From: Escherichia phage vb_EcoM_bov9_1
Sequence record: MT884006.2
Length of the DNA stretch: 64,000 nt
Direction: 5' to 3' (one strand)
Shown: positions 1-64,000 of the stretch, piece after piece
How the letters are laid out: the number at the start of each line of letters is the position of its first letter
Position numbering within the stretch: the first letter of the stretch is position 1
Made by a program: the position numbers and the translations under genes
Notes under the pieces: generated by a model
Seen by the model: only the letters and a program-made list of their open reading frames with translations
Told to the model about the DNA's origin: nothing
Databases searched by the model: none

Positions 1-11
1 AATTTTCCTTA

Positions 12-2189
12 TTAGGCCGCAAGGGCCTTCATAGTTTTAGCGATTTGGGAGACTTCATCATCGCTTAAAGAGCTGCGATAACCGATGAAGTCGGAAACAA
101 TACGGAATTTCTTGGTAAACTCAGCAACCATTTTATCACTGTTTTTTGAAGCATTATTTGATAATACATCAAAAAGATTAGTTACTGTCCAGATGTCATG
201 ACCGATGGTATCTTTTCCACCATTAAAATATACACCGCGCAATGAACTAACTATATTAGCGAGTCGTGTATATTCTTCAGAAACTTCATCGGTACTGAAG
301 TACTTCATCATAAAATCTAGTTCAGGATGCTTGATAATTTTATCAATATATCGTTGAGCTGAACTTGAATAACCTACATACTTATCATAATCTACATCAT
401 CAAAAGCATCTACATATAAATCACGCAAAGCTTCAAAAATACATTGGCACTGACCGAGTTCTTTTACCTTTTTCTGTAAAAGCGGACGAATAACATAAAA
501 TTCATTAATGCCAATAAGATTAGCCATACGAATCAAAATATTCATAGATGGATGACAAAGTGATGTAGTACCATCCATAGAGAAAATATCAGAACGATGC
601 ATGTATGCTACATAACCAGTAATTTCATCTGCTTCTGATGTGAGCGTAAATAATTCCTCTTTTTCCCAGCGCCCGTCTTTAATTTCAAACTTAAACGCTG
701 TGGCAGCTTTAGGACGAGGAGCTTTACTTTTAACTACCTTTGGAATATAGCTTTTAACTAAAGCTTCAATTTCTGACAAATAATGAATGTTAACTTCATC
801 ATTTTCAAACATTGCCATAATATCAGGAAGTAAATCAATCTGTGATTCTACTTCCGGATTAATAAACAGAAGACGCTCATTGTGATGAATATTTAAGGTG
901 TTATTAAATTCACTATCATCTAACGCACGTGCTAATCCACGGACAATATTGACACGATTTTTAATATTATCAATAACGATATTAATTTTTGTTGTATTAA
1001 TACCAAACAGACGATAACTTGATGCAACGGCTGAAGTTTCATGACTTTGCTTAATGCGTTTCAGTCGAGGGTCAAGATTTACTTCATACACAACTCCTGC
1101 ATTGCATAACTTACTGTCAGGTTCAAACATGCTCTGCATCTTTTTATATGACAGATTTTTAGTCGTGAATTTGACTGAATTACTAATCATATAATCTCGA
1201 GCAGAATATCCCATCTTCATCAATTCACGATATGTGTGACGAGGAGATGTAGATTCTTTAAATCGCTTTACATCTTCATTAAATGCTTTCTCACTGAGTT
1301 CTTTAACTCGTTCAATAATATTTTTACGAGTACGATCATCCAGTGAAAGAGCCTCACGAGATGGAGCAATATCAAGTGAACCCATTGGAAACTTAATGTA
1401 ATTCACTTCATTGCGAATGCTTAGCCAGTTACGGTCTCTAATAACACCATCGATAGGATAAACAATACCGCCATAGATAGCATATAATCCACCACGATCT
1501 GGCCAGTATCTTTCTGGATTTACACCGTAATAGTCATCAAAATCCGGAAAATAATCAATTTCGCGGTCAAGACCATTAATGATAGCCAAATCTTTGAACG
1601 GTCGCATGATATAAGAAACTTCATAAGCAAAGTTTCTAAAGTCTTTTTCTTCAACTGGAACTACGATTTCAATACCAGTTTTATCATCTGGACCCATTTC
1701 TTTTACGAATGTAGGTTTAATCTGTGGGCCATCACCATCCATGTAAGCTACATAACCACGAATTTCACCTTTATGATACGAAGTAATACTAAACGTATCA
1801 GTATAACTAAACGGAGATTTAGAACCTAAACCAAATCCGCCAATAAAGTCATTAGATTCGGCTTTAGATGAACTGAAGTATGAATTATACAACCCAGGAG
1901 AATTATCATCACCCTGAATATCAAAATCACTCATACCCGGACCAAAATCTCGACAAACAAATCGCGGATCTAATCGTCCTGGAACTTGAATGATAAATTT
2001 TTCAGGATTTCCATTGAGAGCATGGGCATCAATCATGTTGGTAATCAATTCACGGACTACTGCGCGAATCTTGTTTGTATACAAATCAGATGACAGAATT
2101 TTAAATACTTTAGGAGATGCTGTGATGCTAAATGCTTTTGATTTAGAACCATTACCAAGAATTGTTTCTTTTTCAGTGGTGATAATCAT
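12..2189 (-). CDS. rIIA: rIIA protein (membrane-associated; N-terminal GHKL-type ATPase-like fold)
   Basis: 725-aa ORF; N-terminal motifs [24 protein letters not shown] resemble the GHKL ATPase fold; length and position as first minus-strand gene match T4 rIIA. Confidence 0.9.
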
Positions 2190-2199
2190 AATTTCCTCA

Positions 2200-2403
2200 T
2201 TAATTCATATTACGCTTAATAACTTCAGCAACTTCTAGTAATTCATCTTTAGTTGCGGTGTCGGATTGAATTTTATCTCTAATATCTTTAAAGCGGTTTT
2301 TAAATTCTTCGGCTTCTCCCATATCGAAAAAGCGTTGAATGATTCTATATTCTCGATGAACTGCTTTATCAAAAAGTTCTAAATTTACTTTATATGATTT
2401 CAT
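2200..2403 (-). CDS. small acidic protein downstream of rIIA (rIIA.1-like)
   Basis: 67-aa ORF co-directional with rIIA, 10 nt gap; synteny with T4 rIIA.1. Confidence 0.55.
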
Positions 2404-2428
2404 TCCAATATCCTCATTTGCCCAATTA

Positions 2429-2458
2429 ATTATACCACATCCTTGTGGTAAAGTAAAC
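2429..2458 (-). promoter_or_regulatory. T4-type early promoter (GTTTAC -35, TGgTATAAT extended -10 on minus strand)
   Basis: plus strand shows attatacca...gtaaac with about 18-nt spacer, i.e. reverse complement of the early promoter consensus; lies between gene 39 stop and the rIIA.1 start. Confidence 0.6.
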
Positions 2459-4278
2459 TACTGGCTCATCCATTCTTTACGAAGGTCAGCATTATCCCCC
2501 ATGAGCATTTCAAAAAGCTCTTTCCAGTTCTCAGGAAGTTTAACAACATCATATACTGGGTTTTGAATCATCTCACGATATTCAGATTTTTCCAAAGAGC
2601 CAAGTCCCTTAATATAACGGATGCTATGTTTAGGTAGAGCATCTTTGGCACTCTCATATTCAGCGACTGTATAAAACCATTCTTGTTTTTTACCGACCTG
2701 AGCGATGATTACAGGAGTTTTGACAAAACGAATTCGTCCTTGCTCAAACAATTCTGGCCAATTACTAAAAAATCCGAGCAGAGAAGGATAAATGCTTCCT
2801 AAACCATCATGGTCAGCATCGGTCATAATAGCAATATTATGATAATTCAAGTTTTCAGCTTTTTCACCAAGAACTAATCCAGTGATTGCGCAAATATCAA
2901 ATAGTTCTTTGTTTTTAAGCATATCAGCATATGACATACCCCAACTGTTGAGAACTTTACCACGCAATGGATAACCACCATGAAGTTCTTTATCACGAAC
3001 ATCAATAAGATATCCGATAGCAGAATCACCCTCGGTTAAGAACAATGTAGTATCAGCATCTTTACCACAAAGATTCGCTTTAATATGTTTATGAACCTTA
3101 GCTTTAGAAGCCTTTTTAGCTGCTTTAGTTTCTGCTGCTTTTTCTGCTGCCAATTTACGAGCCAAGGCAGCTTCAATAATCGGCATTAGAATTGCTTCAT
3201 TATTTAGAATAGCACGTGAAATCTTTTTAGCATCAAGCTGAATATGACTACGGATTTCACCAAATGGAGAAGTCAAACGCTCTTTAGTTTGAGAATCAAA
3301 TCGCATGTTTTTCATATCACGAACAAACATAACGATAGTCAAACATTCTTTAACGCGTGCTTTAGTTACATCAATTTTGAACTTACGTTTGATTTGTGGA
3401 ATAAGGTCTTCACAAATATCATCCATAACACAGTCAATGTGATGGCCACCATTCTTAGTATGAATGTTATTGACGTATGTTAATTGACGAAAACCATCCG
3501 GTGAACGACCAACCGCAATAGAACAATTTTCTTGTTCTTGAACGATAGCATGCTCATCATATTGGCGTGCATATTTCTTAAAATTGCCCTGAACCTTTTT
3601 ACCATTAAAGGTAAATTGAATATCAGGATAAACTACTGCAAGTGTCTGGAGACGATCTAGTGTAATGTCAAGATAAACTTGGGACAGCTCATTAGTTTCA
3701 AATGACATAAAATCAGGAATGAAAGTAACACGAGTTCCTTTCCATTTTCCAGGAATATCTTCCCATGATTTATTTTCCATGCCGTTTGAACAACGAACTA
3801 CAATATTATTTTGACCATCACCAGTTTCACCGACAAACATCACAGAAAAAATGTTTGTCAAACTAGAACCAACACCATTCATACCGCCAGTGACGCGTTC
3901 TTTATCATCACCAAAGTTACCACCTGCTTTTGGAATAGTCCATGCAGCAACAGGACCAGGAATTTCTTCACCGGTAGGTGTTTTAACCATTGCCTGCGGA
4001 ATACCACGACCGTTATCTTCAACTGTTACTTGATTGTTTTTAATAGTAACATTAATTTTATTTGCGAATTTAAACTTAGTACGAATACCTTCATCTACTG
4101 AGTTATCGATAATTTCATCAATAAGCTTAACAAGACCAGGTACATACTGAACACTTTCCCATTTACCAAACAGAAAGCGCTCATGCATTTCATTAGCTGA
4201 AGAGCCAATGTACATGCCGCTACGCTTTTTGATGTGTTCAATATCACTCAGAATTTTAATTTCATTCTTAATCATCAC
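2458..4278 (-). CDS. 39: DNA topoisomerase II large (ATPase) subunit, unsplit gp39 (contains the region that is separate gene 60 in T4)
   Basis: 606-aa ORF; GyrB/ParE-like GHKL ATPase motifs (IIDNSVDE, EDNGRGIP, GGMNGVGSS) followed by TOPRIM-like region (LFLTEGDSA); contiguous reading frame. Confidence 0.9.
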   Translation of the reverse strand: MMIKNEIKILSDIEHIKKRSGMYIGSSANEMHERFLFGKWESVQYVPGLVKLIDEIIDNSVDEGIRTKFKFANKINVTIKNNQVTVEDNGRGIPQAMVKTPTGEEIPGPVAAWTIPKAGGNFGDDKERVTGGMNGVGSSLTNIFSVMFVGETGDGQNNIVVRCSNGMENKSWEDIPGKWKGTRVTFIPDFMSFETNELSQVYLDITLDRLQTLAVVYPDIQFTFNGKKVQGNFKKYARQYDEHAIVQEQENCSIAVGRSPDGFRQLTYVNNIHTKNGGHHIDCVMDDICEDLIPQIKRKFKIDVTKARVKECLTIVMFVRDMKNMRFDSQTKERLTSPFGEIRSHIQLDAKKISRAILNNEAILMPIIEAALARKLAAEKAAETKAAKKASKAKVHKHIKANLCGKDADTTLFLTEGDSAIGYLIDVRDKELHGGYPLRGKVLNSWGMSYADMLKNKELFDICAITGLVLGEKAENLNYHNIAIMTDADHDGLGSIYPSLLGFFSNWPELFEQGRIRFVKTPVIIAQVGKKQEWFYTVAEYESAKDALPKHSIRYIKGLGSLEKSEYREMIQNPVYDVVKLPENWKELFEMLMGDNADLRKEWMSQ

Positions 4279-4321
4279 TTATCCTCGTTTGGTTTCGGGA
4301 ATATTATACTCCGGTAATCAT

Positions 4322-4345
4322 AAAGCTAAAGGCCCGAAGGCCTTT
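4322..4345 (-). terminator. intrinsic terminator hairpin (GGCC-UUCG-GGCC in RNA) with U-tract
   Basis: plus-strand aaaggcccgaaggcctttt immediately downstream of the stop of the 4345..4614 ORF. Confidence 0.5.
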
Positions 4346-4614
4346 TATTTAAAACGAATAGTTGAATCCTTAAAGAACAGCCCAGAACATACTGTTCCTT
4401 CTACTTTCTGCCCAGTAGGTCCAATAGCACGAAATCCAGTATGTTGGAAATCATTTTCAGAACAACCGAACCAATTATATCCAGTGATTTCAATATTAGT
4501 AAAACCACCTGAAGACAAAACTTTGGTTGCATTATCAGCATCAGTACATCCTACTAAAGACACTGCTAATACTAATGCTGCAATAGAACGATTAATATAT
4601 TTCATAATTTTCAC
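4345..4614 (-). CDS. predicted lipoprotein (signal peptide plus lipobox LVGC)
   Basis: 89-aa ORF, N-terminus MKIMKYINRSIAALVLAVSLVGC typical of lipoprotein signal peptide. Confidence 0.55.
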   Translation of the reverse strand: MKIMKYINRSIAALVLAVSLVGCTDADNATKVLSSGGFTNIEITGYNWFGCSENDFQHTGFRAIGPTGQKVEGTVCSGLFFKDSTIRFK

Positions 4615-4982
4615 TTAAATTTAATGGCTTGAAGAAGACTAATAATTCTCAAGCGACTTCTTTCATCTTTAACTGTAAAAGAAAGAGGGTCACCAGATTT
4701 CATAGTAATAGTACATTCAAAATCAAAATCTTCGGAAACTTCTTTGAAGAAGTCAAATTCTTCATCATAAATTAGAACATTACTCTGACAACTATGAAGA
4801 ATTTTTCCATCATTTCCAGATGCTGTACTAATCATTGTAACATTATGACCTTTCATATCTTCAACGATAAATTCACTAGTCAATATTACAGCATTAATAG
4901 AACTATTCCTATTACTAGCAGAAAGTAGATATTTCTGTTCTTCACCTTCACGAATGCAATATTTCTTACCGATTTTAAACAT
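4611..4982 (-). CDS. hypothetical protein
   Basis: 123-aa ORF in co-directional array, 4-nt overlap with the downstream gene. Confidence 0.5.
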   Translation of the reverse strand: MFKIGKKYCIREGEEQKYLLSASNRNSSINAVILTSEFIVEDMKGHNVTMISTASGNDGKILHSCQSNVLIYDEEFDFFKEVSEDFDFECTITMKSGDPLSFTVKDERSRLRIISLLQAIKFK

Positions 4983-4984
4983 AA

Positions 4985-5161
4985 TTACCCTTTAAGTAAG
5001 TCGTAAAAACCACCATTCACATGCTTAGGAGCAGAAGGCCGACGAGTAGACAAATGATGACATTTAGGGCAAACATCATTTTCTCGTTCAGAAATCTTTT
5101 TAATTTTTTCATATTCATGCCCGCAATCTTCGGATTGGCATTTATAATCATACATTGGCAT
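4985..5161 (-). CDS. small zinc-ribbon protein (CxxC...CxxC)
   Basis: 58-aa ORF not in the supplied track (below the size cutoff): MPMYDYKCQSEDCGHEYEKIKKISERENDVCPKCHH...; fills the gap between flanking genes; coordinates hand-derived. Confidence 0.4.
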   Translation of the reverse strand: MPMYDYKCQSEDCGHEYEKIKKISERENDVCPKCHHLSTRRPSAPKHVNGGFYDLLKG

Positions 5162-5163
5162 AA

Positions 5164-5583
5164 TTATTCCTTAAAGTGTGCTTTCAGCATTTGATACAAG
5201 GACCATGCCTGTTCATTATTTTCAATAGTAACTTTCATGACAGGAAATTCTGTGAAATCTTCTATTTGTTCTTGCTCTTCCTGCTCTTGTTCTTCAGCTG
5301 CCTGGTATGGATTTTCCACTTCATCAAAGAATTCAGCTTCGCTAGTAGAAAGCCAAATAAAATCTTCATCCAAAATATCTTTACCGTAGGATAATGCCAA
5401 TCTTCCAGTAGATGTCACAATTTTAGTAGGACGACCAAGATAGTCAATATCTATAACTTTAAAAGGTTCCATACCTAAACGTCGTGCATAAATTCCGTTT
5501 TCAGTATGGTCTTTAATAAAAGCTTCTTGAGCTTGTTTATTTTTAAATTGATACCATTTATTAACTTCAAATTTAATAGCCAT
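5164..5583 (-). CDS. hypothetical protein with acidic [10 protein letters not shown] linker (position and size compatible with T4 goF)
   Basis: 139-aa ORF; assignment by size and synteny only. Confidence 0.5.
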
Positions 5584-5798
5584 TAATAAATTTCCTTCCA
5601 GTAAGTTGTTCCATCTTCAGTAATTTCACGAAATACACCATAAATTGGTTGTTTATCACCAACCTTTTCATACACATAAACCGAAGTCAAGTGAGTAAAC
5701 TTGATGGTGTGTTCCTTTTGAACTACTACCAAATCTGGATTGAATAATACATCTTCAAATTCGTCATTAGTGCAGTTCTGAACAATTTTACGTTTCAT
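5583..5798 (-). CDS. hypothetical protein (size and position compatible with T4 cef)
   Basis: 71-aa ORF, stop/start overlap with the upstream gene. Confidence 0.45.
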
Positions 5799-5811
5799 TA
5801 CAATTTCCTCA

Positions 5812-6093
5812 TTAATTGAACAGTGGAGCGATGCGTTTCAGAAGAGTAGCAGCACCTTTAGCGAATTTTACATCATGAAAAACAGTTTCTTCTTCCGTTA
5901 CAACACGAGCTTTAATGTTTTCACAATCCCAATTTTTGCGAACAATCTTCAAAAGCTGCAGTAAATCTTTACATTCAGCAATATCGATAACACATCCACG
6001 AGAATCTTCCATTATCGCACGATAACCGTAAGCCATACCATAATCGTTGAAAGATTGCTCGATGATAATTAAGTTTTCCATTTTATTCTCCAA
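5812..6093 (-). CDS. hypothetical protein (N-terminus MENKMEN shared with two other genes in the window)
   Basis: 93-aa ORF preceded by the repeated leader cassette. Confidence 0.5.
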   Translation of the reverse strand: MENKMENLIIIEQSFNDYGMAYGYRAIMEDSRGCVIDIAECKDLLQLLKIVRKNWDCENIKARVVTEEETVFHDVKFAKGAATLLKRIAPLFN

Positions 6094-6178
6094 GTTATTT
6101 TCTGTATCAGTAGTTGATATTGATATAGTACCATAATCAACTACTGATGTATATAGTTTTATGAAAAAATTTTAAACT

Positions 6179-6670
6179 TTATGCATAGCGAGCTTTGCTG
6201 TAGTGTTTAATCCAACTTTCAGGAATGACTTTGTATGTTCCTAAAAATACCGCGTTGTATAACTTAACGCCATCTTCTACCCATTGATCGGTAATGTATG
6301 CACACATAGCGCGAGTACGGTTAACAACACCTTCCTCACCTTCAGTAAATTCAAACTCATAAGGAGCAACGAACTTGATAGCTTGACCGAGTTTCCACTT
6401 AAAGTCTACACCTACATGCGAAGTATCAATCGTTTCAATTCCTTTAGCAGGAACAGCTTTCAAAAACGCAGATTCAAGAAATTTCGCACGAACATAGCCA
6501 AACTGAGGTTTAGACTTTCCATCTTTAGGAATGATACGCACTTTTACTTCAGAATCTTCATCTTTAGCACCGTGTTTAAGCTGAATGCTTACAACTTCGA
6601 CCAATTTTCCTGCTGCTTTAGAACGGGATTTATCAGATACACGAGCAATTTCACCAATATTAATAATCAT
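6179..6670 (-). CDS. motB: MotB-like protein (tandem paralogue 1)
   Basis: 163-aa ORF; size and synteny match T4 motB; shares the segment ITDQWVEDGVKLYNAVFLGTYKVIPESW with the neighbouring 180-aa ORF. Confidence 0.45.
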   Translation of the reverse strand: MIINIGEIARVSDKSRSKAAGKLVEVVSIQLKHGAKDEDSEVKVRIIPKDGKSKPQFGYVRAKFLESAFLKAVPAKGIETIDTSHVGVDFKWKLGQAIKFVAPYEFEFTEGEEGVVNRTRAMCAYITDQWVEDGVKLYNAVFLGTYKVIPESWIKHYSKARYA

Positions 6671-6746
6671 AGTTATCTCTCACTTGTTAAAAAGATTTTA
6701 TACTCCACAGGACCATTATACTCTGGTCCCAAGAGTTTGTAAACTA

Positions 6747-7289
6747 TTAATTCAAAATAGCTACCACTGCACTACGAGGTACTACGCTAAAATCACCTGC
6801 ATGAACAACGTTCAGAAGTTCAACACCATCTTCAATCCACTGGTCTGTTACCCAACCACAGACCGAAATAAATGGGGTCTTAATAGCTACTGCACGAGTC
6901 AAAAGGTCAGTAGGATCAACTTCTTTGAAGAGGATAAGCTCTGCTTCAAAGACTATAGTTTTAATTACTTCATCATTATCTAAGCGTTGTGCTCGAATCA
7001 CATAAGCTTTATTCTTATCATGCCAATTACTTTTTGAAAAACTTTTAACCACAAACTCGCCTTCACCAAAAACATTGGTCAATGCTTTATAACCCAAACT
7101 TAGTTCAGTAGTTTTAATTTCAGTTTCAACCAGTTTGTAGATTTTACCAATTTCGATGGTCCGAGCAGTCATAAAGGTTTCCTTAATTTCTAATGGTTTA
7201 ACAAGAGTGCCGTACATGCTTGCTATATCCATGTCAAGCAGCTTATATACAGGATTCGGTGCGTATTCAGGATTATAATTAAATTTCAT
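6747..7289 (-). CDS. MotB-like paralogue (tandem paralogue 2)
   Basis: 180-aa ORF; C-terminal segment VTDQWIEDGVELLNVVHAGDFSVVPRSA similar to the 163-aa neighbour. Confidence 0.5.
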   Translation of the reverse strand: MKFNYNPEYAPNPVYKLLDMDIASMYGTLVKPLEIKETFMTARTIEIGKIYKLVETEIKTTELSLGYKALTNVFGEGEFVVKSFSKSNWHDKNKAYVIRAQRLDNDEVIKTIVFEAELILFKEVDPTDLLTRAVAIKTPFISVCGWVTDQWIEDGVELLNVVHAGDFSVVPRSAVVAILN

Positions 7290-7291
7290 AA

Positions 7292-7834
7292 TTATCTCAT
7301 TTCAATAAAATCTACAAGTTCAGCATGGGATTTGCGGAACATTACTTGGTGCCCGCCAATGATAACTTGGTCATCTGGCACTTCGTATACAGCAAGATAA
7401 AATCCTTTAGAAGATAATTCTTCACGCTCTTCTCGTGTGAACCATCTCATCATATCATATTCACTAGCGAAAGCAAAATGATAAAGAGCTATAAACCATC
7501 CAGGAATATAATGATCTACGCCTACATATTCTTCTTTCTCAAAGTTAGTATTAATTGCTATATTAGCATTTTTAACTAATAATTTGTCTTCGCGCGGAAG
7601 AGGAATTCTTTTGTTATCATTACTATGATGCATAAAATTAGGTCTATCATAACCTACGTGTAATAACCACTCTTCGCTCCATGAATCTATTATACTCCTG
7701 TATGGCGTTATTTGAACACAAAGATTTCGACGTATTGTTATAGCATCTTCACAATTAAGAATACTAAAAGATGATTCAACACGATAAATTTTCATTTTAT
7801 TATCCTCAGTAGCTATGGTGTTATAATACCACAA
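7292..7834 (-). CDS. hypothetical protein
   Basis: 180-aa ORF with own early promoter upstream. Confidence 0.5.
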   Translation of the reverse strand: MWYYNTIATEDNKMKIYRVESSFSILNCEDAITIRRNLCVQITPYRSIIDSWSEEWLLHVGYDRPNFMHHSNDNKRIPLPREDKLLVKNANIAINTNFEKEEYVGVDHYIPGWFIALYHFAFASEYDMMRWFTREEREELSSKGFYLAVYEVPDDQVIIGGHQVMFRKSHAELVDFIEMR

Positions 7835-7853
7835 CTAACCGAGGAAGTAAACA
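7822..7853 (-). promoter_or_regulatory. T4-type early promoter
   Basis: plus-strand ttataatacc...gtaaac (minus strand GTTTAC-18-TATTAT) just upstream of the 7292..7834 ORF. Confidence 0.5.
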
Positions 7854-7858
7854 ACTTT

Positions 7859-8542
7859 TTATCGTTTTGTTGGAAGAGACAGAGGATCGCATTCTTCCTC
7901 TGACGGAGCATCTTCAAGACCCATAGCATATCGCAAAGCATACTTCATCATCAGGATGTCTTTCGCGCAGTCATGAATAGAATCATGTGCAACGAATCCA
8001 TCTAAAGTTCCCTTTGGAAGAGGACATGTGGTCATATCACGAACAAGCAGAAGTGCTTCAATTCTGGTACGAATATCACGCTGATTCCAGAATTTACAAG
8101 GTTCTAACTTAAACGTATCAAGCTCATTCTCGGAAACGCCGTTAAGACGTTGAATATCGCGAATGAGATCGATTAAAATTGGAAAATCAAATGACATTCC
8201 ACGACACCAACCCTGAGATTTCCAAGGATCGATATTATGCGCATTGATGTAATCATTAAATTTTGCAATACCGTCGATAGTGCTTACATCTTCATCTGAT
8301 GGTGCAATATTTTTTCGAGCTTCAGGAGATTGGTTTTTCCACCATTCGATAGTGCTTTTAGTAAAAAGACGATGTCCTTTTTGACGTTTTAAATCAAATT
8401 TGATTTTAATGCCACGTGAAACTAGTTCATCGAATGTTTCAACAACTTCCGGGTTAGGGTCAAAAGCAATTACAGCCAAATCAATAACAGCTGCTTTTTC
8501 ACCGCTTCCCATTGTTTCAAAATCTATAATAAAATCAAACAT
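7859..8542 (-). CDS. dexA: exonuclease A (DEDDh 3'-5' exonuclease)
   Basis: 227-aa ORF; N-terminal DFETMG exonuclease motif and later HDxxxD-type motif (AHDSIHDCAKD); size equals T4 DexA. Confidence 0.8.
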   Translation of the reverse strand: MFDFIIDFETMGSGEKAAVIDLAVIAFDPNPEVVETFDELVSRGIKIKFDLKRQKGHRLFTKSTIEWWKNQSPEARKNIAPSDEDVSTIDGIAKFNDYINAHNIDPWKSQGWCRGMSFDFPILIDLIRDIQRLNGVSENELDTFKLEPCKFWNQRDIRTRIEALLLVRDMTTCPLPKGTLDGFVAHDSIHDCAKDILMMKYALRYAMGLEDAPSEEECDPLSLPTKR

Positions 8543-8799
8543 TAAATTTTCCTTGCTAAATCGCGAATTTGACCTACAGTATAATCTTGGATATAAACTT
8601 TATTGATAGGCTCATCAATAAATTTTGCCATAGATTCAATGTCTTTTTGTATTTCTTCAAGACTGTATACTATCTTTAAAGCTTTTTCGCGAATAGTAAT
8701 ATTTTCAGGACCCTGATTTTCTTCAATGACAGCTTTAACATTTGTCATAAGAGATTTAAATTGGTACCAACTTAATTCAATCATTAATAATCGCCTCAT
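8542..8799 (-). CDS. small hypothetical protein (member of a tandem triplet)
   Basis: 85-aa ORF. Confidence 0.45.
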   Translation of the reverse strand: MRRLLMIELSWYQFKSLMTNVKAVIEENQGPENITIREKALKIVYSLEEIQKDIESMAKFIDEPINKVYIQDYTVGQIRDLARKI

Positions 8800-9037
8800 A
8801 AAGATAGCTAATTTCGCCTAAAACATAATCATTAATTGTAACAGTTTTCACTTCACCGCAAAAGAATTCTAACGCAATTAAATCTCGTTCAATTTCTTCT
8901 AATTGAAGCATCAACTTACTAGATTCAATTTTTACAGTTTCACGATTTTTACCATGAGCAATTTCATAAATTTCGCTAACTTTATCCTGAAGAAGATAAA
9001 ACTGATCTTTAGTTATTTCCACGAATAGCTTCCTCAA
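8777..9037 (-). CDS. small hypothetical protein (member of a tandem triplet)
   Basis: 86-aa ORF; similar pattern (LEEIE-D ... DY-LG-I) to the neighbour. Confidence 0.45.
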   Translation of the reverse strand: MRKLFVEITKDQFYLLQDKVSEIYEIAHGKNRETVKIESSKLMLQLEEIERDLIALEFFCGEVKTVTINDYVLGEISYLYEAIIND

Positions 9038-9269
9038 ATTTAATTAGTAATTTACAGACACTTTCATCTAATGTAATTACCGTATCTGTATTACTGTGAT
9101 ATGATTGTTTTTCAATTCGTTTAATTGCTAATATAGTATCACTTATAAGATAAAGCTTATGAAGGAGCTCAGCTCCTGTTACCATAACATTAAGATTATC
9201 TTGCTTATTAGTATGCTTCCTTATACCATCTATTAGACGATTTAAATATTTTGAATTGATGTTAATCAT
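9009..9269 (-). CDS. small hypothetical protein (member of a tandem triplet)
   Basis: 86-aa ORF. Confidence 0.45.
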   Translation of the reverse strand: MININSKYLNRLIDGIRKHTNKQDNLNVMVTGAELLHKLYLISDTILAIKRIEKQSYHSNTDTVITLDESVCKLLIKFEEAIRGNN

Positions 9270-9275
9270 ATATCC

Positions 9276-10595
9276 TCACACATAAAACACATCATAACGA
9301 CCACGAGTGACACCAACATAAAGAAGCTGCTGAGCTAATTCAGCATCTGCATAATGAATACAAGGCGTATAAATGAAAGCACGGTCTACAGACATACCCT
9401 GCGCTTTATGGAATGTTGATGCAGGAAGTGCTTTCACTTTACTAAACTGTGATTTAGCATCCCAAAAATCGCTCCACGGAGCTTTTCCGCCTTTGTTCCA
9501 ATTTTTATAAGTTTCTGCCGTTTTACCTAAAAATAGGTTAAACTTATACAATTCTTCATCGGATGAAATTATTTTAATCTTTTCACGATAATATTCATCA
9601 TCGCCGTAAGTTTCTACTGTTAAGTCCCAATGACGAATTAGATATTCTCCAGGAACACCACGAGCTTTAACAAACGTTGATGTATACTCTGCTTCTATAA
9701 TACGAACTAATTGTCCGTTATTAAAAATAATTTCTGATACAGGCTTTCCATCAATTTTATATGTTTTAATTAACGGTTCTTGCATTACAATAATTTCACC
9801 GACAATAAAGTCTTTATCAGTTTCAAAAATCTTTTTACGAATAATATTGTTTAACTTATCAACAGATTTATTCGTAAATGCCATTACGCGATTTTCAAAC
9901 AAATCATCTAGTGATTTGACGATTGAAAAATAATTTACCATAAAATCGCGTAAAGCGGTATCACCAGTAAATCCACGTACTCCATGCCCGTCAACAACTT
10001 TATCATAAATCCACTTACCGTTGCGAACATCAGTAGCTACATCAATAATAGGAGCATTACTGCGTTTAACTTCAGTGAGTTCACACTGATAAAAATCTTT
10101 GTGTGTAAAGAATGGACTGATATAAGCAGTATTTTCTCCTGGGTCAACAGGTCTAATTTGCTTATTATCGCCTATTCCAATTATAGTACACCACGGTGGG
10201 ATAGTTGAAAGCAAAATTTTGAAGAGCTTTCTATCATACATTGACACTTCGTCGCAGATTAATACCCTGCATTTAGCTAAATCTGGTACTTCCTTCTGTT
10301 CAAAAAGAACGTTTTCTTCATATGTTACTGGGTTAATTTTAAGAATACTGTGAATAGTACTCGCTTCTTTCCCCGACAGTTTTGAAAGAATCTTTTTAGC
10401 TGCATGTGTAGGAGCTGCCAAAATGATACCAGTTTCGCCCGTAGATATTAAAGCTTCAATGATGAACTTAGTAAGAGTAGTCTTACCAGTACCAGCAGGT
10501 CCATTAATAGTTACATGATGTTTCTTTTCTTTAATAGCCCTCATAACGATGTTAAAGGCATTTTTCTGACCTTCGGTCAAATCATCAAATGTCAT
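9276..10595 (-). CDS. dda: Dda DNA helicase (SF1B)
   Basis: 439-aa ORF; Walker A GPAGTGKTT, Walker B LICDEVSM, SF1B motifs; sequence recognisably Dda. Confidence 0.95.
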   Translation of the reverse strand: MTFDDLTEGQKNAFNIVMRAIKEKKHHVTINGPAGTGKTTLTKFIIEALISTGETGIILAAPTHAAKKILSKLSGKEASTIHSILKINPVTYEENVLFEQKEVPDLAKCRVLICDEVSMYDRKLFKILLSTIPPWCTIIGIGDNKQIRPVDPGENTAYISPFFTHKDFYQCELTEVKRSNAPIIDVATDVRNGKWIYDKVVDGHGVRGFTGDTALRDFMVNYFSIVKSLDDLFENRVMAFTNKSVDKLNNIIRKKIFETDKDFIVGEIIVMQEPLIKTYKIDGKPVSEIIFNNGQLVRIIEAEYTSTFVKARGVPGEYLIRHWDLTVETYGDDEYYREKIKIISSDEELYKFNLFLGKTAETYKNWNKGGKAPWSDFWDAKSQFSKVKALPASTFHKAQGMSVDRAFIYTPCIHYADAELAQQLLYVGVTRGRYDVFYV

Positions 10596-10903
10596 CGTAA
10601 ATTCCCTGCAATTGGTATACTAACAATACGCCCAGTATCTAAAATTCGCCGATATAATCTTTGTGTGTCTACATCAGGCTTAACGTGTTTAACTTCTATT
10701 TTATTAAACCAAAACTTGCGTGGAGTTTCAACTAATCTTGGAATTCCCATACCTAAAGCTAGTCGATACTGCTCTTTAAGAGTGGTAAATACTCTATCAG
10801 CAATCTCCCTTTCAAAAAATACAGCAGGACGATGTTCATCAAGAGGAACAGGCACCGCAAATCCATCTTTATCTCTATACACTATCGCATATACATAAAC
10901 CAT
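10592..10903 (-). CDS. hypothetical protein (dda.1 position)
   Basis: 103-aa ORF, 4-nt overlap with dda start. Confidence 0.5.
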   Translation of the reverse strand: MVYVYAIVYRDKDGFAVPVPLDEHRPAVFFEREIADRVFTTLKEQYRLALGMGIPRLVETPRKFWFNKIEVKHVKPDVDTQRLYRRILDTGRIVSIPIAGNLR

Positions 10904-10904
10904 A

Positions 10905-11651
10905 TTATCCTCGGATAAGTTTAAAAATTGAACAATTTAGCGGGTATCCTCTTTTCAGTTTAAGTTTATCAATAAAAGACAAGTTTTGATACCGCTCTAC
11001 ACCTTGAATAATTTTATCACACATATCATATTGCATTTCTGCTTCTGACAACTTTTTCACAATTTTCCAATCTGAGCCTTTAAGAAGAACGTTCAGTTTA
11101 ACAACTTCAGCACCTTCTGCTATACGAGAACCATCAATACGAGCTTTAAGTGCTATAATCCTTAGCTTAATGTCAGAGGTCTGTTTTGATTTAGAAAGCT
11201 GAGAAATGTGCTCAATTCGGTTTTCACGTTTTTTCTGTATAGCTTTAATTTGATTATAAGTCTTTTTGATTTTAGCCCATTTCTTTTCATCTAAATTTAG
11301 TTTATGAACTTTTTTCGCAGATGAACGACCAATTCGCAAAGCAAATAAATCACGCTTTTCAATCAACTCTTCTAAAGTATAATCAGAACGAAATGTATTA
11401 TACTTTTTCTTTACTGCAATAACATTCCCTTTAATGTATCCAACGTTATTATCAAAACGTTCTAATGATAATTTCTCTCCTTCAACACGATTATCAAAAG
11501 GTTCTCCTGAGTAAGCACAAACTTTCTGATCTAAAATGTTCTTAATGTAATTGAAGTCTAAGTTAAAATCTTTAGAACGTCTTTTTGCAGATGCCTGGGT
11601 ATGCTCTAGACGACGTTTAATTTTACGAATTTGGTTATTAGACAGCTTCAT
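10905..11651 (-). CDS. srd: basic protein at the srd position
   Basis: 248-aa ORF; size and synteny with T4 srd; identification by position only. Confidence 0.45.
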   Translation of the reverse strand: MKLSNNQIRKIKRRLEHTQASAKRRSKDFNLDFNYIKNILDQKVCAYSGEPFDNRVEGEKLSLERFDNNVGYIKGNVIAVKKKYNTFRSDYTLEELIEKRDLFALRIGRSSAKKVHKLNLDEKKWAKIKKTYNQIKAIQKKRENRIEHISQLSKSKQTSDIKLRIIALKARIDGSRIAEGAEVVKLNVLLKGSDWKIVKKLSEAEMQYDMCDKIIQGVERYQNLSFIDKLKLKRGYPLNCSIFKLIRG

Positions 11652-11773
11652 ATTTTTCTCACATCTTACGGACGGTTAACTACTTATACTATAACATTTT
11701 TACTTTAACTTGTAAACAACTTTATGAAAAATGCTTTAAAACTTTCATGGTATAATGAATCTAAGTCCTTCCA

Positions 11774-12376
11774 TTATAGATTAAATCCTTCAAAATCAAG
11801 AGTATAGATAGTGTATGTTGAATACTTTTTGTACTCATATCTATCTGCAATTCTAAATACACTTCCAGCTGGTATCATTACTTCTTGTTCATCTGAAACT
11901 AATTCCATATTACGATAACGATGACTATCCGGAAACTTAAAGTTTGGATTGTATTCTTTACAGCGTAGAGCTTTTATAGCATACTCCTGGAAATTGAATA
12001 CCATAGGAGCTTTGAATTCAAAAATAACTTGTGTGTTATATTCTAAACCAGAAGCAAAATGTAGAGCTATATTTTTATCATATGAAGCTGATACTACTTT
12101 ATCAAATGTAATAATATCAATTCCTTGATTTAATACTTGTTTAGTCTCAGCTGGAACACCTCTCCAAAGAGGTTTATCGTTTGGTTCCAAACGAGATTTG
12201 ATTATTTCATTTAACCAAGTATGGTCATCTGGTTTATTAGTAATACAATGAATTAAAAGTTCAATTTCAGATAAATTAAACCCTTCAGAAAGTAATTCTT
12301 CACGAATAGAAGCACGCACCGATGCATCCATTGATTTTATTTTAAAATCTTTTAGTTGCATTACTGAGTATTTCAT
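11774..12376 (-). CDS. modA: ADP-ribosyltransferase ModA
   Basis: 200-aa ORF, size and position equal T4 ModA; tandem with a 207-aa paralogue. Confidence 0.65.
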   Translation of the reverse strand: MKYSVMQLKDFKIKSMDASVRASIREELLSEGFNLSEIELLIHCITNKPDDHTWLNEIIKSRLEPNDKPLWRGVPAETKQVLNQGIDIITFDKVVSASYDKNIALHFASGLEYNTQVIFEFKAPMVFNFQEYAIKALRCKEYNPNFKFPDSHRYRNMELVSDEQEVMIPAGSVFRIADRYEYKKYSTYTIYTLDFEGFNL

Positions 12377-12996
12377 TCAACTACCTCAATATCATAAACT
12401 TTAAATGTTCCAAATGAATCGTGTAATTTTTCTTTTGAAATAGAAGTTATTCTATACTTTCCAATTGGAATCATCCATTCCTGTTCACGCACAATCATCA
12501 TTAAGTTATCAGTACGCTCTGAATCTAATCCATCAGTATCTTCATACGTGTACTTAAACTCAGTATTAGGAGAAGAAAGTATAATATCGCTGATATGGTC
12601 AGAATAATTAAAAGCTTTATCAGTTTTTAAGCGAAGTATTGTTTCAGTGAAATATTCAGCATAAGAAAAAGAACACGCTGTATGCAAACTAGTAGTAAAT
12701 GAATCTACCCTGTTCGTTGAAAACACTTCTCCAACTTGTAAATCTTTAATGAGTTCTTTTGTCGATTTTGATATACCACGATATAATTGATAAGGCGATT
12801 TAGTTAAATGCTTTTTAATGATTTTATTCAACTGTCTGTGAAGAGCTTCATTCTTTTTGGCTTCCATACATTGCCAAAGAATTGATTGTTCAAAATCAGT
12901 AAACTTTTCACAAACCTTTTTATACATATCATGTTGAAAATCAACGCTTTCAGCTTTTATAGATAACTGTTCAACATCTGCAAGATTAATAATCAT
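12373..12996 (-). CDS. modB: ADP-ribosyltransferase ModB
   Basis: 207-aa ORF, size and position equal T4 ModB; 4-nt overlap with modA. Confidence 0.65.
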   Translation of the reverse strand: MIINLADVEQLSIKAESVDFQHDMYKKVCEKFTDFEQSILWQCMEAKKNEALHRQLNKIIKKHLTKSPYQLYRGISKSTKELIKDLQVGEVFSTNRVDSFTTSLHTACSFSYAEYFTETILRLKTDKAFNYSDHISDIILSSPNTEFKYTYEDTDGLDSERTDNLMMIVREQEWMIPIGKYRITSISKEKLHDSFGTFKVYDIEVVE

Positions 12997-13022
12997 GATA
13001 GCCTCCGTATACTTCAGAAGCT

Positions 13023-13052
13023 ATCATATCATCGTTAGAAAGGAAAGTAAAC
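13023..13052 (-). promoter_or_regulatory. T4-type early promoter
   Basis: minus-strand GTTTAC-18-TATGAT upstream of modB. Confidence 0.45.
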
Positions 13053-13063
13053 AACTTTTTGAA

Positions 13064-13246
13064 TTATTTTGCCCAGGGAGCCCAAGGCGGAGGGTCAAGA
13101 TGGTATGAAGCTAGTTCTTCTAGAAGAGCATCTGGGGCTTCAATTCCATAATTCTGTAATACTATACGGTATTCTTTCTTATAATCACTAGAATCATTCT
13201 GGATATTCGTAGAATGATTATCTTCTAACATCTCAAATAAATCCAT
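13064..13246 (-). CDS. hypothetical protein
   Basis: 60-aa ORF. Confidence 0.4.
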   Translation of the reverse strand: MDLFEMLEDNHSTNIQNDSSDYKKEYRIVLQNYGIEAPDALLEELASYHLDPPPWAPWAK

Positions 13247-13254
13247 ACTAATTC

Positions 13255-13725
13255 CTAGCGATAAAAACCAAATTGACGATTAGCTTCAATAATCTTTCTT
13301 TCTTCTTCGGACATTCTCCAGCGTAGTCCAACATCAAAATGAGCCCAGACCATCTTAACAAATGCATTTATATCTTTAATATCTTCAATAATGAATGTTT
13401 TACTTTTAGAAGGTTGACTCGCTAATTTAACTTTATCATCTTCAAATAGGTCAAAAAGACCATATTCATGAGCTCTTTTATAGCCTTTAATAGTTAAAGC
13501 TTCAGAAGAAGAAAACGGTGAATCGGTATTATGCAAAATATCTTCAGTATGCTTTATAATTAGAATAACATTTTCTGGATATTTTCTTTCTTTTATATCT
13601 TTAATTAAACTATCTGGATTTTCTGCTAAAGGAATAATCAATGAGCAATTTTTATCAAGCGTATTTACTGATTTACCTTCTTTAGACATAAATTCTATTG
13701 AATAATGTTTTGCTACTTCAATCAT
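13255..13725 (-). CDS. hypothetical protein
   Basis: 156-aa ORF. Confidence 0.5.
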
Positions 13726-13726
13726 G

Positions 13727-13894
13727 TGATTTCCTTTTGCCTACTAATGGACCGTCAGGAACTTTGTTTTCCTGAATGTATTTCTCATTTTCTTCCATCA
13801 TTTTACTGCCAATTTTACTGCCAATTTTAAGAAGCAAATCCAAGGCTTCATTTGCTTTAGCCTTTGCCTCTTCTAACGTCATATCTTTGGTCAT
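13727..13894 (-). CDS. small hypothetical protein with KIGSKIGSK repeat
   Basis: about 55-aa ORF not in the track; start overlaps the upstream stop (ATGA), stop overlaps the downstream start; coordinates hand-derived. Confidence 0.3.
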
Positions 13895-14094
13895 GATTTA
13901 TCACCATAGATGTCTCTCATCAATTTAAGCGCTGAGCGTTCTAATTTCTTTTCTTTCTCAGCACTAATCATTGATTTCATCCATTCTTCTGATTCGTTCT
14001 GCATTTCTTTATTTGCTTGTTCAACCCAACCATCGTCAATATACATTGAGTTTGGTCTATTGAACCATTCAAGAATCTTCTTGAGAGCTTTCAT
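13891..14094 (-). CDS. hypothetical protein
   Basis: 67-aa ORF. Confidence 0.4.
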
Positions 14095-14566
14095 TTATTT
14101 TACCTAAAACAATAGTATGGACACCGTCAAATTTATGAATTTTTAGCAAATTTGGATTTAACTTATTCCATAAAGAGGTAATAAAATATGATAGCGCACT
14201 TTCGTCCGTAATTATAAATTTATTTCCCTTATCAATTTTCCAGTCATATATTGAATCATATGAATAGAAGGATAACGGTTTATTATTATAATATGCTTCA
14301 GCAACATCAATATAGTTAGATTTAGTAAATGCTTGAATTGACATAAATGGAGAATTTTGTACAGTTTCAATAATTCCGATCTTTTTAAGTTTTATTTCAA
14401 CATCTTCTGGAACTGGCATTGAAATAAAATCTTCTACTAGATACATGTTATTGTCATATCTTTTATCAATCATTACTGCTACTGTAATTGGAACATCCTT
14501 GACAAACGCCATACTAATACTATTGATAGACATTTCAAACAAAATTGCTTCCATAATTTTCCTCAA
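14069..14566 (-). CDS. hypothetical protein
   Basis: 165-aa ORF. Confidence 0.5.
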
Positions 14567-14904
14567 TCACAAGATGTAGATGAACAACCAGAATCACAAG
14601 AACTTCCACATGAATCACCTGCCCATACATGAACAGGAACATTTGTATCATATGAATCAGAACTAGACTGTGTATTCTGTGCATTAGATGATGTAGTAGG
14701 TACTGACCAACGCCAAGGATTTTTATAATATTCTTGGGCTTCTTCATAAGTCATAGTAACTGCTTCTACTGTTCCATCTCCCATATAAACATATTCAACT
14801 ACAGTTAAAGGAAGATAGTCATTTGAAATAGGAACTACACCTTCTCCGGGAGTTGTAGAGAAAAAATCTGTAAAGAAATTTTTAAACCAATTAAAGATAA
14901 ACAT
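14563..14904 (-). CDS. hypothetical protein with Cys/Ser-rich C-terminal tail
   Basis: 113-aa ORF ending [18 protein letters not shown]. Confidence 0.5.
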
Positions 14905-15110
14905 TACAAAAAGCCTCTTTTGAATTCGACCTGCTTCTCACCATAATCATATCGAATCTCTGCATTAAATTCGACAGAACCATCTGCGTACATCATAAAT
15001 GAATGTACAACAACTTCTGTAGACCATGGTTGCAATTCATATTTCTTCATTACATGTCGTGAAATGATAATATCTAAATCTTCATTTGGTTTAATCCAGC
15101 GATTTAACAT
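14904..15110 (-). CDS. hypothetical protein
   Basis: 68-aa ORF. Confidence 0.45.
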   Translation of the reverse strand: MLNRWIKPNEDLDIIISRHVMKKYELQPWSTEVVVHSFMMYADGSVEFNAEIRYDYGEKQVEFKRGFL

Positions 15111-15136
15111 AGTGCTCTCCTCTATAAGATAATTCT

Positions 15137-15166
15137 ATTATACCATACTCATTTTGGAAAGTAAAC
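15137..15166 (-). promoter_or_regulatory. T4-type early promoter
   Basis: minus-strand GTTTAC-18-TGgTATAAT. Confidence 0.55.
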
Positions 15167-15171
15167 CGGTA

Positions 15172-15200
15172 GAATGAAAAAAGGACTCCCTAGGGAGTCC
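15172..15200 (-). terminator. intrinsic terminator hairpin downstream of soc
   Basis: inverted repeat ggactccc-ta-gggagtcc followed on the minus strand by a U-tract. Confidence 0.55.
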
Positions 15201-15208
15201 TTGAATTA

Positions 15209-15445
15209 TTAACCACCTATTTCTGTAGGCGTAAACATTGCAGCATTCTTAGTTTTCCAAGTTGCTGCATCGGAAACTACATCAGAATAAGCTGCTTTTT
15301 CTGACGGAAAGATTTGATAATGAGAATCTGCAATACGGTGTTCATTTGAATATACATCAAATGCTACAGAAACTTCCATACCTTTAACTTCTTTGCCTTC
15401 ACCTGCTGGATGAGTAAAGGTCTTGATGTTAACGAAACCACCCAT
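15209..15445 (-). CDS. soc: small outer capsid protein Soc (RB69-like variant)
   Basis: 78-aa ORF; YVNIKTF...VSVAF...HYQ-FPSEKAAYS signature of Soc; closer to my recollection of RB69 Soc than of T4 Soc. Confidence 0.8.
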   Translation of the reverse strand: MGGFVNIKTFTHPAGEGKEVKGMEVSVAFDVYSNEHRIADSHYQIFPSEKAAYSDVVSDAATWKTKNAAMFTPTEIGG

Positions 15446-15476
15446 AATAAACTCCTTTATTGTTTAATTACAGGTG

Positions 15477-15484
15477 TATTTATA
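15477..15484 (-). promoter_or_regulatory. late promoter TATAAATA for soc
   Basis: plus-strand tatttata (minus strand TATAAATA) about 30 nt upstream of the soc start. Confidence 0.5.
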
Positions 15485-15486
15485 AC

Positions 15487-15627
15487 TTACAATTTAGCGG
15501 CTTTCCAGAGTTGTTCAATAATCTCTTGGTCTATTTCTTTAGTTATTTCATTACGTAATAAAGCAGTAAGGGCTTTCGCCCTTTTCTTATTCAACTTTTT
15601 GAGTTGGCGTTTATTTAAACGGGACAT
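15487..15627 (-). CDS. small basic hypothetical protein
   Basis: 46-aa ORF not in the track; start overlaps the gene 56 stop (TAATG); coordinates hand-derived. Confidence 0.3.
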   Translation of the reverse strand: MSRLNKRQLKKLNKKRAKALTALLRNEITKEIDQEIIEQLWKAAKL

Positions 15628-16145
15628 TAATAACCTCGGTCTTGACGTGCGAAATTTTCAGCATTTTTCAGATAATAAAGTTTAAAGATTTCTTCTGCTG
15701 TAAGACCAAGACCCTGGAACATATTCAGAACGAAATGAAGAATATCAATCATTTCAAATTTAATTTCTAACTGGTCTTGTGGAGACAAATCAGTAATCAG
15801 AGTTTCACGACGTTCACCATGCTGCGACTTCCAAGGTTTCCATACAGCAGATGCGTCTTTTTCACCATTACTCATACCACCAAGAGAAGTCAGAAGTTCA
15901 CGGAATTCATCGTCAATATAATCTTTCTGATTACGCAACCAATCAACAACTTCACCGGCAGTAGCTAAGTCATCAGGATGACGATTATATTCAGGTTTAT
16001 CTTTAGCTAAACGAACCTGCAAAGATTTCTGCATATCAAGCATTACCTGCAGCGGGTCTTTTTCATCGCCGAGAATATCCCAATATTCATTTTGAGCTTT
16101 ATCAGCGCCTTCAATCAGTTGTGAACATTCGTTAAAGTAAGCCAT
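15627..16145 (-). CDS. 56: dCTP/dCDP pyrophosphatase gp56 (MazG-like)
   Basis: track ORF 15627..16238; start set at internal MAYFNECSQ to give about 172 aa, matching T4 gp56; MazG-like EExxE-type acidic motifs. Confidence 0.8.
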   Translation of the reverse strand: MAYFNECSQLIEGADKAQNEYWDILGDEKDPLQVMLDMQKSLQVRLAKDKPEYNRHPDDLATAGEVVDWLRNQKDYIDDEFRELLTSLGGMSNGEKDASAVWKPWKSQHGERRETLITDLSPQDQLEIKFEMIDILHFVLNMFQGLGLTAEEIFKLYYLKNAENFARQDRGY

Positions 16146-16216
16146 TATTTTTCCTTTCAATTCATGGGTTAGTAGATTAATTATACAATAAATATATAAA
16201 GCAATAAGGAGGACAT

Positions 16217-16417
16217 ATGGTACAAAAATTAATGGCACTTGTTAATGCCATCAAAGGTAATAAGAAACGTATAGCTTTTACTATTTCTGCTATGGTAGGA
16301 ATTTTACTCTGGAACTTTATTTTATCACCAATTGCAATTGCGCATGGTGTTAATATTCCAGTAGTTACTCTTGATACATTCGTAGATCTAGCATTTGCTT
16401 TAGTTGGGTTAATTTAA
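16217..16417 (+). CDS. small hydrophobic protein on the plus strand (candidate)
   Basis: 66-aa ORF with strong SD (aaggagg) 4 nt before ATG; two predicted hydrophobic helices; sits in the 56-61 intergenic region antisense to nothing. Confidence 0.4.
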   Translation: MVQKLMALVNAIKGNKKRIAFTISAMVGILLWNFILSPIAIAHGVNIPVVTLDTFVDLAFALVGLI

Positions 16418-17442
16418 ATCTTGGCATATTTAGATAGCCGCATTTTAGCCATCAACCCCTGGGCAATATTATTTTTCATATATTCCATAATTTGTTCAGG
16501 GGTTGCACCTTCCTTTCTAATCATATCATTGACATCTTTTGATTTCCAGGGAGATTTATCCCAAAACATAACCCTTTCTCCTGCATCAACTAATTTAGTC
16601 ATTCGCTTGATAGTGTCAGGGTGACGAGGTTCATTATCTAAAACCCACACTCGTCTATCTTTAAATGGAACAACTTCTAGGTCTAATTGACCACCCGTAA
16701 TAGCTATACCATTTTCAATAAAAAGTGAATCTATAGGTCCTTCTAGAACATATACATCGCCATCTTTAACTCGTTCGACTCCATATATTTTTGTTGCCTC
16801 AGGATAAGCTTTAATAGTGATATATTTTTGAGGAGCATCTTTCTTTAATGCACGTCCTTGAAAAGACTCAGCTTTTCCATTAGCATTATAAATTGGAATA
16901 ACAAGACGAGGCTCAGAAATTTCCTTTTTGTATGTTCCTGGTGCTATGCTATTAACTAATTTAGGCCATTCAGTTGTAAACCAAAGATATTTCCATTTAT
17001 CCTTTGGAATACAACGAGCTTTTACATATTTTATAATTGGATGGTCTTCCGCCAGTTTATCTAATCTAACACATGACGGAAGAGATTTAATTATTTTCTT
17101 CTCAGGTTGTTTAGGAAGTTCTTTAGGTTTTTCTACTGGACGACTTTTACCTTTTTCTTTTCTTATTTCAAAGATATACTCACGATATAAATCAGGTTCA
17201 AACTCCTTTAAATATATTCCGATTGGTGCATGATAGTTACAGTTATAACAATGAATATTTCCTTCATTATTATCACCATAATACCATCCACGAGCTTTAT
17301 TCTGATCGGTTTTTGAATCTCCGCAAACAGGGCATCTAAACCGCAATTTAAAAGTTGAACTATTATTTACTTGTGTGAATTTAGGTAAATGAGCCAATGC
17401 ACGATACGCAAACTCATTATCAATCCAAGGTATTGATGACAT
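16414..17442 (-). CDS. 61: DNA primase gp61
   Basis: 342-aa ORF; N-terminal zinc ribbon CPVCGDS...CYNC and TOPRIM-like core; size equals T4 gp61. Confidence 0.9.
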   Translation of the reverse strand: MSSIPWIDNEFAYRALAHLPKFTQVNNSSTFKLRFRCPVCGDSKTDQNKARGWYYGDNNEGNIHCYNCNYHAPIGIYLKEFEPDLYREYIFEIRKEKGKSRPVEKPKELPKQPEKKIIKSLPSCVRLDKLAEDHPIIKYVKARCIPKDKWKYLWFTTEWPKLVNSIAPGTYKKEISEPRLVIPIYNANGKAESFQGRALKKDAPQKYITIKAYPEATKIYGVERVKDGDVYVLEGPIDSLFIENGIAITGGQLDLEVVPFKDRRVWVLDNEPRHPDTIKRMTKLVDAGERVMFWDKSPWKSKDVNDMIRKEGATPEQIMEYMKNNIAQGLMAKMRLSKYAKI

Positions 17443-17610
17443 TTTTACTCTTCTTTTTCTTTAGATTCCTCTTTTTTCTTTTTAGGAATCTGTTCAGGAC
17501 CTTTATTTACTACAGCACCTGACGTTGTTCCAGTAGAGATATTTTCAGGATTACCACCTGAATCTCCAGCAACCATATCTTCTTTAATAAATTCTTTATA
17601 TGTTTTCATA

Positions 17611-17967
17611 TTAACCTCTATTCATAAAAGCATTAAAAATTTGGTCATCAATCGATGGAATAGCAACTTTTTCTGCATCATTTAGCAAATCATTAATTTC
17701 ATCAGATAGCATAACACATGTACCTTTATTTCCTGTAATTGTTACTGCACAATTACGAACGTTTTCTTTATTAAATTTTAGGTTAATATTTTCGTAATGA
17801 AAATCCTTTAATGCCGAATATATCTTTAAAATGAAATTGTCTTTTACTACAATAAACCCAACCTCACTATTAAAACGTGGTTCATGGAAACTGTAATAAA
17901 CCTTTTCATCTATAAAATCGTATGAAATTTTTTCCATTTTTAAATATGAAAATTCAGAACTATACAT
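17611..17967 (-). CDS. hypothetical protein (61.1 position)
   Basis: 118-aa ORF; C-terminus SIDDQIFNAFMNRG shared with the next gene. Confidence 0.5.
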   Translation of the reverse strand: MYSSEFSYLKMEKISYDFIDEKVYYSFHEPRFNSEVGFIVVKDNFILKIYSALKDFHYENINLKFNKENVRNCAVTITGNKGTCVMLSDEINDLLNDAEKVAIPSIDDQIFNAFMNRG

Positions 17968-17968
17968 A

Positions 17969-18616
17969 TTAACCTTTATTCATAAAAGCATTAAAAATTT
18001 GATCGTCAATAGAAACTTTTACTTTAGGCTGTTCTTCAAACGGTAATTCATATCCACATATTACAATTTTGTGATCGATACCAAAATACACAGAAGCAAT
18101 ATGATTAATATTATTTTCAGTGAAATCTAAATCAACATCAATATCTTTTTGACCACAGCCCAAAGGATAATTAATACGAATAATTCGATTATCTTTAACA
18201 AATATTCCACCGACATACTCTGTGCTGCGTTTAAAGTTTACACGTTTCCTAAATGAAAAATATTCAGGTTCTTTATGAGCCCGACTCATAGGACACAATG
18301 AGTAGCTAGAATAAGAGATGTCAAATCCTACACCTTCAATATGAATATGAGCCAACGTGTCATGATTAAACCAATTATAATCATATGCCAAATCCATTAT
18401 ATTGTAATATGTGAAAGGCACCGGATTAACATCATGTGTTGTACCTTTAAAATCTGCCCAGGCAACGATTTCGTTATCTTTAACAATTACAAAAATTACA
18501 CCGATATGGTATCCATTATTATTTTCATTCGGCGTTATATTATAACATTGCGCATTAGGAAATTTACCATATTTAAACGGCGCGTTTTTGTGCATGTAAT
18601 AAATCATATTATTCAC
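17969..18616 (-). CDS. hypothetical protein (61.2 position)
   Basis: 215-aa ORF; C-terminus SIDDQIFNAFMNKG. Confidence 0.5.
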   Translation of the reverse strand: MNNMIYYMHKNAPFKYGKFPNAQCYNITPNENNNGYHIGVIFVIVKDNEIVAWADFKGTTHDVNPVPFTYYNIMDLAYDYNWFNHDTLAHIHIEGVGFDISYSSYSLCPMSRAHKEPEYFSFRKRVNFKRSTEYVGGIFVKDNRIIRINYPLGCGQKDIDVDLDFTENNINHIASVYFGIDHKIVICGYELPFEEQPKVKVSIDDQIFNAFMNKG

Positions 18617-18902
18617 CTGTGATTTCGGTTACGATATTTTTGTTATTAAAGTTTTTATCGCAATACAAAACATAGTTATACTGCATCACACCACCTGATT
18701 TAAGCTGTTTTTGTACTTCAGCTTTCATTTCAGGACGATCACGCTCAACGATATTCATAATATCCGCTTCAATTTGAGTTTCAACTTCAGTCTGATCTGC
18801 AGTCATAGACCATTCACATAAATCTTTATCATAACCTGCCATAGCAGGCTGAGCAGCACAAGAAGCTAAAGCAAAAATTGTAGCAAAGATAAATTTTTTC
18901 AT
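18609..18902 (-). CDS. sp: Spackle periplasmic protein (superinfection exclusion, lysozyme inhibitor)
   Basis: 97-aa ORF with signal peptide MKKFIFATIFALASCAAQPAMA; size and position between 61 and 41 match T4 sp (61.3). Confidence 0.7.
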   Translation of the reverse strand: MKKFIFATIFALASCAAQPAMAGYDKDLCEWSMTADQTEVETQIEADIMNIVERDRPEMKAEVQKQLKSGGVMQYNYVLYCDKNFNNKNIVTEITGE

Positions 18903-18930
18903 GATAATCTCCTCAGTAGTTTATGTTTAT

Positions 18931-18960
18931 ATAGTATCTCAATTTCCAACAAAAGTAAAC
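18931..18960 (-). promoter_or_regulatory. T4-type early promoter
   Basis: minus-strand GTTTAC-18-TACTAT upstream of sp. Confidence 0.45.
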
Positions 18961-18962
18961 AG

Positions 18963-19220
18963 TTATTTTAAAACTTCTGCGTAATCACATGTTACAAACT
19001 GTTTCTCTAACTTGACGATTTTACGAAAATACCTTTTACACTGACGAATCTGTCGCTTCGTAGGACGTACAGCAAACTTAATAAATTCCACTCGACCAAA
19101 TGGAGGACTTTCTTCTGCTGGAATATCTAGCACCAATTCCCACGTATCTGCAATAAGTGCTTTGAATTGAGTATTTTTCCTGACGTTATACGGAGTAGGT
19201 TTAAATAAAACAATATGCAT
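18963..19220 (-). CDS. small basic protein (61.4 position; candidate RNA-binding anti-defence factor)
   Basis: 85-aa ORF rich in K/R. Confidence 0.5.
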   Translation of the reverse strand: MHIVLFKPTPYNVRKNTQFKALIADTWELVLDIPAEESPPFGRVEFIKFAVRPTKRQIRQCKRYFRKIVKLEKQFVTCDYAEVLK

Positions 19221-19221
19221 A

Positions 19222-19404
19222 TTATCCTCGGCAATCTACTTCACATACTTTCTTGTCATCAATGAAAGCTTTAACTAATGCTTTATTAACTTCAGCATAT
19301 TGAGTAGTAGCCCATTGAACGTCATCTTTCATCATTGTGATTTCTTTAGTAAACATACTTTCATTCTTAAACCACCCCATAAAAACTACCTTTACCAATT
19401 CCAT
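19222..19404 (-). CDS. dmd: Dmd antitoxin (inhibitor of RnlA/LsoA-type RNases)
   Basis: 60-aa ORF immediately downstream of gene 41; size, position and sequence agree with T4 Dmd as I recall it. Confidence 0.7.
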   Translation of the reverse strand: MELVKVVFMGWFKNESMFTKEITMMKDDVQWATTQYAEVNKALVKAFIDDKKVCEVDCRG

Positions 19405-19433
19405 AACAATCTCCTCATTTAACCAACAAGACT

Positions 19434-19463
19434 ACTATACCATAGTCTTGTCAGCTTGTAAAC
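19434..19463 (-). promoter_or_regulatory. T4-type early promoter
   Basis: minus-strand GTTTAC-18-TGgTATAGT between gene 41 stop and dmd. Confidence 0.5.
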
Positions 19464-20890
19464 TAAAATTTTAATTCATTTGCCAAAGCATCTAACTGAG
19501 CTCGAGTCGATTCGTTTCTTTGATAGCGATTCTGCTCAGCTTGTATCTGTTGTGAACCTGCTACCTCACTCACTTCAGTTGGAGTAGAATCTTGTTCAAT
19601 TTCTACCCATTTCTGATTTCCTTTTTGAACACCCATCAAAAACTTATTCCACTTATTCTTATCACCATATCGTGATTTGATTTGCTTAATGAGTTGTTGT
19701 TCAGCAGCTGCTAGCTCCTCGGTTTCAATGACCGCAAGCATAAAATCAGCTGTTGCTGGAAGACCGGCAGATTCTGCGATATCACTCATGTTAACATCAG
19801 AAGAATCCCAAGCTTGTTTACCAACCTGTGCTGCAGTCCAAAGAACAGTTTCGGTTTCAACAGCCAGAGCACGTAATTCCTCTGCAATGGCTTTAACAGT
19901 TGTGTAACTATTTTCTGAATAAACTCTAATGCGACAAGATTTACAAATACCTAGATAGTCGACAATAATGATTGTTGGAACAAAATTCTTCTTGAGCTTT
20001 AATTCATTTAAAAGTGATCGAAATGTATTAGCGTCTGCTCCACCAGTAGGATATTGCTTAACGATTAAACGACCGAGAGTAGATTTCTCACGCCATTTTT
20101 CCATTTTTCCTTTATACTCGGCATAAGAAATATGTCCATCATCAATGTCATCAAGAGAAACATCGAGCATGTTAGCATCAATACGTTTAGCACAGACTTC
20201 TTCTGCCATTTCCATGGAGATATAAAGAACGTTATGACCAAGCTGCAAATAATCTGCTGCTAATGAACAAAGTCCTAATGATTTACCAACGTTAACGCCA
20301 GCCATTAAAACGTTCAGTGTTCCTGTTTCAGCTCCGCCTTTAGTAATTTTGTTTAGAATTCTGAGTTTAAATGGAACCTTACGAGCTTTATTCATATAAG
20401 ATAGCCAACGTGCTTCGTAGTCATCCATCCAGTCATGACCAACGTAGCTATCAAATGAAATTGATAATGCTTGCCGCATGATGTCAGGAATAGCACCAAC
20501 ATCCGGCATTTTCTTATTTCGTTTTTCCGGAGGAAGCTCAGCATTAGTTTGAATTTCGATTATTTTAGACGTAGCATTAAACATCGCCCTTTGCTGAACA
20601 TATTTTTCTGTTTCTTTTACTAACCAGCTGTGGTCTTCCGGAGAATCAGCCAGTTTTGAAATAAGTGTTTTTACACCAGAATATTCTGTTTCAGTAAATG
20701 AACTATTTTCTAATGCAACATTTAACGCATTAATAGATGGAACGCTATGATACTCATTAACATGAGATTTAATTAATTTGAATGTATTTTTAGCTGGACC
20801 ACTTTCAAAATATTCTGAATCCATATATGGCCAAACTTTTGAAAAATAAGCTTGATCAAATATGAGATGAGAAAGAATAATTTCTACCAC
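19463..20890 (-). CDS. 41: replicative DNA helicase gp41 (DnaB-like)
   Basis: 475-aa ORF; Walker A GVNVGKS and DnaB-family motifs; size equals T4 gp41. Confidence 0.95.
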   Translation of the reverse strand: MVEIILSHLIFDQAYFSKVWPYMDSEYFESGPAKNTFKLIKSHVNEYHSVPSINALNVALENSSFTETEYSGVKTLISKLADSPEDHSWLVKETEKYVQQRAMFNATSKIIEIQTNAELPPEKRNKKMPDVGAIPDIMRQALSISFDSYVGHDWMDDYEARWLSYMNKARKVPFKLRILNKITKGGAETGTLNVLMAGVNVGKSLGLCSLAADYLQLGHNVLYISMEMAEEVCAKRIDANMLDVSLDDIDDGHISYAEYKGKMEKWREKSTLGRLIVKQYPTGGADANTFRSLLNELKLKKNFVPTIIIVDYLGICKSCRIRVYSENSYTTVKAIAEELRALAVETETVLWTAAQVGKQAWDSSDVNMSDIAESAGLPATADFMLAVIETEELAAAEQQLIKQIKSRYGDKNKWNKFLMGVQKGNQKWVEIEQDSTPTEVSEVAGSQQIQAEQNRYQRNESTRAQLDALANELKF

Positions 20891-20899
20891 ACTTACTCC

Positions 20900-21268
20900 T
20901 TAAAAGAATTTAAATTTTTTCTTTGACCTTTTATTAAATGCATCTTGTAGTTGCATTGTAATACATTTTTCTACATGAGGAGCTAACTCAGCTTTTCTTT
21001 CTTGGTCAAGAACAGCAAAGTCCATTACAACCTTTCCATCAACCCAATCCAGTTTAGTTACATACACTATATGTGTAGAACCATCTTCTAGTTTAATGAC
21101 AATCTCCTGGATAACATTTTCCATAGCGGATTTAATTATCTTAAGAGACTCATTAAAAAGACGTTCTTTTCTTTCTTCTTCCCCCTCCGAAGAGGGGGAT
21201 TCATCGATAATTTCTAGATCTAAATCTAAATCTAAATCATCTTTATTCATTAAATTCTTCCATATCAC
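20900..21268 (-). CDS. 40: gp40 head vertex assembly factor
   Basis: 122-aa ORF between 41 and uvsX; true start may be an internal Met because the annotated start overlaps the uvsX 3' end. Confidence 0.55.
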   Translation of the reverse strand: MIWKNLMNKDDLDLDLDLEIIDESPSSEGEEERKERLFNESLKIIKSAMENVIQEIVIKLEDGSTHIVYVTKLDWVDGKVVMDFAVLDQERKAELAPHVEKCITMQLQDAFNKRSKKKFKFF

Positions 21269-22424
21269 TTAACTGTTCGAGGTCAGTTTCTAAATCAGCA
21301 GCTGATTTACTTTTACTTTCTGGAGATTTAAATTTTTCAACCTTTGAGTTAATCAATTCATCAACTTCAGCTTCAACAATTTCATTGCTATCAATAGCAC
21401 CTAACTGATAAGCACGTTTAATAGCATCTCGGAATGGTTGATGCTTAAATAAAGGACCCCAGAATGTAGTGCAGTTGGTATCTTTTGCACGCCAAGATTT
21501 TTCTTCGCGAATCATCTCACCGGTTTCTTCATCAAGAAATTCACGAGCATACCAACCGTTCTTAGGTTTTACCACGAATCCTAATTCTAGAGCCATATCT
21601 AACAATCCAGAATAAGGATCGATACCACCATCAAATTTAACATCAATAAAGAATTTACTTTTTTCTTTAACGGTACGAGATTTTTCTACATTTAGAACAA
21701 ATTGATACCCCTGAAGATCAGAACCATCTTTAATCTGGCGTTTACCGATAATGAATACGGTATCAGCCGAATACATTACGCCTGTACCACCTGTCATCAC
21801 GGTTTTACTAAACATTTCAATTGTTTCAATTGTATGGTTAACCGCAACACATGGAATATTTTTAATGCTAAAATAAGGAGTAACAATACGGAATAATGAC
21901 TTCAGTGATTTAGCACGAGTCATATCTGCCACAGATTTTTCATTCAAGGCATCTTCCGTTTCTTTCTTAGAAGCCATATTACCAATTGAATCGATGAATA
22001 CAATAACCTTTTCACCACGCTCAATAGCTTCAAGCTGATTCACCATATCAATTTTCAGCTGTTCAACTGACTGGATTGGTGTATGAATTACTCGTTCCGG
22101 GTCAACTCCCATGGATCGCAAATAAGCTGGAGTAATACCAAATTCGCTATCATAGAATAGACAAACCGCGTCAGGATATTTGTTCAAATATGCCGCAACC
22201 ATAGTCAAAGACATATTTGATTTAAAGTGTTTAGAAGGCCCTGCGAAAATAGTTAAACCAGACTGCATACCGCCATCAATCGCACCAGAAATAGCAATAT
22301 TAAGCATTGGGATTTTTGTACGAATTACATCCTTTTCATTAAAGAATTTAGATGTAGTCAGTTCAGCAGTCATTTTAGAAGTGGAAGCTTTAATCAAACG
22401 GGATTTTAAATCTGCAATAGACAT
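21243..22424 (-). CDS. uvsX: UvsX recombinase (RecA family)
   Basis: 393-aa ORF; Walker A GPSKHFKS, RecA-like core; sequence recognisably UvsX. Confidence 0.95.
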   Translation of the reverse strand: MSIADLKSRLIKASTSKMTAELTTSKFFNEKDVIRTKIPMLNIAISGAIDGGMQSGLTIFAGPSKHFKSNMSLTMVAAYLNKYPDAVCLFYDSEFGITPAYLRSMGVDPERVIHTPIQSVEQLKIDMVNQLEAIERGEKVIVFIDSIGNMASKKETEDALNEKSVADMTRAKSLKSLFRIVTPYFSIKNIPCVAVNHTIETIEMFSKTVMTGGTGVMYSADTVFIIGKRQIKDGSDLQGYQFVLNVEKSRTVKEKSKFFIDVKFDGGIDPYSGLLDMALELGFVVKPKNGWYAREFLDEETGEMIREEKSWRAKDTNCTTFWGPLFKHQPFRDAIKRAYQLGAIDSNEIVEAEVDELINSKVEKFKSPESKSKSAADLETDLEQLSDMEEFNE

Positions 22425-22501
22425 TCATTTTTTCCATAGGCATCATTATATTTTCCTCACTGGTTAAAGATAGAGTAATTATAACACAATAAATTTAGGC
22501 A

Positions 22502-23350
22502 TTAATCAACTGCTATCGGATGAATAGCATTAAACTTATGAAATGCTTCTGATTTTTCTTTACGAGAAACACACATGCGAAGAACCTTTAATGGCTCGTC
22601 TTCTTCACCCAACGATTTTCGTTTTTCAATATTAGAAGTTTTCCAACGAGCTTGCTCTGGAAACTCTCTATTGATTTGCTCAAGCGCTCTATTATGTTTA
22701 GAATTACTACGAATTGAACTGCACCCGCCAGGAGCTTGTGCTTTTCCAGATACAACCAGATATTTGAACAAGGCCAAATGCGGATAACCTTGATTAATTA
22801 AATTGAGAAATGCATACATATCTTCACATAAATCAATTTTTCCATACCCAATTTGTTCTGTCGTAAGTTTTCCGAGGTCATACCATGTATTCGTGAATCC
22901 ATATGAATTTTCACGATAATTACCCCAAGATGAAGTAATTTTAAAAATAGGTAGACGAGCATGGCCATGATAATACCCACAATCCATGGCATCCTCAACA
23001 TATTGAATCAATTCATAGAACTGTTCACGAGTCAATTGATTGACTTTATCCACACAACGACGATCATCTCTTTTTCGCATTGAACTCATACGAATAGTAG
23101 TATCATCGTCAATCATCCAGATTCGTTGACCTGCATACATGTCAGTAATTGCTTTACGAGTACCGGCAATTCCGTTTACATCATCAGGAATAGTTATAAT
23201 TTTAGCTCTAGACCCATAGGCATCATAATAAGCTTTTTCTTCGTGTTCACGCACTACAATATGTGGTTCATAATCAGTCGGAAACATATCAAGGGCAGAA
23301 ACTGCCCCTACACGTTGATAGCTTGGAATTACGAATTGAATCATTTCCAC
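22502..23350 (-). CDS. putative glycosyltransferase with DxD motif at the beta-gt locus (not T4 beta-gt)
   Basis: 282-aa ORF between uvsX and 42; WMIDDDTTIR motif suggests a GT-A-type sugar transferase; no resemblance to my recollection of T4 beta-glucosyltransferase. Confidence 0.5.
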   Translation of the reverse strand: MEMIQFVIPSYQRVGAVSALDMFPTDYEPHIVVREHEEKAYYDAYGSRAKIITIPDDVNGIAGTRKAITDMYAGQRIWMIDDDTTIRMSSMRKRDDRRCVDKVNQLTREQFYELIQYVEDAMDCGYYHGHARLPIFKITSSWGNYRENSYGFTNTWYDLGKLTTEQIGYGKIDLCEDMYAFLNLINQGYPHLALFKYLVVSGKAQAPGGCSSIRSNSKHNRALEQINREFPEQARWKTSNIEKRKSLGEEDEPLKVLRMCVSRKEKSEAFHKFNAIHPIAVD

Positions 23351-24081
23351 TCACCGTTATAATCTTTTTTCACAATATGAGTTTCGCCAGTATTCCACCA
23401 ATGATCAACCAAGTAAAAATGACGAGAATATACATGAAGACTTCCAACATTCCATATAATAGAACCTGCTTTATACTGACGAGTTGAATCGCCTGCATTC
23501 AAATCAGATACTAATTTATCTAATACGTATTTTTGCCATGCATAATCATTACGGAATCCGAAGACCACGTCATTTGAGCGCATGCTTACTACTGCATTGA
23601 CTTTCTTATCACGAATCAGGTACTGTACTGTATTAGTACACATGAAATCTGACATACCATCTTTATTGTAGTCAAATTGCATGGATGGACGAGTATAAAT
23701 CATGATACCACGTCGAGAATCAGGATTTTGACCAAGTTCAGCTAAACACATATCATACTGAGCATAGTTATCTTCTGACCAGATAGCCCAACCGTAATTC
23801 GAGTTAATTTCACCTTTAGAAGATGCTACTTGTTGCCAAATCTTCGGTGTTTCACCCGGAATATCTTTAACGAACAAGCTCTTAGATTTATACCATTCAA
23901 GTTCACGCTGAATGTATTCATCATTAAGAGCGCCAAAAATAAACGGTTCATCTGCTACAAATGATGCGCCAATAATTTCAATAGTTTTAACACCAGTTTT
24001 ATCAACTACGAAATCTTTTTCTTTTAATGCAAGCCCCAAATGAAGACGGATTTCTTCAACTGTCATAGAGTCACTAATCAT
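23341..24081 (-). CDS. 42: dCMP hydroxymethylase gp42
   Basis: 246-aa ORF; thymidylate-synthase-like fold motifs; size equals T4 gp42. Confidence 0.9.
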   Translation of the reverse strand: MISDSMTVEEIRLHLGLALKEKDFVVDKTGVKTIEIIGASFVADEPFIFGALNDEYIQRELEWYKSKSLFVKDIPGETPKIWQQVASSKGEINSNYGWAIWSEDNYAQYDMCLAELGQNPDSRRGIMIYTRPSMQFDYNKDGMSDFMCTNTVQYLIRDKKVNAVVSMRSNDVVFGFRNDYAWQKYVLDKLVSDLNAGDSTRQYKAGSIIWNVGSLHVYSRHFYLVDHWWNTGETHIVKKDYNGEWK

Positions 24082-24088
24082 TTAAACC

Positions 24089-24238
24089 TCAATTGATACA
24101 TTCATATTTAACTTGTAACAGTAATAAACTCCAACCTAAAATAATAGTTGGAATCATAAGAGGAACCGTTACACTATAGTATATACTTATTATAACCATC
24201 AAGATTAAAAGCAACACTGCTATAATTTTGCTTTTCAT
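24089..24238 (-). CDS. small hydrophobic membrane protein (imm.1-like)
   Basis: 49-aa ORF not in the track (MKSKIIAVLLLILMVIISIYYSV...); start overlaps the imm stop; coordinates hand-derived. Confidence 0.35.
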   Translation of the reverse strand: MKSKIIAVLLLILMVIISIYYSVTVPLMIPTIILGWSLLLLQVKYECIN

Positions 24239-24486
24239 TCTTTCTCTCTGATGATAATTACTTGATTTGGCTGTGCAGACTTTTTGGTTTCACCCGCAAT
24301 TGACCAAATAAATGTAATAAACCAACCAATAATTGACCAGTTAAACAGTAAAGATGTGAAAAAGATTCCTACTGTCGATTTTGACCCACGCATCAAAGCA
24401 ATAAACCATGGAAGCATGTATATAATAATAGCCAACACGCCTGAAACTAAAACCATAAAAATTGAACCTGCTACTAAAGTTTCCAT
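24235..24486 (-). CDS. imm: Imm superinfection immunity membrane protein
   Basis: 83-aa ORF with two hydrophobic helices; size and position after gene 42 match T4 imm. Confidence 0.75.
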   Translation of the reverse strand: METLVAGSIFMVLVSGVLAIIIYMLPWFIALMRGSKSTVGIFFTSLLFNWSIIGWFITFIWSIAGETKKSAQPNQVIIIREKE

Positions 24487-24493
24487 GTTTTCC

Positions 24494-24874
24494 TCACTTA
24501 GTCAAATTTTTTACGCATGAATTATAAGAATTCACTACATACTCCATCGGAGCATTTTTACCGGTACGCCATTGGTAATTATTAGCCCAATTAGCCCAAA
24601 TTTCGGCGCAGTAGTTTTCAATTTTTTCTTCGCGTGTAATTACATCAGAATTACGATATGCTTGAGCAGATTCATCTGGACGAATAGCTTCGTCAAAATT
24701 CGCCTGCATTTGTTCGACTGTTTGCTTTGGAGCTTCTTTATAACACTTGACATTAGGATTATAAAATTTGCTTGAACAGTTTACAATTTTTCCTACATCA
24801 GACTGATTTACTACTGGTCCTTGAGCTACACAGCCAGTAAGACCTAATGCAATAATCAAAATAGCGATTTTCAT
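24494..24874 (-). CDS. predicted lipoprotein
   Basis: 126-aa ORF, signal peptide with lipobox LTGC. Confidence 0.55.
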   Translation of the reverse strand: MKIAILIIALGLTGCVAQGPVVNQSDVGKIVNCSSKFYNPNVKCYKEAPKQTVEQMQANFDEAIRPDESAQAYRNSDVITREEKIENYCAEIWANWANNYQWRTGKNAPMEYVVNSYNSCVKNLTK

Positions 24875-24884
24875 AATAATTTCC

Positions 24885-25133
24885 TCAAATACAAGTAGTA
24901 ATTACTCCAGTAGTGCTTATGCAGGTATTACCCATTTGCACACCTAAAGATCCATTTGTATTCACATGAAGATTATCATCAATTTTAACTGATATTTTAC
25001 CATTAGTGTGAATAACAGTGCTAGATTCAATCACAGGTTGAGTATCATTTTCAACACTAACAAATGGAACTGCTGTTAATGCAACTAAACAAACTGCTAA
25101 GCATCCCATAACAATTTTCATTTTATTCTCCAA
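24885..25133 (-). CDS. predicted secreted or membrane-anchored small protein
   Basis: 82-aa ORF with N-terminal hydrophobic signal; begins MENKMK like two other genes. Confidence 0.5.
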   Translation of the reverse strand: MENKMKIVMGCLAVCLVALTAVPFVSVENDTQPVIESSTVIHTNGKISVKIDDNLHVNTNGSLGVQMGNTCISTTGVITTCI

Positions 25134-25158
25134 ATCTGTATCAGTAGTTGATAGTTGT

Positions 25159-25188
25159 ATAGTACCATGGAAGAACAGTCTTGTAAAC
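25159..25188 (-). promoter_or_regulatory. T4-type early promoter inside a repeated promoter-leader cassette
   Basis: minus-strand GTTTAC-18-TGgTACTAT; cassette also seen near 51108 and 52547. Confidence 0.5.
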
Positions 25189-25270
25189 AGTTTTGTGAAA
25201 AATTTTTTAATGAATCCAAAAGGTCCAGAATCATCTGTTTTTCACAAGTATAGATTTATATTACTTGTAT

Positions 25271-25292
25271 GAAAAAGGGACCCGGAGGTCCC
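25271..25292 (-). terminator. intrinsic terminator hairpin downstream of gene 43
   Basis: gggacc-cgga-ggtccc inverted repeat with flanking A/T tract. Confidence 0.55.
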
Positions 25293-25305
25293 TAGATTTA
25301 TTCTA

Positions 25306-28002
25306 TCAGCCAAACAGGAAGTCTAACGAAGCTTTTTCTTCATAGTCCATACCAGCCGATTCACACATACCCGCAAGCGGTTTAACAAACGATTTTTGGA
25401 ACAAAGTTGAGTAGTCAATCCAAGACAGTACATCAGAACGAATTTCTTTTGGAAGTTCTGTGCCCGACGGCCAAGCAATGCACTTGTCACCAAATGGATT
25501 TCCTTCACGCAATGGAAGAACCATTACCTTATTTCCATCCAAAATTGGAGCTACACCTAAACCGCTAACAGCTCGACGATAAGTTAGCACACCACGAATA
25601 TGGAACGGGCATTTAAATCCTGGCCAACCTTTATCATCATATTTCGCTATATCGTTCGCAGTTTTTACTTCAGCAATAACTTTATAGTCAAGTTGACGAT
25701 ATTCTTTCTCGAAGTTCTTGTAATATTCTTGGACAGACTCTTCACCTTCCTGAAGAATACGACGAATACTTTCTTCGAGAGCTTCTTGCACTGCCTTTGG
25801 TGTTGAACTCTGCTGAGTTTCCATACCCATGATTTTTAGATGCGGTTCAGCAAATCGCTTATCTTCCATATCATAAACGTTCAGAGCATAACGCTTTTTC
25901 GCTTTCCAAAATCCACCAACGCCCTTTGAACCAAGCGGAGGGCAAGAAATAGCTTCACGGTCCATATGCATCAGATGCTCGCGGTTATTCATATAATCAC
26001 ATAACTCACGATATGCAACATCAATCATAGGTTCCATCTTTTTCTTACCGAACTGATTCATGAATTCAACTAAATCGTTCTGCTCTTTGAATCGGTCAAG
26101 ACCAACTTTTTCAATAACTTTATCTACACAAACATATACCGAATCAGTATCACCTGCTGCAATGAAATCTTCACCATTAGTTCCGCATACTTTATTCAGA
26201 TATTCATTAATTTTACGAGCAATCCACTGAATACCAACTTGGCCGAAAATTGTGATAGCAGTAGCATTTCGCAAATCATAGTAACGGAAATGAATATTAC
26301 CAAGAGCACCATAAAGACTGTTAATAAGAATTTTACGGTTCAGCTGATTTGTGTTAGCAAGTGTAGCCGCTTTTTCGCATTCCTCAATCAGACTATTGAG
26401 AACAGATTCAGTATAATTCGATAGTTCATTTAAGAAATCATCACTGAACTTAACATATCGTTCAACTTCTGGTTTAGTTGAACAGGACCCTGCGCCTTTC
26501 ATAATAATCTTTTTAATAGCTTCGGCATTCATTTCTTCAGCGAACATTTTCTTTTTCCAATCTTTACGCTGGAAAAATACTTTAGCGATTTCCTTTGGAA
26601 TGATACCTTCTTGATGCTTATCATACATCCATCCATTCGGAGAACAAGAATATTCATCACTCGGTTTAGGAGCTGTTCCTGCGATATATTCATGAATTGG
26701 ATGAACTTTAAACTGCCCACGAATAGTCTCAGGACTAATGTTAACCTGACGAATAATGCTCGGATACAGAGACGTCAAGTCAAAACTCATAATATATCGA
26801 CGAGCAATTGGTTTAGGTTCAAATACAAATGCACCCGGAAAACTTTGTTTAACGTGCGAACCTTGTTGAGGAATAACCTTGTGTTCACCTTTCAATGAGT
26901 TAAAAATAATAGCATCCCAAGTTTTAATAGGACTCATTACACCAGAAAAAGGCATTTTAGCGTAATAAGACATACTTAAAACTAGATCGATAAACCCGCG
27001 AATTTTATCAATTGCTTGAACTGATTCTACGTCAATGATGTTATAACTAATGTATCGTTGATGATTAGTCTCACGAAGTTTATTAATAGGACCGTCGTAT
27101 GGTAATTTACCTTTTTTGGTTTCATGTTGAGCAACTGATTCCAAAGAGAATGACGGCAAATTAGTAAAAGCGAATTTCTTGTACAAATCTAAATAATCAA
27201 GAATAGATACGCCATCAATAGAATAAATTTCTTTGCTACCGTACATATTTTGAATTAGTTTAGATTTTACTCGACCGATTGGAGAGAAGCGTTTCATACT
27301 GCGTTCACCTAGAATCATTTTAACACGATTCATGATATACGGAACGTCAAACCCCTCAATATTCCAACCAGTAAAAATAGCAGGTCGTTTCTGTTCCCAG
27401 AGATTAATATATTCCATGAGCATATCACGCTCATTATCGAATGGCATATAAATTACTCGGTCAAGAATTTCTTGAGGAACTTCATCACCACCTTCACAGT
27501 CAAGCTTAGCAGCTAACTTTGCATCCCATTTTGATACTGAACCGTACATTGAATTCAAAAGGTCGAAAACATAAAAACGGTCATCAATTGAATCGTAATG
27601 AGTGATAGCATCAATTTCATATTCAGCTTTCATTGGGTCAGGAAATTTATCACCAGTAACCTCAATGTCACAGTTAGCTACACGAACAAATTTTCGGTCA
27701 TAAACAATTTCTGAACCATACGTATCACTGATATAAGCGAGTTTAAAATCGTTCATACCGAGAGCTTCGAGACCGATGTCTTCCATTCGCTTCATCCAAT
27801 CTCGAGCATCTTTCATTGATGGAAATTTTTGAGGAGCGCAATTTTTACCATAAATGTCTTTGTATTTTGACTCTTCCTTACAATGCCTAAACATAGTCGG
27901 AAGATATTCTACTTCACGAGTACGTTCCTTTCCGTTTTCATCAATATAACGTTCAACAATGTTATTTCCGACTGTTTCAATAGAGATATAAAATTCTTTC
28001 AT
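25306..28002 (-). CDS. 43: DNA polymerase gp43 (family B, with 3'-5' exonuclease)
   Basis: 898-aa ORF; exo motifs and polymerase motifs (SLYPSII, AAGDTDS-like); length equals T4 gp43. Confidence 0.97.
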   Translation of the reverse strand: MKEFYISIETVGNNIVERYIDENGKERTREVEYLPTMFRHCKEESKYKDIYGKNCAPQKFPSMKDARDWMKRMEDIGLEALGMNDFKLAYISDTYGSEIVYDRKFVRVANCDIEVTGDKFPDPMKAEYEIDAITHYDSIDDRFYVFDLLNSMYGSVSKWDAKLAAKLDCEGGDEVPQEILDRVIYMPFDNERDMLMEYINLWEQKRPAIFTGWNIEGFDVPYIMNRVKMILGERSMKRFSPIGRVKSKLIQNMYGSKEIYSIDGVSILDYLDLYKKFAFTNLPSFSLESVAQHETKKGKLPYDGPINKLRETNHQRYISYNIIDVESVQAIDKIRGFIDLVLSMSYYAKMPFSGVMSPIKTWDAIIFNSLKGEHKVIPQQGSHVKQSFPGAFVFEPKPIARRYIMSFDLTSLYPSIIRQVNISPETIRGQFKVHPIHEYIAGTAPKPSDEYSCSPNGWMYDKHQEGIIPKEIAKVFFQRKDWKKKMFAEEMNAEAIKKIIMKGAGSCSTKPEVERYVKFSDDFLNELSNYTESVLNSLIEECEKAATLANTNQLNRKILINSLYGALGNIHFRYYDLRNATAITIFGQVGIQWIARKINEYLNKVCGTNGEDFIAAGDTDSVYVCVDKVIEKVGLDRFKEQNDLVEFMNQFGKKKMEPMIDVAYRELCDYMNNREHLMHMDREAISCPPLGSKGVGGFWKAKKRYALNVYDMEDKRFAEPHLKIMGMETQQSSTPKAVQEALEESIRRILQEGEESVQEYYKNFEKEYRQLDYKVIAEVKTANDIAKYDDKGWPGFKCPFHIRGVLTYRRAVSGLGVAPILDGNKVMVLPLREGNPFGDKCIAWPSGTELPKEIRSDVLSWIDYSTLFQKSFVKPLAGMCESAGMDYEEKASLDFLFG

Positions 28003-28020
28003 AGATATTCCTTAGTTTAT

Positions 28021-28040
28021 AGCCCGAGTTATTAGGCTCT
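28021..28040 (-). promoter_or_regulatory. candidate gp43 translational operator hairpin overlapping the gene 43 leader
   Basis: leader reads (minus strand) ...GAGCCUAAUAACUCGGGCUAUAAACUAAGGAAUAUCUAUG, matching my recollection of the autogenous gp43 operator. Confidence 0.4.
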
Positions 28041-28061
28041 TGATATATTATACTCCAATTA

Positions 28062-28078
28062 AGGGGCCGAAGCCCCTT
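28062..28078 (-). terminator. hairpin with UUCG loop between regA and gene 43
   Basis: ggggc-cgaa-gcccc on the plus strand directly after the regA stop. Confidence 0.5.
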
Positions 28079-28080
28079 GC

Positions 28081-28449
28081 TTAATTACCAATCGTATATT
28101 TAGGAACGAGTTTCCATTCATGTTTTTGTTTAAAAGAAATAACTCGGAAGTTATTAGTTAAATCTTTCATAAAAGTTCTTTGACCAGGAACGATTTCAAT
28201 CAGTCCCCAATCTTCTAATAGCCATGCAATCGAATCACGACGAACTTCATCTTCTTCTGTCATTTCAACTTGGCGACCATCCATACGAAGCATTTCTTTA
28301 AAATGAACGATATAGTATAGTCCTTTTTTCTGAAGAATATGACAGGACTGATACAGAACTTTATCTTTATTATTAGCAATTCCCATACGAGTCAAAGTTT
28401 CTTTTACTTTCAGAAAATCTTCAGGTTTTTTAAGAGTAATTTCAATCAT
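28081..28449 (-). CDS. regA: RegA translational repressor
   Basis: 122-aa ORF; sequence recognisably RegA. Confidence 0.9.
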   Translation of the reverse strand: MIEITLKKPEDFLKVKETLTRMGIANNKDKVLYQSCHILQKKGLYYIVHFKEMLRMDGRQVEMTEEDEVRRDSIAWLLEDWGLIEIVPGQRTFMKDLTNNFRVISFKQKHEWKLVPKYTIGN

Positions 28450-28450
28450 T

Positions 28451-29014
28451 TTACCATTCCAATGCTAGTTTTTTGAGTTGTTTCTGTTCTTTTACGTTCT
28501 TAGTCACTTCTTTCAAAAAATCATCCGTGACTAATCCTTTAAGTTCTTTTAATACTAAAGGTAGTTTTCCATTTTTAGTAAGAATTGATTTATAGTTAAT
28601 TGCATCATTTGTATTAACTTGATACCGCTTAGCAAGTAACTTAATAATCAATACTTCGGTGGAATCTTCAACTAGTTTTGCCCATTTACCATATCTTTTA
28701 CCACGAGGAACTGCAGCCATTAGATAATTAAAATGAGCTTCATCACTTAAGCCTGATCCAATTAAATTCATAGCATATACAGCTGGCATGCACTCTGGAA
28801 ATTGTGATAATGCATTTTCAACCATGAATTTTGAATAATCTTTTTGAGCAATAGAGCATTTAGTTTTATTATTAATAGCTCCAATTATTTCAAAAAATTC
28901 ATTTTCAGCTTTTTCTTTAAAAGAATCAGCAGCGGATTGGACAGCTGTCCAATCTTTTGAATACCAAGCAACTTGATGCTCGTTTAATTGAATATCATCT
29001 TCAAATAAGCTCAT
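28451..29014 (-). CDS. 62: clamp loader subunit gp62
   Basis: track ORF 28451..29035; start set at internal MSLFEDD to give 187 aa as in T4 gp62. Confidence 0.8.
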
Positions 29015-29015
29015 A

Positions 29016-29975
29016 TCACTTCCACTGCATTTCACATGCTAACTGAATGAAAAGATAAACTAGATGCAATTCAGTATTAGCTGCAATACCATGATACTGA
29101 TTATTTTCGCCGACAATTTCGTACATACGAATAATACTCTGTGGAGTTACACGTGAATAGATTTCTTCGGCAAGTTTACCCACGAACCACGAATAATCGG
29201 CTGCATATTTTGGTGCTAAAGCTCTGAGTTGTTTAACATCTTTATTTTTGAGAGACTCAAGAACATCATCAATAGCACCACGATCGTTAGTAACCAGTGA
29301 TAAAATACCAGCATCCAAAACACCTTTAGATGAATAACTATCGAGCTCGCCAATAGTTTTACGAAAATCAGGAAAATTCTTTTTAACCAAAGCTGCTACA
29401 ACTTTCATATCAGCTATAGCAATACCTTCATGTTTACAGATTTCAGTCAATCGACGAATCATCTGCTTCATCATTTCAATTTTATCTTCATCGGTCGGTT
29501 GACCGAATGTGATAACTCGACAGCGTGACTGAAGTGGTTTAATAATACCATCAATATTGTTAGCAGTAATAATAATACTACAGTTTGAACTATAAGCTTC
29601 CATAAATGAACGAAGATGTCGCTGAGACTCTGCTAATCCTGAACGGTCAAATTCATCAATAACGATTACTTTTTGACGACCATCAAATGAAGCTGCACTC
29701 GCAAAATTAGTTAAAGGACCACGAACGAAATCAATTTTACAATCTGATCCATTCACAAACATCATGTCAGCATTTACATCATGGCACAATGCTTTTGCCA
29801 CAGTTGTTTTACCTGTTCCTGGAGAAGGAGAATGAAGAATAATATGTGGAATCTTACCTTTACTTGTAATAGATTTAAAGGTTTCTTTATCAAAGGCGGG
29901 AAGAATACATTCATCGATAGTAGATGGACGATATTTCTGTTCAAGAATGTGTTCTTTTTCATTTACGGTAATCAT
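29016..29975 (-). CDS. 44: clamp loader ATPase gp44 (AAA+)
   Basis: track ORF 29016..29990; Walker [11 protein letters not shown], Walker B VIVIDEFD; start set to give 319 aa. Confidence 0.9.
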
Positions 29976-30004
29976 AATTTCCTCATTCAAGTTTTAGTGT
30001 AAAT

Positions 30005-30024
30005 TATAAAGGGCCGAAGCCCTC
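30005..30024 (-). terminator. hairpin with UUCG loop downstream of gene 45
   Basis: gggc-cgaa-gccc adjacent to the gene 45 stop. Confidence 0.5.
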
Positions 30025-30026
30025 TA

Positions 30027-30713
30027 TTAAAAATCGTGGGTAGAATCAGCTTCAAGAGCTACTACATAATTCGCGTGTTCACCTTCAAATTTAGCAGCAC
30101 CTTGTTTACCTTTTGCCCAGAGCAGAAGTTTATAATTTCCTGGTTGCATTTTCATATTTGCCATATTGATAATGAAATTAAATGTATTTTCACCATCATA
30201 ATCACCAAGAGTCAAAGAATATTTAACACGGGTCAAAGCAGAATCTTCTACTTTATTAAAACCGTTAATTACGATTTTACCTTCTTTTACCGTGATAGCA
30301 ATTGTATCAATTTGCAGACCACGAGATACACGCAACAGTTGTTGAAGGTCTTCAGCTTTAATTTCAGTAACAACAGATGCTATCGGGAATGGAATTGGTT
30401 TATTAGGAGCAACTACTGTACTCGGATCGGCTGCTGGCCAAAAAATTGTTGAACGAGCATCAGCAATTTTAATATTTCCATCTTCTGACTGGGAAATTTC
30501 TGCATCATCATTAACTAGAGACAGAATACCAAGAAAACCGTTCAAATCGTAAATTGCTACATCAAAATCAATAACGTCAGAAATATTTGCTTCCGCATAA
30601 GTTGTACCATTAACTGCGCGAGTCATAATAAATTGACCGGATTTAAGCATAATACCGGAGTTAATAGTAGCGAAATTTTTCAAAATATTCAGTGTGTCTT
30701 TAGATAATTTCAT
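30027..30713 (-). CDS. 45: sliding clamp gp45
   Basis: 228-aa ORF; size and position match T4 gp45. Confidence 0.9.
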   Translation of the reverse strand: MKLSKDTLNILKNFATINSGIMLKSGQFIMTRAVNGTTYAEANISDVIDFDVAIYDLNGFLGILSLVNDDAEISQSEDGNIKIADARSTIFWPAADPSTVVAPNKPIPFPIASVVTEIKAEDLQQLLRVSRGLQIDTIAITVKEGKIVINGFNKVEDSALTRVKYSLTLGDYDGENTFNFIINMANMKMQPGNYKLLLWAKGKQGAAKFEGEHANYVVALEADSTHDF

Positions 30714-31597
30714 TTCAATTTCCTATTTACGTAATAGTTAGACCAGGACCGTACAGCACCCTGATAAGATTCGTCGTTAAACCCATTAGCTACTGCAATT
30801 TTACGAAATTTATTATAACTCGGTTTTCCGTAAGCATGCCATAAAGATTTTAATTCATCTTCATGTTCAATCCAAGTTCCTCTAGCTTTAGATTTTCTAA
30901 ATTTTGATTTGAATTCCGGTAAATTATTTCTAACAGTTGCTTGAATTGAAGCTCTCTGTCTTCTTTCAGCATTATTCCATAATTCTTTTTGAGATTTAGA
31001 AATTTTTGATCTTACACTTTCTGAACTCATTATATCACTAAACTTTTTAGCATAACTACAATCAAGATATTTCAATTTCATCTTATTTGAAAGTTTAAGC
31101 TTTTTCTCATCGGTCCAGTGATTCTTCATTGAATTAGATATTTTGTATTTTACGTCAGAACTATGTTTGTAACCTTTACGAATACCAACATAATCGGGCG
31201 TAATTTCAGATTGCGAAAGCTTTACAATTTTTCCAGTTAAAACATTTTTATATGTTCCATATCCTTTAGCGCCAATTAAAGTATTTTCATCTGCGTATGC
31301 TTTATTAAAATATTTTATATTACTTTTTGCTTTAACTTTTAATTGAAAAAATCTTTCCAATTTTCTTGGATCTAATATAGTTTCAGCTAAAATTTTGACG
31401 GTGTATTTAGTGGTTTTAATAAGCTCAAAATATTCATCACTATAACTCGATGACACGCTTCCAGTATAAATCTTTCCAGCTGAATCAATTATATTTGTTC
31501 CATCGAAAATTGCGTTAATTTTTGAACCTATATAATAACACGGAAAAATATTTTTAGCTTCCCGCTCTGGAAAGCTAATAAGATATACTAAATTCAT
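30710..31597 (-). CDS. Seg-like GIY-YIG homing endonuclease (free-standing)
   Basis: 295-aa ORF; N-terminus [22 protein letters not shown] resembles the GIY...YIG motif pair of Seg/I-TevI enzymes; Lys-rich C-terminal half with repeated short basic modules; inserted between 45 and rpbA. Confidence 0.55.
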
Positions 31598-31983
31598 TTA
31601 TTAAACTCGGCCGCAATTGTTTCCGCAACAATTTGAGCAGCAACAATTAGACGTTCATCTGCGTTACCGCAATAATCATCTTCAAGGCGTTCACCACATG
31701 AAGTCATAATAAATTTAGCACCGGCGTTTAGGGATTCTGCAGTATGTTTGCGCATTAGTTCAATCCATTTATTACTTACTTCACGATCGATAGCTTCATA
31801 ATACGCATGACGAGCAGGTGCAGATTTAATTTTGTTCTGAATAACTTCCATTGCGTTATCAGAAAGAGACAAAACCCATGCTCGACGAATTTTATTTTGG
31901 TTTTGTGGATTTGATTCAGAACGCACGTGTTTTGGCTGAATATCTTTTACATCAACAGTATAATTCACAGTAATTTTAGTCAT
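31594..31983 (-). CDS. rpbA: RNA polymerase binding protein RpbA
   Basis: 129-aa ORF; size and position match T4 rpbA. Confidence 0.75.
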
Positions 31984-31992
31984 AATACACCT

Positions 31993-32181
31993 TTAGTCAT
32001 AATAATCAGTAACAGTCCAAGCTTCATTTCTATTGGACATTATTTTTGTATATTCTGCTTTAAATGCATTCCTAAGCATAGATTCAGTAACTATATGCTC
32101 TTCATTAGAAAAATTATTTCTCAGAATATATCGTTTTATTTCAGGAATAGTTAATAGATGCTGTCCAGTTGAATATTCCAT
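31993..32181 (-). CDS. hypothetical protein (45.2 position)
   Basis: 62-aa ORF. Confidence 0.5.
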   Translation of the reverse strand: MEYSTGQHLLTIPEIKRYILRNNFSNEEHIVTESMLRNAFKAEYTKIMSNRNEAWTVTDYYD

Positions 32182-32236
32182 GTTTTTCCTCCACAGAGAT
32201 TATACTCTAATAAATTAAAGCATAATCTCTTATAAA

Positions 32237-33919
32237 TTAAACCATTACAGTAAATCGACCAACTTTCTTCATTTGAAGATGTTGACCGTATGCTTGTGGG
32301 TCATGGTCTCTATGCGAAATAACAAAAACATTAGTATTTTTTAAACTATCTAAAATAGTTGAAATAGCTTTTACACCTTCAACGTCGGTCGCTGAATCAA
32401 AAACTTCATCAAGAATTAGTGTGTTTATTTTAACACCTGAAACTTTTTCAGCAATATCACGCCAAGTAAATAAAAGAGCAATATCAATTCGTGCTTTTTC
32501 ACCTTGACTGAATGAAGCATAACTAAAATCTTCACGACCACGGGATTTAATTGTCTCATTAAATTCTTCATCTAATGTAAACACATAATCTGCTTCCATT
32601 ATTTTAAGATAATGGTTAATCTGCTTATTAAATAATGGAATGTACTTTTTAATAATAGCACCTTTAATACCAGAATCTTTGAGCATATCAGTCAAAATTC
32701 CTCGGTGGTATTTTTCCATTACTAAATTAGTTTTTGTCTTAACAATTTTATCAAGTTCTTCTTGAAGCAGTGCTATTTCATCAGCATGGTCAATAAACTC
32801 AGAAGATGCTTTTTCTATAGCCGCTTTAACTTTTTTAGCTTTATCTACCGTCGTGATTAGAGATTGCTTTTTATTGCGAATATCATTTGCCAACGACTGT
32901 TGGGTTTTAATATTATCTCGGTATTCATCAACAAGAACTTTTAAATTATCACGATGTGTTGAAAGCTGTTCAAACGAATGCGTACATTCAGAAACTTTAT
33001 CTTTAATTTTAGAAACAACTTTATCACCGGAACTTAATTGTGACAAGCAGGTTGGACATAATCCACCTTCGTGATACATATTAATGACTTTATTATACGA
33101 GTCAATTTTTGATTTAATTAAAACTGCTTCTTGACCGATTTTATTAAATGCATCAGTCGGGTCTTCATCTAAAACAATATTAACTAATCTTTCATTAGCT
33201 TCTTCTATTTCCGATTTTAGCGTTCTAGCTTCTTTTGCCAAATCATCATACATATTTTGCAGACGAGTAAGGTTGTCACCCGTTAATTTTTTCTGGCGTT
33301 CAACGTTATCATTATATATTTTAATTTGTTGGATAATACTATCTTTTTTAACATCAAGCACTTGGTTTTGTGAATTTAATTCACGTATTAGTGCTTTATT
33401 AAGCTTATCCATTTCAGCTAATGTTCCTACCTCGAGCAGGTCTTCCACGAGCTTTCTTCGCGCAGGGGTCGACAAACCCATGAAAGGGGTATACCCTGCT
33501 GTACCAAGGACAACAATCTGCTTGAAACTGGCATATGACATTCCGATAAGCTGTTCAAATTCTGCTTGGAAATCTTTACTGCTGGCAGATTCATTAAGAC
33601 GTGTACCGTTAACGGTGATTTCGAAAACGTTTGGTTTTTGTCCTCTTTTGATATAGTACTTTTTCTCATCATATTCCATCCACAGTTCAACTAAAAGTTC
33701 TTTCTTATTTGTGCTGTTTATTAATTGACCTTTCTTTACATCACGAAATGGTTTGCCAAAAAGCCCAAATGTGATGGCTTCTAACATAGTAGACTTACCA
33801 CCGCCATTTCGGCCAGTAATAAGAGTTTTTTGAACCTTATCTAGTTGAATGTCAATAGGATTTCCACCTACTGACATTATATTTTGATACCTAACTCGGT
33901 TTAGTTTAAAATTCTTCAC
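32237..33919 (-). CDS. 46: recombination nuclease subunit gp46 (SbcC/Rad50-like ATPase)
   Basis: 560-aa ORF; Walker A GRNGGGKST, central coiled coil with CPTC zinc hook, C-terminal signature and D-loop LILDEVFD. Confidence 0.9.
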   Translation of the reverse strand: MKNFKLNRVRYQNIMSVGGNPIDIQLDKVQKTLITGRNGGGKSTMLEAITFGLFGKPFRDVKKGQLINSTNKKELLVELWMEYDEKKYYIKRGQKPNVFEITVNGTRLNESASSKDFQAEFEQLIGMSYASFKQIVVLGTAGYTPFMGLSTPARRKLVEDLLEVGTLAEMDKLNKALIRELNSQNQVLDVKKDSIIQQIKIYNDNVERQKKLTGDNLTRLQNMYDDLAKEARTLKSEIEEANERLVNIVLDEDPTDAFNKIGQEAVLIKSKIDSYNKVINMYHEGGLCPTCLSQLSSGDKVVSKIKDKVSECTHSFEQLSTHRDNLKVLVDEYRDNIKTQQSLANDIRNKKQSLITTVDKAKKVKAAIEKASSEFIDHADEIALLQEELDKIVKTKTNLVMEKYHRGILTDMLKDSGIKGAIIKKYIPLFNKQINHYLKIMEADYVFTLDEEFNETIKSRGREDFSYASFSQGEKARIDIALLFTWRDIAEKVSGVKINTLILDEVFDSATDVEGVKAISTILDSLKNTNVFVISHRDHDPQAYGQHLQMKKVGRFTVMV

Positions 33920-34179
33920 AAAAGATTCCTTTTAATGTATCTTTTAGACCATTCTATCATATCATCATAATCTAAAAAGTATTCATCAAATTCAGCCATG
34001 CAAACAACACCTTGTGCTGCTTTTGATGTGATATAAATTATTCCAACATATCTAGAATCTTCTTCGGTATAATCAATATTTGCTATGAATTCATCATTAA
34101 TGTCAAATGTCGAAAACTTCACAGTATGCATCCTTAATACAAGATACAGCCATATCTCGTAATGATTTAGGTGTGTCAT
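33916..34179 (-). CDS. hypothetical protein (46.1 position)
   Basis: 87-aa ORF. Confidence 0.45.
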   Translation of the reverse strand: MTHLNHYEIWLYLVLRMHTVKFSTFDINDEFIANIDYTEEDSRYVGIIYITSKAAQGVVCMAEFDEYFLDYDDMIEWSKRYIKRNLL

Positions 34180-34366
34180 TATCTAAAATGTTGAAGTTAA
34201 AAGATACAGCCCAGTCAGTACAGACTGTAACCTTTTTAATACAATTATCTTCAACCTCTAACGGTTCAAACCAATATTCAATAATTTCTTTATGCCCAAT
34301 ATCATCTTTTACTTCGCATTCAAAATGCTGACTCATCATAACATTTTTAAATTCATCAAAAGTCAT
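34103..34366 (-). CDS. hypothetical protein (46.2 position)
   Basis: 87-aa ORF. Confidence 0.45.
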   Translation of the reverse strand: MTFDEFKNVMMSQHFECEVKDDIGHKEIIEYWFEPLEVEDNCIKKVTVCTDWAVSFNFNILDNDTPKSLRDMAVSCIKDAYCEVFDI

Positions 34367-35382
34367 TGTGTTGCCTCTACATATAGCTGGTTTGCATATT
34401 GAATAAGTGCTTCACGGTCAGAATCAGTGATGTCTGGAATTGCATTAATGTATTCTTCCATCAACGTCTGAAGAGATTGAACTTCAACTTCTTCACTGTC
34501 ATCTGACTCGACAGAGTTATCAATTTTTGACACAACTCGTAATGAATGCACAACTTTTTCTAGTTCAGATTCGAACTTCGTTAGATTTTTGTCTACTTCA
34601 GTTACTATAACACGTACTGATAGATTTGTAAAATCTTTATAGTCAATTTTTCCTTTAAATGGATAATGAATTCTACGATGCCAGGTAGTGTTGTTTGGAA
34701 TAAATTCCATTCGTTCTGTTTCTGTATCAAACATCCAGAACCCACGAGGGTCATTCTCGTCACCTGCAGTTAGTGTCCATGGTGTCCCAATATATCTGAC
34801 GTTAGCAGCCTCAGAGATAGTATGGAAGTGACCAGACCACACTTCTTTATAAGTCTTAAGGAAATCAGGTTCAAGACCATGAGATTTCATTCCTTTATAA
34901 AAATAAAATCCATTCAGCTCCCAGTGACCAACACAAAAAGAAGCAGAAGAAGTTTTGATGTGCTCAAGAATTTCACCAGTATTTTCTTCACACATCCAAG
35001 GAATTAAATCAATTAAACATCCGTCAAAATCTACTGTTGTAGGCTTATCATATACTTTAACATTGGGATATTTAGCCAAAAGCTCAGTAGAAGCATTTGG
35101 ATGCATTACATTTTTGTAGTGGAGATCGTGATTTCCTACAATAGTATGTAATGTGATTCCAGCATCATCAAGCATTTGAACTATTTCGCGAGCAAACTCC
35201 ATAGTTTTATGCGTGATTGCTTTTCGCACATCAAAAATATCGCCGTATTGAATCCATACAGTAATTCCATTTTTCTTAGAATATTCTATTGCTTGTTTAA
35301 TTCCATCAATTTGAATACCGCGAATCCACTCATCATCAGCTTTAACGCCTAAATGCCAATCACCTAAATTTAAAATTTTCAT
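34363..35382 (-). CDS. 47: recombination nuclease subunit gp47 (SbcD/Mre11-like phosphoesterase)
   Basis: 339-aa ORF; calcineurin-like motifs (GDWHLG, GDIFD, GNHD, GHxH). Confidence 0.9.
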   Translation of the reverse strand: MKILNLGDWHLGVKADDEWIRGIQIDGIKQAIEYSKKNGITVWIQYGDIFDVRKAITHKTMEFAREIVQMLDDAGITLHTIVGNHDLHYKNVMHPNASTELLAKYPNVKVYDKPTTVDFDGCLIDLIPWMCEENTGEILEHIKTSSASFCVGHWELNGFYFYKGMKSHGLEPDFLKTYKEVWSGHFHTISEAANVRYIGTPWTLTAGDENDPRGFWMFDTETERMEFIPNNTTWHRRIHYPFKGKIDYKDFTNLSVRVIVTEVDKNLTKFESELEKVVHSLRVVSKIDNSVESDDSEEVEVQSLQTLMEEYINAIPDITDSDREALIQYANQLYVEATQ

Positions 35383-35519
35383 ATATCAAGAACCGTCATT
35401 GAAATGCAAAATAAAATTATTGAAATAAATCCATCTGGAGTGCTAAAGAACCCAATCCAACATGCTCTAGTGAATAGATAAAATGCAAGAAAAAGTATCA
35501 CATATCCAAGAAATATCAT
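35379..35519 (-). CDS. small hydrophobic protein (47.1 position)
   Basis: 46-aa ORF not in the track; stop overlaps the gene 47 start (ATGA); GGAG SD upstream; coordinates hand-derived. Confidence 0.3.
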   Translation of the reverse strand: MIFLGYVILFLAFYLFTRACWIGFFSTPDGFISIILFCISMTVLDI

Positions 35520-35542
35520 TATATCAAACTCCGTATAAAGCT

Positions 35543-35561
35543 AAAGGGCCGAAGCCCTTTA
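35543..35561 (-). terminator. hairpin with UUCG loop at the a-gt stop
   Basis: aaagggc-cgaa-gcccttt. Confidence 0.5.
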
Positions 35562-36761
35562 TTTTGTAATAATGTCAAACTGTTCTTTAAAGCAGAAGCT
35601 TGAATCTTGATGCTGATACAAAAATTCATACGCTTTTTCTCGCTCACGGTCATAAAGAGCTCGGTCAGATGACAGTTCTTTAATACGTTCAAACGTTGAT
35701 TCCATATCATTTTCATCAAACCAAACGATACCGCTATCATGCGAGGTCAAAGGAGTATTATCAACACGGAATTTTAAATTTTCGCCAGTAGATTTCCAGA
35801 AAACAGGAATTGTTCCACATGCACCAAGCTCGAGATGAGTATATTCTAAAGAACGTTGTAGATATTTTTTATCCAACTTACTCAACTGATAACCAAAACC
35901 GGATTTACTCATACGTTCAAGCATTTCGCTATTTACATAACGGTCAAGAATTTGCGTTGGCAAATTAGGAGCAATTTTAATTTGGTCTACTTGATGAAGA
36001 CGATAATACTCGTATGGAATTCCTTTTTCTTTAATAGGAATGAACGCTGGAGAACGTTCCAGACCTTCCATAATAGTACTTAGTCCTGCAGGTTTAAGAT
36101 GTTTTTCATGAAAATCAAACATCTGATAAAAACCTTTCCATGTAGTCGTACGACCAATCCAACGGTTGATATTCATGTTAATTTCAGAAACATCTTTCCA
36201 GTAGGTTGACCGAACCTTCGCAATATCCATAGGAGGCTGAAAGTTATATACCGTCGGTGCTTCTTCAATATCATCAAACAGAGAAACAGTTTCTGGATAC
36301 CACTCTTTCATCAGAACTTTATTAAAATCACCATTATCAGAATGGCTAAAAATAACATCAGCTCGACGAACAGTTTCTTCTAATCCCAAATTTCGACGCA
36401 AAGAAAGAGAAGAATGGTCATGTTGATAAACTACAACACGAACAGAAGGTTTAATGTTATCAATAATTTTTTTATAGTTATTAATAGTGTCTTCTTCAAC
36501 TGAAGTAGCAGGAACTGAATTGATAATTAGAATATCACAATCATTTACCAGCTTAAGTGTTTTATCGTATTCTTTTGCCAATAAAACCGGAATTGAAAAT
36601 GATTTATAATCATGTGCACAGTTACGTGTAAATGATTTATCTTTAGCATAAACCAAAGTTACTTCATGACCATTTTTAATAAACCAATCACGTTGCTCAA
36701 GAGAAAATTTAGTTACACCACAACCTTCAAGACCTCGAGCCATAAAAATACATACTTTCAT
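35559..36761 (-). CDS. a-gt: DNA alpha-glucosyltransferase
   Basis: 400-aa ORF; N-terminus CIFMARGLEGCGVTKFSLEQRDWFIKNGHEVTLVYAKDKSF recognisable as T4 AGT; size identical. Confidence 0.9.
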   Translation of the reverse strand: MKVCIFMARGLEGCGVTKFSLEQRDWFIKNGHEVTLVYAKDKSFTRNCAHDYKSFSIPVLLAKEYDKTLKLVNDCDILIINSVPATSVEEDTINNYKKIIDNIKPSVRVVVYQHDHSSLSLRRNLGLEETVRRADVIFSHSDNGDFNKVLMKEWYPETVSLFDDIEEAPTVYNFQPPMDIAKVRSTYWKDVSEINMNINRWIGRTTTWKGFYQMFDFHEKHLKPAGLSTIMEGLERSPAFIPIKEKGIPYEYYRLHQVDQIKIAPNLPTQILDRYVNSEMLERMSKSGFGYQLSKLDKKYLQRSLEYTHLELGACGTIPVFWKSTGENLKFRVDNTPLTSHDSGIVWFDENDMESTFERIKELSSDRALYDREREKAYEFLYQHQDSSFCFKEQFDIITK

Positions 36762-36810
36762 TTAATATCCTCATTGTTTTGGTTTATTTTACCAAAAATT
36801 TATAAAGCAA

Positions 36811-36830
36811 TATAGGAGCCGAAGCTCCTA
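36811..36830 (-). terminator. hairpin with UUCG loop
   Basis: ggagc-cgaa-gctcc. Confidence 0.4.
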
Positions 36831-37001
36831 TCCGCATAATACGCCATACAAAGGCTCATTAGAGCTTCTAAATTTTATGCGCTTATATGTTATAGTTCCT
36901 TCTGCTTTAGCTTTATCATGAGACTCTTTAAAGCGTCTCATCATTTCCTCTTTAGAGGAACGAATTTTATTATAATCTATTTCAGAAGTCTGGGTGTTCA
37001 T
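36828..37001 (-). CDS. small hypothetical protein
   Basis: 57-aa ORF not in the track; coordinates hand-derived. Confidence 0.3.
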   Translation of the reverse strand: MNTQTSEIDYNKIRSSKEEMMRRFKESHDKAKAEGTITYKRIKFRSSNEPLYGVLCG

Positions 37002-37004
37002 CTT

Positions 37005-37211
37005 TCATAATTGCCACCATTTTTTGACTTGATAAGAATCAACCCACACTTTCATATTAGGGTCTGCTCTTACAATAGGAGGATTAACTTCTTTAATTGA
37101 ACTATCATGGTATTCTTTTTCAGAAATTTTCACACAAAGATGACCATTCAAAGATTCAGTAAATCCTGCATTAATTTTAAGACGCTTGAATTTTACGTGT
37201 GTAAGCATCAA
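37005..37211 (-). CDS. hypothetical protein
   Basis: 68-aa ORF. Confidence 0.45.
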   Translation of the reverse strand: MMLTHVKFKRLKINAGFTESLNGHLCVKISEKEYHDSSIKEVNPPIVRADPNMKVWVDSYQVKKWWQL

Positions 37212-37494
37212 TCATATCCTCAATTTGCGATCTAGTAGTCTTCCAAAGAATACTGATGAGTTCATCGTTATATGGCTGTTTTAGAATATCCCGACTTTTC
37301 TTGATAGCATATTCGTATTGAGCAAAATTATTGTTTTCAGCTGCGATCTGAGCGTGCTTATAAAGACGATTCAGTTCGCGTTTGTTTTTAGACAATAACT
37401 TATTTGCTTTTCTTTCTGCTTCAAGACGGTTCTTTTCTTCAATAGAAGAAATAAGCTTTTCCACTTCATCATTAATTTCGGGTTTATCAGTCAT
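37177..37494 (-). CDS. hypothetical protein
   Basis: 105-aa ORF; start probably internal because of the overlap. Confidence 0.45.
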   Translation of the reverse strand: MTDKPEINDEVEKLISSIEEKNRLEAERKANKLLSKNKRELNRLYKHAQIAAENNNFAQYEYAIKKSRDILKQPYNDELISILWKTTRSQIEDMIDAYTRKIQAS

Positions 37495-37495
37495 A

Positions 37496-37714
37496 TTATT
37501 TCTCTAATATAAAATAAAAATCATCATCTGTTAAATGATACCTGTAATTTAATTCTACACCATTAGATTTAAAAGCGGTATCATACGGATTTTCTGGATC
37601 AATATCAATGTCAAGAGCTAAAACTTCCCTAAGATACATTTTAAGTAAATAGGGAATAGCTTCAACTTCAGGTATTTCTTCCAAGAATCCGGAGAGGTTA
37701 ATCGTTAGCCTCAT
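37496..37714 (-). CDS. hypothetical protein
   Basis: 72-aa ORF. Confidence 0.45.
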
Positions 37715-38261
37715 ATAAAAAATCCAAACTAGGAGAATCGTCTACAACACTTTTCTTTTCAGCCCCCGGTGTTCTATAGGTTGATTCTTCGTAATGCGTC
37801 ATTTTATCATAGATGTCTTGAATAAAAGTTTCATCTACTAACGCAACCATATCGTCGTCACGGCTGTCATAGACATTGTGAACGAAGTAACTATATTTCT
37901 TTGCAACTTCCTTACGTTCTTTTTTAATACGTTGGACGAATGCATTAAAACAAGCTTGAGTTATATATGCATGTGGGTTTTTATATTTCGTTTCATCAAA
38001 ATTGTGAAGCCCCTTAATAGAAGCTTCTATACCATCTGCAATCATTTCTTGTTTCCAAGACTGGGTGTATCCTGAAAAGTTGAAACGTTTAGATAAGCCT
38101 TCTGCAATAAGCATAATGGCTAATCCGATAGTATCATTCTGACGAACTACTTTATTTGGGTCTTTATTATTTGCTAATTCTGTTTTCCAATCAATAATAG
38201 CTTGTAAAAGCTCTTTATTGTTTACGTAATTATATTTAGGCTTAGTTTCTGACATTTTCAC
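37698..38261 (-). CDS. 55: late-transcription sigma factor gp55
   Basis: 187-aa ORF; size and position match T4 gp55; sigma region-2-like segment. Confidence 0.85.
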
Positions 38262-38333
38262 CTCTTAGCTCAATTCATAGATCTATTATATCATAATATT
38301 TGAAGATCTATCTTAAAGCATAGAGGATATCAG

Positions 38334-38603
38334 TTATCTAAGTAAACAGTATGCTTGAAACACTTTCTCCATCATCTTTTTAAATTCATGAATATCTATA
38401 TAATGACTAGTTAAATCAGCATGATATAAAAAGTCTAAAAACTTTTCATGTGTACTAACATATTCACTTTCATTTAATTCAGAAACATGGCTTTCCCAAT
38501 ATCCAACACCAGTCTTATTTGGGAAAAATGAAATTTTCATGTATTGGTCAACATAGAAAATGCCATAATTTTCAATAGTAATAGAAATATTAATAAATTT
38601 CAT
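38334..38603 (-). CDS. hypothetical protein
   Basis: 89-aa ORF. Confidence 0.45.
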   Translation of the reverse strand: MKFINISITIENYGIFYVDQYMKISFFPNKTGVGYWESHVSELNESEYVSTHEKFLDFLYHADLTSHYIDIHEFKKMMEKVFQAYCLLR

Positions 38604-38815
38604 ACATTCATCAACTTAGCCGCTTCAAGAGCTGCATCTAGTGAATCGAATTGGTCAACATATTCAATTAATTCGCCGTAATTAGCGTATAACCACCATT
38701 GGCTAAATTCATACTCAAGGATGAATCCGTTTCCTTCAATTTGAGTTAAACCAATGCCATTTGTATTTACTTCATATCCGGCAAGACGTAAATCGTTAAT
38801 AAGAGCTTCGTTCAT
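38600..38815 (-). CDS. hypothetical protein
   Basis: 71-aa ORF. Confidence 0.45.
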   Translation of the reverse strand: MNEALINDLRLAGYEVNTNGIGLTQIEGNGFILEYEFSQWWLYANYGELIEYVDQFDSLDAALEAAKLMNV

Positions 38816-38817
38816 AA

Positions 38818-39144
38818 TTATACCTTAGTAATTTTCAGGTCTGCAAATTTTTTCTTGCGTTGATTTTTCATGCGACGAATAGTTTTATCGGAAATTTCAT
38901 GCTTTTGATAAGCTTTAGATTCTACACCAAAAGCTTTAACATCAAATTCTGACAAGATATATTGAACCAGCAATTCACGGACAGTATTGCGTCCAATCTT
39001 CTGATCATTCTGTTTCATCATCTGATGAAGCTCTTTTTCCCATTTATCCAAAATTTGAGGAGTTACAATATCGCCTTTTTCTAACAAAGAAACTACTTTA
39101 TCATATGCGTAAGAATTGATGGCGTTTTTAATTTGAATAGTCAT
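38818..39144 (-). CDS. hypothetical protein
   Basis: 108-aa ORF. Confidence 0.45.
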   Translation of the reverse strand: MTIQIKNAINSYAYDKVVSLLEKGDIVTPQILDKWEKELHQMMKQNDQKIGRNTVRELLVQYILSEFDVKAFGVESKAYQKHEISDKTIRRMKNQRKKKFADLKITKV

Positions 39145-39180
39145 ACATTATCCTCAATTGCGTTAAAATTTTATTATCCA

Positions 39181-39198
39181 AAAAGGGCCGAAGCCCTT
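39181..39198 (-). terminator. hairpin with UUCG loop
   Basis: gggc-cgaa-gccc at the stop of the 39197..39397 ORF. Confidence 0.45.
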
Positions 39199-39397
39199 AG
39201 CTAAACTGTTTGGCGCCCTTCCAGCCTTCGTACATCATTGCGGCTGATATTAATATTGCTCCTGCGCATTTTGAATATTTGTGATTCCAAAACCAGTTCA
39301 GAAAAACTTCGTCATCAATACCTTGGGCTATCATATTTTCAAAGAACTGACGACGAGCTTCGGCAATTCGCTGCGATAATTTAGATTCAGGATTCAT
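39197..39397 (-). CDS. hypothetical protein
   Basis: 66-aa ORF. Confidence 0.45.
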   Translation of the reverse strand: MNPESKLSQRIAEARRQFFENMIAQGIDDEVFLNWFWNHKYSKCAGAILISAAMMYEGWKGAKQFS

Positions 39398-39613
39398 TTA
39401 AATTTCCCAATTGCCATTTTCATCAATAAATTTAATCCAGTCATTTACTGACCACTTAGTTGTATCGCCTTTTGGAGTAACATTTAAAGTATATAGCCCT
39501 TGCTTAAAAAGCATTCGTTTGATATTCATAATTTCCTCAGCTGTAACGATAACACTCGTTTGATTTACGTTTAGCAACTCGTTGAGAAGTATTATAATCA
39601 AAATCATCGTCAA
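39398..39613 (-). CDS. hypothetical protein (start likely internal near 39529)
   Basis: 71-aa track ORF overlapping the upstream gene; internal Met MNIKRML avoids the overlap. Confidence 0.4.
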   Translation of the reverse strand: MTMILIIILLNELLNVNQTSVIVTAEEIMNIKRMLFKQGLYTLNVTPKGDTTKWSVNDWIKFIDENGNWEI

Positions 39614-39869
39614 TGTAAACTGATTTTTTCAACTTTCTTACTTCACCACGTAATTGGCGATTTAGCTCATCTTTAACTTCTGAATCAATACCTTTCATTC
39701 TACGCCATTTATCTGAGCGAAAAATGTTTTCAACCATATCTTTATGACTTACACCATCAGGAGCTTTACGCTTTCCGAAATAGTCATAATCACGTACTTT
39801 TAAATCTTTACGACGATACGTTTTACCCATGGAGTTTAATTTCCTTAGCAACTGAACTAAATGCAGCAC
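39537..39869 (-). CDS. hypothetical basic protein
   Basis: 110-aa ORF. Confidence 0.45.
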   Translation of the reverse strand: MLHLVQLLRKLNSMGKTYRRKDLKVRDYDYFGKRKAPDGVSHKDMVENIFRSDKWRRMKGIDSEVKDELNRQLRGEVRKLKKSVYIDDDFDYNTSQRVAKRKSNECYRYS

Positions 39870-40005
39870 GATCGCAAATCATGCGTTTATGTAACTTGAG
39901 TATAATATAGCAAACTTCAAAACTATTTACATGAGTAACGCGAACAGCATTACCATTAATAAGATAATACTGTCCCTTTTTAATTTCTTTATCAATCATA
40001 ACCAT
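39823..40005 (-). CDS. hypothetical protein
   Basis: 60-aa ORF. Confidence 0.4.
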   Translation of the reverse strand: MVMIDKEIKKGQYYLINGNAVRVTHVNSFEVCYIILKLHKRMICDRAAFSSVAKEIKLHG

Positions 40006-40035
40006 ATCAATTCCTCAAAGGCAATTCATGTGTTA

Positions 40036-40065
40036 ATAATACCACGGTTTGAACTTGTTGTAAAC
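40036..40065 (-). promoter_or_regulatory. T4-type early promoter
   Basis: minus-strand GTTTAC-18-TGgTATTAT. Confidence 0.5.
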
Positions 40066-40145
40066 AACTTTGTGAAAAATATTTTAGGGAATGATAAGAA
40101 AGGAACGATAGCTTAGAATGGTAATATACAGAATGTAAGAAAGAA

Positions 40146-40160
40146 AGGCCCAGAGGGCCC
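40146..40160 (-). terminator. terminator hairpin downstream of nrdH
   Basis: ggccc-aga-gggcc. Confidence 0.45.
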
Positions 40161-40163
40161 ATC

Positions 40164-40487
40164 TTAGTCTTCTATGATATCTCTATCATATCCAAGTGAA
40201 ATGAGAGTTTCTTTGAAGTGTTTAATGTTCTTTTGTCTGGAATCATTAATGAAAATGACTGGATAACGAATGTTAAGAGATGTGAATCCAGCGCGTTTAG
40301 CAAGAGATACAATCAGTTGACGATCATACTCAATCTTACCATTATTAGTAAGAACTTTATAAAAAGTAAAAGGAACATTGAGCTCCTTTAGAAGTTTTGT
40401 AACTGATTGACATCCAGGACAACGACCTACTTCATCTGGAATTCCATAGACTTCAATCTTATTCTTTAAGTTCGAGTTTTGTTCCAC
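40164..40487 (-). CDS. nrdH: glutaredoxin-like protein NrdH (CPGC active site); start codon uncertain
   Basis: track ORF 40164..40616; conserved part begins KIEVYGIPDEVGRCPGCQ; no in-frame ATG close upstream, candidate GTG start; the upstream gene ends just before. Confidence 0.6.
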   Translation of the reverse strand: MEQNSNLKNKIEVYGIPDEVGRCPGCQSVTKLLKELNVPFTFYKVLTNNGKIEYDRQLIVSLAKRAGFTSLNIRYPVIFINDSRQKNIKHFKETLISLGYDRDIIED

Positions 40488-40770
40488 GAGAAATAATTCC
40501 TTGGTAAGCCCAATAAGGAGGATTAACAGAATCCTCACCAGAGTTTTCTTCAGGAAAATAAACCTGGATAACGAAGCCGGATTCATCAAAGGTAAAATAA
40601 ACCGTAGGCAGTTCACCTAACAAATCGGCACGAGCGTTGATTTCTTCGAGGTCTTGTTCACGTCCAGCCCAGAAGCTTGGGTTCAGACTACATTCATAGA
40701 AATAATAGTCATTACCGAACATATCAAAACCATTCCAACTCTCTACTACATACCGCTCAAAACTAATCAT
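40459..40770 (-). CDS. hypothetical protein
   Basis: 103-aa ORF. Confidence 0.5.
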   Translation of the reverse strand: MISFERYVVESWNGFDMFGNDYYFYECSLNPSFWAGREQDLEEINARADLLGELPTVYFTFDESGFVIQVYFPEENSGEDSVNPPYWAYQGIISRGTKLELKE

Positions 40771-40772
40771 AA

Positions 40773-40988
40773 TTAATCCTTTTTATCAAGAACCGCATTC
40801 AGCTTGTTAGTAATTTTATCCAGACGCTCATTGAACTCACTAGAAGATAAGCCCTTTTCTGGAGAAATTAAACTAATCACGAAAAATACAACAATAAAAG
40901 GAATAAGAAAAATAGCTCCAACTGCCATAAACAGAAAGAACGTTACAGTTGTAAGAAAATCAGCTAAACCTTTACGAAATTTATACAT
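40773..40988 (-). CDS. small membrane protein
   Basis: 71-aa ORF with hydrophobic core. Confidence 0.45.
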   Translation of the reverse strand: MYKFRKGLADFLTTVTFFLFMAVGAIFLIPFIVVFFVISLISPEKGLSSSEFNERLDKITNKLNAVLDKKD

Positions 40989-41103
40989 ATTTTACCCTTA
41001 ATTGATTAACCAAGCATTGATAAGCACTAAACTATATTGCGAATAAAATTCTGGACCAAAATGAAAAATCATATCATTTATAGTGTCCATAATATAATTC
41101 AAT

Positions 41104-41574
41104 TTAATCATGTTTCCACACCCCATCGGTATTTGACCAAAGTCGCTGATTATCTGATCCTCGCCACAGCTTTTTAGTCGGAAGATTTTTCTCATACTTC
41201 CCATCAATAATAACATCAACATATTTAAGCATTTCTAGTTGTTTAATATCTTCAAACTTATATCCTGTCCACAACCAAATGCTTTTATTGGGATAAAGAT
41301 TTTTTACTGTTTGAACCACAGAGTGAATCACGTCTCTGTTATCAGGATAAAGAGGGTCACCTCCGGTTATAGTTAATCCTTCTATATAATCATTATTCAA
41401 ACATTCAATTAATTGTTCTAGTGTTTCACCAGTGAATGGAATACCATTTCTAGCATTCCATGTTGATTTATTATAACACCCTTCGCATTTATGCAAACAA
41501 CCTGTAACGAAAAGAACGACCCTGCATCCAGGGCCATTCACAAAATCGCAAGGATAAAATCTATCATAATTCAT
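41104..41574 (-). CDS. nrdG: anaerobic ribonucleotide reductase activating protein NrdG (radical SAM)
   Basis: 156-aa ORF; CxxxCxxC cluster (CLHKCEGC); size matches T4 NrdG. Confidence 0.9.
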   Translation of the reverse strand: MNYDRFYPCDFVNGPGCRVVLFVTGCLHKCEGCYNKSTWNARNGIPFTGETLEQLIECLNNDYIEGLTITGGDPLYPDNRDVIHSVVQTVKNLYPNKSIWLWTGYKFEDIKQLEMLKYVDVIIDGKYEKNLPTKKLWRGSDNQRLWSNTDGVWKHD

Positions 41575-43388
41575 TGGTGTTTAACCCTATGCATGATTTC
41601 TTTATTTTTACCGAGATTAAATCCGCGTTCGTTCGGATTTCCCAAATAACCACATGTTCTTCTTATTGTGTTCATCTTTTTAGGATCAGTTTCTCCACAA
41701 ATAGAACAAACAAATCCGTTTTCAGTAGGAGTCATTTCATGGGTACTTCCACATGTAAAACATTTATCTACTGGCATATTAACACCAAAATAATCTAAAT
41801 GTTGTGCAGCATAATCCCATACGGCCTCAAGGCCTTTCAAGTTATTTTTCATATCAGGAAGTTCAACATAAGAAATGTGACCACCTGTCGCAATGAAATG
41901 ATATGGCGCTTCACGAGAAATCTTTTCAAACGGAGTAATATTTTCTTCTACTGAAACGTGGAAACTGTTAGTGTACCAGCCTTTATCGGTAACATCTTTT
42001 ACACTTCCATATCTTTCTGTATCAAGTTTACAGAAGCGATAACAAAGGTTTTCAGCAGGAGTAGAATACAAACTAAAAGCAAACCCAGTTCTTTCAGTCC
42101 ACTGTTTAAGACGAGCATTCATTTTAGTTAAAATTTCTCGTCCAATATCACGACCGACAAGAATATTCAATTCGTGAATACCAATGTATCCTAGAGACAC
42201 TGAACTTCTGCCATTTTTAAATAACTCAATTATATCGTCATCAGGTTTAAGACGAACCCCGAATGCACCTTCTTGGTAAAGAATAGGAGCAACAGTTGCT
42301 TTAACTCCTTTTAAGGAACTAATTCTACACATCAAAGCTTCAAAACACAAATCCATTCGCTCATTGAACAATTCGATAAATTTCTGTTCATTGAACTGTG
42401 TTCCAATATAAGAATCTAATGCGATACGAGGAAGATTCAGTGTTACAACACCGAGATTATTACGTCCATCAAGAATTTCATTACCGGTTGAATCTTTCCA
42501 CACACTCAAAAAACTGCGGCAACCCATTGGAGAAACAGGAATAGATGAGCCGGTGATAGCTTTATTGTTCTTAGCTGAAATAATATCAGGATACATTCTT
42601 TTGCTTGCGCACTCTAAAGCAAGCTGTTTAATATCATAGTTCGGATCGTCTTTATAAAGATTAACACCTTCTTCAACAAACATAACAAGCTTAGGGAAAA
42701 TAGGAGTTATCCCATCACGACCAAGACCTTTAATACGATTTTTCAGAATTGCTTTCTGAATCATTCGTTCAGTCCAGTCAGTTCCTGTACCAAATGTAAT
42801 TGTTACAAAAGGTGTTTGTCCGTTTGAACTAAAGAGAGTATTTACTTCATATTCATAAGCTTGGAATGCATCGTATACGTCTTTTTCTGTTTTAGACTGG
42901 GCATAATTCAACGCATCAGTGATTTGCCATTTTTCTGCATCCTCAATATGTTTTGCATAGGTGCGTTTAACATAAGGAGAAAGTACTTTATCTACATTCG
43001 CAAAAGTCGTTCCGCCATATTGATGGGAAGCAACCTGTGCAGTAATTTGCGCCATAATTGCAGTAGCAACTCCAATTGATTTAGGAGTTTCAATCTGTGC
43101 ATTACCTAGCTTAAATCCGTTTTCAAGCATTCCTTTTAAATCTACTAAACAACAATTAGTAAATGGAAGAGCAGGGGAATAATCAATATCGTGGAAATGG
43201 ATAATTCCGCTTTCATGCGCTTTCATAATAAAAGACGGGACCATATTTTTGGCAATGTGTTTAGACACAATACCAGCCATAAGGTCCCGTTGAGTTGGAA
43301 AAACACGAGAATCTTTATTAGCATTCTCGTTTAAAAGGTCTTTATTAGTTTTATGAATCAATCCTTCAATTTCTTTTTCAATTGTCAT
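41571..43388 (-). CDS. nrdD: anaerobic ribonucleoside-triphosphate reductase NrdD (glycyl radical enzyme), uninterrupted
   Basis: 605-aa ORF; C-terminal zinc ribbon CFTCGS...CSICG and glycyl radical motif RTCGYLG; continuous frame, no intron. Confidence 0.93.
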   Translation of the reverse strand: MTIEKEIEGLIHKTNKDLLNENANKDSRVFPTQRDLMAGIVSKHIAKNMVPSFIMKAHESGIIHFHDIDYSPALPFTNCCLVDLKGMLENGFKLGNAQIETPKSIGVATAIMAQITAQVASHQYGGTTFANVDKVLSPYVKRTYAKHIEDAEKWQITDALNYAQSKTEKDVYDAFQAYEYEVNTLFSSNGQTPFVTITFGTGTDWTERMIQKAILKNRIKGLGRDGITPIFPKLVMFVEEGVNLYKDDPNYDIKQLALECASKRMYPDIISAKNNKAITGSSIPVSPMGCRSFLSVWKDSTGNEILDGRNNLGVVTLNLPRIALDSYIGTQFNEQKFIELFNERMDLCFEALMCRISSLKGVKATVAPILYQEGAFGVRLKPDDDIIELFKNGRSSVSLGYIGIHELNILVGRDIGREILTKMNARLKQWTERTGFAFSLYSTPAENLCYRFCKLDTERYGSVKDVTDKGWYTNSFHVSVEENITPFEKISREAPYHFIATGGHISYVELPDMKNNLKGLEAVWDYAAQHLDYFGVNMPVDKCFTCGSTHEMTPTENGFVCSICGETDPKKMNTIRRTCGYLGNPNERGFNLGKNKEIMHRVKHQ

Positions 43389-43858
43389 TTTAAACTCTTT
43401 CTAAGCTGCTTCTTAAATGAAGCTATTAACTGTGTTTTAGTGTCAGATTCATTATATTCAAATCCTCTTTGAAGCATCTCAGCCATCATTTCCTCTTTTC
43501 CTAAACGAGAAAATTCCTTTGATTTATCTCCAACGAAGTTAGGGTGAATATTATTTTGGGTGTAATCGGATTTTAAATAAGTAAGTAAATTTTCTAACCA
43601 TTCAAGATAATCAACACCTTGTCCCTTTAAGCCAGAACGATTAAATTTATGCTTCATTTGACCTTCTGCGGCATTGCAGAGATTACAAAGCAATCCACGC
43701 ACCTTTCCTGCTTTTGGTCCATTTAATTCATGGTCATGGTCGAGGTGATTAGCTTGAACGTCAGGATTTAGTTCTCGTTGGCAAATTAAGCATTTACCAT
43801 TTTGTGCATCATAAAATTTCTGTTTTTCTTCTTTATATAATTTGCCAGTCAATAACAT
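43385..43858 (-). CDS. 49: endonuclease VII (Holliday junction resolvase)
   Basis: 157-aa ORF; sequence recognisably T4 endo VII (CLICQ...HLDHDH...CNLCN). Confidence 0.92.
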   Translation of the reverse strand: MLLTGKLYKEEKQKFYDAQNGKCLICQRELNPDVQANHLDHDHELNGPKAGKVRGLLCNLCNAAEGQMKHKFNRSGLKGQGVDYLEWLENLLTYLKSDYTQNNIHPNFVGDKSKEFSRLGKEEMMAEMLQRGFEYNESDTKTQLIASFKKQLRKSLK

Positions 43859-43900
43859 AATAAAACCCTTACCTTAAATAGATAAGGGTATTTATTATTT

Positions 43901-44386
43901 TCAAGTATTGTAAAACATTTGATGCAATCGCTTATATTGCTGAATCATTCGGTCAGAAAAAGAAATTTGAGTTTCAAGCCATTCAATGTATTCTGCGGCA
44001 GCTTGCATCAGGTTACCTTCATAGCCATCGTTATTTTCTTGCGCAGCTAATTTAGCTAATGCGTATGAAATACGTTCACCTTGAAAATCGGCTTTAGGCT
44101 TCTGAACAACTTGATTAGTTCGCTCTACAACTTCTTCAATTTCGCCATTTTCAACGGATTCAGTATTCCATAAGCACCAATACGTAATTGGCTTATCGTA
44201 GATGTTAATAATCTTTCCATCAGAAAGTTCAATTTCAATAATTCCAGTATCAGGCTCTATATCATCTTCACATTCTTTTGCAAGTTCACGAACTTTAAAG
44301 ACAGTACCTGCACTAAGTTCCGGCCAGTAATTACACAGCCCTGTATCAGCACGATTAATTCTAAACCACTTATCTACTGTAATCAT
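43901..44386 (-). CDS. pin: protease inhibitor Pin (candidate)
   Basis: track ORF 43901..44404; start at internal MITVDK gives 161 aa as in T4 Pin; position after gene 49. Confidence 0.5.
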   Translation of the reverse strand: MITVDKWFRINRADTGLCNYWPELSAGTVFKVRELAKECEDDIEPDTGIIEIELSDGKIINIYDKPITYWCLWNTESVENGEIEEVVERTNQVVQKPKADFQGERISYALAKLAAQENNDGYEGNLMQAAAEYIEWLETQISFSDRMIQQYKRLHQMFYNT

Positions 44387-44509
44387 GTCCCATCTCCATA
44401 TCAATTAAGTCATTTATCGTTGGTTCATTATACACCGTTTCTTCATCAGTGTAAACCGGTTCTTCCGGCTCTGGCTCTACAGTTTCCCATCTAGCCGCCC
44501 ACCAAGGTT

Positions 44510-44830
44510 TTATAGCGTAATCCATTCTCTTACTGTCTGAGTTACTACACGTTCTCGAAGCTCAACCAGTTCAACGGTAGGAACTGCATAATACCAATCA
44601 GAATGGTAAGAACCTGAGCGAGATTCATTTACAGCCACATGTACATTATGTTTTGGACTAAAATAAACACACTGACGATATTGGCATTTACCATCTTGCA
44701 CCCAGTCTTCTATTTCGACAGGTTTAAGATAATCGGAAAAATCGAAATCATAGTTTTCTGAAAATGCATCATGGTCTTCAATGATTTCACTCAGAACTGC
44801 ATCAACATCTAATTTATTTTCAATAGTCAT
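44510..44830 (-). CDS. hypothetical protein
   Basis: 106-aa ORF. Confidence 0.45.
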   Translation of the reverse strand: MTIENKLDVDAVLSEIIEDHDAFSENYDFDFSDYLKPVEIEDWVQDGKCQYRQCVYFSPKHNVHVAVNESRSGSYHSDWYYAVPTVELVELRERVVTQTVREWITL

Positions 44831-44840
44831 TTTTCACCAA

Positions 44841-45050
44841 TTAATTTCGCAATTTATTAAGTTCTTCATAATCAATCCAGGATTCTAATCCTGATGGCAA
44901 ATCAGATTCAATTTCCCAAAGAAGTTCTTCAATTTTATGAAGACGATCTAGTTCTTCAGCAGGAATAGTAACCATTGACGGAGCTCTTGCTACATTAATA
45001 TCGTAAATCATATTTACCCCAGTTTGACCATACAATCGCCGTATTTCCAC
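44841..45050 (-). CDS. hypothetical protein
   Basis: 69-aa ORF. Confidence 0.4.
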   Translation of the reverse strand: MEIRRLYGQTGVNMIYDINVARAPSMVTIPAEELDRLHKIEELLWEIESDLPSGLESWIDYEELNKLRN

Positions 45051-45229
45051 TTAGAAATAGACTTTTCACCGTTAGAATAATAAACTTCAAGTTTAGCACG
45101 ATTATTTTTAATTTGAATAACCTTTGCTGTCATCAAAGTTCCATACCCATAATAAACTGCAACTTCATCACCTACATATACCGCGCTTCCGCGGTAATCG
45201 TGAATATAGTCAGTTCCTTCGAGCATCAT
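45014..45229 (-). CDS. hypothetical protein
   Basis: 71-aa ORF. Confidence 0.4.
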   Translation of the reverse strand: MMLEGTDYIHDYRGSAVYVGDEVAVYYGYGTLMTAKVIQIKNNRAKLEVYYSNGEKSISKWKYGDCMVKLG

Positions 45230-45489
45230 TTAAAATATTCTCGCAGTTGGTCAAATCCACCAATATGACTTCCATCAGGAGCAAATACTTGTGGCATTGT
45301 CAAACCAATTTGAGTATCACGACCTAGTTTAGCCAGAAGCTCAGCGATTTTCTCATCATCAAAAACACCTTTTTCCGGCATAATGTTGATAAATTCAAAC
45401 GGCTGTTTCTTCACGGTCAAAAGACGTTTTGCATTATCGCAATACACACATTTATGAATGTTGCTATCATAACCATATACTTTAAACAT
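45226..45489 (-). CDS. nrdC: thioredoxin/glutaredoxin NrdC
   Basis: 87-aa ORF; CVYC active site; size equals T4 NrdC. Confidence 0.85.
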   Translation of the reverse strand: MFKVYGYDSNIHKCVYCDNAKRLLTVKKQPFEFINIMPEKGVFDDEKIAELLAKLGRDTQIGLTMPQVFAPDGSHIGGFDQLREYFK

Positions 45490-45490
45490 A

Positions 45491-45733
45491 TTATTCCTTA
45501 ATTCCTAGTACTCGTTTAAAAGTCTCGTCGTAATCAAGACTTTGGCCCGTTTGTTCTTTATGTTTGTATATAATATCACTTACTTCTGATAGCATATTTT
45601 TATATGAACGAGTTAAAGCAGATTTAAGCACGCTGTATCTATCAGGAAATTTACCATGTTCATTATAATACGCTATTGCTAATTCACGGACTGCCTTTTC
45701 AGCAGTCTCCATATATTCTTTACGCTTTGTCAT
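45491..45733 (-). CDS. hypothetical protein
   Basis: 80-aa ORF. Confidence 0.45.
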
Positions 45734-45735
45734 TT

Positions 45736-46125
45736 TTAATCCAAAATATTATTAGGCATTGGTTGAACACTCACAAGTTCTTTAAAGAACTCAGTAGAAT
45801 CAGGCAATTTAACCATTTCCGGAGCATGCTTATTAAATTTATGTTTACAATGACGGCATTTATATTCAAGCTCTGGTTTACGCCAGTTAATCAATTGAAC
45901 TTGTTCAGTACCGCATTCAGGGCAATTAGGAACGTTTTTAGAAGCTCTTTCACGTCGTTCAACCATAGCCATAATAGCATCCCATGCTGGAGGTTTAAAA
46001 TCTAAATCGTCGCAGCCGTGAATCTTTCCACGCATTTCCATATCATCTTCCTCACCAGCCATAATAATTTTAATTAAACTGGAATTACTTGAAGCTGCAA
46101 TGTCTTCTAATAAACGCTTTTTCAT
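45736..46125 (-). CDS. zinc-ribbon protein (CPECG...CRHCKH)
   Basis: 129-aa ORF. Confidence 0.5.
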
Positions 46126-47051
46126 TTCAATACCTCAATAGCATTACGTAAACCATTTGCTTTTGCATTAAGAGCTTTTAACAATTTGGTGTGTTCTGCA
46201 ATTTGGGCTTCAACTCCAATCAAACGGGCATTGAGATATTCACGTTCTTCACTCAGATTATCAACCTTTTCTACTTTAGGCTCTTTTACAACTGTCTTAT
46301 ATGTATTAGGGTTCTTCAGTTTAATTAGAATGCGTGAACTGTATAACATTGAACCATTATCTTCGGTTTCGTCATACATTTCCACTACGTCCATAATTTT
46401 TAACATCATGCGGAGTTTATAAGACAACGAACGAATAGTTTTGTTGTGCTTATTAATTTCTTTAGCTGTCATGGTGCCAAGATTACGTGAGTAATAATAA
46501 GGAACCTGGATATTAATTAATACTGATGAACCACCTGGCTTGTGTGTTACTTCATCAGCAATAACCCAGTCCTTAACATGAACTGTATTTGTACGGTCAT
46601 CGCCCGCGGTAAATAGTTTGCGAGCATGCTTAAAAAGCATATTCACTTGGTCATTGAATTGACAAGCAAATTTATCAGCAAATTTAGTTTCAGGAATGGT
46701 AGAAAACCAATCAGCCAAATGAGTCTTTTTAACATCATTAACAATAGTAAATTCAACCAAATCGGTTATAGATGTCTCAGATTTAATGAAGCTCGGCTTC
46801 ATAAAGTTTTTAATGTTCTCATGAGCTACAGTAGAAGATAACATACGAGAACGTTTAAACCATTCAAGCAAATTGCCTAACGAATGAGAATAAGCGTTTT
46901 GAGTATCTTTACAGATATGATTTTCCTGGCTAACATATTGAAGGAAATCACGAAGAATATTATTGATTACTGCTCTGTGTCCGATCTGATAATTACGATG
47001 TTTAGTAATAAGACTGTCAAAATAATCAATATAATGTTTACGAGTTTTCAT
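46122..47051 (-). CDS. hypothetical protein with C-terminal coiled-coil tail
   Basis: 309-aa ORF ending in a heptad-like segment. Confidence 0.5.
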   Translation of the reverse strand: MKTRKHYIDYFDSLITKHRNYQIGHRAVINNILRDFLQYVSQENHICKDTQNAYSHSLGNLLEWFKRSRMLSSTVAHENIKNFMKPSFIKSETSITDLVEFTIVNDVKKTHLADWFSTIPETKFADKFACQFNDQVNMLFKHARKLFTAGDDRTNTVHVKDWVIADEVTHKPGGSSVLINIQVPYYYSRNLGTMTAKEINKHNKTIRSLSYKLRMMLKIMDVVEMYDETEDNGSMLYSSRILIKLKNPNTYKTVVKEPKVEKVDNLSEEREYLNARLIGVEAQIAEHTKLLKALNAKANGLRNAIEVLK

Positions 47052-47105
47052 GTTCTTCTCACTTGGTTAATGATTTATACTCCGAGCCATCCTTGGCTTT
47101 AAATT

Positions 47106-48137
47106 TTACTTAATTAACTGTAAAGCCTGTTCTAAACGATCAAGACGATTAACAGATTCTTCCCAAATCCTTTTAGCCTGCTCATATTCTTTCTGCGCTT
47201 TATTAGAAATTTCTAGAACTTCTTTATAAGCTTTTTCTAATGCAATAACTTCTGGACGAATTTCTACCTGTTCAGGTGAATCATCAAGACATTCCATTAG
47301 TTCCTCAAGGGTAGTTTCTTCTTTAGGAGTATTCACAATTTCATCACATTTTTGTTGGTAAATTTCTTTATTAGTCGGTGAGTACGCACACTTTACTTCA
47401 CGAAGACTAATTATAATTTTATATCCTTCCCATCCACACATATTTTTGAAAGGATATGTATGAATACTTTTTACAGTTTCCATACAGCCCAAAGCCGTCT
47501 CTAATTGATGAGTTATAGTGCTAGCAATTGAGAAAAATTTATTAATGTTCTTTTGATTAGCTGCTGGTGTAAAAAATCCATAATTCACAAAAATAGCTAC
47601 TTTATTTTTATCAAGCTCATATTCTTTTACGATAATCATATCAGAAGCCAAAGGATGAATTTGACGATAATCGCCATAACATAATTTAGAAGCTGATTTT
47701 AGAATTTGTCCTTTGAAAAGTCTGAAATTACTAATCCAACGACGAGTAAAAATATTCTCAGGGTCTTCTTTGATATTAAGATGATAAGAATTAACATCAC
47801 CGAACCAATTATATCCTACTACATCTTTGGTTCGTTTAATTTCTTTCCCAAAATTACCAAGAATATCCCGATTAACCAAATATGAAAGAAGACGAGATCC
47901 TTTAAAGGTTTTCTTAATGGCATCTTTATTTGTACGACTAGAAATTTCATGAACTTCATGAATAAATTTGCCGGAAGAAACAATACTTGCATCAATATTA
48001 TTGAGCCATTGATTGATAATAGAAAGAACACTATTTTGGCCAAACAGCGGTATAACTTTATCATCAATAACGCTATTGAATGATTTGATATATTCGTTAC
48101 GAGTCATATTAATCTCCTCAGTAGAAAGTAAGAACAT
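47106..48137 (-). CDS. hypothetical protein with C-terminal coiled-coil tail
   Basis: 343-aa ORF. Confidence 0.5.
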   Translation of the reverse strand: MFLLSTEEINMTRNEYIKSFNSVIDDKVIPLFGQNSVLSIINQWLNNIDASIVSSGKFIHEVHEISSRTNKDAIKKTFKGSRLLSYLVNRDILGNFGKEIKRTKDVVGYNWFGDVNSYHLNIKEDPENIFTRRWISNFRLFKGQILKSASKLCYGDYRQIHPLASDMIIVKEYELDKNKVAIFVNYGFFTPAANQKNINKFFSIASTITHQLETALGCMETVKSIHTYPFKNMCGWEGYKIIISLREVKCAYSPTNKEIYQQKCDEIVNTPKEETTLEELMECLDDSPEQVEIRPEVIALEKAYKEVLEISNKAQKEYEQAKRIWEESVNRLDRLEQALQLIK

Positions 48138-48165
48138 TATACCACATCCTTGTGGCGAAGTAAAC
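48137..48165 (-). promoter_or_regulatory. T4-type early promoter
   Basis: minus-strand GTTTAC-17-TGgTATAAT. Confidence 0.6.
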
Positions 48166-49184
48166 TAGTTCAGTGCATTTAGTGCGTTGTTCAGTTTAGA
48201 ACGTTGCTTCGTGAGATTTTTGACTTTTTCTTGAGCTTTTTCTAGCATCTTTTCAGCTTCTAGCACTTCATTGGTCGCTTTAACGAGTTCATCATCTACT
48301 GCCTTGATAGACTTCTCAATCGCATCCGCGTGCCATTTTTCAACAGGTTTAAGACTCGGATTTTCAATAGGAAGAAAATTCACTTTATTGAATTTCCATG
48401 CATCTTTATTGCCTGAACTATACATCCAAAATTTAGGATCGTTTGATGAGTAATTAGATAAATTTAAGTTATCTTGCACTTCTTGCTTTTTCTCTTGCGG
48501 GACTTCATCCTTTCTCAAAAAATCGTATTTAAATGAAACGATCATATCAAGTTCATATGTTGTTGTATGTTCCCAATTTCGCTCAAAACGAGGTAAAATC
48601 TTAGAATGAACAGCGGCAACAACATCCATATACTTAAATGCTTCTGTCAACTGCGATTTAAGGCATTCGCAAATTGAAAGAGAATTTTTTGTATTAGGTT
48701 TAAAGCTAATTCGTGCAGTTCTATTATTTTCTTTTAATGGTCTTACTTCCATCTGAAGAGTATAACCATCAAATTTCAGGTTCTTTAAGTTAATGTCAGA
48801 ACCTTTTAATCGACTAGCCGTCGACAAAATTTGCTTTAATTGTTTACGGAATAGAGCAATAAATCTCCATTCAATACGATAATGATTTGGATTGAAAAAT
48901 CCAGATGATAAATCGACCTTACTCTGACCAACACCTTGAACAAACAGAGGATTTTTATAATCAATAGTTTTACAGAAATCGGTGAGCTGCTCACGAGCAG
49001 TCATTTGTGTAATATATCCCGCTTTACTAAAATGACGTAACCATTCACTGCTATTCATATATTTAAAGTGAATATCACGATTAACTTTATCAGGGTCTAA
49101 ATTATTTTGGCACAAAAATGTCATAACATCACGAGTATAGCTGGCATTACGAACCATATCTTCAATTTGAGAACGAGTTTTCAT
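48165..49184 (-). CDS. hypothetical protein with C-terminal coiled-coil tail
   Basis: 339-aa ORF. Confidence 0.5.
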   Translation of the reverse strand: MKTRSQIEDMVRNASYTRDVMTFLCQNNLDPDKVNRDIHFKYMNSSEWLRHFSKAGYITQMTAREQLTDFCKTIDYKNPLFVQGVGQSKVDLSSGFFNPNHYRIEWRFIALFRKQLKQILSTASRLKGSDINLKNLKFDGYTLQMEVRPLKENNRTARISFKPNTKNSLSICECLKSQLTEAFKYMDVVAAVHSKILPRFERNWEHTTTYELDMIVSFKYDFLRKDEVPQEKKQEVQDNLNLSNYSSNDPKFWMYSSGNKDAWKFNKVNFLPIENPSLKPVEKWHADAIEKSIKAVDDELVKATNEVLEAEKMLEKAQEKVKNLTKQRSKLNNALNALN

Positions 49185-49192
49185 GGTGTTCC

Positions 49193-50095
49193 TTAAGATT
49201 TAAGTAAATCAACAATTTTAATTAACTTTTCACGCTCAGATTTAGCTTTACTACTCAATCCAGATAGTCTAAAGATTTCATCGTCATATTGTTGAATAGA
49301 AATATTCAGCTCTTCAATTTGCTTATTAAAATAATCAATTTGTTCAGAATGTTTTTCGTTACTACGAACTGGTACAGGTTTTGTAGGAAATTTAGTTAAA
49401 CTGGATTCATCCGGGCGATAAATTAAAATACAATTTGAACCAATCGGGCATTTAGCACCAGACACATATTCTAATGTTCCAGCTTCCTTTAAAACTTCAA
49501 AAGCTAAACAGAGATGATGCCCCATATTGACATAATCTGTAGAGTGAGCTCTGACGTAATAATCATCTCCACGAGTGCTAAATTTAAAGCATTTAAGGTC
49601 TTCTGTATTATTAGTTTTAAAAATCATTTGTTTATCTAAACCTTTAGCTAATCGAGCGCCTAATGCTAATAATCGTCGTTGATTTTCCCACAAATCCGCA
49701 ATCATTTGATCGAATGACAATTTCGGCATTAGTCGACCATAAAGGTCATATCCTTTATTATAATTGCGAAGGATTTCACTCGCGTTAATACGAGACAATG
49801 CTCCGATTTTATTAAGGGCTTTCATGATGCGATTAGATAAACCCATTCCAGACCCGTTTGTTCGTTGTAAATGTTTTTCTAATCCAAATCCAATATCAAC
49901 TTTAAATTTATCTAAAATTTCAGCATGAACATCTCTGTCAATAACATTCAAATCCAAAGTTGGGTTAAATCTATGAAAAAATTTATCTGGCTCTCCACGA
50001 CGAAGTACAGTCCATTCATTTAATTTTTTATTAACTAAAGATTTAATTACTGCGTTGATATTATTAATTACTACTGACATATTTTCCTCACTCAA
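49193..50095 (-). CDS. hypothetical protein with C-terminal coiled-coil tail
   Basis: 300-aa ORF. Confidence 0.5.
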   Translation of the reverse strand: MSEENMSVVINNINAVIKSLVNKKLNEWTVLRRGEPDKFFHRFNPTLDLNVIDRDVHAEILDKFKVDIGFGLEKHLQRTNGSGMGLSNRIMKALNKIGALSRINASEILRNYNKGYDLYGRLMPKLSFDQMIADLWENQRRLLALGARLAKGLDKQMIFKTNNTEDLKCFKFSTRGDDYYVRAHSTDYVNMGHHLCLAFEVLKEAGTLEYVSGAKCPIGSNCILIYRPDESSLTKFPTKPVPVRSNEKHSEQIDYFNKQIEELNISIQQYDDEIFRLSGLSSKAKSEREKLIKIVDLLKS

Positions 50096-50496
50096 TTTTC
50101 AATTTTACTAAATACACAGAATATGATGGAAAAGACTATATAAGCACCGCATACAGATTGAACTAATACCATTCCAAAGAACCAAACAATATTATCAAAC
50201 ACTGTCTGTTTTACGTCGAAAGGACGTAAACTTACAGTAATATTATCGCCTTTTTCTATTGATGAATACATCTCTGGTGAAATATATTCACTAAATCTAT
50301 AACCGTCTTTGAGTTCATATACGGCAATAAACGATAAACTAGACCCCTTTCCTTGAGTTCCTGTAAGGGTATTAACTACAGTAACATCATAATCTTTATA
50401 ATGCATATAATCATTAATTGCATAATAACCATATGCAACTACTACACATAAACAACATATCAATAAATTCAATCTTTTAATTATCAACTGTTTCAT
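50092..50496 (-). CDS. membrane protein (N- and C-terminal hydrophobic helices)
   Basis: 134-aa ORF. Confidence 0.5.
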   Translation of the reverse strand: MKQLIIKRLNLLICCLCVVVAYGYYAINDYMHYKDYDVTVVNTLTGTQGKGSSLSFIAVYELKDGYRFSEYISPEMYSSIEKGDNITVSLRPFDVKQTVFDNIVWFFGMVLVQSVCGAYIVFSIIFCVFSKIEN

Positions 50497-50551
50497 AATA
50501 ATCTCAATTAAAAGGGCTTAGAACCATTATACCATCCTTGGTATAAAGCGG

Positions 50552-51139
50552 TTATGCGAGTACCGTCTTTAACCGTTCTTCAAACTTCCGAAGAGTATTT
50601 TGGCGTTCAGCTCTTTGCTTTTTGTAAGTTTCAATACGCTCTGAAATGAGATTGTATCGTTCATTTACTGATTCTTTCATAAAATCAGGAATTTCACGAG
50701 AAGCTTTAATCTCGTCAAATTTATCAATAACAGCTTGCTCTTCAGCAATTAAGTTATCATACATCAAAATATCTTTCTTGATGAACTCAATATCTTCTTG
50801 AGTTACACGAGATAATTTAGATGCTTTATCCTTTTTGTACTGTTCGTTAGTATCACGAGACCAGTGTAATGTACGATTTTTATTCGTATTCTTGTAAATT
50901 TCTACAATACCAATCTCATCGATAATAACGATCCAATTCCAACGGGATTTGTAAATTTGTCCTCCATCAACAGTGATTTCACCTCCGATTGAGATGTCAT
51001 TAAAGAACTTGCTTTGTGCTTCAGATTTAAATTTACCATCATTGTAGTTTACCAAGTTGAAAATATCTTTAGCATTCATTTTCTGTTCCTCCGTAGTTGA
51101 TAGTTGTATAGTACCACAGAGGAACGGTCTTGTAAACAA
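50552..51139 (-). CDS. hypothetical protein with C-terminal coiled coil
   Basis: 195-aa ORF; start probably internal. Confidence 0.45.
   Translation of the reverse strand: MFTRPFLCGTIQLSTTEEQKMNAKDIFNLVNYNDGKFKSEAQSKFFNDISIGGEITVDGGQIYKSRWNWIVIIDEIGIVEIYKNTNKNRTLHWSRDTNEQYKKDKASKLSRVTQEDIEFIKKDILMYDNLIAEEQAVIDKFDEIKASREIPDFMKESVNERYNLISERIETYKKQRAERQNTLRKFEERLKTVLA
51108..51137 (-). promoter_or_regulatory. T4-type early promoter in a repeated cassette
   Basis: minus-strand GTTTAC-18-TGgTACTAT. Confidence 0.5.
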
Positions 51140-51454
51140 CTAAAAGAAACTTCTTTCACAATTTTTTCCACTGAACCACGCACTCACTGCTTTCTTAGTC
51201 TCAGGAGCAGTGTTATCCATAAACCATTCAAAGGCAGCCTTTTTATGATTCTGGAGGGCTTCTCGGGCTTTAATCTGCTCACGGTCTATTAACACTAACA
51301 TATGAGCCTTTCTTGTCACCAAGGGCTTCTTATGATTTTTTGAATACTCCCAGTCATTTGTCCATCGCATTGTCGTTGCGAATTGAAATACAGCTTCTTT
51401 AATTTTAGTTTCGTAAATTTCACGAGCCTTTGAGTATAACATCATTACCTCCAT
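51140..51454 (-). CDS. hypothetical protein
   Basis: 104-aa ORF. Confidence 0.45.
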   Translation of the reverse strand: MEVMMLYSKAREIYETKIKEAVFQFATTMRWTNDWEYSKNHKKPLVTRKAHMLVLIDREQIKAREALQNHKKAAFEWFMDNTAPETKKAVSAWFSGKNCERSFF

Positions 51455-51543
51455 TTACCAGTTTAATTCTAGTCATCTTTTTGATGGCAGTCCATATAAT
51501 CTATTTCTGAACTGCCTTTTTATCTTAGAAGGCCTCTTATGAA

Positions 51544-52524
51544 TTATTTCAGAAGAGTAACCTCAGCGATTTCTTCCCAACCGTTTTTGTCGGTCATAAT
51601 AAAGTCAGCAAGATAAAGAGCAGTACGCAGTGAAACATTGCGTAAACGATTAACATTGACTTTCATCCATGATAATGCTTTATAAGTTTCTTCATCAGAA
51701 AGACCACGCTTTTGCATCATGTCAGTTGAAAGAATAACATCTTCAACCCTGACCATAATTTCTTCATTAGTGTGAACACCCAAATCCAAATAAACTGAGC
51801 GGGACACTAATGCTTGTAAATGTGGAGCAAGTTTAGTACCACGGTCTAATTCGCGGTCAATGTCAACGTTTGTGATAAAAACAATCGTTCCTTTAAATTC
51901 AAACTCACGCTCAATGCCTTTTTCTTCTAAGTAAGAAGATGCGGTGCTCCAGCAGACTTTACGGGTCTCTCCAGTGTCCAGAGCAGCTTTCAGAAGATTA
52001 AGAATGTCCATATCAGAGAAAACATCCACATCATCAATCAAAAGGACAGAATTCTCTTCACGATTATTCCAAAGCTGCTCATAAAGACCAATACCAGAGA
52101 TTTTACCATTAATGCTTTTATATTCAATGTATCCAATATCATTTGCTTTATTTAAAGCTTTATCTAAAGAATACGTTTTACCAATACCTGCTGCACCAGA
52201 GATAATTAATGAACGAATGTTTCCGTTAATAATACCATTCGTCATCATTCCCATAACATTAAATCTTTTATTAATGCGGGTTTTCATATCTTCATACGAT
52301 TCTTTAACTTCTTCAACTTTTACACCATCATATGAAATGTCTGATTTGTAAACCCAAACACCGCGACGTTTACCGTCAATTTCAACAAAAACTTTACCAT
52401 CTCCTTGTGCATCTACCGGAGCATTATCTGGGAACCATTCGCCTAAGAGCTCAAAAGTTCCAGAGATTTCTTTACCGAAGTAGATACCCTTATTGATAGT
52501 TACAGTTTTCATTTTATTCTCCAA
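51544..52524 (-). CDS. P-loop ATPase (AAA-like)
   Basis: 326-aa ORF; Walker A GAAGIGKT and Walker B VLLIDDVD. Confidence 0.6.
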   Translation of the reverse strand: MENKMKTVTINKGIYFGKEISGTFELLGEWFPDNAPVDAQGDGKVFVEIDGKRRGVWVYKSDISYDGVKVEEVKESYEDMKTRINKRFNVMGMMTNGIINGNIRSLIISGAAGIGKTYSLDKALNKANDIGYIEYKSINGKISGIGLYEQLWNNREENSVLLIDDVDVFSDMDILNLLKAALDTGETRKVCWSTASSYLEEKGIEREFEFKGTIVFITNVDIDRELDRGTKLAPHLQALVSRSVYLDLGVHTNEEIMVRVEDVILSTDMMQKRGLSDEETYKALSWMKVNVNRLRNVSLRTALYLADFIMTDKNGWEEIAEVTLLK

Positions 52525-52546
52525 ATCCGTATCAGTTGATAGTTGT

Positions 52547-52576
52547 ATAGTACCATAAAGCTTTATGCTTGTAAAC
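52547..52576 (-). promoter_or_regulatory. T4-type early promoter in a repeated cassette
   Basis: minus-strand GTTTAC-18-TGgTACTAT upstream of the ATPase gene. Confidence 0.5.
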
Positions 52577-52604
52577 AGTTTTGTGAAAAATTTTTGAAAT
52601 AAAA

Positions 52605-52625
52605 AAGGGAGCCCGAAGGCTCCCT
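52605..52625 (-). terminator. hairpin with UUCG loop
   Basis: gggagcc-cgaa-ggctccc followed by a T-tract on the minus strand. Confidence 0.55.
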
Positions 52626-52626
52626 A

Positions 52627-53640
52627 TCATTTATAATAACTTCGGTGGTTTTCAAGATAGACCTTCTCAAGGAAGTCATCCCAGAAACTCATGTCTACTG
52701 TTTTAGGCATACCATTCTTAGAAGCTTCAGTAGATGCTGCTTCTACTTGATCGACCACATCTTCCAAAAACTCTTGAACTGTTTTAAATGGATGTTTACC
52801 CAACTTCACGTCGAGAATAAATGGAGCATCTTGGAGTGGATAAATCAAGTCGCCAGTTTTGTAAATTTCCAATAGTTGAAGTCCACCACGACAAGCATGA
52901 CTTAGTGCTTTCCAATCAATACCTTCATTAGCTTCGGCCTTACGAGCACGTTCACCATATTCAGCATCTAATTTGTTCAGTGACTGCTTAAGCTCAATAA
53001 GAGAAAGCGTTGTCTGATATTTACGACCCAGCACTGTATAGAACATTTGTGGACCTGTTTTCTCATGATTATGGAACACCCATTCACAGAATTCGTTTTC
53101 TGGAAGACGATGCTTAATATCTTCAACTTTAGTACGACGCTGCTTAATGGAACCGTCTTCTTGGTAATCAACCCATTGCTCAGGGATTTGATTAACTACT
53201 TTCAATACATCACGTAATGCAGCCAAACGAGAACCCTTGACGCCGTATTTAGAAGCTTGCTTGCGGACATATCCTAAATAGGATTTCATGTTAGTCGTAT
53301 AAAAACGAGAACGGTTGTCTTGAATAAACTTCCACACATCAGGCAAATCAGATTTAACCACTAGTTCAGGTGGAGTGTGAAGCATATCCAATGCTACAGT
53401 TTCACCATCTGCTGCTAATTTAAAGAAATACTTAAGACTATACAATTCGTGGTCAATATCATCTTTAGTGTTTTTAGATGATGTGTTGTTGGTATTTTTA
53501 CTCATATGCTCTTTAACATTTCCGATAAGAATATCACGAGCAGGAGGAACAAAGATTTCTTTAAAATCTACATCAGATTCTGGGGTAGAAGTTCCATAAA
53601 GATGACTACCAAAATAGCTTTTCATTACTGTTTTCATCAT
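52627..53640 (-). CDS. putative nucleotidyltransferase (Pol-beta-like NTase fold)
   Basis: 337-aa ORF; N-terminal GSHLYGTSTPESDVDF resembles the GS...DxD motif of Pol-beta-superfamily nucleotidyltransferases. Confidence 0.5.
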   Translation of the reverse strand: MMKTVMKSYFGSHLYGTSTPESDVDFKEIFVPPARDILIGNVKEHMSKNTNNTSSKNTKDDIDHELYSLKYFFKLAADGETVALDMLHTPPELVVKSDLPDVWKFIQDNRSRFYTTNMKSYLGYVRKQASKYGVKGSRLAALRDVLKVVNQIPEQWVDYQEDGSIKQRRTKVEDIKHRLPENEFCEWVFHNHEKTGPQMFYTVLGRKYQTTLSLIELKQSLNKLDAEYGERARKAEANEGIDWKALSHACRGGLQLLEIYKTGDLIYPLQDAPFILDVKLGKHPFKTVQEFLEDVVDQVEAASTEASKNGMPKTVDMSFWDDFLEKVYLENHRSYYK

Positions 53641-54098
53641 TCAGCCTTATATTCAATAACAGGACATACTTTAGCTTTACGAGCTTTTAAAAATTCAACG
53701 ATAATCGATTTCTTGGGTTGAATAGGAGGTAAACCTTTATTTTTCCTATCAATGTTTTCTACGTGTAAAGCATAATCCTTTTTCCATTTATAATCTTTAT
53801 ATTTTTCACGCAAATGTACAGGAATAACAAATGAACCAATAATAAGTAAAACAACCAAAAGCGCAAGTATAAATGCTGATGGAAGCAAAGTCCATAAACT
53901 ACCAAAAATAAGCCAACGCTGTAAACTTTCTGCACAAATAATTGTTAGCCCTACGAGTATAGCACACCCAAAAATAGAAACGAAAAATGTAGGGATAACA
54001 ATAGACCAAAAATATGCGCATAGTGTCTTAGGTCGTTGCCATTCATCGTTAAACAATTTGAATAATTTATAGTGCCAAGAGTTTTCATTAATAATCAT
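53637..54098 (-). CDS. membrane protein
   Basis: 153-aa ORF with several hydrophobic helices. Confidence 0.5.
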   Translation of the reverse strand: MIINENSWHYKLFKLFNDEWQRPKTLCAYFWSIVIPTFFVSIFGCAILVGLTIICAESLQRWLIFGSLWTLLPSAFILALLVVLLIIGSFVIPVHLREKYKDYKWKKDYALHVENIDRKNKGLPPIQPKKSIIVEFLKARKAKVCPVIEYKAE

Positions 54099-54100
54099 AA

Positions 54101-54622
54101 CTATCCTTTCATTGAAGGCGTAACAGTTGTTAAATACTTAATCATAGCTTCAGCTTCTGATTTTGATAGTGAAATTTCTTCACCGTTTTGGCGAATAGAA
54201 ACAAAATCTGGATGACGATCACCACCAGCTTTTAAAACACACATATAAGTATCAGCTTCGCCTTCAATATTTGAAATGATTGAAGCAGTTCCACATGAAT
54301 GCGGTTTTTGATAAATCAATACAGCTTTTCTTCCACCATTTGACTGTTCATAGGCTTTTAATACATCAAGCAAATCAGTTCTTTTATCAATAGCTAAGAT
54401 GTTATTTTCATCTTCAATGTTAAATCCTTCGGATACTTCATAAAGAGTTACCCATAAATCACCAATGTCAATAACAGCATTTACTTTTCCACGGCTTTCA
54501 AGAGTATGACAAATTTTCTTGATTTCGTCATAACTCATTTTAATAATATCATCTCCTTGACTAAGGAAGATGTCATTTTTAAATTCAACACGAATTAAAC
54601 CACTTCCACTTGAAATAAACAT
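54101..54622 (-). CDS. hypothetical protein (paralogue pair member)
   Basis: 173-aa ORF; C-terminus EAEAMIKYLTTVTPSM similar to the neighbour. Confidence 0.5.
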   Translation of the reverse strand: MFISSGSGLIRVEFKNDIFLSQGDDIIKMSYDEIKKICHTLESRGKVNAVIDIGDLWVTLYEVSEGFNIEDENNILAIDKRTDLLDVLKAYEQSNGGRKAVLIYQKPHSCGTASIISNIEGEADTYMCVLKAGGDRHPDFVSIRQNGEEISLSKSEAEAMIKYLTTVTPSMKG

Positions 54623-54628
54623 ATTTCC

Positions 54629-55183
54629 TCACTTTGAAATCATAATTGGAATGACAGAATCAAGATAAGTCTTTAGCGCAATAGCTTCGTCTTTGGTAAA
54701 TGTGACAATATGTGCTCGAGAATCATCAATTTGGCGAACAAGTACGACATCGCCATCTTCATAAGAAGTCTTGACATCCAAAGTCGTAGTATAATTTGCA
54801 GCTACTGGATTAATAATGCTAGCACCGCGATCTTTAGCCCATTGAAGTTTAGCCTTTTCGGGTGTTTCGACTGTTTCAGATTCCAAGAATTCTTTCACCT
54901 TGGCAACGAATGTTGCCCAATTGTTGATAGAAAGACACATAAATTCAGTTTCAATATTACCGCCGTAAAGGCCACGATAAAAACGAACTTGGAGGTCGCC
55001 TGTAATATTAGTTACACCGGTAACTCCTGAGGGAGCATAAGATAAAATCGCAGCCAGTTCCATAGGAAGAATAGTAATACTATCGTCTTCCTGCGTCAGA
55101 ACGTATACATTATCACGTTTTTCGATAACCAGGTCACCGAACAAATCAGTTGTTTCAATTACAGCTTTCATATTATTTACCAA
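54629..55183 (-). CDS. hypothetical protein (paralogue pair member)
   Basis: 184-aa ORF; C-terminus DEAIALKTYLDSVIPIM. Confidence 0.5.
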   Translation of the reverse strand: MVNNMKAVIETTDLFGDLVIEKRDNVYVLTQEDDSITILPMELAAILSYAPSGVTGVTNITGDLQVRFYRGLYGGNIETEFMCLSINNWATFVAKVKEFLESETVETPEKAKLQWAKDRGASIINPVAANYTTTLDVKTSYEDGDVVLVRQIDDSRAHIVTFTKDEAIALKTYLDSVIPIMISK

Positions 55184-55358
55184 TTAAAGTTTCAATATAA
55201 GAATCAAGATTTACTTTAGCTTCTTCCATAAGAGTTTTGTATTTAATCTTGTTAGCATGTCCGGAGAAAGCTGATTCATCAATAATTGTTGATGTATGAA
55301 CAGCTTTACTATACGTCTCAATTAATTCTCTTAATTTAAAAGCCTGCTCACTTGTCAT
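55173..55358 (-). CDS. hypothetical protein
   Basis: 61-aa ORF. Confidence 0.4.
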   Translation of the reverse strand: MTSEQAFKLRELIETYSKAVHTSTIIDESAFSGHANKIKYKTLMEEAKVNLDSYIETLIGK

Positions 55359-55490
55359 TACATACTCCTCTGAATCATATCAATAATGTTATTTACCAAA
55401 TTATAAGTAAACATTGGGTAATTATATTGAATCATCACATACACAACAAACAAAACTTTCATTCTCTTCTCCTTGGCAGTTGACAAGATT

Positions 55491-55520
55491 ACTATACCAT
55501 AACCTTGCCAACTTGTAAAC
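55491..55520 (-). promoter_or_regulatory. T4-type early promoter
   Basis: minus-strand GTTTAC-18-TGgTATAGT. Confidence 0.5.
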
Positions 55521-55685
55521 CATTAAATGACGTTTTCGATAAAATTCTGAAGCTTTGTATGAGCATCAACCATGATTTTCAATTCTTCTTTAGCGAAAGC
55601 CGTACCTCTTTCCCGAGCAGAATACTCATAGTCAGAAACTGCATTAGCATATTCTTCAATTAGCTTCATTAAAAACATCTGCTTT

Positions 55686-55880
55686 TCAGTTTTCATTATT
55701 CCACCTAATCATTTCAAGATATTGAACTAACTTAGCTTTGGATTTATCCAAATCTCTTTTAGCTGCTTCTATACCGTCGTATGAATATCCTTCACAATGC
55801 TCAACTGCTAATTGATATGAATCTATTTCAATATCACGTGCTAATTTAATGATTTTTTCAAACTGTTCACGTGTTAGCAT
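55686..55880 (-). CDS. hypothetical protein
   Basis: 64-aa ORF. Confidence 0.4.
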   Translation of the reverse strand: MLTREQFEKIIKLARDIEIDSYQLAVEHCEGYSYDGIEAAKRDLDKSKAKLVQYLEMIRWNNEN

Positions 55881-55882
55881 AC

Positions 55883-56122
55883 TTAAACTCTCGTATTATG
55901 ATCGATAATTTCATCAAGAAACATATCTAACGCTTCTAAAGCATTATCAACTTTAGCTTCAAATTCTTCAATACCTTTATTTGCAATGCCTGATGAAAAC
56001 CAAGCAAAGTCACTAAGTTCCTCATCTGCTTTACGAATTAAAGCTACCAATTCCTTAATTTTATCCGCTTGTTCGATACTAATCATTATTCCACCACATA
56101 TGAAAGAGAGAATATTGCACAT
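55883..56122 (-). CDS. hypothetical protein
   Basis: 79-aa ORF. Confidence 0.4.
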
Positions 56123-56319
56123 GCCATGTGAGTTGCAACTTCATCACACATATTATAGCGTTTCTTAAGAAGTTCTACAAGTTCTTCACTAGTAACTTCA
56201 TCCATGTCGACGAAAAAATCACCATTAATGATGACGTAGATATTTCCTTCTTGATTGAGTGCTTCAATTTTCATGATGTTCTCCTCTTTATCCGATAGTT
56301 GTATAGTACCACAGCTCAA
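56086..56319 (-). CDS. hypothetical protein
   Basis: 77-aa ORF; start probably internal. Confidence 0.4.
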
Positions 56320-56332
56320 ACGGAAAGTAAAC
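56303..56332 (-). promoter_or_regulatory. T4-type early promoter
   Basis: minus-strand GTTTAC-18-TGgTACTAT. Confidence 0.5.
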
Positions 56333-56347
56333 CGGTAAAATGAAAAA

Positions 56348-56365
56348 AGTCTCCCGAAGGAGACT
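56348..56365 (-). terminator. hairpin with UUCG loop
   Basis: gtctcc-cgaa-ggagac. Confidence 0.5.
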
Positions 56366-56369
56366 AATG

Positions 56370-56756
56370 TTATTCGAGGGAAAGAAGATACTTACTCTGG
56401 TAAAACATTCCAGTAATATCATCTATCGTGCTTTGGATGGCTGGAGGCATTTCTTTATAAATGCTGTTAGATTGGTCTAGTATGCAATCAATCATTTTAA
56501 TTGTGTCGGTAGGAAGTTTACTGGCATCTGGAATTGAAGGTGTGTATTTTCTACCAGAATACCCCAAATATTGCTCACCAAATTTATCAATCAAATCTGG
56601 CAACTCGGAGAAAATAAAATCGTATGCTTTGTGTCTAGCATAACTTTTAGTTTCAAAATGTGCAGAATGAAAATAAGCTTGTGCAGCCATTAATAAACCT
56701 AAGTATTCATCTGCCTTTGAAGGTTTTCCACTTTGTGAAAAGTCGCTGAATTTCAT
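56370..56756 (-). CDS. hypothetical protein
   Basis: 128-aa ORF. Confidence 0.5.
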
Positions 56757-57046
56757 TCAGTCTCCAATTTAATGTTCATAATTCTAGCGTATGATTGTGC
56801 CATCTCCGCGCCTCGCTCTATACATTCAAAATCAGAAGAGCACGGGTCATTTTTATAGGTCGTTCTCATAAAACTATAGAATTGTTCAGACGATTCTACG
56901 CTTTTATTTTCAAAAAGCATATAAACATGTCTAATACCAGATTCCATAAATTTATCAAAATGAGGATCGACATTCGCTTCAATCGATGGAGATAAAACAA
57001 ATGACAATCCTAGCATGGCAAATAGTGCCGTTGCTTTTAAGGCCAT
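56753..57046 (-). CDS. predicted secreted protein
   Basis: 97-aa ORF with signal peptide MALKATALFAMLGLSFVLSPSIEA. Confidence 0.5.
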   Translation of the reverse strand: MALKATALFAMLGLSFVLSPSIEANVDPHFDKFMESGIRHVYMLFENKSVESSEQFYSFMRTTYKNDPCSSDFECIERGAEMAQSYARIMNIKLETE

Positions 57047-57058
57047 AAAGGCCTCCTA

Positions 57059-57271
57059 TCATTTTTGTCCTGTATTTACTTTATGCCGATGTACGGCCTT
57101 AACTTTATCAAGGTATTTTTCAAAATTTCGCAATCTAGTATAGTCTGCCGGAGATTGGTTGAGTGATACTTCTCGACGCAAAGCTGAAATGATATTTCCA
57201 ACTTCCCTACGAATTTCATCTAATTGAAGCACAGTAAGATTGCGAAGTTGCTTTTCAGTTAATTGTAGCAT
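57059..57271 (-). CDS. hypothetical protein
   Basis: 70-aa ORF. Confidence 0.4.
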
Positions 57272-57313
57272 ATATACCCCTTTAGTTAGATAAACCTATT
57301 TATAACTTTTGCA

Positions 57314-57895
57314 CTAACCGAGCTTTTTAGTTAATTCATTCCAATGTTTTCTACACAAAGAAACATAAATTTCATCACCAATACAGATTTGATTACCTTC
57401 TTTAACTGGTGTTCCATCTTCCATTAATCGAGCTGTCATAATCGCTTTTTTACCACAATGACAAACTGCCTTTAGTTCAATAAGTTTATCTGCAATCGCT
57501 AAAAGTTCTTTAGAACCTTCAAATAATTTTCCAGCGAAATCAGTCCTTAGCCCATAAGCCATAACAGGAACATTATATGTATCAACAATTCGGCTCAATT
57601 GATGCACCTGTTCAGTTTTTAAAAACTGAGCTTCATCTACAAATACGCAATGAATATCTTTTTGTGCTTCAGCCCATTTATAGAACTCGAAAATATCCAT
57701 ATCATCTGTAATAATATTCGCTTCCTGCTTAATTCCAATGCGAGAAACGACTTCACAGACAGAATCGCGAGTATCAATAGCAGGCTTAAGAACTAATACA
57801 CTCATTCCACGTTCTTTATAATTATGTGCAGCAGTCAAAAGAGAAGCAGATTTTCCAGCATTCATTGCTGCATAAGTAAAAATTAAACTCGCCAT
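57314..57895 (-). CDS. tk: thymidine kinase
   Basis: 193-aa ORF; P-loop AAMNAGKS, C-terminal zinc-binding cysteines; size equals T4 Tk. Confidence 0.9.
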   Translation of the reverse strand: MASLIFTYAAMNAGKSASLLTAAHNYKERGMSVLVLKPAIDTRDSVCEVVSRIGIKQEANIITDDMDIFEFYKWAEAQKDIHCVFVDEAQFLKTEQVHQLSRIVDTYNVPVMAYGLRTDFAGKLFEGSKELLAIADKLIELKAVCHCGKKAIMTARLMEDGTPVKEGNQICIGDEIYVSLCRKHWNELTKKLG

Positions 57896-57904
57896 ATCAC
57901 CTTC

Positions 57905-58090
57905 TTAAAGCGTATTCACATAAGCTATTAATTCATTTTCTTTCTTATCAAACCGATCAGCAAATTCTTCCTGCTGTTCGGGAGATAGCGGGCCGTATTC
58001 ATCATAAAAGGTGTTTGCTTCTGTATGCTCATCTAGAAGTTCATGGATAAGCTCAAACAATTTATCTTTTTGTTCTTTGCTTAGACTCAC
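57905..58090 (-). CDS. hypothetical acidic protein
   Basis: 61-aa ORF. Confidence 0.4.
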   Translation of the reverse strand: MSLSKEQKDKLFELIHELLDEHTEANTFYDEYGPLSPEQQEEFADRFDKKENELIAYVNTL

Positions 58091-58259
58091 AGTATGTCAA
58101 TCCCCAAAAGTTTTAAAATGAATCGTTTCTGATTCATAACCGCTACGATTGAATGACCGTTAGGGTCTTTTTGACCCGATCCAATTATAAATCCTTTTTG
58201 TGCAGAAAGTTCAATCAAAACATCAAGTTCACGTAATAATTGATATTTTAAATCATCAT

Positions 58260-58472
58260 TCATTTTGGTTTACCTTCTTTAACGAAATCAGGATAAGGAT
58301 AAAATCCCGAATAAAATCCTTCACCTTTATGATTGATGCATCCTTTATTAGAACAATAGCACCAATAATCGAAATCACAAGCCATTTCATCGTTGCATAA
58401 AGCAAAAACAACCGGCCACTTACACTTTTCACAATGGGCATTTTTAAGAATACTAGTTTGGCTCATAACCAT
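58260..58472 (-). CDS. Cys-rich small protein
   Basis: 70-aa ORF with CEKCKW...CNDEMACDFDYWCYCSNKGC. Confidence 0.45.
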   Translation of the reverse strand: MVMSQTSILKNAHCEKCKWPVVFALCNDEMACDFDYWCYCSNKGCINHKGEGFYSGFYPYPDFVKEGKPK

Positions 58473-58690
58473 GTCACCTTTAAGCAGTATTCTTCTACAT
58501 GCTGTTTACGACCTTTCTTATCAATAAAGGTATATTCAACGAATGTTCCAATGTAGTCTTTATCTACATCATGTGGACTATTAATTGGACATTTAGTACG
58601 GCAAATGCGTTCCCATTGACGAATAATTACTGCCTTATTCTTTGGGTCATACTGATGTGGATAATGTATATTCATAATAACGGTTCCCAA
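58463..58690 (-). CDS. hypothetical protein
   Basis: 75-aa ORF. Confidence 0.4.
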   Translation of the reverse strand: MGTVIMNIHYPHQYDPKNKAVIIRQWERICRTKCPINSPHDVDKDYIGTFVEYTFIDKKGRKQHVEEYCLKVTWL

Positions 58691-59139
58691 TCAACAATCA
58701 CAATTTCTAATTTAGAGGAATATGTATCTAAAATCCCCTCAATAATATCCCAGTTCCCTTTACCTATGCCTGCACCAATCCTAGGCATATAGATTGTAGG
58801 TTTAATCAGTTTATTTTCACCAAACTCATTTAATTCTAACATACAATTCATTAAAGCGGAATACTCAAAATTTGGCCCCGGTTGAAATTGAGTATAAAGA
58901 TTGAAGCAGTAAGCTTTATGAGTCCTAAAGTATTTTTCATAGACTGAGTAAGAACCGAGTTTAGTTACATCGCCCCATTCTGTCTGTAATTTATCAGCTT
59001 CCAAAATTTTAGGGAAAGCTTTGGTTAATTGACCCGCTACGCCTGAACCCATAGTATGAAAACAATTGCATCCATGCGCAATATTTTTACCTTCAGCGAA
59101 AAGGGCGACAATATCGCCCTTGATATATTTTACAATCAT
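58672..59139 (-). CDS. macro-domain protein (ADP-ribose binding or processing)
   Basis: 155-aa ORF; GDIVALFAEGKNIAHGCNCFHTMGSGVAGQL resembles macro-domain signature. Confidence 0.55.
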   Translation of the reverse strand: MIVKYIKGDIVALFAEGKNIAHGCNCFHTMGSGVAGQLTKAFPKILEADKLQTEWGDVTKLGSYSVYEKYFRTHKAYCFNLYTQFQPGPNFEYSALMNCMLELNEFGENKLIKPTIYMPRIGAGIGKGNWDIIEGILDTYSSKLEIVIVDWEPLL

Positions 59140-59477
59140 CTAGTACTCAATCCTCGATTATAAGAATCTACCAAACGGTCAACCATTGAATGACAAGCGG
59201 CTTTATCTTTCTCCTCCGCAACTGAGCATTCTAAGGTATTCCACTTTTTAGCATATCGTTTTAACAATGTATCATTTTTGTATCTGCTTGATTTATCTCT
59301 TTCTCCGTCTTTATATGCATATATTAATTTCTGTGCAAATTCAGCTTGGCATGCTTTATTTTTCCCACAATAATCCGCTGCAGTACGGTTTACATACTCT
59401 CTAATTTCAGTATATGATGTATCTGCTAACGCAGAAAATGAAATTAATCCTATACATAAAACCAAAATTTTAGTCAT
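59136..59477 (-). CDS. predicted secreted protein
   Basis: 113-aa ORF with signal peptide MTKILVLCIGLISFSALA. Confidence 0.5.
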   Translation of the reverse strand: MTKILVLCIGLISFSALADTSYTEIREYVNRTAADYCGKNKACQAEFAQKLIYAYKDGERDKSSRYKNDTLLKRYAKKWNTLECSVAEEKDKAACHSMVDRLVDSYNRGLSTR

Positions 59478-60015
59478 TTACTATTTCCAAAAGTTTATTA
59501 TTTTTAAGGTAATTAGCCTTTTCTAGGACTTCAGAAGCATATTTAGAACCTGCTTTAACATTCCATCCCGAATTATAAGAGGATATTGCTTTTCTTATAT
59601 CGCCCTTATGTATATTTAACCAATAAGAAAGTTCAATGTACGCCCAGGAAGCTGAATTGGACCGTTTATTCAACATTCTTTTTATTTCAGCATCGGTCAT
59701 ATTATAACCAAGTTCCTTAACTCTTGCTCGCATAGTAGGCAAATAATTTTGGAACATTCCGTAGGCGTGATGCTTTGCTTTAGATTTTAAATTAACTCCG
59801 CCAGAGCTTTCTTGCCATAAAATAGCAGCCATTATATGACCCAATCCGCTCTTGTGGATATTTTTGTGTGTTTTATATTTTCCATCCTTAGAAAATTGTT
59901 CCCCGAATTGATACGCGTAACGCATGTTATCGAGTTGGACATTACTGAAAGTATGCTCGGAGCTATGTGCCATCATTGAAATGGCCAATAGACCAGCGAG
60001 TAGTGCTTTTCTCAT
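59470..60015 (-). CDS. lytic transglycosylase-like protein (SLT domain) with signal peptide
   Basis: 181-aa ORF; ILWQESSGG and AYGMFQ motifs typical of soluble lytic transglycosylases. Confidence 0.55.
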   Translation of the reverse strand: MRKALLAGLLAISMMAHSSEHTFSNVQLDNMRYAYQFGEQFSKDGKYKTHKNIHKSGLGHIMAAILWQESSGGVNLKSKAKHHAYGMFQNYLPTMRARVKELGYNMTDAEIKRMLNKRSNSASWAYIELSYWLNIHKGDIRKAISSYNSGWNVKAGSKYASEVLEKANYLKNNKLLEIVND

Positions 60016-60022
60016 GCTTACC

Positions 60023-60484
60023 TCATTGAGTTTTAATTACTGCTTTAGAAGCCTTTCCTGGTAAACGACGACTGTTGATAATTGCCATCCTGCATTGAAG
60101 TGACGGGTCTTTGAACTTCTCATTAGGCTTACAAACCGTAAATCCAAGCCAAAGATTTCCATCTGTGATTTCTAAACGTCCAGGACGATATTCAACCCCA
60201 TCAATAAAATCCTCGTCAATGTCAGGACGCGGAGGCATACTCAGGAATTCATTAACTTCTAAAACATGGTCTTTTATTTTATGGAATAATTCAAAAACAT
60301 ATGTCTCATCAATCTCCCGTTGAATTGCACGATCAAGAAGATGTTGAGAATATTTTAGATGAAACGATGAGACTCCTGCTGCTTTTGATGCCTCACGAAT
60401 CTCATTGTTAATTTGACGAAACTCCGACTCAAAGTGACGACGAAGCTTATTTCGACGGATAAAAACTTCTGTATTGATAGTCAT
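60023..60484 (-). CDS. regB: RegB endoribonuclease
   Basis: 153-aa ORF; size and position match T4 RegB. Confidence 0.75.
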   Translation of the reverse strand: MTINTEVFIRRNKLRRHFESEFRQINNEIREASKAAGVSSFHLKYSQHLLDRAIQREIDETYVFELFHKIKDHVLEVNEFLSMPPRPDIDEDFIDGVEYRPGRLEITDGNLWLGFTVCKPNEKFKDPSLQCRMAIINSRRLPGKASKAVIKTQ

Positions 60485-60511
60485 GTTGTTCTCCTCTTAA
60501 CTGATAGAAAA

Positions 60512-60541
60512 ATTATACCACAGCCAAGAGGAAAAGTAAAC
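60512..60541 (-). promoter_or_regulatory. T4-type early promoter
   Basis: minus-strand GTTTAC-18-TGgTATAAT upstream of regB. Confidence 0.6.
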
Positions 60542-60543
60542 AG

Positions 60544-60864
60544 TTATTCTTTAAATCTAATCAATTTATTCATAGACTTTGAAACTTCTGCACGAACCTC
60601 ATGTAAGTTTTTAAGCTGTTCAAGACGCTGCTCATAGTAAGCAATTTCATCTTCTTCGAGACAGTCCTGTGAATCTTCTTTAAGATAACGTGCATAGTCC
60701 TGAAAAGCTTTACGGACTACTTCCTGGAAGTCATCAAGACTTTGAATTTTCTTAGGAGCGGCAGATACACGACGAGGTGCAGTATAATACTCATAACCAA
60801 ACCCTGCACTTAATTGAGCCATTAGTATTTTTCCTCTGGTTGGAACACTGCACGACAAGCCCAC
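60544..60864 (-). CDS. hypothetical protein
   Basis: 106-aa ORF. Confidence 0.45.
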
Positions 60865-61124
60865 ATACTGGCTTCTTTGAGTTTCGTTTTAGCAATAGTT
60901 AACTGATCGAGGCTTTCAGCATAATTCTTCGCGAGTTCATCGTCTTCACAGCTATCAAATGCTTCCCAAAATTCATCGTATAAAGCATCAAAGATAAGTC
61001 CTAAACGAACTTCAGCGTCTTTAATAGCATTTACTTTACCGATTTTTTCGTCGGTATGTGGCTTATAACCTTTAATATCTTCAATCATATTTGACTTCCT
61101 CACCAGTGCATAAATCATATTCAA
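60822..61124 (-). CDS. hypothetical acidic protein
   Basis: 100-aa ORF. Confidence 0.45.
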
Positions 61125-61302
61125 CTAAACGAATAGGTTCATGAATGCCATATCCTTGAACAGAAATTTCTGTCGTAGGATAAATTCCATCAATATCACC
61201 CATATTCCAGGCTTCATTAAATTGCTGTTCGCCTGAATTACTAAACCACTCGGCGAAAGCATTTAGCACATCTTTAGAACCTTCAATAATTATCTTTGCC
61301 AT
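61081..61302 (-). CDS. hypothetical protein
   Basis: 73-aa ORF. Confidence 0.4.
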   Translation of the reverse strand: MAKIIIEGSKDVLNAFAEWFSNSGEQQFNEAWNMGDIDGIYPTTEISVQGYGIHEPIRLVEYDLCTGEEVKYD

Positions 61303-61664
61303 TACAAACTCTCGGTGAAGGTACGAGCAATAACGTCGCGCTGCTGTTCCGGAGTCAGAGAGTTAAAGCGAACTGCATAACCTGATACACGGATGGTCAG
61401 CTGCGGATATTTTTCCGGATGCTTAACTGCATCTTCCAGAGTTTCACGACGCAGAACGTTAACGTTCAGGTGTTGACCACCTTCAATTTTAACTGTAGGC
61501 TGTTGCTCAATTTCAATTTCACGGGCATGCAAACCGTAGAAAATTTCTGGGTCTACAAAAGAGTCCTCTTTAAAGGTTTTAGAGACAATAATTCGTGCTT
61601 GAATACCATCTTCAAAATAAATAGTACCTTTATGTGTGCCTTCAAGAATTTGATATGCTTTCAT
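61302..61664 (-). CDS. autonomous glycyl radical cofactor-like protein (GrcA/YfiD-like C-terminal module)
   Basis: 120-aa ORF; C-terminal about 60 aa ([61 protein letters not shown]) carries the RVSGY glycyl radical motif; DNA of this part is visibly more GC-rich than the surroundings. Confidence 0.8.
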
Positions 61665-61671
61665 ATAAACC

Positions 61672-61998
61672 TCAATTAGAAAATAAATTTATCCAAGATT
61701 GTTCTTTAATTAAAAATGGCTCAGAATCATATGCCATTAAACTTTGGGTGATTAGTCCTTTAAAAGGTCCATCAATAAATTCCATGGTAAAATATGGAAT
61801 TTTATTCATTAACTGTGCGTTAGGAGCAGTGCACAAAACTCTGCATCCTTTGAATACACCTTTTTGTAATTTGTATTGCTTGGGATAAAATTCGCTTAAA
61901 ATGTTGTTATTTGCCAAAATTTCAAAATGATTTACCAATTTATTTTTAATAGTTTTTGGCGAAAAATAGAGATATTCGAAAAGCTGTGTGTCTGTCAT
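61672..61998 (-). CDS. hypothetical protein
   Basis: track ORF 61672..62052; start set at MTDTQ where it overlaps the upstream stop (TAATG). Confidence 0.4.
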
Positions 61999-62537
61999 TA
62001 TTGCATTCCGATTACGAAAAACTGTGGACGAGTAATACCACCAATGCAACATTTACTATTACAGCAGTAGTGTACAGTGTCAATATGGACGCTATAAATC
62101 TTATCCATATCAGGAGATTTGACAGGCTCATCAATTATATACAAAATTCGCGAAAGCGATAAACCTCTGAACTTGCTTCCTTTATTACCAATAAAACTGC
62201 GTACAGAATCAGTAAATAAACGAAAACGTATATCATCATTAGAATAACGCGAAAATTCCTTTTTAATGTTATTTGCAGAAATTTTAGCGTAAGCTGAAGT
62301 ATTAGAAAGAACAATAACTGTTCCGCCATCATACAGCCAATTAGCAGCAAAGTTAGTCACAGCAATTGATTTACCAGATTGACGTCCACCATCTATACGA
62401 AGTGTGCAGTACTGTTTAAGTAATTCTTCAAATGGCGGGATATATTCGTTTTTACAAATTTCTTCTACTCTAGCATCAGAATGGTGTGTAAAAGCATTCA
62501 TCAGGGATAGATACGGGCCAGTTAAAAATGTTCTCAT
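61998..62537 (-). CDS. putative P-loop NTPase
   Basis: track ORF 61998..62594; start set at MRTFLTG (AAGAGAG SD upstream); Walker-A-like DGGRQSGKS. Confidence 0.45.
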   Translation of the reverse strand: MRTFLTGPYLSLMNAFTHHSDARVEEICKNEYIPPFEELLKQYCTLRIDGGRQSGKSIAVTNFAANWLYDGGTVIVLSNTSAYAKISANNIKKEFSRYSNDDIRFRLFTDSVRSFIGNKGSKFRGLSLSRILYIIDEPVKSPDMDKIYSVHIDTVHYCCNSKCCIGGITRPQFFVIGMQ

Positions 62538-62672
62538 ATTTTCTCTCTTAATTTTTGGGCCATTCCATGGCACATGAGTTGTCCATTCCTGCATTACCCA
62601 TTACCGCGCTTTGGCTCGACCTTATCACAGGTTGGCGGGAATACCTCAAATGAGGTCCAGGCTGTTCCCATA

Positions 62673-63146
62673 TTATTTGAACGATTTAACGTACTGAATA
62701 GAACCTTTACTATTTACAAAGGCAATTTTACCATTTTTATTATACATGGTAGCAGTACGTTGATAACCATAAGTTTGTTTACCAGATTGATAACCAACTA
62801 ATGCGAAATTATCTTCACCCATTTTATTCTGTTTAGCGCGAATGCGTTCATGACCATGTGCCATAAGAACCTTAGCATCACCAGTTGCAATGGATCTACG
62901 AGTTTTTTCATCTTCAACTGTATTAACAAAGTCGTCAAATGAATCAAATTTAGCATGAGATTTATTATACAGTTTTCCATCTACTGCATAATTATATCCC
63001 TGTACATCCATCTCAACTTCTGTACCATCATCCAATACAGCAGTGATTTTTTGACCTTTTTTAAATTTCAAAAGATCAGTAAAAGATTCAGCAATAATTT
63101 GAGAATTAATAGCTGCTTCAGTGATAAATTCTTGATATGTTTTCAT
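62673..63146 (-). CDS. internal-protein-like protein with capsid targeting sequence
   Basis: 157-aa ORF beginning MKTYQEFITEA, matching the N-terminal capsid targeting sequence of T4 internal proteins as I recall it. Confidence 0.55.
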   Translation of the reverse strand: MKTYQEFITEAAINSQIIAESFTDLLKFKKGQKITAVLDDGTEVEMDVQGYNYAVDGKLYNKSHAKFDSFDDFVNTVEDEKTRRSIATGDAKVLMAHGHERIRAKQNKMGEDNFALVGYQSGKQTYGYQRTATMYNKNGKIAFVNSKGSIQYVKSFK

Positions 63147-63155
63147 ATGTTTCCT

Positions 63156-63572
63156 TTAAATGTAAATATTTTTACCGTAATACTTATACCAATGTGGTTT
63201 CATTAAAATTTTTTCATCAAGTCGTTGTTGACTCAATTTAATAGCTGATTTGCATGGATTATAATCATTTTTCCATTCTACTGGAATATCGCTGATGTCA
63301 GGAACTTCAGTATCTTTTATACTGAACCCTCGTTTTAAGCATTCCGTTATAATGTCCGATTGACGCTTTCGCAAAAATTCTAACTTATCGTAAAAGAACG
63401 TAACATGACCAGAACCTAAAATAAACTCGGAAGATATTTTAAAATCTTTAACGCGCTTACCGTTTGCCACATGCTTACGAACTATACCAAAAACACGTGG
63501 CAATTCACGGTATTCTGCGATTAAATGTTGATCAGCAAGTTCAGATACTAAAGTCAAATTAATACGAGTCAT
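63156..63572 (-). CDS. denV: endonuclease V (pyrimidine dimer DNA glycosylase/AP lyase)
   Basis: 138-aa ORF; sequence recognisably T4 DenV. Confidence 0.93.
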
Positions 63573-63595
63573 TTTATCCCTCCAAGTAACTGTGA

Positions 63596-63627
63596 ATATA
63601 CTATCACAATTCTAGGAGAAAGTAAAC
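63596..63627 (-). promoter_or_regulatory. candidate early promoter upstream of denV
   Basis: minus-strand GTTTAC present; -10 region weak. Confidence 0.35.
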
Positions 63628-63631
63628 AACT

Positions 63632-64000
<369 letters not shown>

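Follow-up and report, generated by a model that had tools for sequence, protein, structure and literature searches.

A stand-alone macrodomain protein and a predicted exported Vs.1/Vs pair encoded between tk and regB in the T4-type Escherichia phage vb_EcoM_bov9_1

The region between tk and regB in Escherichia phage vb_EcoM_bov9_1 (MT884006.2; the 64,000-nucleotide stretch that was analysed is referred to below as the window) probably harbours two functionally unrelated modules, a cytosolic counter-defence protein, Tk.4, and an exported envelope pair, Vs.1 and Vs. This division is drawn because the conserved unit at the locus is vs.1-vs, which also occurs where neither regB nor tk.4 is found nearby. 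Orthology and synteny with T4, in which the neighbouring genes and their orientation are the same, identify the three ORFs in this block as the orthologues of the T4 early genes tk.4, vs and vs.1, in a T4-type phage. The content of the locus is already known: the genes are annotated in T4, notice of the macrodomain dates from 2006 and its functional assignment as the anti-DarTG2 factor AdfM from 2025.

Gene content and organisation of the locus

The three ORFs are all present on the minus strand where the initial annotation of the window had placed them, and the block is flanked by tk and regB. The tk.4 gene (adfM; 58672..59139, minus strand) codes for a stand-alone macrodomain protein of 155 aa, which is predicted to be cytosolic and lacks a signal peptide. 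The vs gene (59136..59477, minus strand) codes for a 113 aa protein annotated as 'valyl-tRNA synthetase modifier', and vs.1 (59470..60015, minus strand) for a 181 aa lytic transglycosylase-like (GH23/SLT-like) protein that is predicted to be exported. The upstream neighbour of vs.1 is the regB endoribonuclease gene (60023..60484, minus strand; Pfam REGB_T4, E-value 8.1e-69), and tk (57314..57895) flanks the block on the side opposite regB. A small ORF coding for a DUF7202 protein (58463..58675), located between tk.3 and tk.4, is an extra gene in the window and is absent from T4. The sequence of the block is identical (100%) to MT884007.2 and shares 97-99% identity with hundreds of Tequatrovirus genomes, so tk.4, vs and vs.1 represent genuine conserved genes and not chance ORFs. 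The named T4 genes, the identity of the secreted protein as the valyl-tRNA synthetase modifier and the separateness of the macrodomain from the exported pair had been missed in the initial annotation.

The end of vs.1 and the beginning of vs share 8 nt (59470..59477, minus strand; ATGACTAA), an arrangement that suggests translational coupling, and vs in turn runs 4 nt into tk.4 (59136..59139, minus strand; ATGA). The best match to a sigma-70-like promoter (60512..60540, minus strand; TTTACT-17-TGnTATAAT), with 10/12 matching positions and an extended -10 element, is located upstream of regB in the sole sizeable intergenic gap, and probably starts an early transcript comprising regB-vs.1-vs-tk.4. 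A terminator scan found no minus-strand terminator between this promoter and tk. The promoter match is nevertheless weak evidence, since the total number of matches in a promoter scan of the region was not above that in shuffled sequence.

Tk.4 is a macrodomain protein of the TARG1/DarG class

The macrodomain signature named in the initial annotation, HGCNCFHTMGSGVAGQL, is found at residues 22-38 of Tk.4, and the macrodomain assignment is borne out by several profile and sequence matches. Residues 22-132 match the Pfam Macro family (PF01661; 27.7 bits, above the curated threshold of 22, E-value 2.9e-6), and sequence matches in the PDB include BT1257 (1.3e-9), Poa1p, TARG1 and the DarG macrodomains 5m31/5m3i. 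The DarG models of NCBIfam (NF048014; 2.5e-7, N-terminal half, profile positions 2-146 of 338) and PADLOC (1.3e-9, profile positions 2-145 of 329) are likewise matched, and alignment of the Tk.4 family with TARG1 by hhalign gave a probability of 96.7% (E-value 3.6e-10). Eight orthologues from six genera share the invariant elements H22-G-C-N25-C, M30-G-x-G-x-A35 and P119-x-I-G-x-G-I125, which we take to be those involved in ADP-ribose binding, namely a conserved Asn that follows the first strand and a pair of glycine-rich phosphate loops. A published AlphaFold comparison adds to the sequence and profile matches as support for the macro fold. Tk.4 is thereby placed, by sequence, among the macrodomains of the TARG1/DarG class. 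The catalytic Lys and Asp of TARG1 are missing from the Tk.4 family, however, with K84 replaced by an invariant Q84 and D125 by G126 (G or A) in an alignment that used a TARG1 sequence checked against PDB chains. The literature equates TARG1 K84 with DarG K80. With the equivalents of both residues missing, it cannot be taken for granted that Tk.4 hydrolyses by the mechanism of DarG, and its chemistry probably differs from that of TARG1 and DarG, since an invariant Gln stands in the place of the catalytic Lys.

The link to ADP-ribosylating host defences that had been proposed for this ORF has a genetic counterpart in T4, where a protein identical to Tk.4 is genetically required against the ADP-ribosylating defence DarTG2. 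In a 2025 preprint, a genome-wide screen of T4 on a host carrying DarTG2 yielded tk.4 as its sole significant hit, and the sensitivity to DarTG2 was confirmed genetically with a clean T4 tk.4 knockout. The name AdfM was given to the T4 protein there on account of this sensitivity of the knockout. The AdfM of PhiKZ strips ADP-ribose from DarT2-modified DNA in vitro, from which removal by the T4 protein is extrapolated. In such a scheme Tk.4 would bind the ADP-ribose that host DarT2 places on thymidines of single-stranded phage DNA and would then cleave it off, whereby replication would be restored and DarTG2 defeated. The enzymatic step is most likely, judging from homology and by analogy with the PhiKZ in vitro work, and the altered active site leaves room for a protein that may sequester the modified site instead of hydrolysing it. 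Tk.4 of the window shares 100% amino acid identity with T4 Tk.4 (ORF 60.5), and many sister phages among the other Tequatroviruses carry a tk.4 allele that is only 58% identical. That this isolate carries the T4 adfM allele bears on the prediction of DarTG2 escape.

Tk.4 might act on substrates other than DNA, either as a housekeeping ADP-ribose-1''-phosphate phosphatase resembling Poa1p or as a reverser of protein ADP-ribosylation by Alt, ModA and ModB. As a phosphatase, it would remove a by-product arising in tRNA repair or NAD metabolism. Among solved structures, those nearest to Tk.4 in sequence are BT1257 and Poa1p from yeast. Tk.4 has a phosphate loop (PRIGxGI[AG]GxW) of the type found in BT1257, SCO6735 and Poa1p, and it lacks the catalytic Lys of TARG1 and DarG. 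These features accord with a phosphatase, as do the RefSeq label 'phosphatase' and the A1pp label attached to tk.4 since 2006. Against such substrates, however, stands the recovery of tk.4 as the single, knockout-confirmed hit of the T4 screen on the DarTG2 host, and the DarG profile models cover the entire Tk.4 macrodomain. In addition, tk.4 insertion mutants show no fitness cost when the defence system is absent (289.6 vs 275.0, HIDEN-SEQ table S8), which speaks against a housekeeping role, and an activity of this kind in place of one on DNA appears unlikely. The initial annotation had also tied the macrodomain to the marks written by the phage's own ModA and ModB, for which nothing was found in support. 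The activities considered here for Tk.4 are not mutually exclusive.

Vs.1 is a predicted exported protein of the GH23/SLT type

Both SLT motifs reported for the 59470..60015 ORF, ESSGG (residues 69-73) and AYGMFQ (residues 84-89), are present in Vs.1. Residues 61-154 match the Pfam SLT domain (PF01464; 25.4 bits, above the curated threshold of 21.3, E-value 1.1e-5), and precomputed PF01464 assignments exist for many Vs.1 homologues. The motifs E69-S70, G86-M-F-Q89 and S146-Y-N-S-G150 can be recognised, of which residues E69, G86, Q89, Y147, N148 and G150 are invariant among 56 Vs.1 homologues. The glutamate proposed as a catalytic residue is retained: Glu69, in a WQES motif, is the putative catalytic acid and is encoded by the GAA codon at 59809..59811 (minus strand). 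An AF2 model of Vs.1 (pLDDT 88.4) yielded GH23 proteins as all of its best 21 matches in a Foldseek search of the PDB (MltD, Ra-ChiC, Slt, Slt70 and phi6 P5), with probabilities of 0.5-1.0 (0.8-1.0 for the best 19), TM-scores of 0.4-0.5 and E-values of 0.013-0.7. A direct sequence search of the PDB with Vs.1 gave no significant match, even with the 56-sequence profile. When the Vs.1 family was aligned with the catalytic segment of Slt70 by hhalign, E69 was placed onto E478 (ARQES) in an alignment that is not significant (probability 0.6%, E-value 0.1), for which reason the assignment is based on the Pfam match and the fold search. Together these point to a GH23/SLT-type enzyme with an intact putative catalytic Glu and remote similarity to its relatives.

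Signal peptides were called by a simple heuristic comprising a basic n-region, a hydrophobic h-region and a small-x-small cleavage site. Only seven of the 118 ORFs in the window passed, including Vs, Vs.1 and the periplasmic Sp and rI, and nearly all homologues of both Vs and Vs.1 pass as well. The signal peptide anticipated for the 59470..60015 ORF is of the canonical Sec type by this heuristic and comprises residues 1-18 (59962..60015, minus strand; MRKALLAGLLAISMMAHS, followed by S), being kept in type and not in sequence across the family. Vs.1 would make limited murein cuts early in infection. It is not a bulk lysin, since by established T4 genetics mutants in lysozyme e do not lyse. The SLT similarity of Vs.1 has been pointed out in the literature since 2003-2006, and a literature search found no published assay of murein cleavage by this protein.

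Vs is a predicted exported protein paired with Vs.1

The middle ORF, which had been described as coding for a secreted protein, is vs, and its product carries a canonical Sec-type signal peptide by the same heuristic (residues 1-19; 59421..59477, minus strand; MTKILVLCIGLISFSALA, followed by D). Vs matches PHROG 1256 (E-value 5.2e-40), PF26829 (ValRS_modifier) is recorded among the precomputed domains of all Vs homologues, and the protein shares 97% identity with T4 Vs, its signal-peptide region being two residues shorter. A basic N-terminus, a hydrophobic run of 11-19 residues and a small-x-small site are found in 36/38 members of the Vs family, even though the sequence itself varies. It is most likely that both Vs and Vs.1 are exported via Sec into the periplasm, as predicted from these N-termini; a literature search found no discussion of a signal peptide in Vs. 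The AF2 model of Vs (pLDDT 87, falling to about 50 over the signal peptide) contains helices at residues 20-37, 41-61, 68-84 and 89-110, such that the mature protein is predicted to form a four-helix bundle. Four cysteines (C37, C43, C84 and C95) are invariant in the family and are positioned at the turns of the modelled helix hairpins, the helix boundaries indicating how they might pair in disulfides. A direct PDB sequence search with Vs gave no significant match, and no structural relative of its model was found. When 1.84 billion representatives were searched exhaustively with a Vs profile, only eight matches were returned, all of 50-119 aa, among which there were neither fusions nor bacterial relatives.

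In all 11 of the vs-carrying loci examined, vs.1 is located directly upstream of vs, and the two genes overlap, abut or lie a few bases apart in the loci other than that of the window. The pair is also found in an Acinetobacter phage and in metagenomic contigs where neither regB nor tk.4 is nearby, and there it forms part of a run of exported proteins beside rI. The published HIDEN-SEQ counts (table S8) are similarly low for insertions in the two genes, with LB means of 26.6 for vs and 22.6 for vs.1 compared to 179-652 for their neighbours, and they drop further in minimal medium (log2FC of -2.19 and -0.87, respectively). The vs.1 insertion defect could reflect a polar effect on vs. Vs probably acts in the same pathway as Vs.1, where it would serve as a partner or modulator and not as an antidote.

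Small periplasmic proteins that restrain murein hydrolases have a precedent in T4, where Spackle inhibits the gp5 lysozyme, and by analogy Vs.1 might be a dangerous hydrolase that Vs inhibits in the periplasm to prevent premature lysis. The overlap of the two genes, the seeming export of both products, the position of a small helical Cys protein beside a glycosidase and the harm caused by a vs knockout would all fit such a pair. Loss of the toxin should be neutral, however, and vs.1 mutants are as unfit in LB as those in vs. Furthermore, the natural variant L009, in which vs is truncated and the next two genes are deleted, retains a Vs.1 with 100% identity, and vs.1 homologues occur without an adjacent vs in Kuttervirus and Felixounavirus. 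The pair was rejected as a toxin and antidote on the HIDEN-SEQ counts and the natural vs deletion in L009, and an inhibitory role of this kind is decidedly improbable. Homology between Vs and Spackle was likewise rejected (hhalign probability 0.7%).

A difficulty for Vs as a partner or modulator of Vs.1 is its described target, as the predicted export topology does not explain the textbook binding to ValRS and the two stand in conflict. In the classical literature the vs product interacts in vivo with the cytoplasmic ValRS, and classical genetics ties growth on valS(ts) hosts to vs. Vs may be nothing other than a host ValRS-binding factor of 10-13 kDa that stays in the cytoplasm and alters the properties of the synthetase, in which case its hydrophobic N-terminus would not function in export and its adjacency to vs.1 would be a historical accident. 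The defect of vs mutants in minimal medium would then stem from aminoacylation under amino-acid limitation, and it is specifically in M9 glucose, a medium that requires the synthesis of amino acids, that a vs knockout is impaired. The annotation in all T4-type genomes, PHROG 1256 and PF26829 agrees with this, and the four invariant cysteines could bind metal in the cytoplasm instead of forming disulfides. Against it stands a signal-peptide architecture held family-wide while the sequence drifts, and the basic N-terminus, together with an acidic stretch past the hydrophobic run, would place the helical domain outside the cytoplasm even if the protein remained uncleaved. No Met precedes M98 from which a cytoplasmic isoform could start, and vs is always coupled to the gene for a predicted exported enzyme, and in distant phages vs itself is located within a run of exported proteins. 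The predicted mass of mature Vs is 10,933 Da, to which the factor of the 1970s, at about 10 kDa, is closer than to the 12.9 kDa precursor. The binding of ValRS by a T4 factor goes back to biochemistry of the 1970s as relayed in a citing paper, the vs ORF (60.9) was left unnamed in the 1986 T4 sequence record and N-terminally tagged Vs is insoluble according to a published report. A purely cytoplasmic ValRS factor is on these grounds possible, although somewhat doubtful.

The alternative, that Vs is a Sec-exported, disulfide-stapled periplasmic protein whose primary role is in the cell envelope, where it and Vs.1 would constitute a conserved two-gene module for murein remodelling, is put forward tentatively. 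Such a module might matter most in slow-growing or minimal-medium hosts, and the ValRS association would be secondary (moonlighting, or a property of the precursor form), would arise after lysis, or would reflect misassignment of the vs locus to this ORF. The predicted export of Vs, set against a cytoplasmic role described 50 years ago, together with the conserved vs/vs.1 pair and its matching fitness defects, merits specialist attention. Were Vs periplasmic, a story of host modification by T4 that ranks among the oldest without an explanation would need to be re-read, and T4 would gain an early-acting envelope module.

Comparison with known systems

At the protein level, Tk.4 of the window does not differ from T4 Tk.4/AdfM (anti-DarT factor Macrodomain). 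The fold class and the ADP-ribose-binding loops are shared with DarG and human TARG1, and the profile matches span the whole macrodomain. DarG, however, has a C-terminal DarT-binding domain that the 155 aa Tk.4 lacks, and the NCBIfam score of 30.3 bits falls far below the equivalog cut-off of 250; from TARG1, Tk.4 differs in the replacement of K84 and D125 by the invariant Q84 and by G/A126.

Vs.1 has the SLT Pfam domain in common with the family-1 lytic transglycosylases of GH23, such as E. coli Slt70, P. aeruginosa MltD and Slt, and phi6 P5. The ES, G-x-[MF]-Q and [AS]-Y-N-x-G motifs are also shared, as are a predicted all-helical lysozyme-like fold and a periplasmic address, which for Vs.1 is likewise a prediction. 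Unlike these relatives, Vs.1 is very divergent and is a single-domain protein with a mature length of 163 residues, and it is neither a virion component nor an endolysin. For T4 Vs (tau factor; PF26829, PHROG 1256) the described target is cytoplasmic, whereas the predicted topology, with a signal peptide and four cysteines, points to the periplasm. Among T4 proteins, Spackle (Sp) resembles Vs as a small, helical, Cys-containing early protein that is exported (predicted in the case of Vs) and connected with a murein hydrolase, an analogy in kind.

Gene content of the tk-regB region

The three ORFs noticed in the initial annotation between tk and regB, and the motifs quoted for them, are all present in the sequence and, on the basis of the records of T4 and Escherichia phage vb_EcoM_bov10K1 (MT884007.2, genus Tequatrovirus), correspond to T4 tk.4 (58672..59139; 155 aa), vs (59136..59477; 113 aa) and vs.1 (59470..60015; 181 aa). 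Every gene of the tk-regB block is carried on the minus strand; regB (60023..60484) lies upstream of the three genes, and tk.3, tk.2, tk.1 and tk follow them. The overlap is 8 nt between vs.1 and vs and 4 nt between vs and tk.4. The region 57300-60500 is 100% identical to vb_EcoM_bov10K1 and 90-99% identical to some 500 other T4-type genomes. The tk.4/vs/vs.1 locus consists of two unrelated modules, with Tk.4 standing apart from Vs.1-Vs.

Three further minus-strand ORFs occur in or near this block. A DUF7202 ORF (58463..58675; 70-75 aa; PF23832, 6e-37) between tk.3 and tk.4 is missing from this position in T4, is found in Mosigvirus (RB32ORF111c) and JS10, and looks like a small insertion/deletion polymorphism of the block. 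The tk.3 orthologue (58260..58472), directly downstream of the macrodomain block, codes for a small Cys-rich zinc-binding protein (Phage_zn_bind, PF23895, 2.6e-29). The vs.6 orthologue (61302..61664) has the annotation 'autonomous glycyl-radical cofactor' (GrcA-like); such a cofactor serves as a spare part when a glycyl-radical enzyme is damaged, and the likeness was already described in a 2006 comparative paper (PMC1524935).

Vs.1, a probably exported SLT-like protein

The SLT-like protein is Vs.1 and is already known: it scores 25.4 bits against Pfam SLT (cut-off 21.3), and the similarity was reported in 2006, citing earlier PSI-BLAST results (PMC1524935). The signal peptide and SLT motifs ascribed to 59470..60015 are both there. 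Homologues were collected (77) and aligned (56), and the residues invariant in the alignment include the putative catalytic E69 (WQES), G86 and Q89 (GMFQ) and Y147, N148 and G150 (SYNxG); these three motifs are the signature of family-1 lytic transglycosylases and align with E478 and GLMQ of Slt70, the pairwise alignment alone not being significant. The AlphaFold2 model is confident (pLDDT 88.4, pTM 0.82) and its best Foldseek PDB matches are all GH23 (MltD, Ra-ChiC, Slt, LtgA, Slt70 and phi6 P5), with modest values (E 0.013-0.7, TM 0.4-0.5); no solved structure related by sequence was detectable in a PDB sequence search. Vs.1 carries a predicted Sec-type signal peptide (MRKALLAGLLAISMMAHS, followed by S), of a kind conserved throughout the family. 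A total of 2,036 phage records contain a homologue, including those of Kuttervirus and Felixounavirus, which retain the signal peptide and motifs. The fold class and likely periplasmic location of Vs.1 are assigned with confidence. Because T4 e mutants fail to lyse, Vs.1 cannot be a bulk lysin; as to substrate and purpose, we infer, as a best guess, that it may perform limited remodelling early in infection. In Felixounavirus JH2 (locus L015, 791..2549), the exported vs.1 homologue follows rIIA-rIIB directly and precedes polynucleotide kinase, with no vs gene, and in some records the Felix-O1-like homologue is labelled 'putative lysin'.

Predicted export of Vs

The middle ORF, initially described only as a secreted protein, is vs, annotated everywhere as a valyl-tRNA synthetase modifier. 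Its secreted nature is supported by a predicted signal-peptide-like N-terminus in 36 of the 38 Vs family members, in which Lys/Arg is followed by a hydrophobic stretch of 11-19 residues lacking charge and a small-x-small site, an architecture that is kept while the sequence is poorly conserved. The same crude filter, applied to 118 non-overlapping window ORFs as a check of specificity, passes seven, namely Vs, Vs.1, the known periplasmic proteins Spackle and rI, a lipobox protein and two membrane-anchor-like ORFs. Four cysteines (C37, C43, C84 and C95) are invariant in the family. The AlphaFold2 model (pLDDT >95 for residues 20-110, ~50 for the N-terminal segment) predicts a bundle of four helices in which both Cys pairs sit at hairpin turns, and a search with this model yielded no informative structural relative. 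The family is restricted to T4-like phages (8 matches in 1.84 billion representative proteins), and none of the eight is fused to another domain. The predicted mature protein (10,933 Da) is consistent with the ~10 kDa factor of the classical literature, and no internal Met able to start a cytoplasmic isoform occurs before residue 98.

The sequence evidence for Vs export is strong, and the predicted export conflicts with the classical account, in which Vs interacts in vivo with the cytoplasmic ValRS. A literature search found no paper addressing this conflict. The 1986 T4 record leaves the vs ORF unnamed, and N-terminally His-tagged Vs was insoluble (PMC8076793). One point alone could merit experiments: Vs is predicted to be exported, and its coupling to Vs.1 is conserved. 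Elsewhere in the window, 24494..24874 and 24885..25121 (both minus strand) form an adjacent pair of small envelope-type ORFs, one with a lipoprotein-like lipobox (MKIAILIIALGLTGC...) and a DUF5481 match (1.7e-71), the other coding for a protein of 78 aa that has a hydrophobic N-terminal anchor and matches no family.

Conservation and fitness effects of the vs.1-vs pair

In 11 of 11 vs-carrying loci examined, from T4, the window phage, a Mosigvirus, two Dhakaviruses, Mosugukvirus, a Klebsiella phage, Gaprivervirus, Krischvirus, an Acinetobacter Twarogvirinae phage and metagenomic contigs, vs.1 is located immediately upstream of vs. Neither regB nor tk.4 is found near the two genes in the Acinetobacter phage and metagenomic contigs; vs.1-vs is a conserved pair, independent of tk.4. 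There it heads a five-gene run of exported/membrane proteins ending in the antiholin rI, as in distant T4-like phages at 1980..3847 of L013 (Acinetobacter phage PhT2) and 178..1983 of the comparison locus L011; the third and fourth genes code for exported/membrane proteins of ~140 and ~100 aa with no Pfam match.

Mean insertion counts in LB and M9 glucose, taken from the HIDEN-SEQ supplementary table, are 26.6 and 5.0 for vs (log2FC -2.19, adjusted p 0) and 22.6 and 11.9 for vs.1 (log2FC -0.87, p 0.0055, adjusted p 0.155). The corresponding values are 289.6 and 275.0 for tk.4 (log2FC -0.07), 652.1 and 626.2 for vs.3 (-0.06) and 265.2 and 262.3 for vs.4 (-0.02), none of them significant, and 178.6 and 403.0 for regB (log2FC 1.17, p 0.049, adjusted p 0.80). 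There is therefore a roughly ten-fold deficit common to vs and vs.1 mutants and absent from their neighbours, although that of vs.1 could possibly reflect a polar effect on vs. A toxin/antidote relationship between Vs.1 and Vs is opposed both by this joint deficit and by a natural deletion of ~800 bp (L009 5520..5800 against L010 5520..6500, two comparison loci), which truncates vs, takes out the two exported genes that follow and leaves the flanking Vs.1 100% identical at the protein level. Vs was also considered as a Spackle homologue, which was rejected as there is no homology.

Tk.4 and its relationship to known macrodomains

The macrodomain is that of AdfM, already known, and the macro-domain call for 58672..59139 is corroborated from several sides. 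Tk.4 exceeds the Pfam Macro gathering threshold, directly matches PDB sequences of Bacteroides BT1257 (1.3e-9), yeast Poa1p, Streptomyces SCO6735, human TARG1 and the DarG macrodomains 5m31 and 5m3i, and is matched by the macrodomain half of the NCBIfam DarG model (2.5e-7) and by the PADLOC DarG model (1.3e-9); an A1pp match has been on record since 2006 (PMC1524935). The window protein and T4 Tk.4, ORF 60.5 in the 1986 sequence, are 100% identical. Its proposed link to ADP-ribosylating host defences also holds: tk.4 was the sole significant gene in a genome-wide T4 transposon screen on a DarTG2-expressing host, and a clean T4 knockout was DarTG2-sensitive, the gene being renamed adfM (bioRxiv 10.1101/2025.11.20.689424). 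The PhiKZ macrodomain, also named AdfM, strips ADP-ribose off DarT2-modified DNA in vitro (PMC13309987). The suggested tie to marks written by the phage ModA/ModB enzymes is unsupported. The identity of Tk.4 as AdfM and its defence-related role are considered confident, and its enzymology we infer. Tequatrovirus tk.4 alleles diverge sharply, the window copy being 100% identical to that of T4 and those of HY01 and ECO07P3 only 58%, a pattern typical of counter-defence genes; such mosaicism fits an arms-race gene.

A Tk.4 profile (8 orthologues, 6 genera) was compared with a TARG1 sequence verified against PDB chains. The catalytic K84 of TARG1 aligns to Gln84, invariant across the eight orthologues, and D125 to Gly126, which is Gly or Ala within the family; the second of the phosphate loops, PRIGxGI[AG]GxW, follows the BT1257/SCO6735 pattern. 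Tk.4 resembles DarG in fold and genetics but is not a member of the DarG family, since it is devoid of the DarT-binding domain and scores 30 bits where 250 is the equivalog cut-off. Its catalytic residues probably differ from those of TARG1 and DarG.

Follow-up and report, generated by a model that had tools for sequence, protein, structure and literature searches.

Only two proteins are validated as spare parts for glycyl radical enzymes, in both cases for pyruvate formate-lyase (PFL): Y06I of bacteriophage T4 and YfiD of Escherichia coli, the latter also named GrcA (PMC8683613). PFL-activating enzyme (PFL-AE) puts a glycyl radical on Y06I or YfiD, and the complex of the activated protein with oxygen-cleaved PFL regains activity (PMC8683613); for the spare-part activity of T4 Y06I, the same source cites Wagner et al. 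2001. The piece that is replaced is the C-terminal glycyl radical domain of PflB (1H16, residues 697–759), part of a 760-aa enzyme, and the bacterial spare part (6OWR; TIGR04365) is a stand-alone domain of 127 aa encoded on the chromosome beside ung. The N-terminus of YfiD is disordered, helps in radical installation and is dispensable afterwards (PMC13450708). PFL-AE is reported to accept a peptide with the loop RVSGYAV and to reject the ribonucleotide reductase (RNR)-type RVCGYLG, so activases read the loop (PMC13450708). In T4, the gene for Y06I (NP_049730) is vs.6, annotated under the name “autonomous glycyl radical cofactor GrcA” and among the few open reading frames (ORFs) kept in all 6 of the T4-like genomes that Nolan et al. 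2006 (PMC1524935) set side by side. The NCBIfam models GrcA2 (80 aa) and GrcA3 (78 aa) describe the radical domain alone, so spare parts lacking an N-terminal region exist; residues 57–120 of the phage protein described below match both models at scores under their cutoffs. As for exchange between a phage gene and its host counterpart, an example among host-phage mosaic auxiliary metabolic genes is psbA of cyanophages, whose host and phage copies reportedly recombine within the gene.

The locus described here lies in a stretch of 64,000 nt, referred to as the window, from Escherichia phage vb_EcoM_bov9_1 (MT884006.2). The gene occupies 61302..61664 on the minus strand, as placed by the ORF list, the T4 vs.6 annotation and a match to phrog_1209, and it encodes a small stand-alone protein of 120 aa (about 14 kDa) that is essentially one glycyl radical domain. 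This protein is identical to T4 Vs.6/Y06I at 118/120 residues (the two differences are Q54P and R73H); the T4 gene has the same size and a similarly E. coli-like 3′ half, and the order of genes around it, vs.8-vs.7-vs.6-vs.5-vs.4, is that of T4. The ORF is 100% identical, at the same coordinates, to that of Escherichia phage vb_EcoM_bov10K1 (MT884007.2, Tequatrovirus), and so is the window; hundreds of Tequatrovirus records are 97–99% identical to vs.6, and a megablast search with the gene matched 736 phage records. The window phage belongs to the genus Tequatrovirus, and its gene, orthologous to T4 vs.6/Y06I, is already known along with its activity; this is the T4 YfiD homologue that the first-pass annotation had mentioned. 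The gene itself is thus nothing new, and any interest would lie in its evolutionary pattern.

Profile searches place the protein in a phage subfamily. Pfam Gly_radical (PF01228) scores 67 bits on residues 60–101 (cutoff 22.2), and the phrog_1209 profile matches at full length with 211.5 bits (residues 1–120 of 121). The NCBIfam GrcA equivalog model TIGR04365 gives 154.9 bits, below its cutoff of 170 and compared with 234 for E. coli GrcA, because the N-terminus is divergent; the protein therefore belongs with phrog_1209 and is not a strict equivalog of bacterial GrcA.

The surroundings of vs.6 are compact. The stop of vs.6 and the start of vs.5 share bases (TAATG), and a Shine-Dalgarno sequence, GAGG (61670..61673, minus strand, read from the sequence), lies 5 nt 5′ of the vs.6 ATG and overlaps the end of vs.7. 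A promoter scan at the locus returned promoter and terminator consensus sites around vs.6 at chance level only; since there is no dedicated promoter, vs.6 is probably co-transcribed with vs.8-vs.7. No Rfam match to a structured RNA was found at the locus, and two ORFs on the opposite strand (61419..61679 and 61553..61645), antisense to the conserved coding sequence, were considered and dropped as unsupported. Compared with T4, the neighborhood shows a few other differences: vs.5 has 73 aa in the window and 58 aa in T4, an extra ORF of 157 aa (62673–63146) stands between denV and vs.8, and lysozyme e (63632–64126) adjoins denV (63156–63572) without ipII and ipIII.

Residues 58–120 of vs.6 align with PflB 697–759 with 49/63 identities, collinear to the last residue and with the same loop. 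This Gly loop, RVSGYAV, spans residues 92–98 (61371..61391, minus strand), as located by translation and by the collinear alignment with PflB 697–759 and YfiD, and Gly95 is predicted from these alignments to be the radical site, the counterpart of GrcA Gly102 and PflB Gly734. If function is transferred from T4 Y06I, at 98% identity, vs.6 would be a PFL spare part that works via the host activating enzyme. PflA of the host would install the radical on Gly95, and the activated protein would dock onto host PFL whose C-terminal radical domain had been cut off by oxygen, take the place of the lost domain and restore activity. The output of acetyl-CoA and formate would thereby be maintained in an infected cell that meets oxygen. 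The rescue of PFL, put forward in the first-pass annotation, is the documented activity of T4 Y06I (PMC8683613).

The same annotation also offered a different client, the phage's own anaerobic ribonucleotide reductase NrdD, with vs.6 activated by phage NrdG. Both enzymes are encoded in the window (NrdD at 41571..43388, NrdG at 41104..41574), and NrdD is likewise cleaved by oxygen at its glycyl radical. To our knowledge, there is no family of spare parts for class III ribonucleotide reductases. A role for vs.6 in nucleotide metabolism was speculated on by Nolan et al. 2006 (PMC1524935). The sequence, however, lends the NrdD proposal no support. The loop of vs.6 and its 63-residue C-terminus are of PFL type (49/63 to PflB, 60/60 to GrcA), with RVSGYAV in the place of the NrdD-type R-x-C-G-Y-L-G; the window NrdD carries the loop RRTCGYLG, with the end TIRRTCGYLGNPNERGF..., and its terminus, ...RRTCGYLGNPNERGF..., has no further similarity to vs.6. 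PFL-AE takes RVSGYAV and refuses RVCGYLG (PMC13450708), and Y06I works with PFL-AE and cleaved PFL (PMC8683613). We therefore consider it very unlikely that vs.6 serves NrdD, and keep to PFL as the client. An indirect link is plausible, in which formate from rescued PFL might aid phage NrdD, as formate-dependent class III RNRs consume formate as reductant (PMC13450708).

At the DNA level, the 3′ half of vs.6 is host-identical. Residues 61–120 equal E. coli GrcA 68–127 at 60/60 positions, loop included, as the first-pass annotation had seen, and blastn of vs.6 nt 179–363 against grcA gives 96.8% identity, with a match in all 5,426 of 5,426 complete E. coli genomes. Alignment of the two genes resolves this into a perfect run of 157 nt (61330..61486, minus strand; alignments, megablast and GC), with 0 differences from the A102 allele of E. 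coli grcA, after which the final 25 coding nt hold 6 differences, all of them synonymous. The tract covers codons 61–111, in the glycyl radical domain, plus one flanking base at each end. The clustering of mismatches, 0/155 in the tract versus 6/25 after it, is highly uneven (Fisher p = 4e-6). The stretch after the tract, the last 8 sense codons and the stop (61302..61329, minus strand), keeps the amino acids of GrcA and is phage-type in its codons, with the six synonymous differences falling in ATT, TTC, ACC, GAG, AGT and TTG and the ending GAG AGT. Before the tract, nucleotide identity between phage and host drops below 50%.

The tract also stands out within the window. A megablast search of the whole 64 kb against the 5,426 E. 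coli genomes gives 61298..61486 as the sole match, with no other host-like DNA in the window. The GC content of 61302..61484 is 0.486, whereas the window averages 0.344 (z = 3.7), in line with the first-pass description of GC-rich 3′ DNA on a poorer background, and no further 183-nt stretch in the 64 kb is as GC-rich. The 5′ half of the gene has a GC content of 0.34, and GC at third codon positions (GC3) is 0.22 there versus 0.43 in the 3′ half. Over 180 nt, the 3′ part of vs.6 differs from grcA of Escherichia sp. at 2 positions, of Citrobacter at 13 and of Salmonella at 29. Because E. coli is nearest and Citrobacter and Salmonella are progressively further away, these comparisons point to E. 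coli or a very close relative as the donor, at a time long after the split between E. coli and Salmonella. The host origin and recent date suggested at first reading are thus borne out, with 157/157 identity to E. coli alleles and a GC peak where only the identity of distant homologues and a flat GC profile would have spoken against them. As for other possible donors, the tract DNA is 81% identical to pflB and 95–96% to grcA, so the donor gene is grcA and pflB was rejected; no phage record exceeds 95% identity to Salmonella grcA.

Protein identity is not what carries this conclusion. We compared 80 phage loci (IMG/VR; T4-like, T5-like and RaK2-like jumbo phages) with 80 bacterial species, and in every homologue collected the last 60 residues hardly vary, so only DNA identity is informative and identity at the protein level was rejected as proof of capture. 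Over the last 180 nt, Tequatrovirus and Mosigvirus share 172–177/180 positions with E. coli grcA, compared with 132–148/180 for CC31, RB16/RB43, KP15 and 44RR and 114–141/180 for T5-like, RaK2-like and other phage groups. One could suppose that no transfer took place, and that extreme purifying selection on the protein or mRNA made phage and host DNA converge. The near-invariance of the C-terminal 60 residues is what such selection would produce, and an RB16-like phage differs from E. coli over these residues by 30 synonymous and 0 nonsynonymous codon changes. Those same codons tell against convergence, however: RB16, RB43 and KP15 encode the same protein with 27–30 synonymous codon differences. 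The identity, moreover, follows particular host alleles (E. coli A102 or C102, and the Klebsiella-type alleles L222 and L179 described below) and ends abruptly on both sides. We give convergence next to no credence. The 3′ identity between vs.6 and grcA goes far beyond chance or protein constraint, because other T4-like genera, whose protein is identical or almost so in its C-terminal part, reach only 132–148/180.

Several observations from this survey are of interest in their own right. In L014–L016, RB16-like loci with the coding sequence at 1501–1863, the C-terminal 60 residues equal those of E. coli GrcA and 30/60 codons differ synonymously, an unusually clean case in which a phage protein, obliged to fit a host enzyme, has been under extreme purifying selection. 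Full-length GrcA-like genes also occur in T5-like phages (L045–L070, about 104–122 kb) and in RaK2-like jumbo phages (L027, L029 and L030, 345–357 kb), where they have no host-like tract (114–132/180 to E. coli). Since these T5-like and jumbo enterobacterial phages carry full-length genes too, the spare part is a widespread phage accessory gene. One locus filed as viral, L031:1345–1797 (IMG/VR 2706794630_000006, 19 kb), holds a fully bacterial-type, Yersinia-like grcA, 164/180 to Yersinia L141 and with the same upstream in-frame extension, and probably represents DNA of a bacterium, or DNA adjacent to a prophage, rather than a spare part of a phage.

The N-terminal half of vs.6 (61485..61664, minus strand; delimited by composition, hhalign of the N-halves and phmmer to 6OWR from residue 22) bears on how the host DNA came to be there. 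The first-pass annotation had proposed that the 3′ end of host grcA was recently captured and fused in frame to an unrelated, phage-specific N-terminus, an illegitimate event that would have made a new chimeric gene. The host-identical, GC-rich 3′ half and the AT-rich 5′ half, with its nucleotide similarity to grcA of under 50%, look like such a fusion at first sight. The AT-richness is real (GC 0.34), but the two N-halves are related: hhalign of the phage N-half profile against the bacterial GrcA N-half profile gives a probability of 93% (E 3.4e-7, 47 columns, 30% identity), with part of the score coming from the last 6 residues beside the conserved domain. Likewise, phmmer aligns vs.6 residues 22–120 with residues 28–127 of the YfiD structure 6OWR. 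E. coli GrcA differs from vs.6 in length (127 versus 120 aa) and in the N-terminal 60 residues, which are only about 30% identical, a divergence that fits with the YfiD N-terminus being dispensable once the radical is installed. The phage homologues L021–L026 are visibly intermediate and bridge the two types.

Synteny points the same way. Full-length orthologues without host-like DNA sit in the same place in CC31, RB16/RB43, KP15 and 44RR-type phages, and T5-like and RaK2-like phages have homologues too. Genes vs.4, vs.7 and vs.8 are neighbors of vs.6 in CC31, RB16/RB43, KP15, the Jiaodavirus Kp122 and the Mosigvirus mogra. The end of the gene is also of phage type. Bacterial grcA ends GAA AGC CTG, whereas RB16 and KP15 end GAG AGT TTA, and Tequatroviruses and Mosigviruses other than T4 end GAG AGT (T/C)T(G/A). 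These phage-type terminal codons (the last 3–9) place the 3′ junction inside the ORF, so the tract is an internal patch and the stop-proximal end of the host gene was not captured. A captured and fused gene end is, in light of this evidence, very improbable. By sequence, vs.6 is instead an old, vertically inherited gene of T4-like phages, whose homology to bacterial grcA spans its full length; the N-half homology, the unpatched syntenic orthologues and the phage-type end together imply that this old gene received an internal gene-conversion patch.

Which way the DNA moved can be read from composition and context. Identity by itself has no direction, and a phage segment might in principle have been donated to bacterial grcA genes. 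The bacterial genes, however, lie in conserved synteny next to ung with uniform GC3, and their halves diverge in step with species distance (15.4% and 16.1% between E. coli and Salmonella for the N- and C-parts); the sequence is present, moreover, in every one of the 5,426 E. coli genomes. It is the phage genes that are compositionally mosaic (GC3 0.22 versus 0.43 in the window phage, 0.23 versus 0.60 in Kp122). We regard donation by a phage as extremely unlikely. As grcA is homogeneous and syntenic and the phage genes are mosaic, the direction of transfer is from host to phage.

The best explanation, which we hold with high confidence, is that vs.6 is a spare part, with function taken from T4 Y06I, that bears an internal conversion patch of ∼157 nt from E. 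coli grcA, and that such patching is recurrent. In vs.6, an internal tract of host identity is flanked by phage-type sequence on both sides within one ORF and is marked by a GC step. Homologous recombination (gene conversion) has overwritten the roughly 157-nt internal stretch of the radical domain with E. coli grcA. A likely route, which is conjecture, is that a phage 3′ end invades a host DNA fragment and copies from it, by synthesis-dependent strand annealing with the T4 recombination machinery. The 5′ junction lies where similarity between phage and host begins (codon 61) and the 3′ junction a few codons before the stop, which is the outcome expected of homologous recombination bounded by the extent of homology. 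The cyanophage psbA system is alike in that the phage copy swaps internal segments with the host gene by homologous recombination, giving patches of host identity and a GC shift; vs.6 differs in belonging to an enterobacterial T4-like phage, in its 180-nt target, in patches that equal, base for base, alleles of the species now infected, and in the near-constant boundaries with which these recur. As to whether the patches are selected or neutral, RB16 has the identical C-terminal protein without any patch.

Recurrence is seen within the Tequatroviruses and Mosigviruses. Between the two genera, the N-part differs at 16–17/180 positions and the patch at only 2/155 (p = 0.001–0.003). Two patch variants, A102 and C102, occur in Tequatroviruses and both exist as E. 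coli alleles, the C102 version being 171/171 identical to many E. coli strains and the A102 version matching other strains. The position of the 3′ junction varies too: it lies at nt 155 or earlier in the window phage, at nt 173 or earlier in L004 and mogra, and at nt 176 or later in T4. T4, which carries the C102 version where the window phage carries A102, ends GAA AGT TTG, so its junction is the later one. How many independent conversions took place within Tequatrovirus would have to be gauged from these few polymorphic sites and the junction positions, and recombination between phages together with back-mutation could be the source of part of the pattern.

A longest-run patch test on 27 representative phages, with 81 grcA genes from bacteria as the comparison set, was significant, for this bacterial set, only in the window phage and L023. 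Klebsiella phage JIPh_Kp122 (Jiaodavirus), whose C-part encodes the Klebsiella-type LLDAVEH and has a GC3 of 0.60 compared with 0.23 in its N-part, seemed unpatched until Klebsiella-type grcA alleles from metagenomes were added. To obtain these, metagenomes were scanned for a degenerate pattern of the Klebsiella type, and the hits included loci from phages as well as from bacteria. Phage L175, on a contig of 165,693 bp, matches the bacterial allele L222 perfectly over 158 nt; its sister phage L171 does so over 155 nt (nt 10–164) with another bacterial allele, L179. In each phage the last codons are still of phage type. The flanks of L175 and L171 are Kp122-like phage DNA, and those of L222, L179 and L221 align over about 800 nt with the E. 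coli ung-grcA locus at 78–81%. L222 and L179 are from metagenome contigs, assigned by likeness to GTDB entries to Klebsiella sp. (348/384) and Raoultella sp. (367/384), respectively.

The backbones of these phages are nearly the same and their patches are not, the inverse of what Tequatrovirus and Mosigvirus show. L175 and L171 differ at 3/199 backbone positions and 12/164 patch positions (p = 0.007), and the isolate phiKp_22 differs from Kp122 at 2/199 and 13/164 (p = 0.001). The isolates phiKp_22 and Nispero have runs of 115 nt to L179 and 125 nt to L173, pzk-kv6-1 and Ra_O-2 carry mosaic patches, and 80 INPHARED records of Klebsiella phages are 95–99% identical to the L222 allele. Related phages with nearly identical backbones thus have tracts that match different host alleles (L222, L179 and L173), as independent events would leave. 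Taken together, these comparisons indicate that patching has been repeated, in Tequatroviruses and Mosigviruses with different E. coli alleles and 3′ junctions, and in Jiaodaviruses with different alleles of Klebsiella/Raoultella type. The second significant locus in the longest-run test, L023:1492–1893 (IMG/VR 3300008607_000007, 91 kb, from a human oral metagenome), is a phage GrcA homologue of a different phage group. It has a perfect run of 56 nt (C-part nt 115–170) to grcA L160 of a Haemophilus sp. metagenome-assembled genome, in surroundings roughly 85% identical (p about 0.003 by codon-column shuffling), and may represent a separate event, a short patch that a phage of Pasteurellaceae took from its host.

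Some phages carry a patch whose type does not correspond to the host in their names. Yersinia phages PST and PYps35T, 99% identical to the window, have an E. coli-type patch, and Salmonella phage PSE-D1 has a Klebsiella-type patch (97.1% over nt 1–173 of L222). For Hafnia phage IsaacDaniel, an E. coli-type patch is suggested by T4-type identities to Salmonella and Raoultella grcA rather than by an alignment. It may be that the allele in the patch reveals a natural host other than the one used for isolation.

A broader reading, to which we give even odds, is that the 180-nt radical-domain segment of vs.6 is a recurrent recombination hot spot between strictly lytic T4-like phages and host chromosomes, rewritten again and again so as to carry the grcA allele of whichever host the phage now infects: E. 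coli in Tequatrovirus and Mosigvirus, Klebsiella/Raoultella/Enterobacter-type in Jiaodavirus and possibly Haemophilus in the oral phage. In the searchable literature, which takes in few subscription journals, we found no description of recurrent host-to-phage conversion at vs.6/grcA. A general caution follows from RB16, in which 60 identical residues are encoded with 30 synonymous changes: that a protein nearly equals its host counterpart is not evidence of recent transfer. At the DNA level, vs.6 is a clean and repeatable case of a host allele overwriting a gene of a lytic phage, in a tract bounded by the limits of homology. If general, the pattern would make it possible to gauge the natural frequency of recombination between T4-like phages and host DNA, and would supply a short marker from which the recent host of an isolated phage, or of a contig from a metagenome, could be read. 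Should the hot-spot reading be true, the tract would be a natural molecular record of a recent host species, and would show directly that genes of lytic phages are often converted by host DNA in nature.

Follow-up and report, generated by a model that had tools for sequence, protein, structure and literature searches.

The window analysed here is a stretch of 64,000 nucleotides from Escherichia phage vb_EcoM_bov9_1 (MT884006.2). Positions past 64000 and whole-genome data refer to record MT884007.2 (Escherichia phage vb_EcoM_bov10K1, Tequatrovirus), which is 100% identical to the window at the same coordinates. Near the end of the window, the minus strand carries the 3′ part of the lysozyme gene e, known from the annotation (63632..64000; full gene 63632..64126). 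It is followed in the direction of transcription by denV, the gene of endonuclease V (63156..63572, minus strand; Pfam PF03013 Pyr_excise, 2e-13; PHROG 1183, 2.6e-62). Directly downstream of denV, across a spacer of 9 nt, we found the gene under study at 62673..63146 on the minus strand, stop codon included, which has an ATG start, codes for 157 aa and has the N-terminus MKTYQEFITEAAINSQ in the ORF listing. The next gene, at 61998..62594 on the minus strand (annotated start 62537), is a vs.8-like gene (PHROG 1488, E=5.6e-79), with vs.7, vs.6 and further vs. genes following downstream. The start of this vs.8-like gene is ambiguous, as the ATG at 62594 gives a protein of 198 aa and the annotated start at 62537 one of 179 aa, T4 vs.8 being 219 aa long. 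By eye, the spacer between the two genes (62538..62672) looks more G+C-rich than its surroundings.

The 157-aa protein is matched along its entire length by Pfam DUF7412 (residues 1-157, E=5.7e-96, 319 bits, the cutoff being 27) and also by PHROG 3155, ‘internal virion protein’ (E=6e-102, 339 bits). In a tblastn search of phage records it is 100% identical to ipIV of T2 and to Ip4 of RB32, with identical or near-identical copies found in T2 (ipIV), RB32 and RB51 (Ip4), Yersinia phage PST (ipIV) and wV7, and its BFVD match is ‘Ip4 [Enterobacteria phage K3]’ (UniProt Q38388, 99% identity). On the strength of these matches the ORF is Ip4 (ipIV), a known small basic internal head protein of the T-even phages and an ordinary one for T2-like coliphages. 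Compared with the Ip4/ipIV of K3, T2, RB32, RB51, wV7 and PST, it has the same length, the same capsid targeting sequence (CTS) and the same position between e and vs.8, and its neighbours alone differ.

A sequence-only reading had previously assigned an internal-protein-like ORF starting MKTYQEFITEA to exactly 62673..63146, and both the position and the start agree with the ORF listing, which places the ORF on the minus strand. Its proposal of an internal-protein (IP) gene is likewise supported, by the identity to annotated ipIV/Ip4 ‘internal virion protein’ genes and by the retained CTS residues. It had also found the remaining ~147 aa unrecognisable, which the full-length match to DUF7412 and PHROG 3155 contradicts, and the comparison with known IP families that it had suggested leads to the Ip4 family (DUF7412, PHROG 3155, K3 Q38388). 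The novelty that it implied does not hold, as the gene is already named Ip4/ipIV and the polymorphism of the IP locus is classical (PMC2839356, PMC12373910). Both the gene and its variable position are thus already known, and what is new is only the correction of the label in the phage's own GenBank record, where the gene is called ‘hypothetical protein’ (QOC57112.1).

Ip4 is widespread. With tblastn we found it in at least 470 phage records, 290 of them at 99% identity or more, while homologues with 61-72% identity are present in Klebsiella (Jiaodavirus), Salmonella (Gelderlandvirus) and Serratia phages. Overall, identity ranges from 61 to 100% across Tequatrovirus, Jiaodavirus, Gelderlandvirus and one Serratia phage. 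Searching 1.84 billion representative proteins with a profile added only three distant relatives, all metagenomic, with 34-37% identity, in which the N-terminal signal is one residue shorter and reads MNFxxFLNE/S (the slash marks the cleavage point here and below).

The surroundings of ip4 vary among these phages. In the direction of transcription, the gene order is e-ipIII-ipII-denV-vs.8 in T4; e-ipIV-vs.8 remnant, without denV, in T2; e-denV-ipX (105 aa)-ip4-vs.8 in teqsoen, slur04 and many relatives; and e-denV-ip4-vs.8 in the bovine phage studied here. On its right-hand side the IP locus has a conserved border, the vs.8-like gene, which is syntenic with vs.8/vs.7 of T4, T2 and teqsoen. The layout confirms what had been read from the sequence alone, namely that the ORF lies downstream of denV with denV and e adjacent, that T4 carries ipII and ipIII between denV and e (as the T4 record shows), and that the IP complement and position differ from those of T4, a difference which represents the known polymorphism of the IP locus. 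Ip4 occupies the e-to-vs.8 IP locus in three genera, and in KP182 and STML-198 its gene stands directly after e and ahead of another IP gene, indicating that Ip4 is a widespread occupant of the locus. In T2 (NC_054931.1, 62096..63001) there is no denV between e and vs.7, and an unannotated gap of ~340 nt follows ipIV, where vs.8 is truncated. T2 is classically UV-sensitive relative to T4, which fits the absence of denV.

Comparison with teqsoen, base by base, locates the point at which the two arrangements diverge. In teqsoen, a block comprising the ribosome binding site (RBS) and the start of the CTS-coding sequence stands before both ipX (105 aa) and ip4. The sequence upstream of ip4 in our phage is that found upstream of teqsoen ipX, and from codon 9 on it is that of teqsoen ip4. 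The switch point falls within the block common to both cassettes, TTAAAGGAA(A/T)CATATGAAAACATATCAAGAATTTAT, which consists of the RBS and CTS codons 1-8. In our phage this shared block (TTAAAGGAAACATATGAAAACATATCAAGAATTTAT, 63124..63159, minus strand) overlaps the stop codon of denV and is the site of the cassette crossover. The RBS and first eight CTS codons form a ~36-nt repeat ahead of successive IP genes in relatives, with copies at 3725..3760 and 4059..4094 in one of them (L002). Because the switch lies within the shared block, the 334-bp difference from teqsoen and slur04 reflects the exact insertion or removal of a single IP cassette through homologous exchange between the repeated sequences, and the crossover in the RBS and CTS-coding block makes a tidy example of how such cassettes come and go. 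Two variable IP loci with many IP variants have reportedly been on record since Repoila et al. 1994, and their polymorphism has long been described (PMC2839356, PMC12373910).

We then considered the N-terminus. The capsid targeting sequence MKTYQEFITE (codons 1-10, 63117..63146, minus strand) is identical at 9 of 10 positions to the MKTYQEFIAE of T4 IPII and IPIII, whose N-terminus in the T4 record is MKTYQEFIAEA; the sole CTS difference is A9T, which gives ITE/A. In T4 IPIII, the first 10 residues are enough for capsid targeting, including the packaging of foreign proteins (PMC9026906), and residues 4 and 7 are given as determinants of targeting and residues 8 and 10 of processing (Mullaney & Black 1996, as cited in PMC9026906). 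Ip4 retains all of these, Y4 and F7 for targeting and I8 and E10 for processing, so that the match to the T4 CTS noted earlier from the sequence is borne out. In the window the back-translated MKTYQEF pattern occurs twice, where shuffled sequences predict 0.10 sites, and the second occurrence is gene 61.1. The CTS and Glu10 motif are kept even in the relatives with 34-37% identity (MNFxxFLNE/S), which indicates that the signal co-varies with the family and is not decaying. The similarity of Ip4 to T4 IPIII in BLASTP is restricted to residues 1-13.

Two candidate sites for the prohead protease follow from the sequence. The first, I-T-E/A at residues 8-11 (63114..63125, minus strand), has a Glu10 that is invariant in the family, and the same ITE/A tetrapeptide occurs in T4 IPI at residues 17-20, where it closes a 19-residue stretch within the propeptide range. 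IP propeptides are 10-19 residues long, and the T4 IPs are basic (PMC9026906). The second candidate, I-A-E/S at residues 18-21 (63084..63095, minus strand), is conserved in 14 family members, with Glu20 invariant, position 18 always I, L or M and position 21 S or A; IAE/S is also the CTS cleavage motif of the 105-aa IP of teqsoen. Because this second motif is conserved and residues 10-20 form a low-confidence linker in the AlphaFold2 (AF2) model, the mature N-terminus is ambiguous: it could be Ala11 (AAINSQ...) or Ser21 (SFTDLL...). The processed product AAINSQ... proposed earlier thus agrees with the ITE/A site, which is present, and is one of two options, IAE/S being able to give SFTDLL. The predicted mature protein has 137-147 aa, a mass of 15.5-16.5 kDa and a pI of 9.1-9.3. 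The genome encodes both the gp21 prohead protease (PF03420 Peptidase_S77, 6e-112) and the gp22 scaffold (PF25623 T4_CASP, 3.6e-90), jointly located at 100700-102178 of the record.

The AF2 model of Ip4 (mean pLDDT 78.8, pTM 0.73) consists of an N-terminal CTS helix, a low-confidence or disordered linker (residues 10-20) that holds both cleavage motifs, and a folded body of the alpha/beta type with beta-hairpins and a helical insert. Foldseek gave no significant structural relative in the PDB (best E 0.16) and returned only Ip4 itself in BFVD. A family-profile search of PDB sequences yielded chance matches only (E of at least 0.5), and NCBIfam gave nothing but noise below threshold, such as a curli synthesis inhibitor with 17 bits where the cutoff is 300. 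Together with the Pfam and conservation analyses, these searches detected no enzymatic motif or domain in Ip4. The residues invariant throughout the family are G31, V48, G50, K58, N61-K62-S63, A65, L94, N107-K108, A115, Q120, G122, G127-Y128, T131 and K157; as they contain neither His nor an acidic catalytic set, a binding protein is favoured over an enzyme. An enzyme reading based on His64, His97 and His99, which are conserved in the enterobacterial set, was rejected, since none of the three is conserved in the relatives with 34-37% identity.

With regard to expression, the exact late-promoter motif TATAAATA is present as a tandem pair just upstream of e (64140-64160 of the record), an arrangement which is the same in T4. 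No exact TATAAATA dedicated to ip4 was found before the gene, only variants with one mismatch that we do not trust, and no terminator-like site was found on the minus strand between e and ip4. The spacer of 78-135 nt that follows ip4 likewise contains no terminator-like site on that strand, and its predicted fold is no more stable than that of shuffled sequences (z-score -0.57). With respect to promoters, ip4 is placed just as ipII and ipIII are in T4. Taken together, we infer that ip4 is most likely expressed late by read-through from the tandem e promoters. Across the 64-kb window the TATAAATA octamer occurs only twice (15477 and 57297, minus strand), whereas the expectation from shuffled sequences is 10.9, a scarcity that fits an avoidance of spurious late promoters in the early-gene region.

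Next we examined the complement of internal proteins in the whole genome of 166,364 bp, using a scan for the CTS with a loosened pattern and T4 IPI, IPII and IPIII as positive controls. The scan returned a single canonical IP of the MKTYQEF type, Ip4, and two other CTS-like ORFs. One of these is the 54-aa homologue of T4 gene 61.1 (17445..17609, minus strand), which adjoins the primase gene 61, starts MKTYKEFIKE and is found in 1396 phage records; it keeps Y4, F7, I8 and E10, followed by Asp, not a small residue, and it ends in an acidic Lys/Glu tail. The other codes for 97 aa starting MKSYTQFLNEA (68172..68465 of record MT884007.2, minus strand; phrog_2280, function not assigned) and lies between the e.x genes and the tRNA cluster. 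It has no Pfam match, carries a signal of the FLNE/A type as in Klebsiella Ip4, and may, judging from this signal, be a further internal protein. Between the tRNA genes and 57B (70347..72254 of the record), where the ipI locus classically lies, none of the four ORFs has a CTS, indicating that the phage is without any IP at this locus.

These observations lead us to propose the following scheme. Ip4 would be synthesised late, when transcription from the late promoter pair before e reads through to its gene, and by way of its N-terminal 10-residue CTS it would attach to the prohead's gp22 scaffolding core. A prohead serine protease of the gp21 type would then cut after Glu10 (ITE/A) and possibly again after Glu20 (IAE/S), and the released basic protein of 15.5-16.5 kDa would stay in the head with the DNA and be ejected into the cell at infection. 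Once in the cell, Ip4 would bind and block a single host defence that acts early; by analogy this would be a type IV restriction enzyme that attacks DNA containing glucosyl-hmC. We consider it somewhat better than an even bet that Ip4 is such a late-made, CTS-packaged, protease-processed and injected blocker of an early defence, probably of a type IV restriction enzyme.

The analogy comes from the internal proteins of T4 and their relatives. In T4, Ip1, Ip2 and Ip3 are each inhibitory to a single GmrSD variant; those who reported this expect the same of other proteins in the two Ip loci (PMC12373910). IPIII is required on ECOR17 (PMC9391042), and Bas37_0260, a CTS protein, inhibits McrBC (bioRxiv 10.1101/2025.11.20.689424). 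The window contains the genes of an alpha-glucosyltransferase (35559-36761, minus strand) and of a second glucosyltransferase (22502-23344, minus strand), both by annotation only. The second glucosyltransferase (22502..23344) has 280 aa and adjoins a 246-aa ‘hypothetical’ gene (23341..24081) that we regard as gene 42, judging by its length and location. In both these respects the 280-aa enzyme itself fits a beta-alpha-glucosyltransferase of the T2/T6 type rather than T4 beta-gt, and if so, glucosylation of hmC would be T2/T6-like, with a bearing on which type IV enzymes attack the phage.

Ip4 shares with T4 IPII and IPIII the locus downstream of e, a near-identical 10-residue CTS with I-x-E/A, small size, basic character and, presumably, the route of packaging and injection. 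IPII and IPIII inhibit GmrSD-ECOR21/BrxU and the GmrS1/GmrSD2 doublet of ECOR17, respectively, and past residue 13 Ip4 bears no likeness to either. T4 IPI/IPI*, the inhibitor of the GmrSD of E. coli CT596, is likewise CTS-targeted, protease-processed and injected, and contains the ITE/A of Ip4 residues 8-11, but is encoded at the tRNA-57B locus and differs in its 19-residue propeptide and unrelated mature sequence. Bas37_0260 of the BASEL phage Bas37, known to us by its description, has the same N-terminal signal in a non-homologous cassette at the ipI locus; its inhibition of McrBC indicates that the targets of internal proteins extend past GmrSD to other type IV enzymes. In sequence and BFVD comparisons the mature region of Ip4 has no sequence or fold similarity to Ip1, Ip2 or Ip3, the similarity ending at residue 13. 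The known inhibitors Ip1-3 are, however, unrelated to each other (PMC12373910), so that sequence or fold similarity does not define the inhibitor class.

For GmrSD itself, the data on Ip4 point the other way. Both GmrSD-ECOR17 and GmrSD-ECOR21 restrict T2, a phage with an identical ipIV in its reference record (PMC12373910). As T2 is restricted by the targets of both IPII and IPIII, Ip4 is not a functional replacement for these two proteins. In addition, ‘ip4-10’ showed no reproducible inhibition of five further active GmrSD variants (PMC12373910, Supplementary Fig. 9), where the ‘ip4’ construct may differ from the present sequence. With these results, the data on an anti-GmrSD role of Ip4 are so far negative only, over eight variants, and the unusual conservation of Ip4 (61-100% identity) also speaks against a role in an arms race. 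A plausible reading, to which we give slightly less than an even chance, is that Ip4 is an injected inhibitor of a first-line defence outside the eight GmrSD variants tested, either another type IV class or a different system.

The same negative results suit a target other than type IV restriction altogether. Ip4 could be injected to act on another first-line defence, for instance a nuclease or an abortive-infection sensor, or in host take-over, comparable to the ADP-ribosyltransferase Alt; the eight negative GmrSD variants (PMC12373910) are consistent with this, as is conservation across Escherichia, Klebsiella, Salmonella and Serratia, which suits a conserved host target, and injected Alt illustrates that head proteins can have take-over functions (PMC9026906). 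We nevertheless consider it unlikely, given that Ip4 has no detectable enzymatic motif or domain and that every characterised CTS-bearing IP of these loci inhibits type IV restriction (PMC12373910, bioRxiv 10.1101/2025.11.20.689424). It is likewise doubtful that the main role of Ip4 lies in the virion itself, where, as an abundant basic protein of the core, it would aid assembly of the prohead core or neutralise or organise the packaged DNA, with no specific host target.

In a last alternative, Ip4 is not packaged: the CTS-like N-terminus might be a relic of cassette recombination, with Ip4 acting only inside the infected cell. A literature search on Ip4/ipIV proteomics or function, whose reach ended short of the original description of Ip4, came back empty, with no virion proteomics or N-terminal sequencing and hence no direct virion evidence, which would agree with an unpackaged protein, and so would the position of ip4 in an early-gene block where no canonical late promoter directly precedes it; T4 ipII and ipIII, however, share this promoter situation. 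Gene 61.1 likewise starts MKTYKEFIKE and is called only hypothetical protein in the records listed. Against this, the CTS and Glu10 motif are conserved throughout the family, including the metagenomic relatives with 34-37% identity, which argues for selection on the signal, and ten residues of IPIII suffice to package foreign proteins (PMC9026906). We therefore regard an unpackaged Ip4 as highly improbable, and keep to the packaged and injected protein as the preferred reading.

As a finding, the presence of ip4 downstream of denV matters little, being the rediscovery of a named gene present in at least 470 sequenced phages. Its interest lies in the target. Ip1-3 of T4 have each been tied to GmrSD enzymes, and few IPs are as widespread or as well conserved as Ip4. 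A phage with Ip4 as its apparently only canonical IP offers a clean and convenient background for finding that target. Should Ip4 indeed be an injected inhibitor of a first-line defence outside the GmrSD variants tested so far, its conservation across the T4-like phages of Escherichia, Klebsiella, Salmonella and Serratia would reflect a widespread and conserved target in the Enterobacteriaceae.
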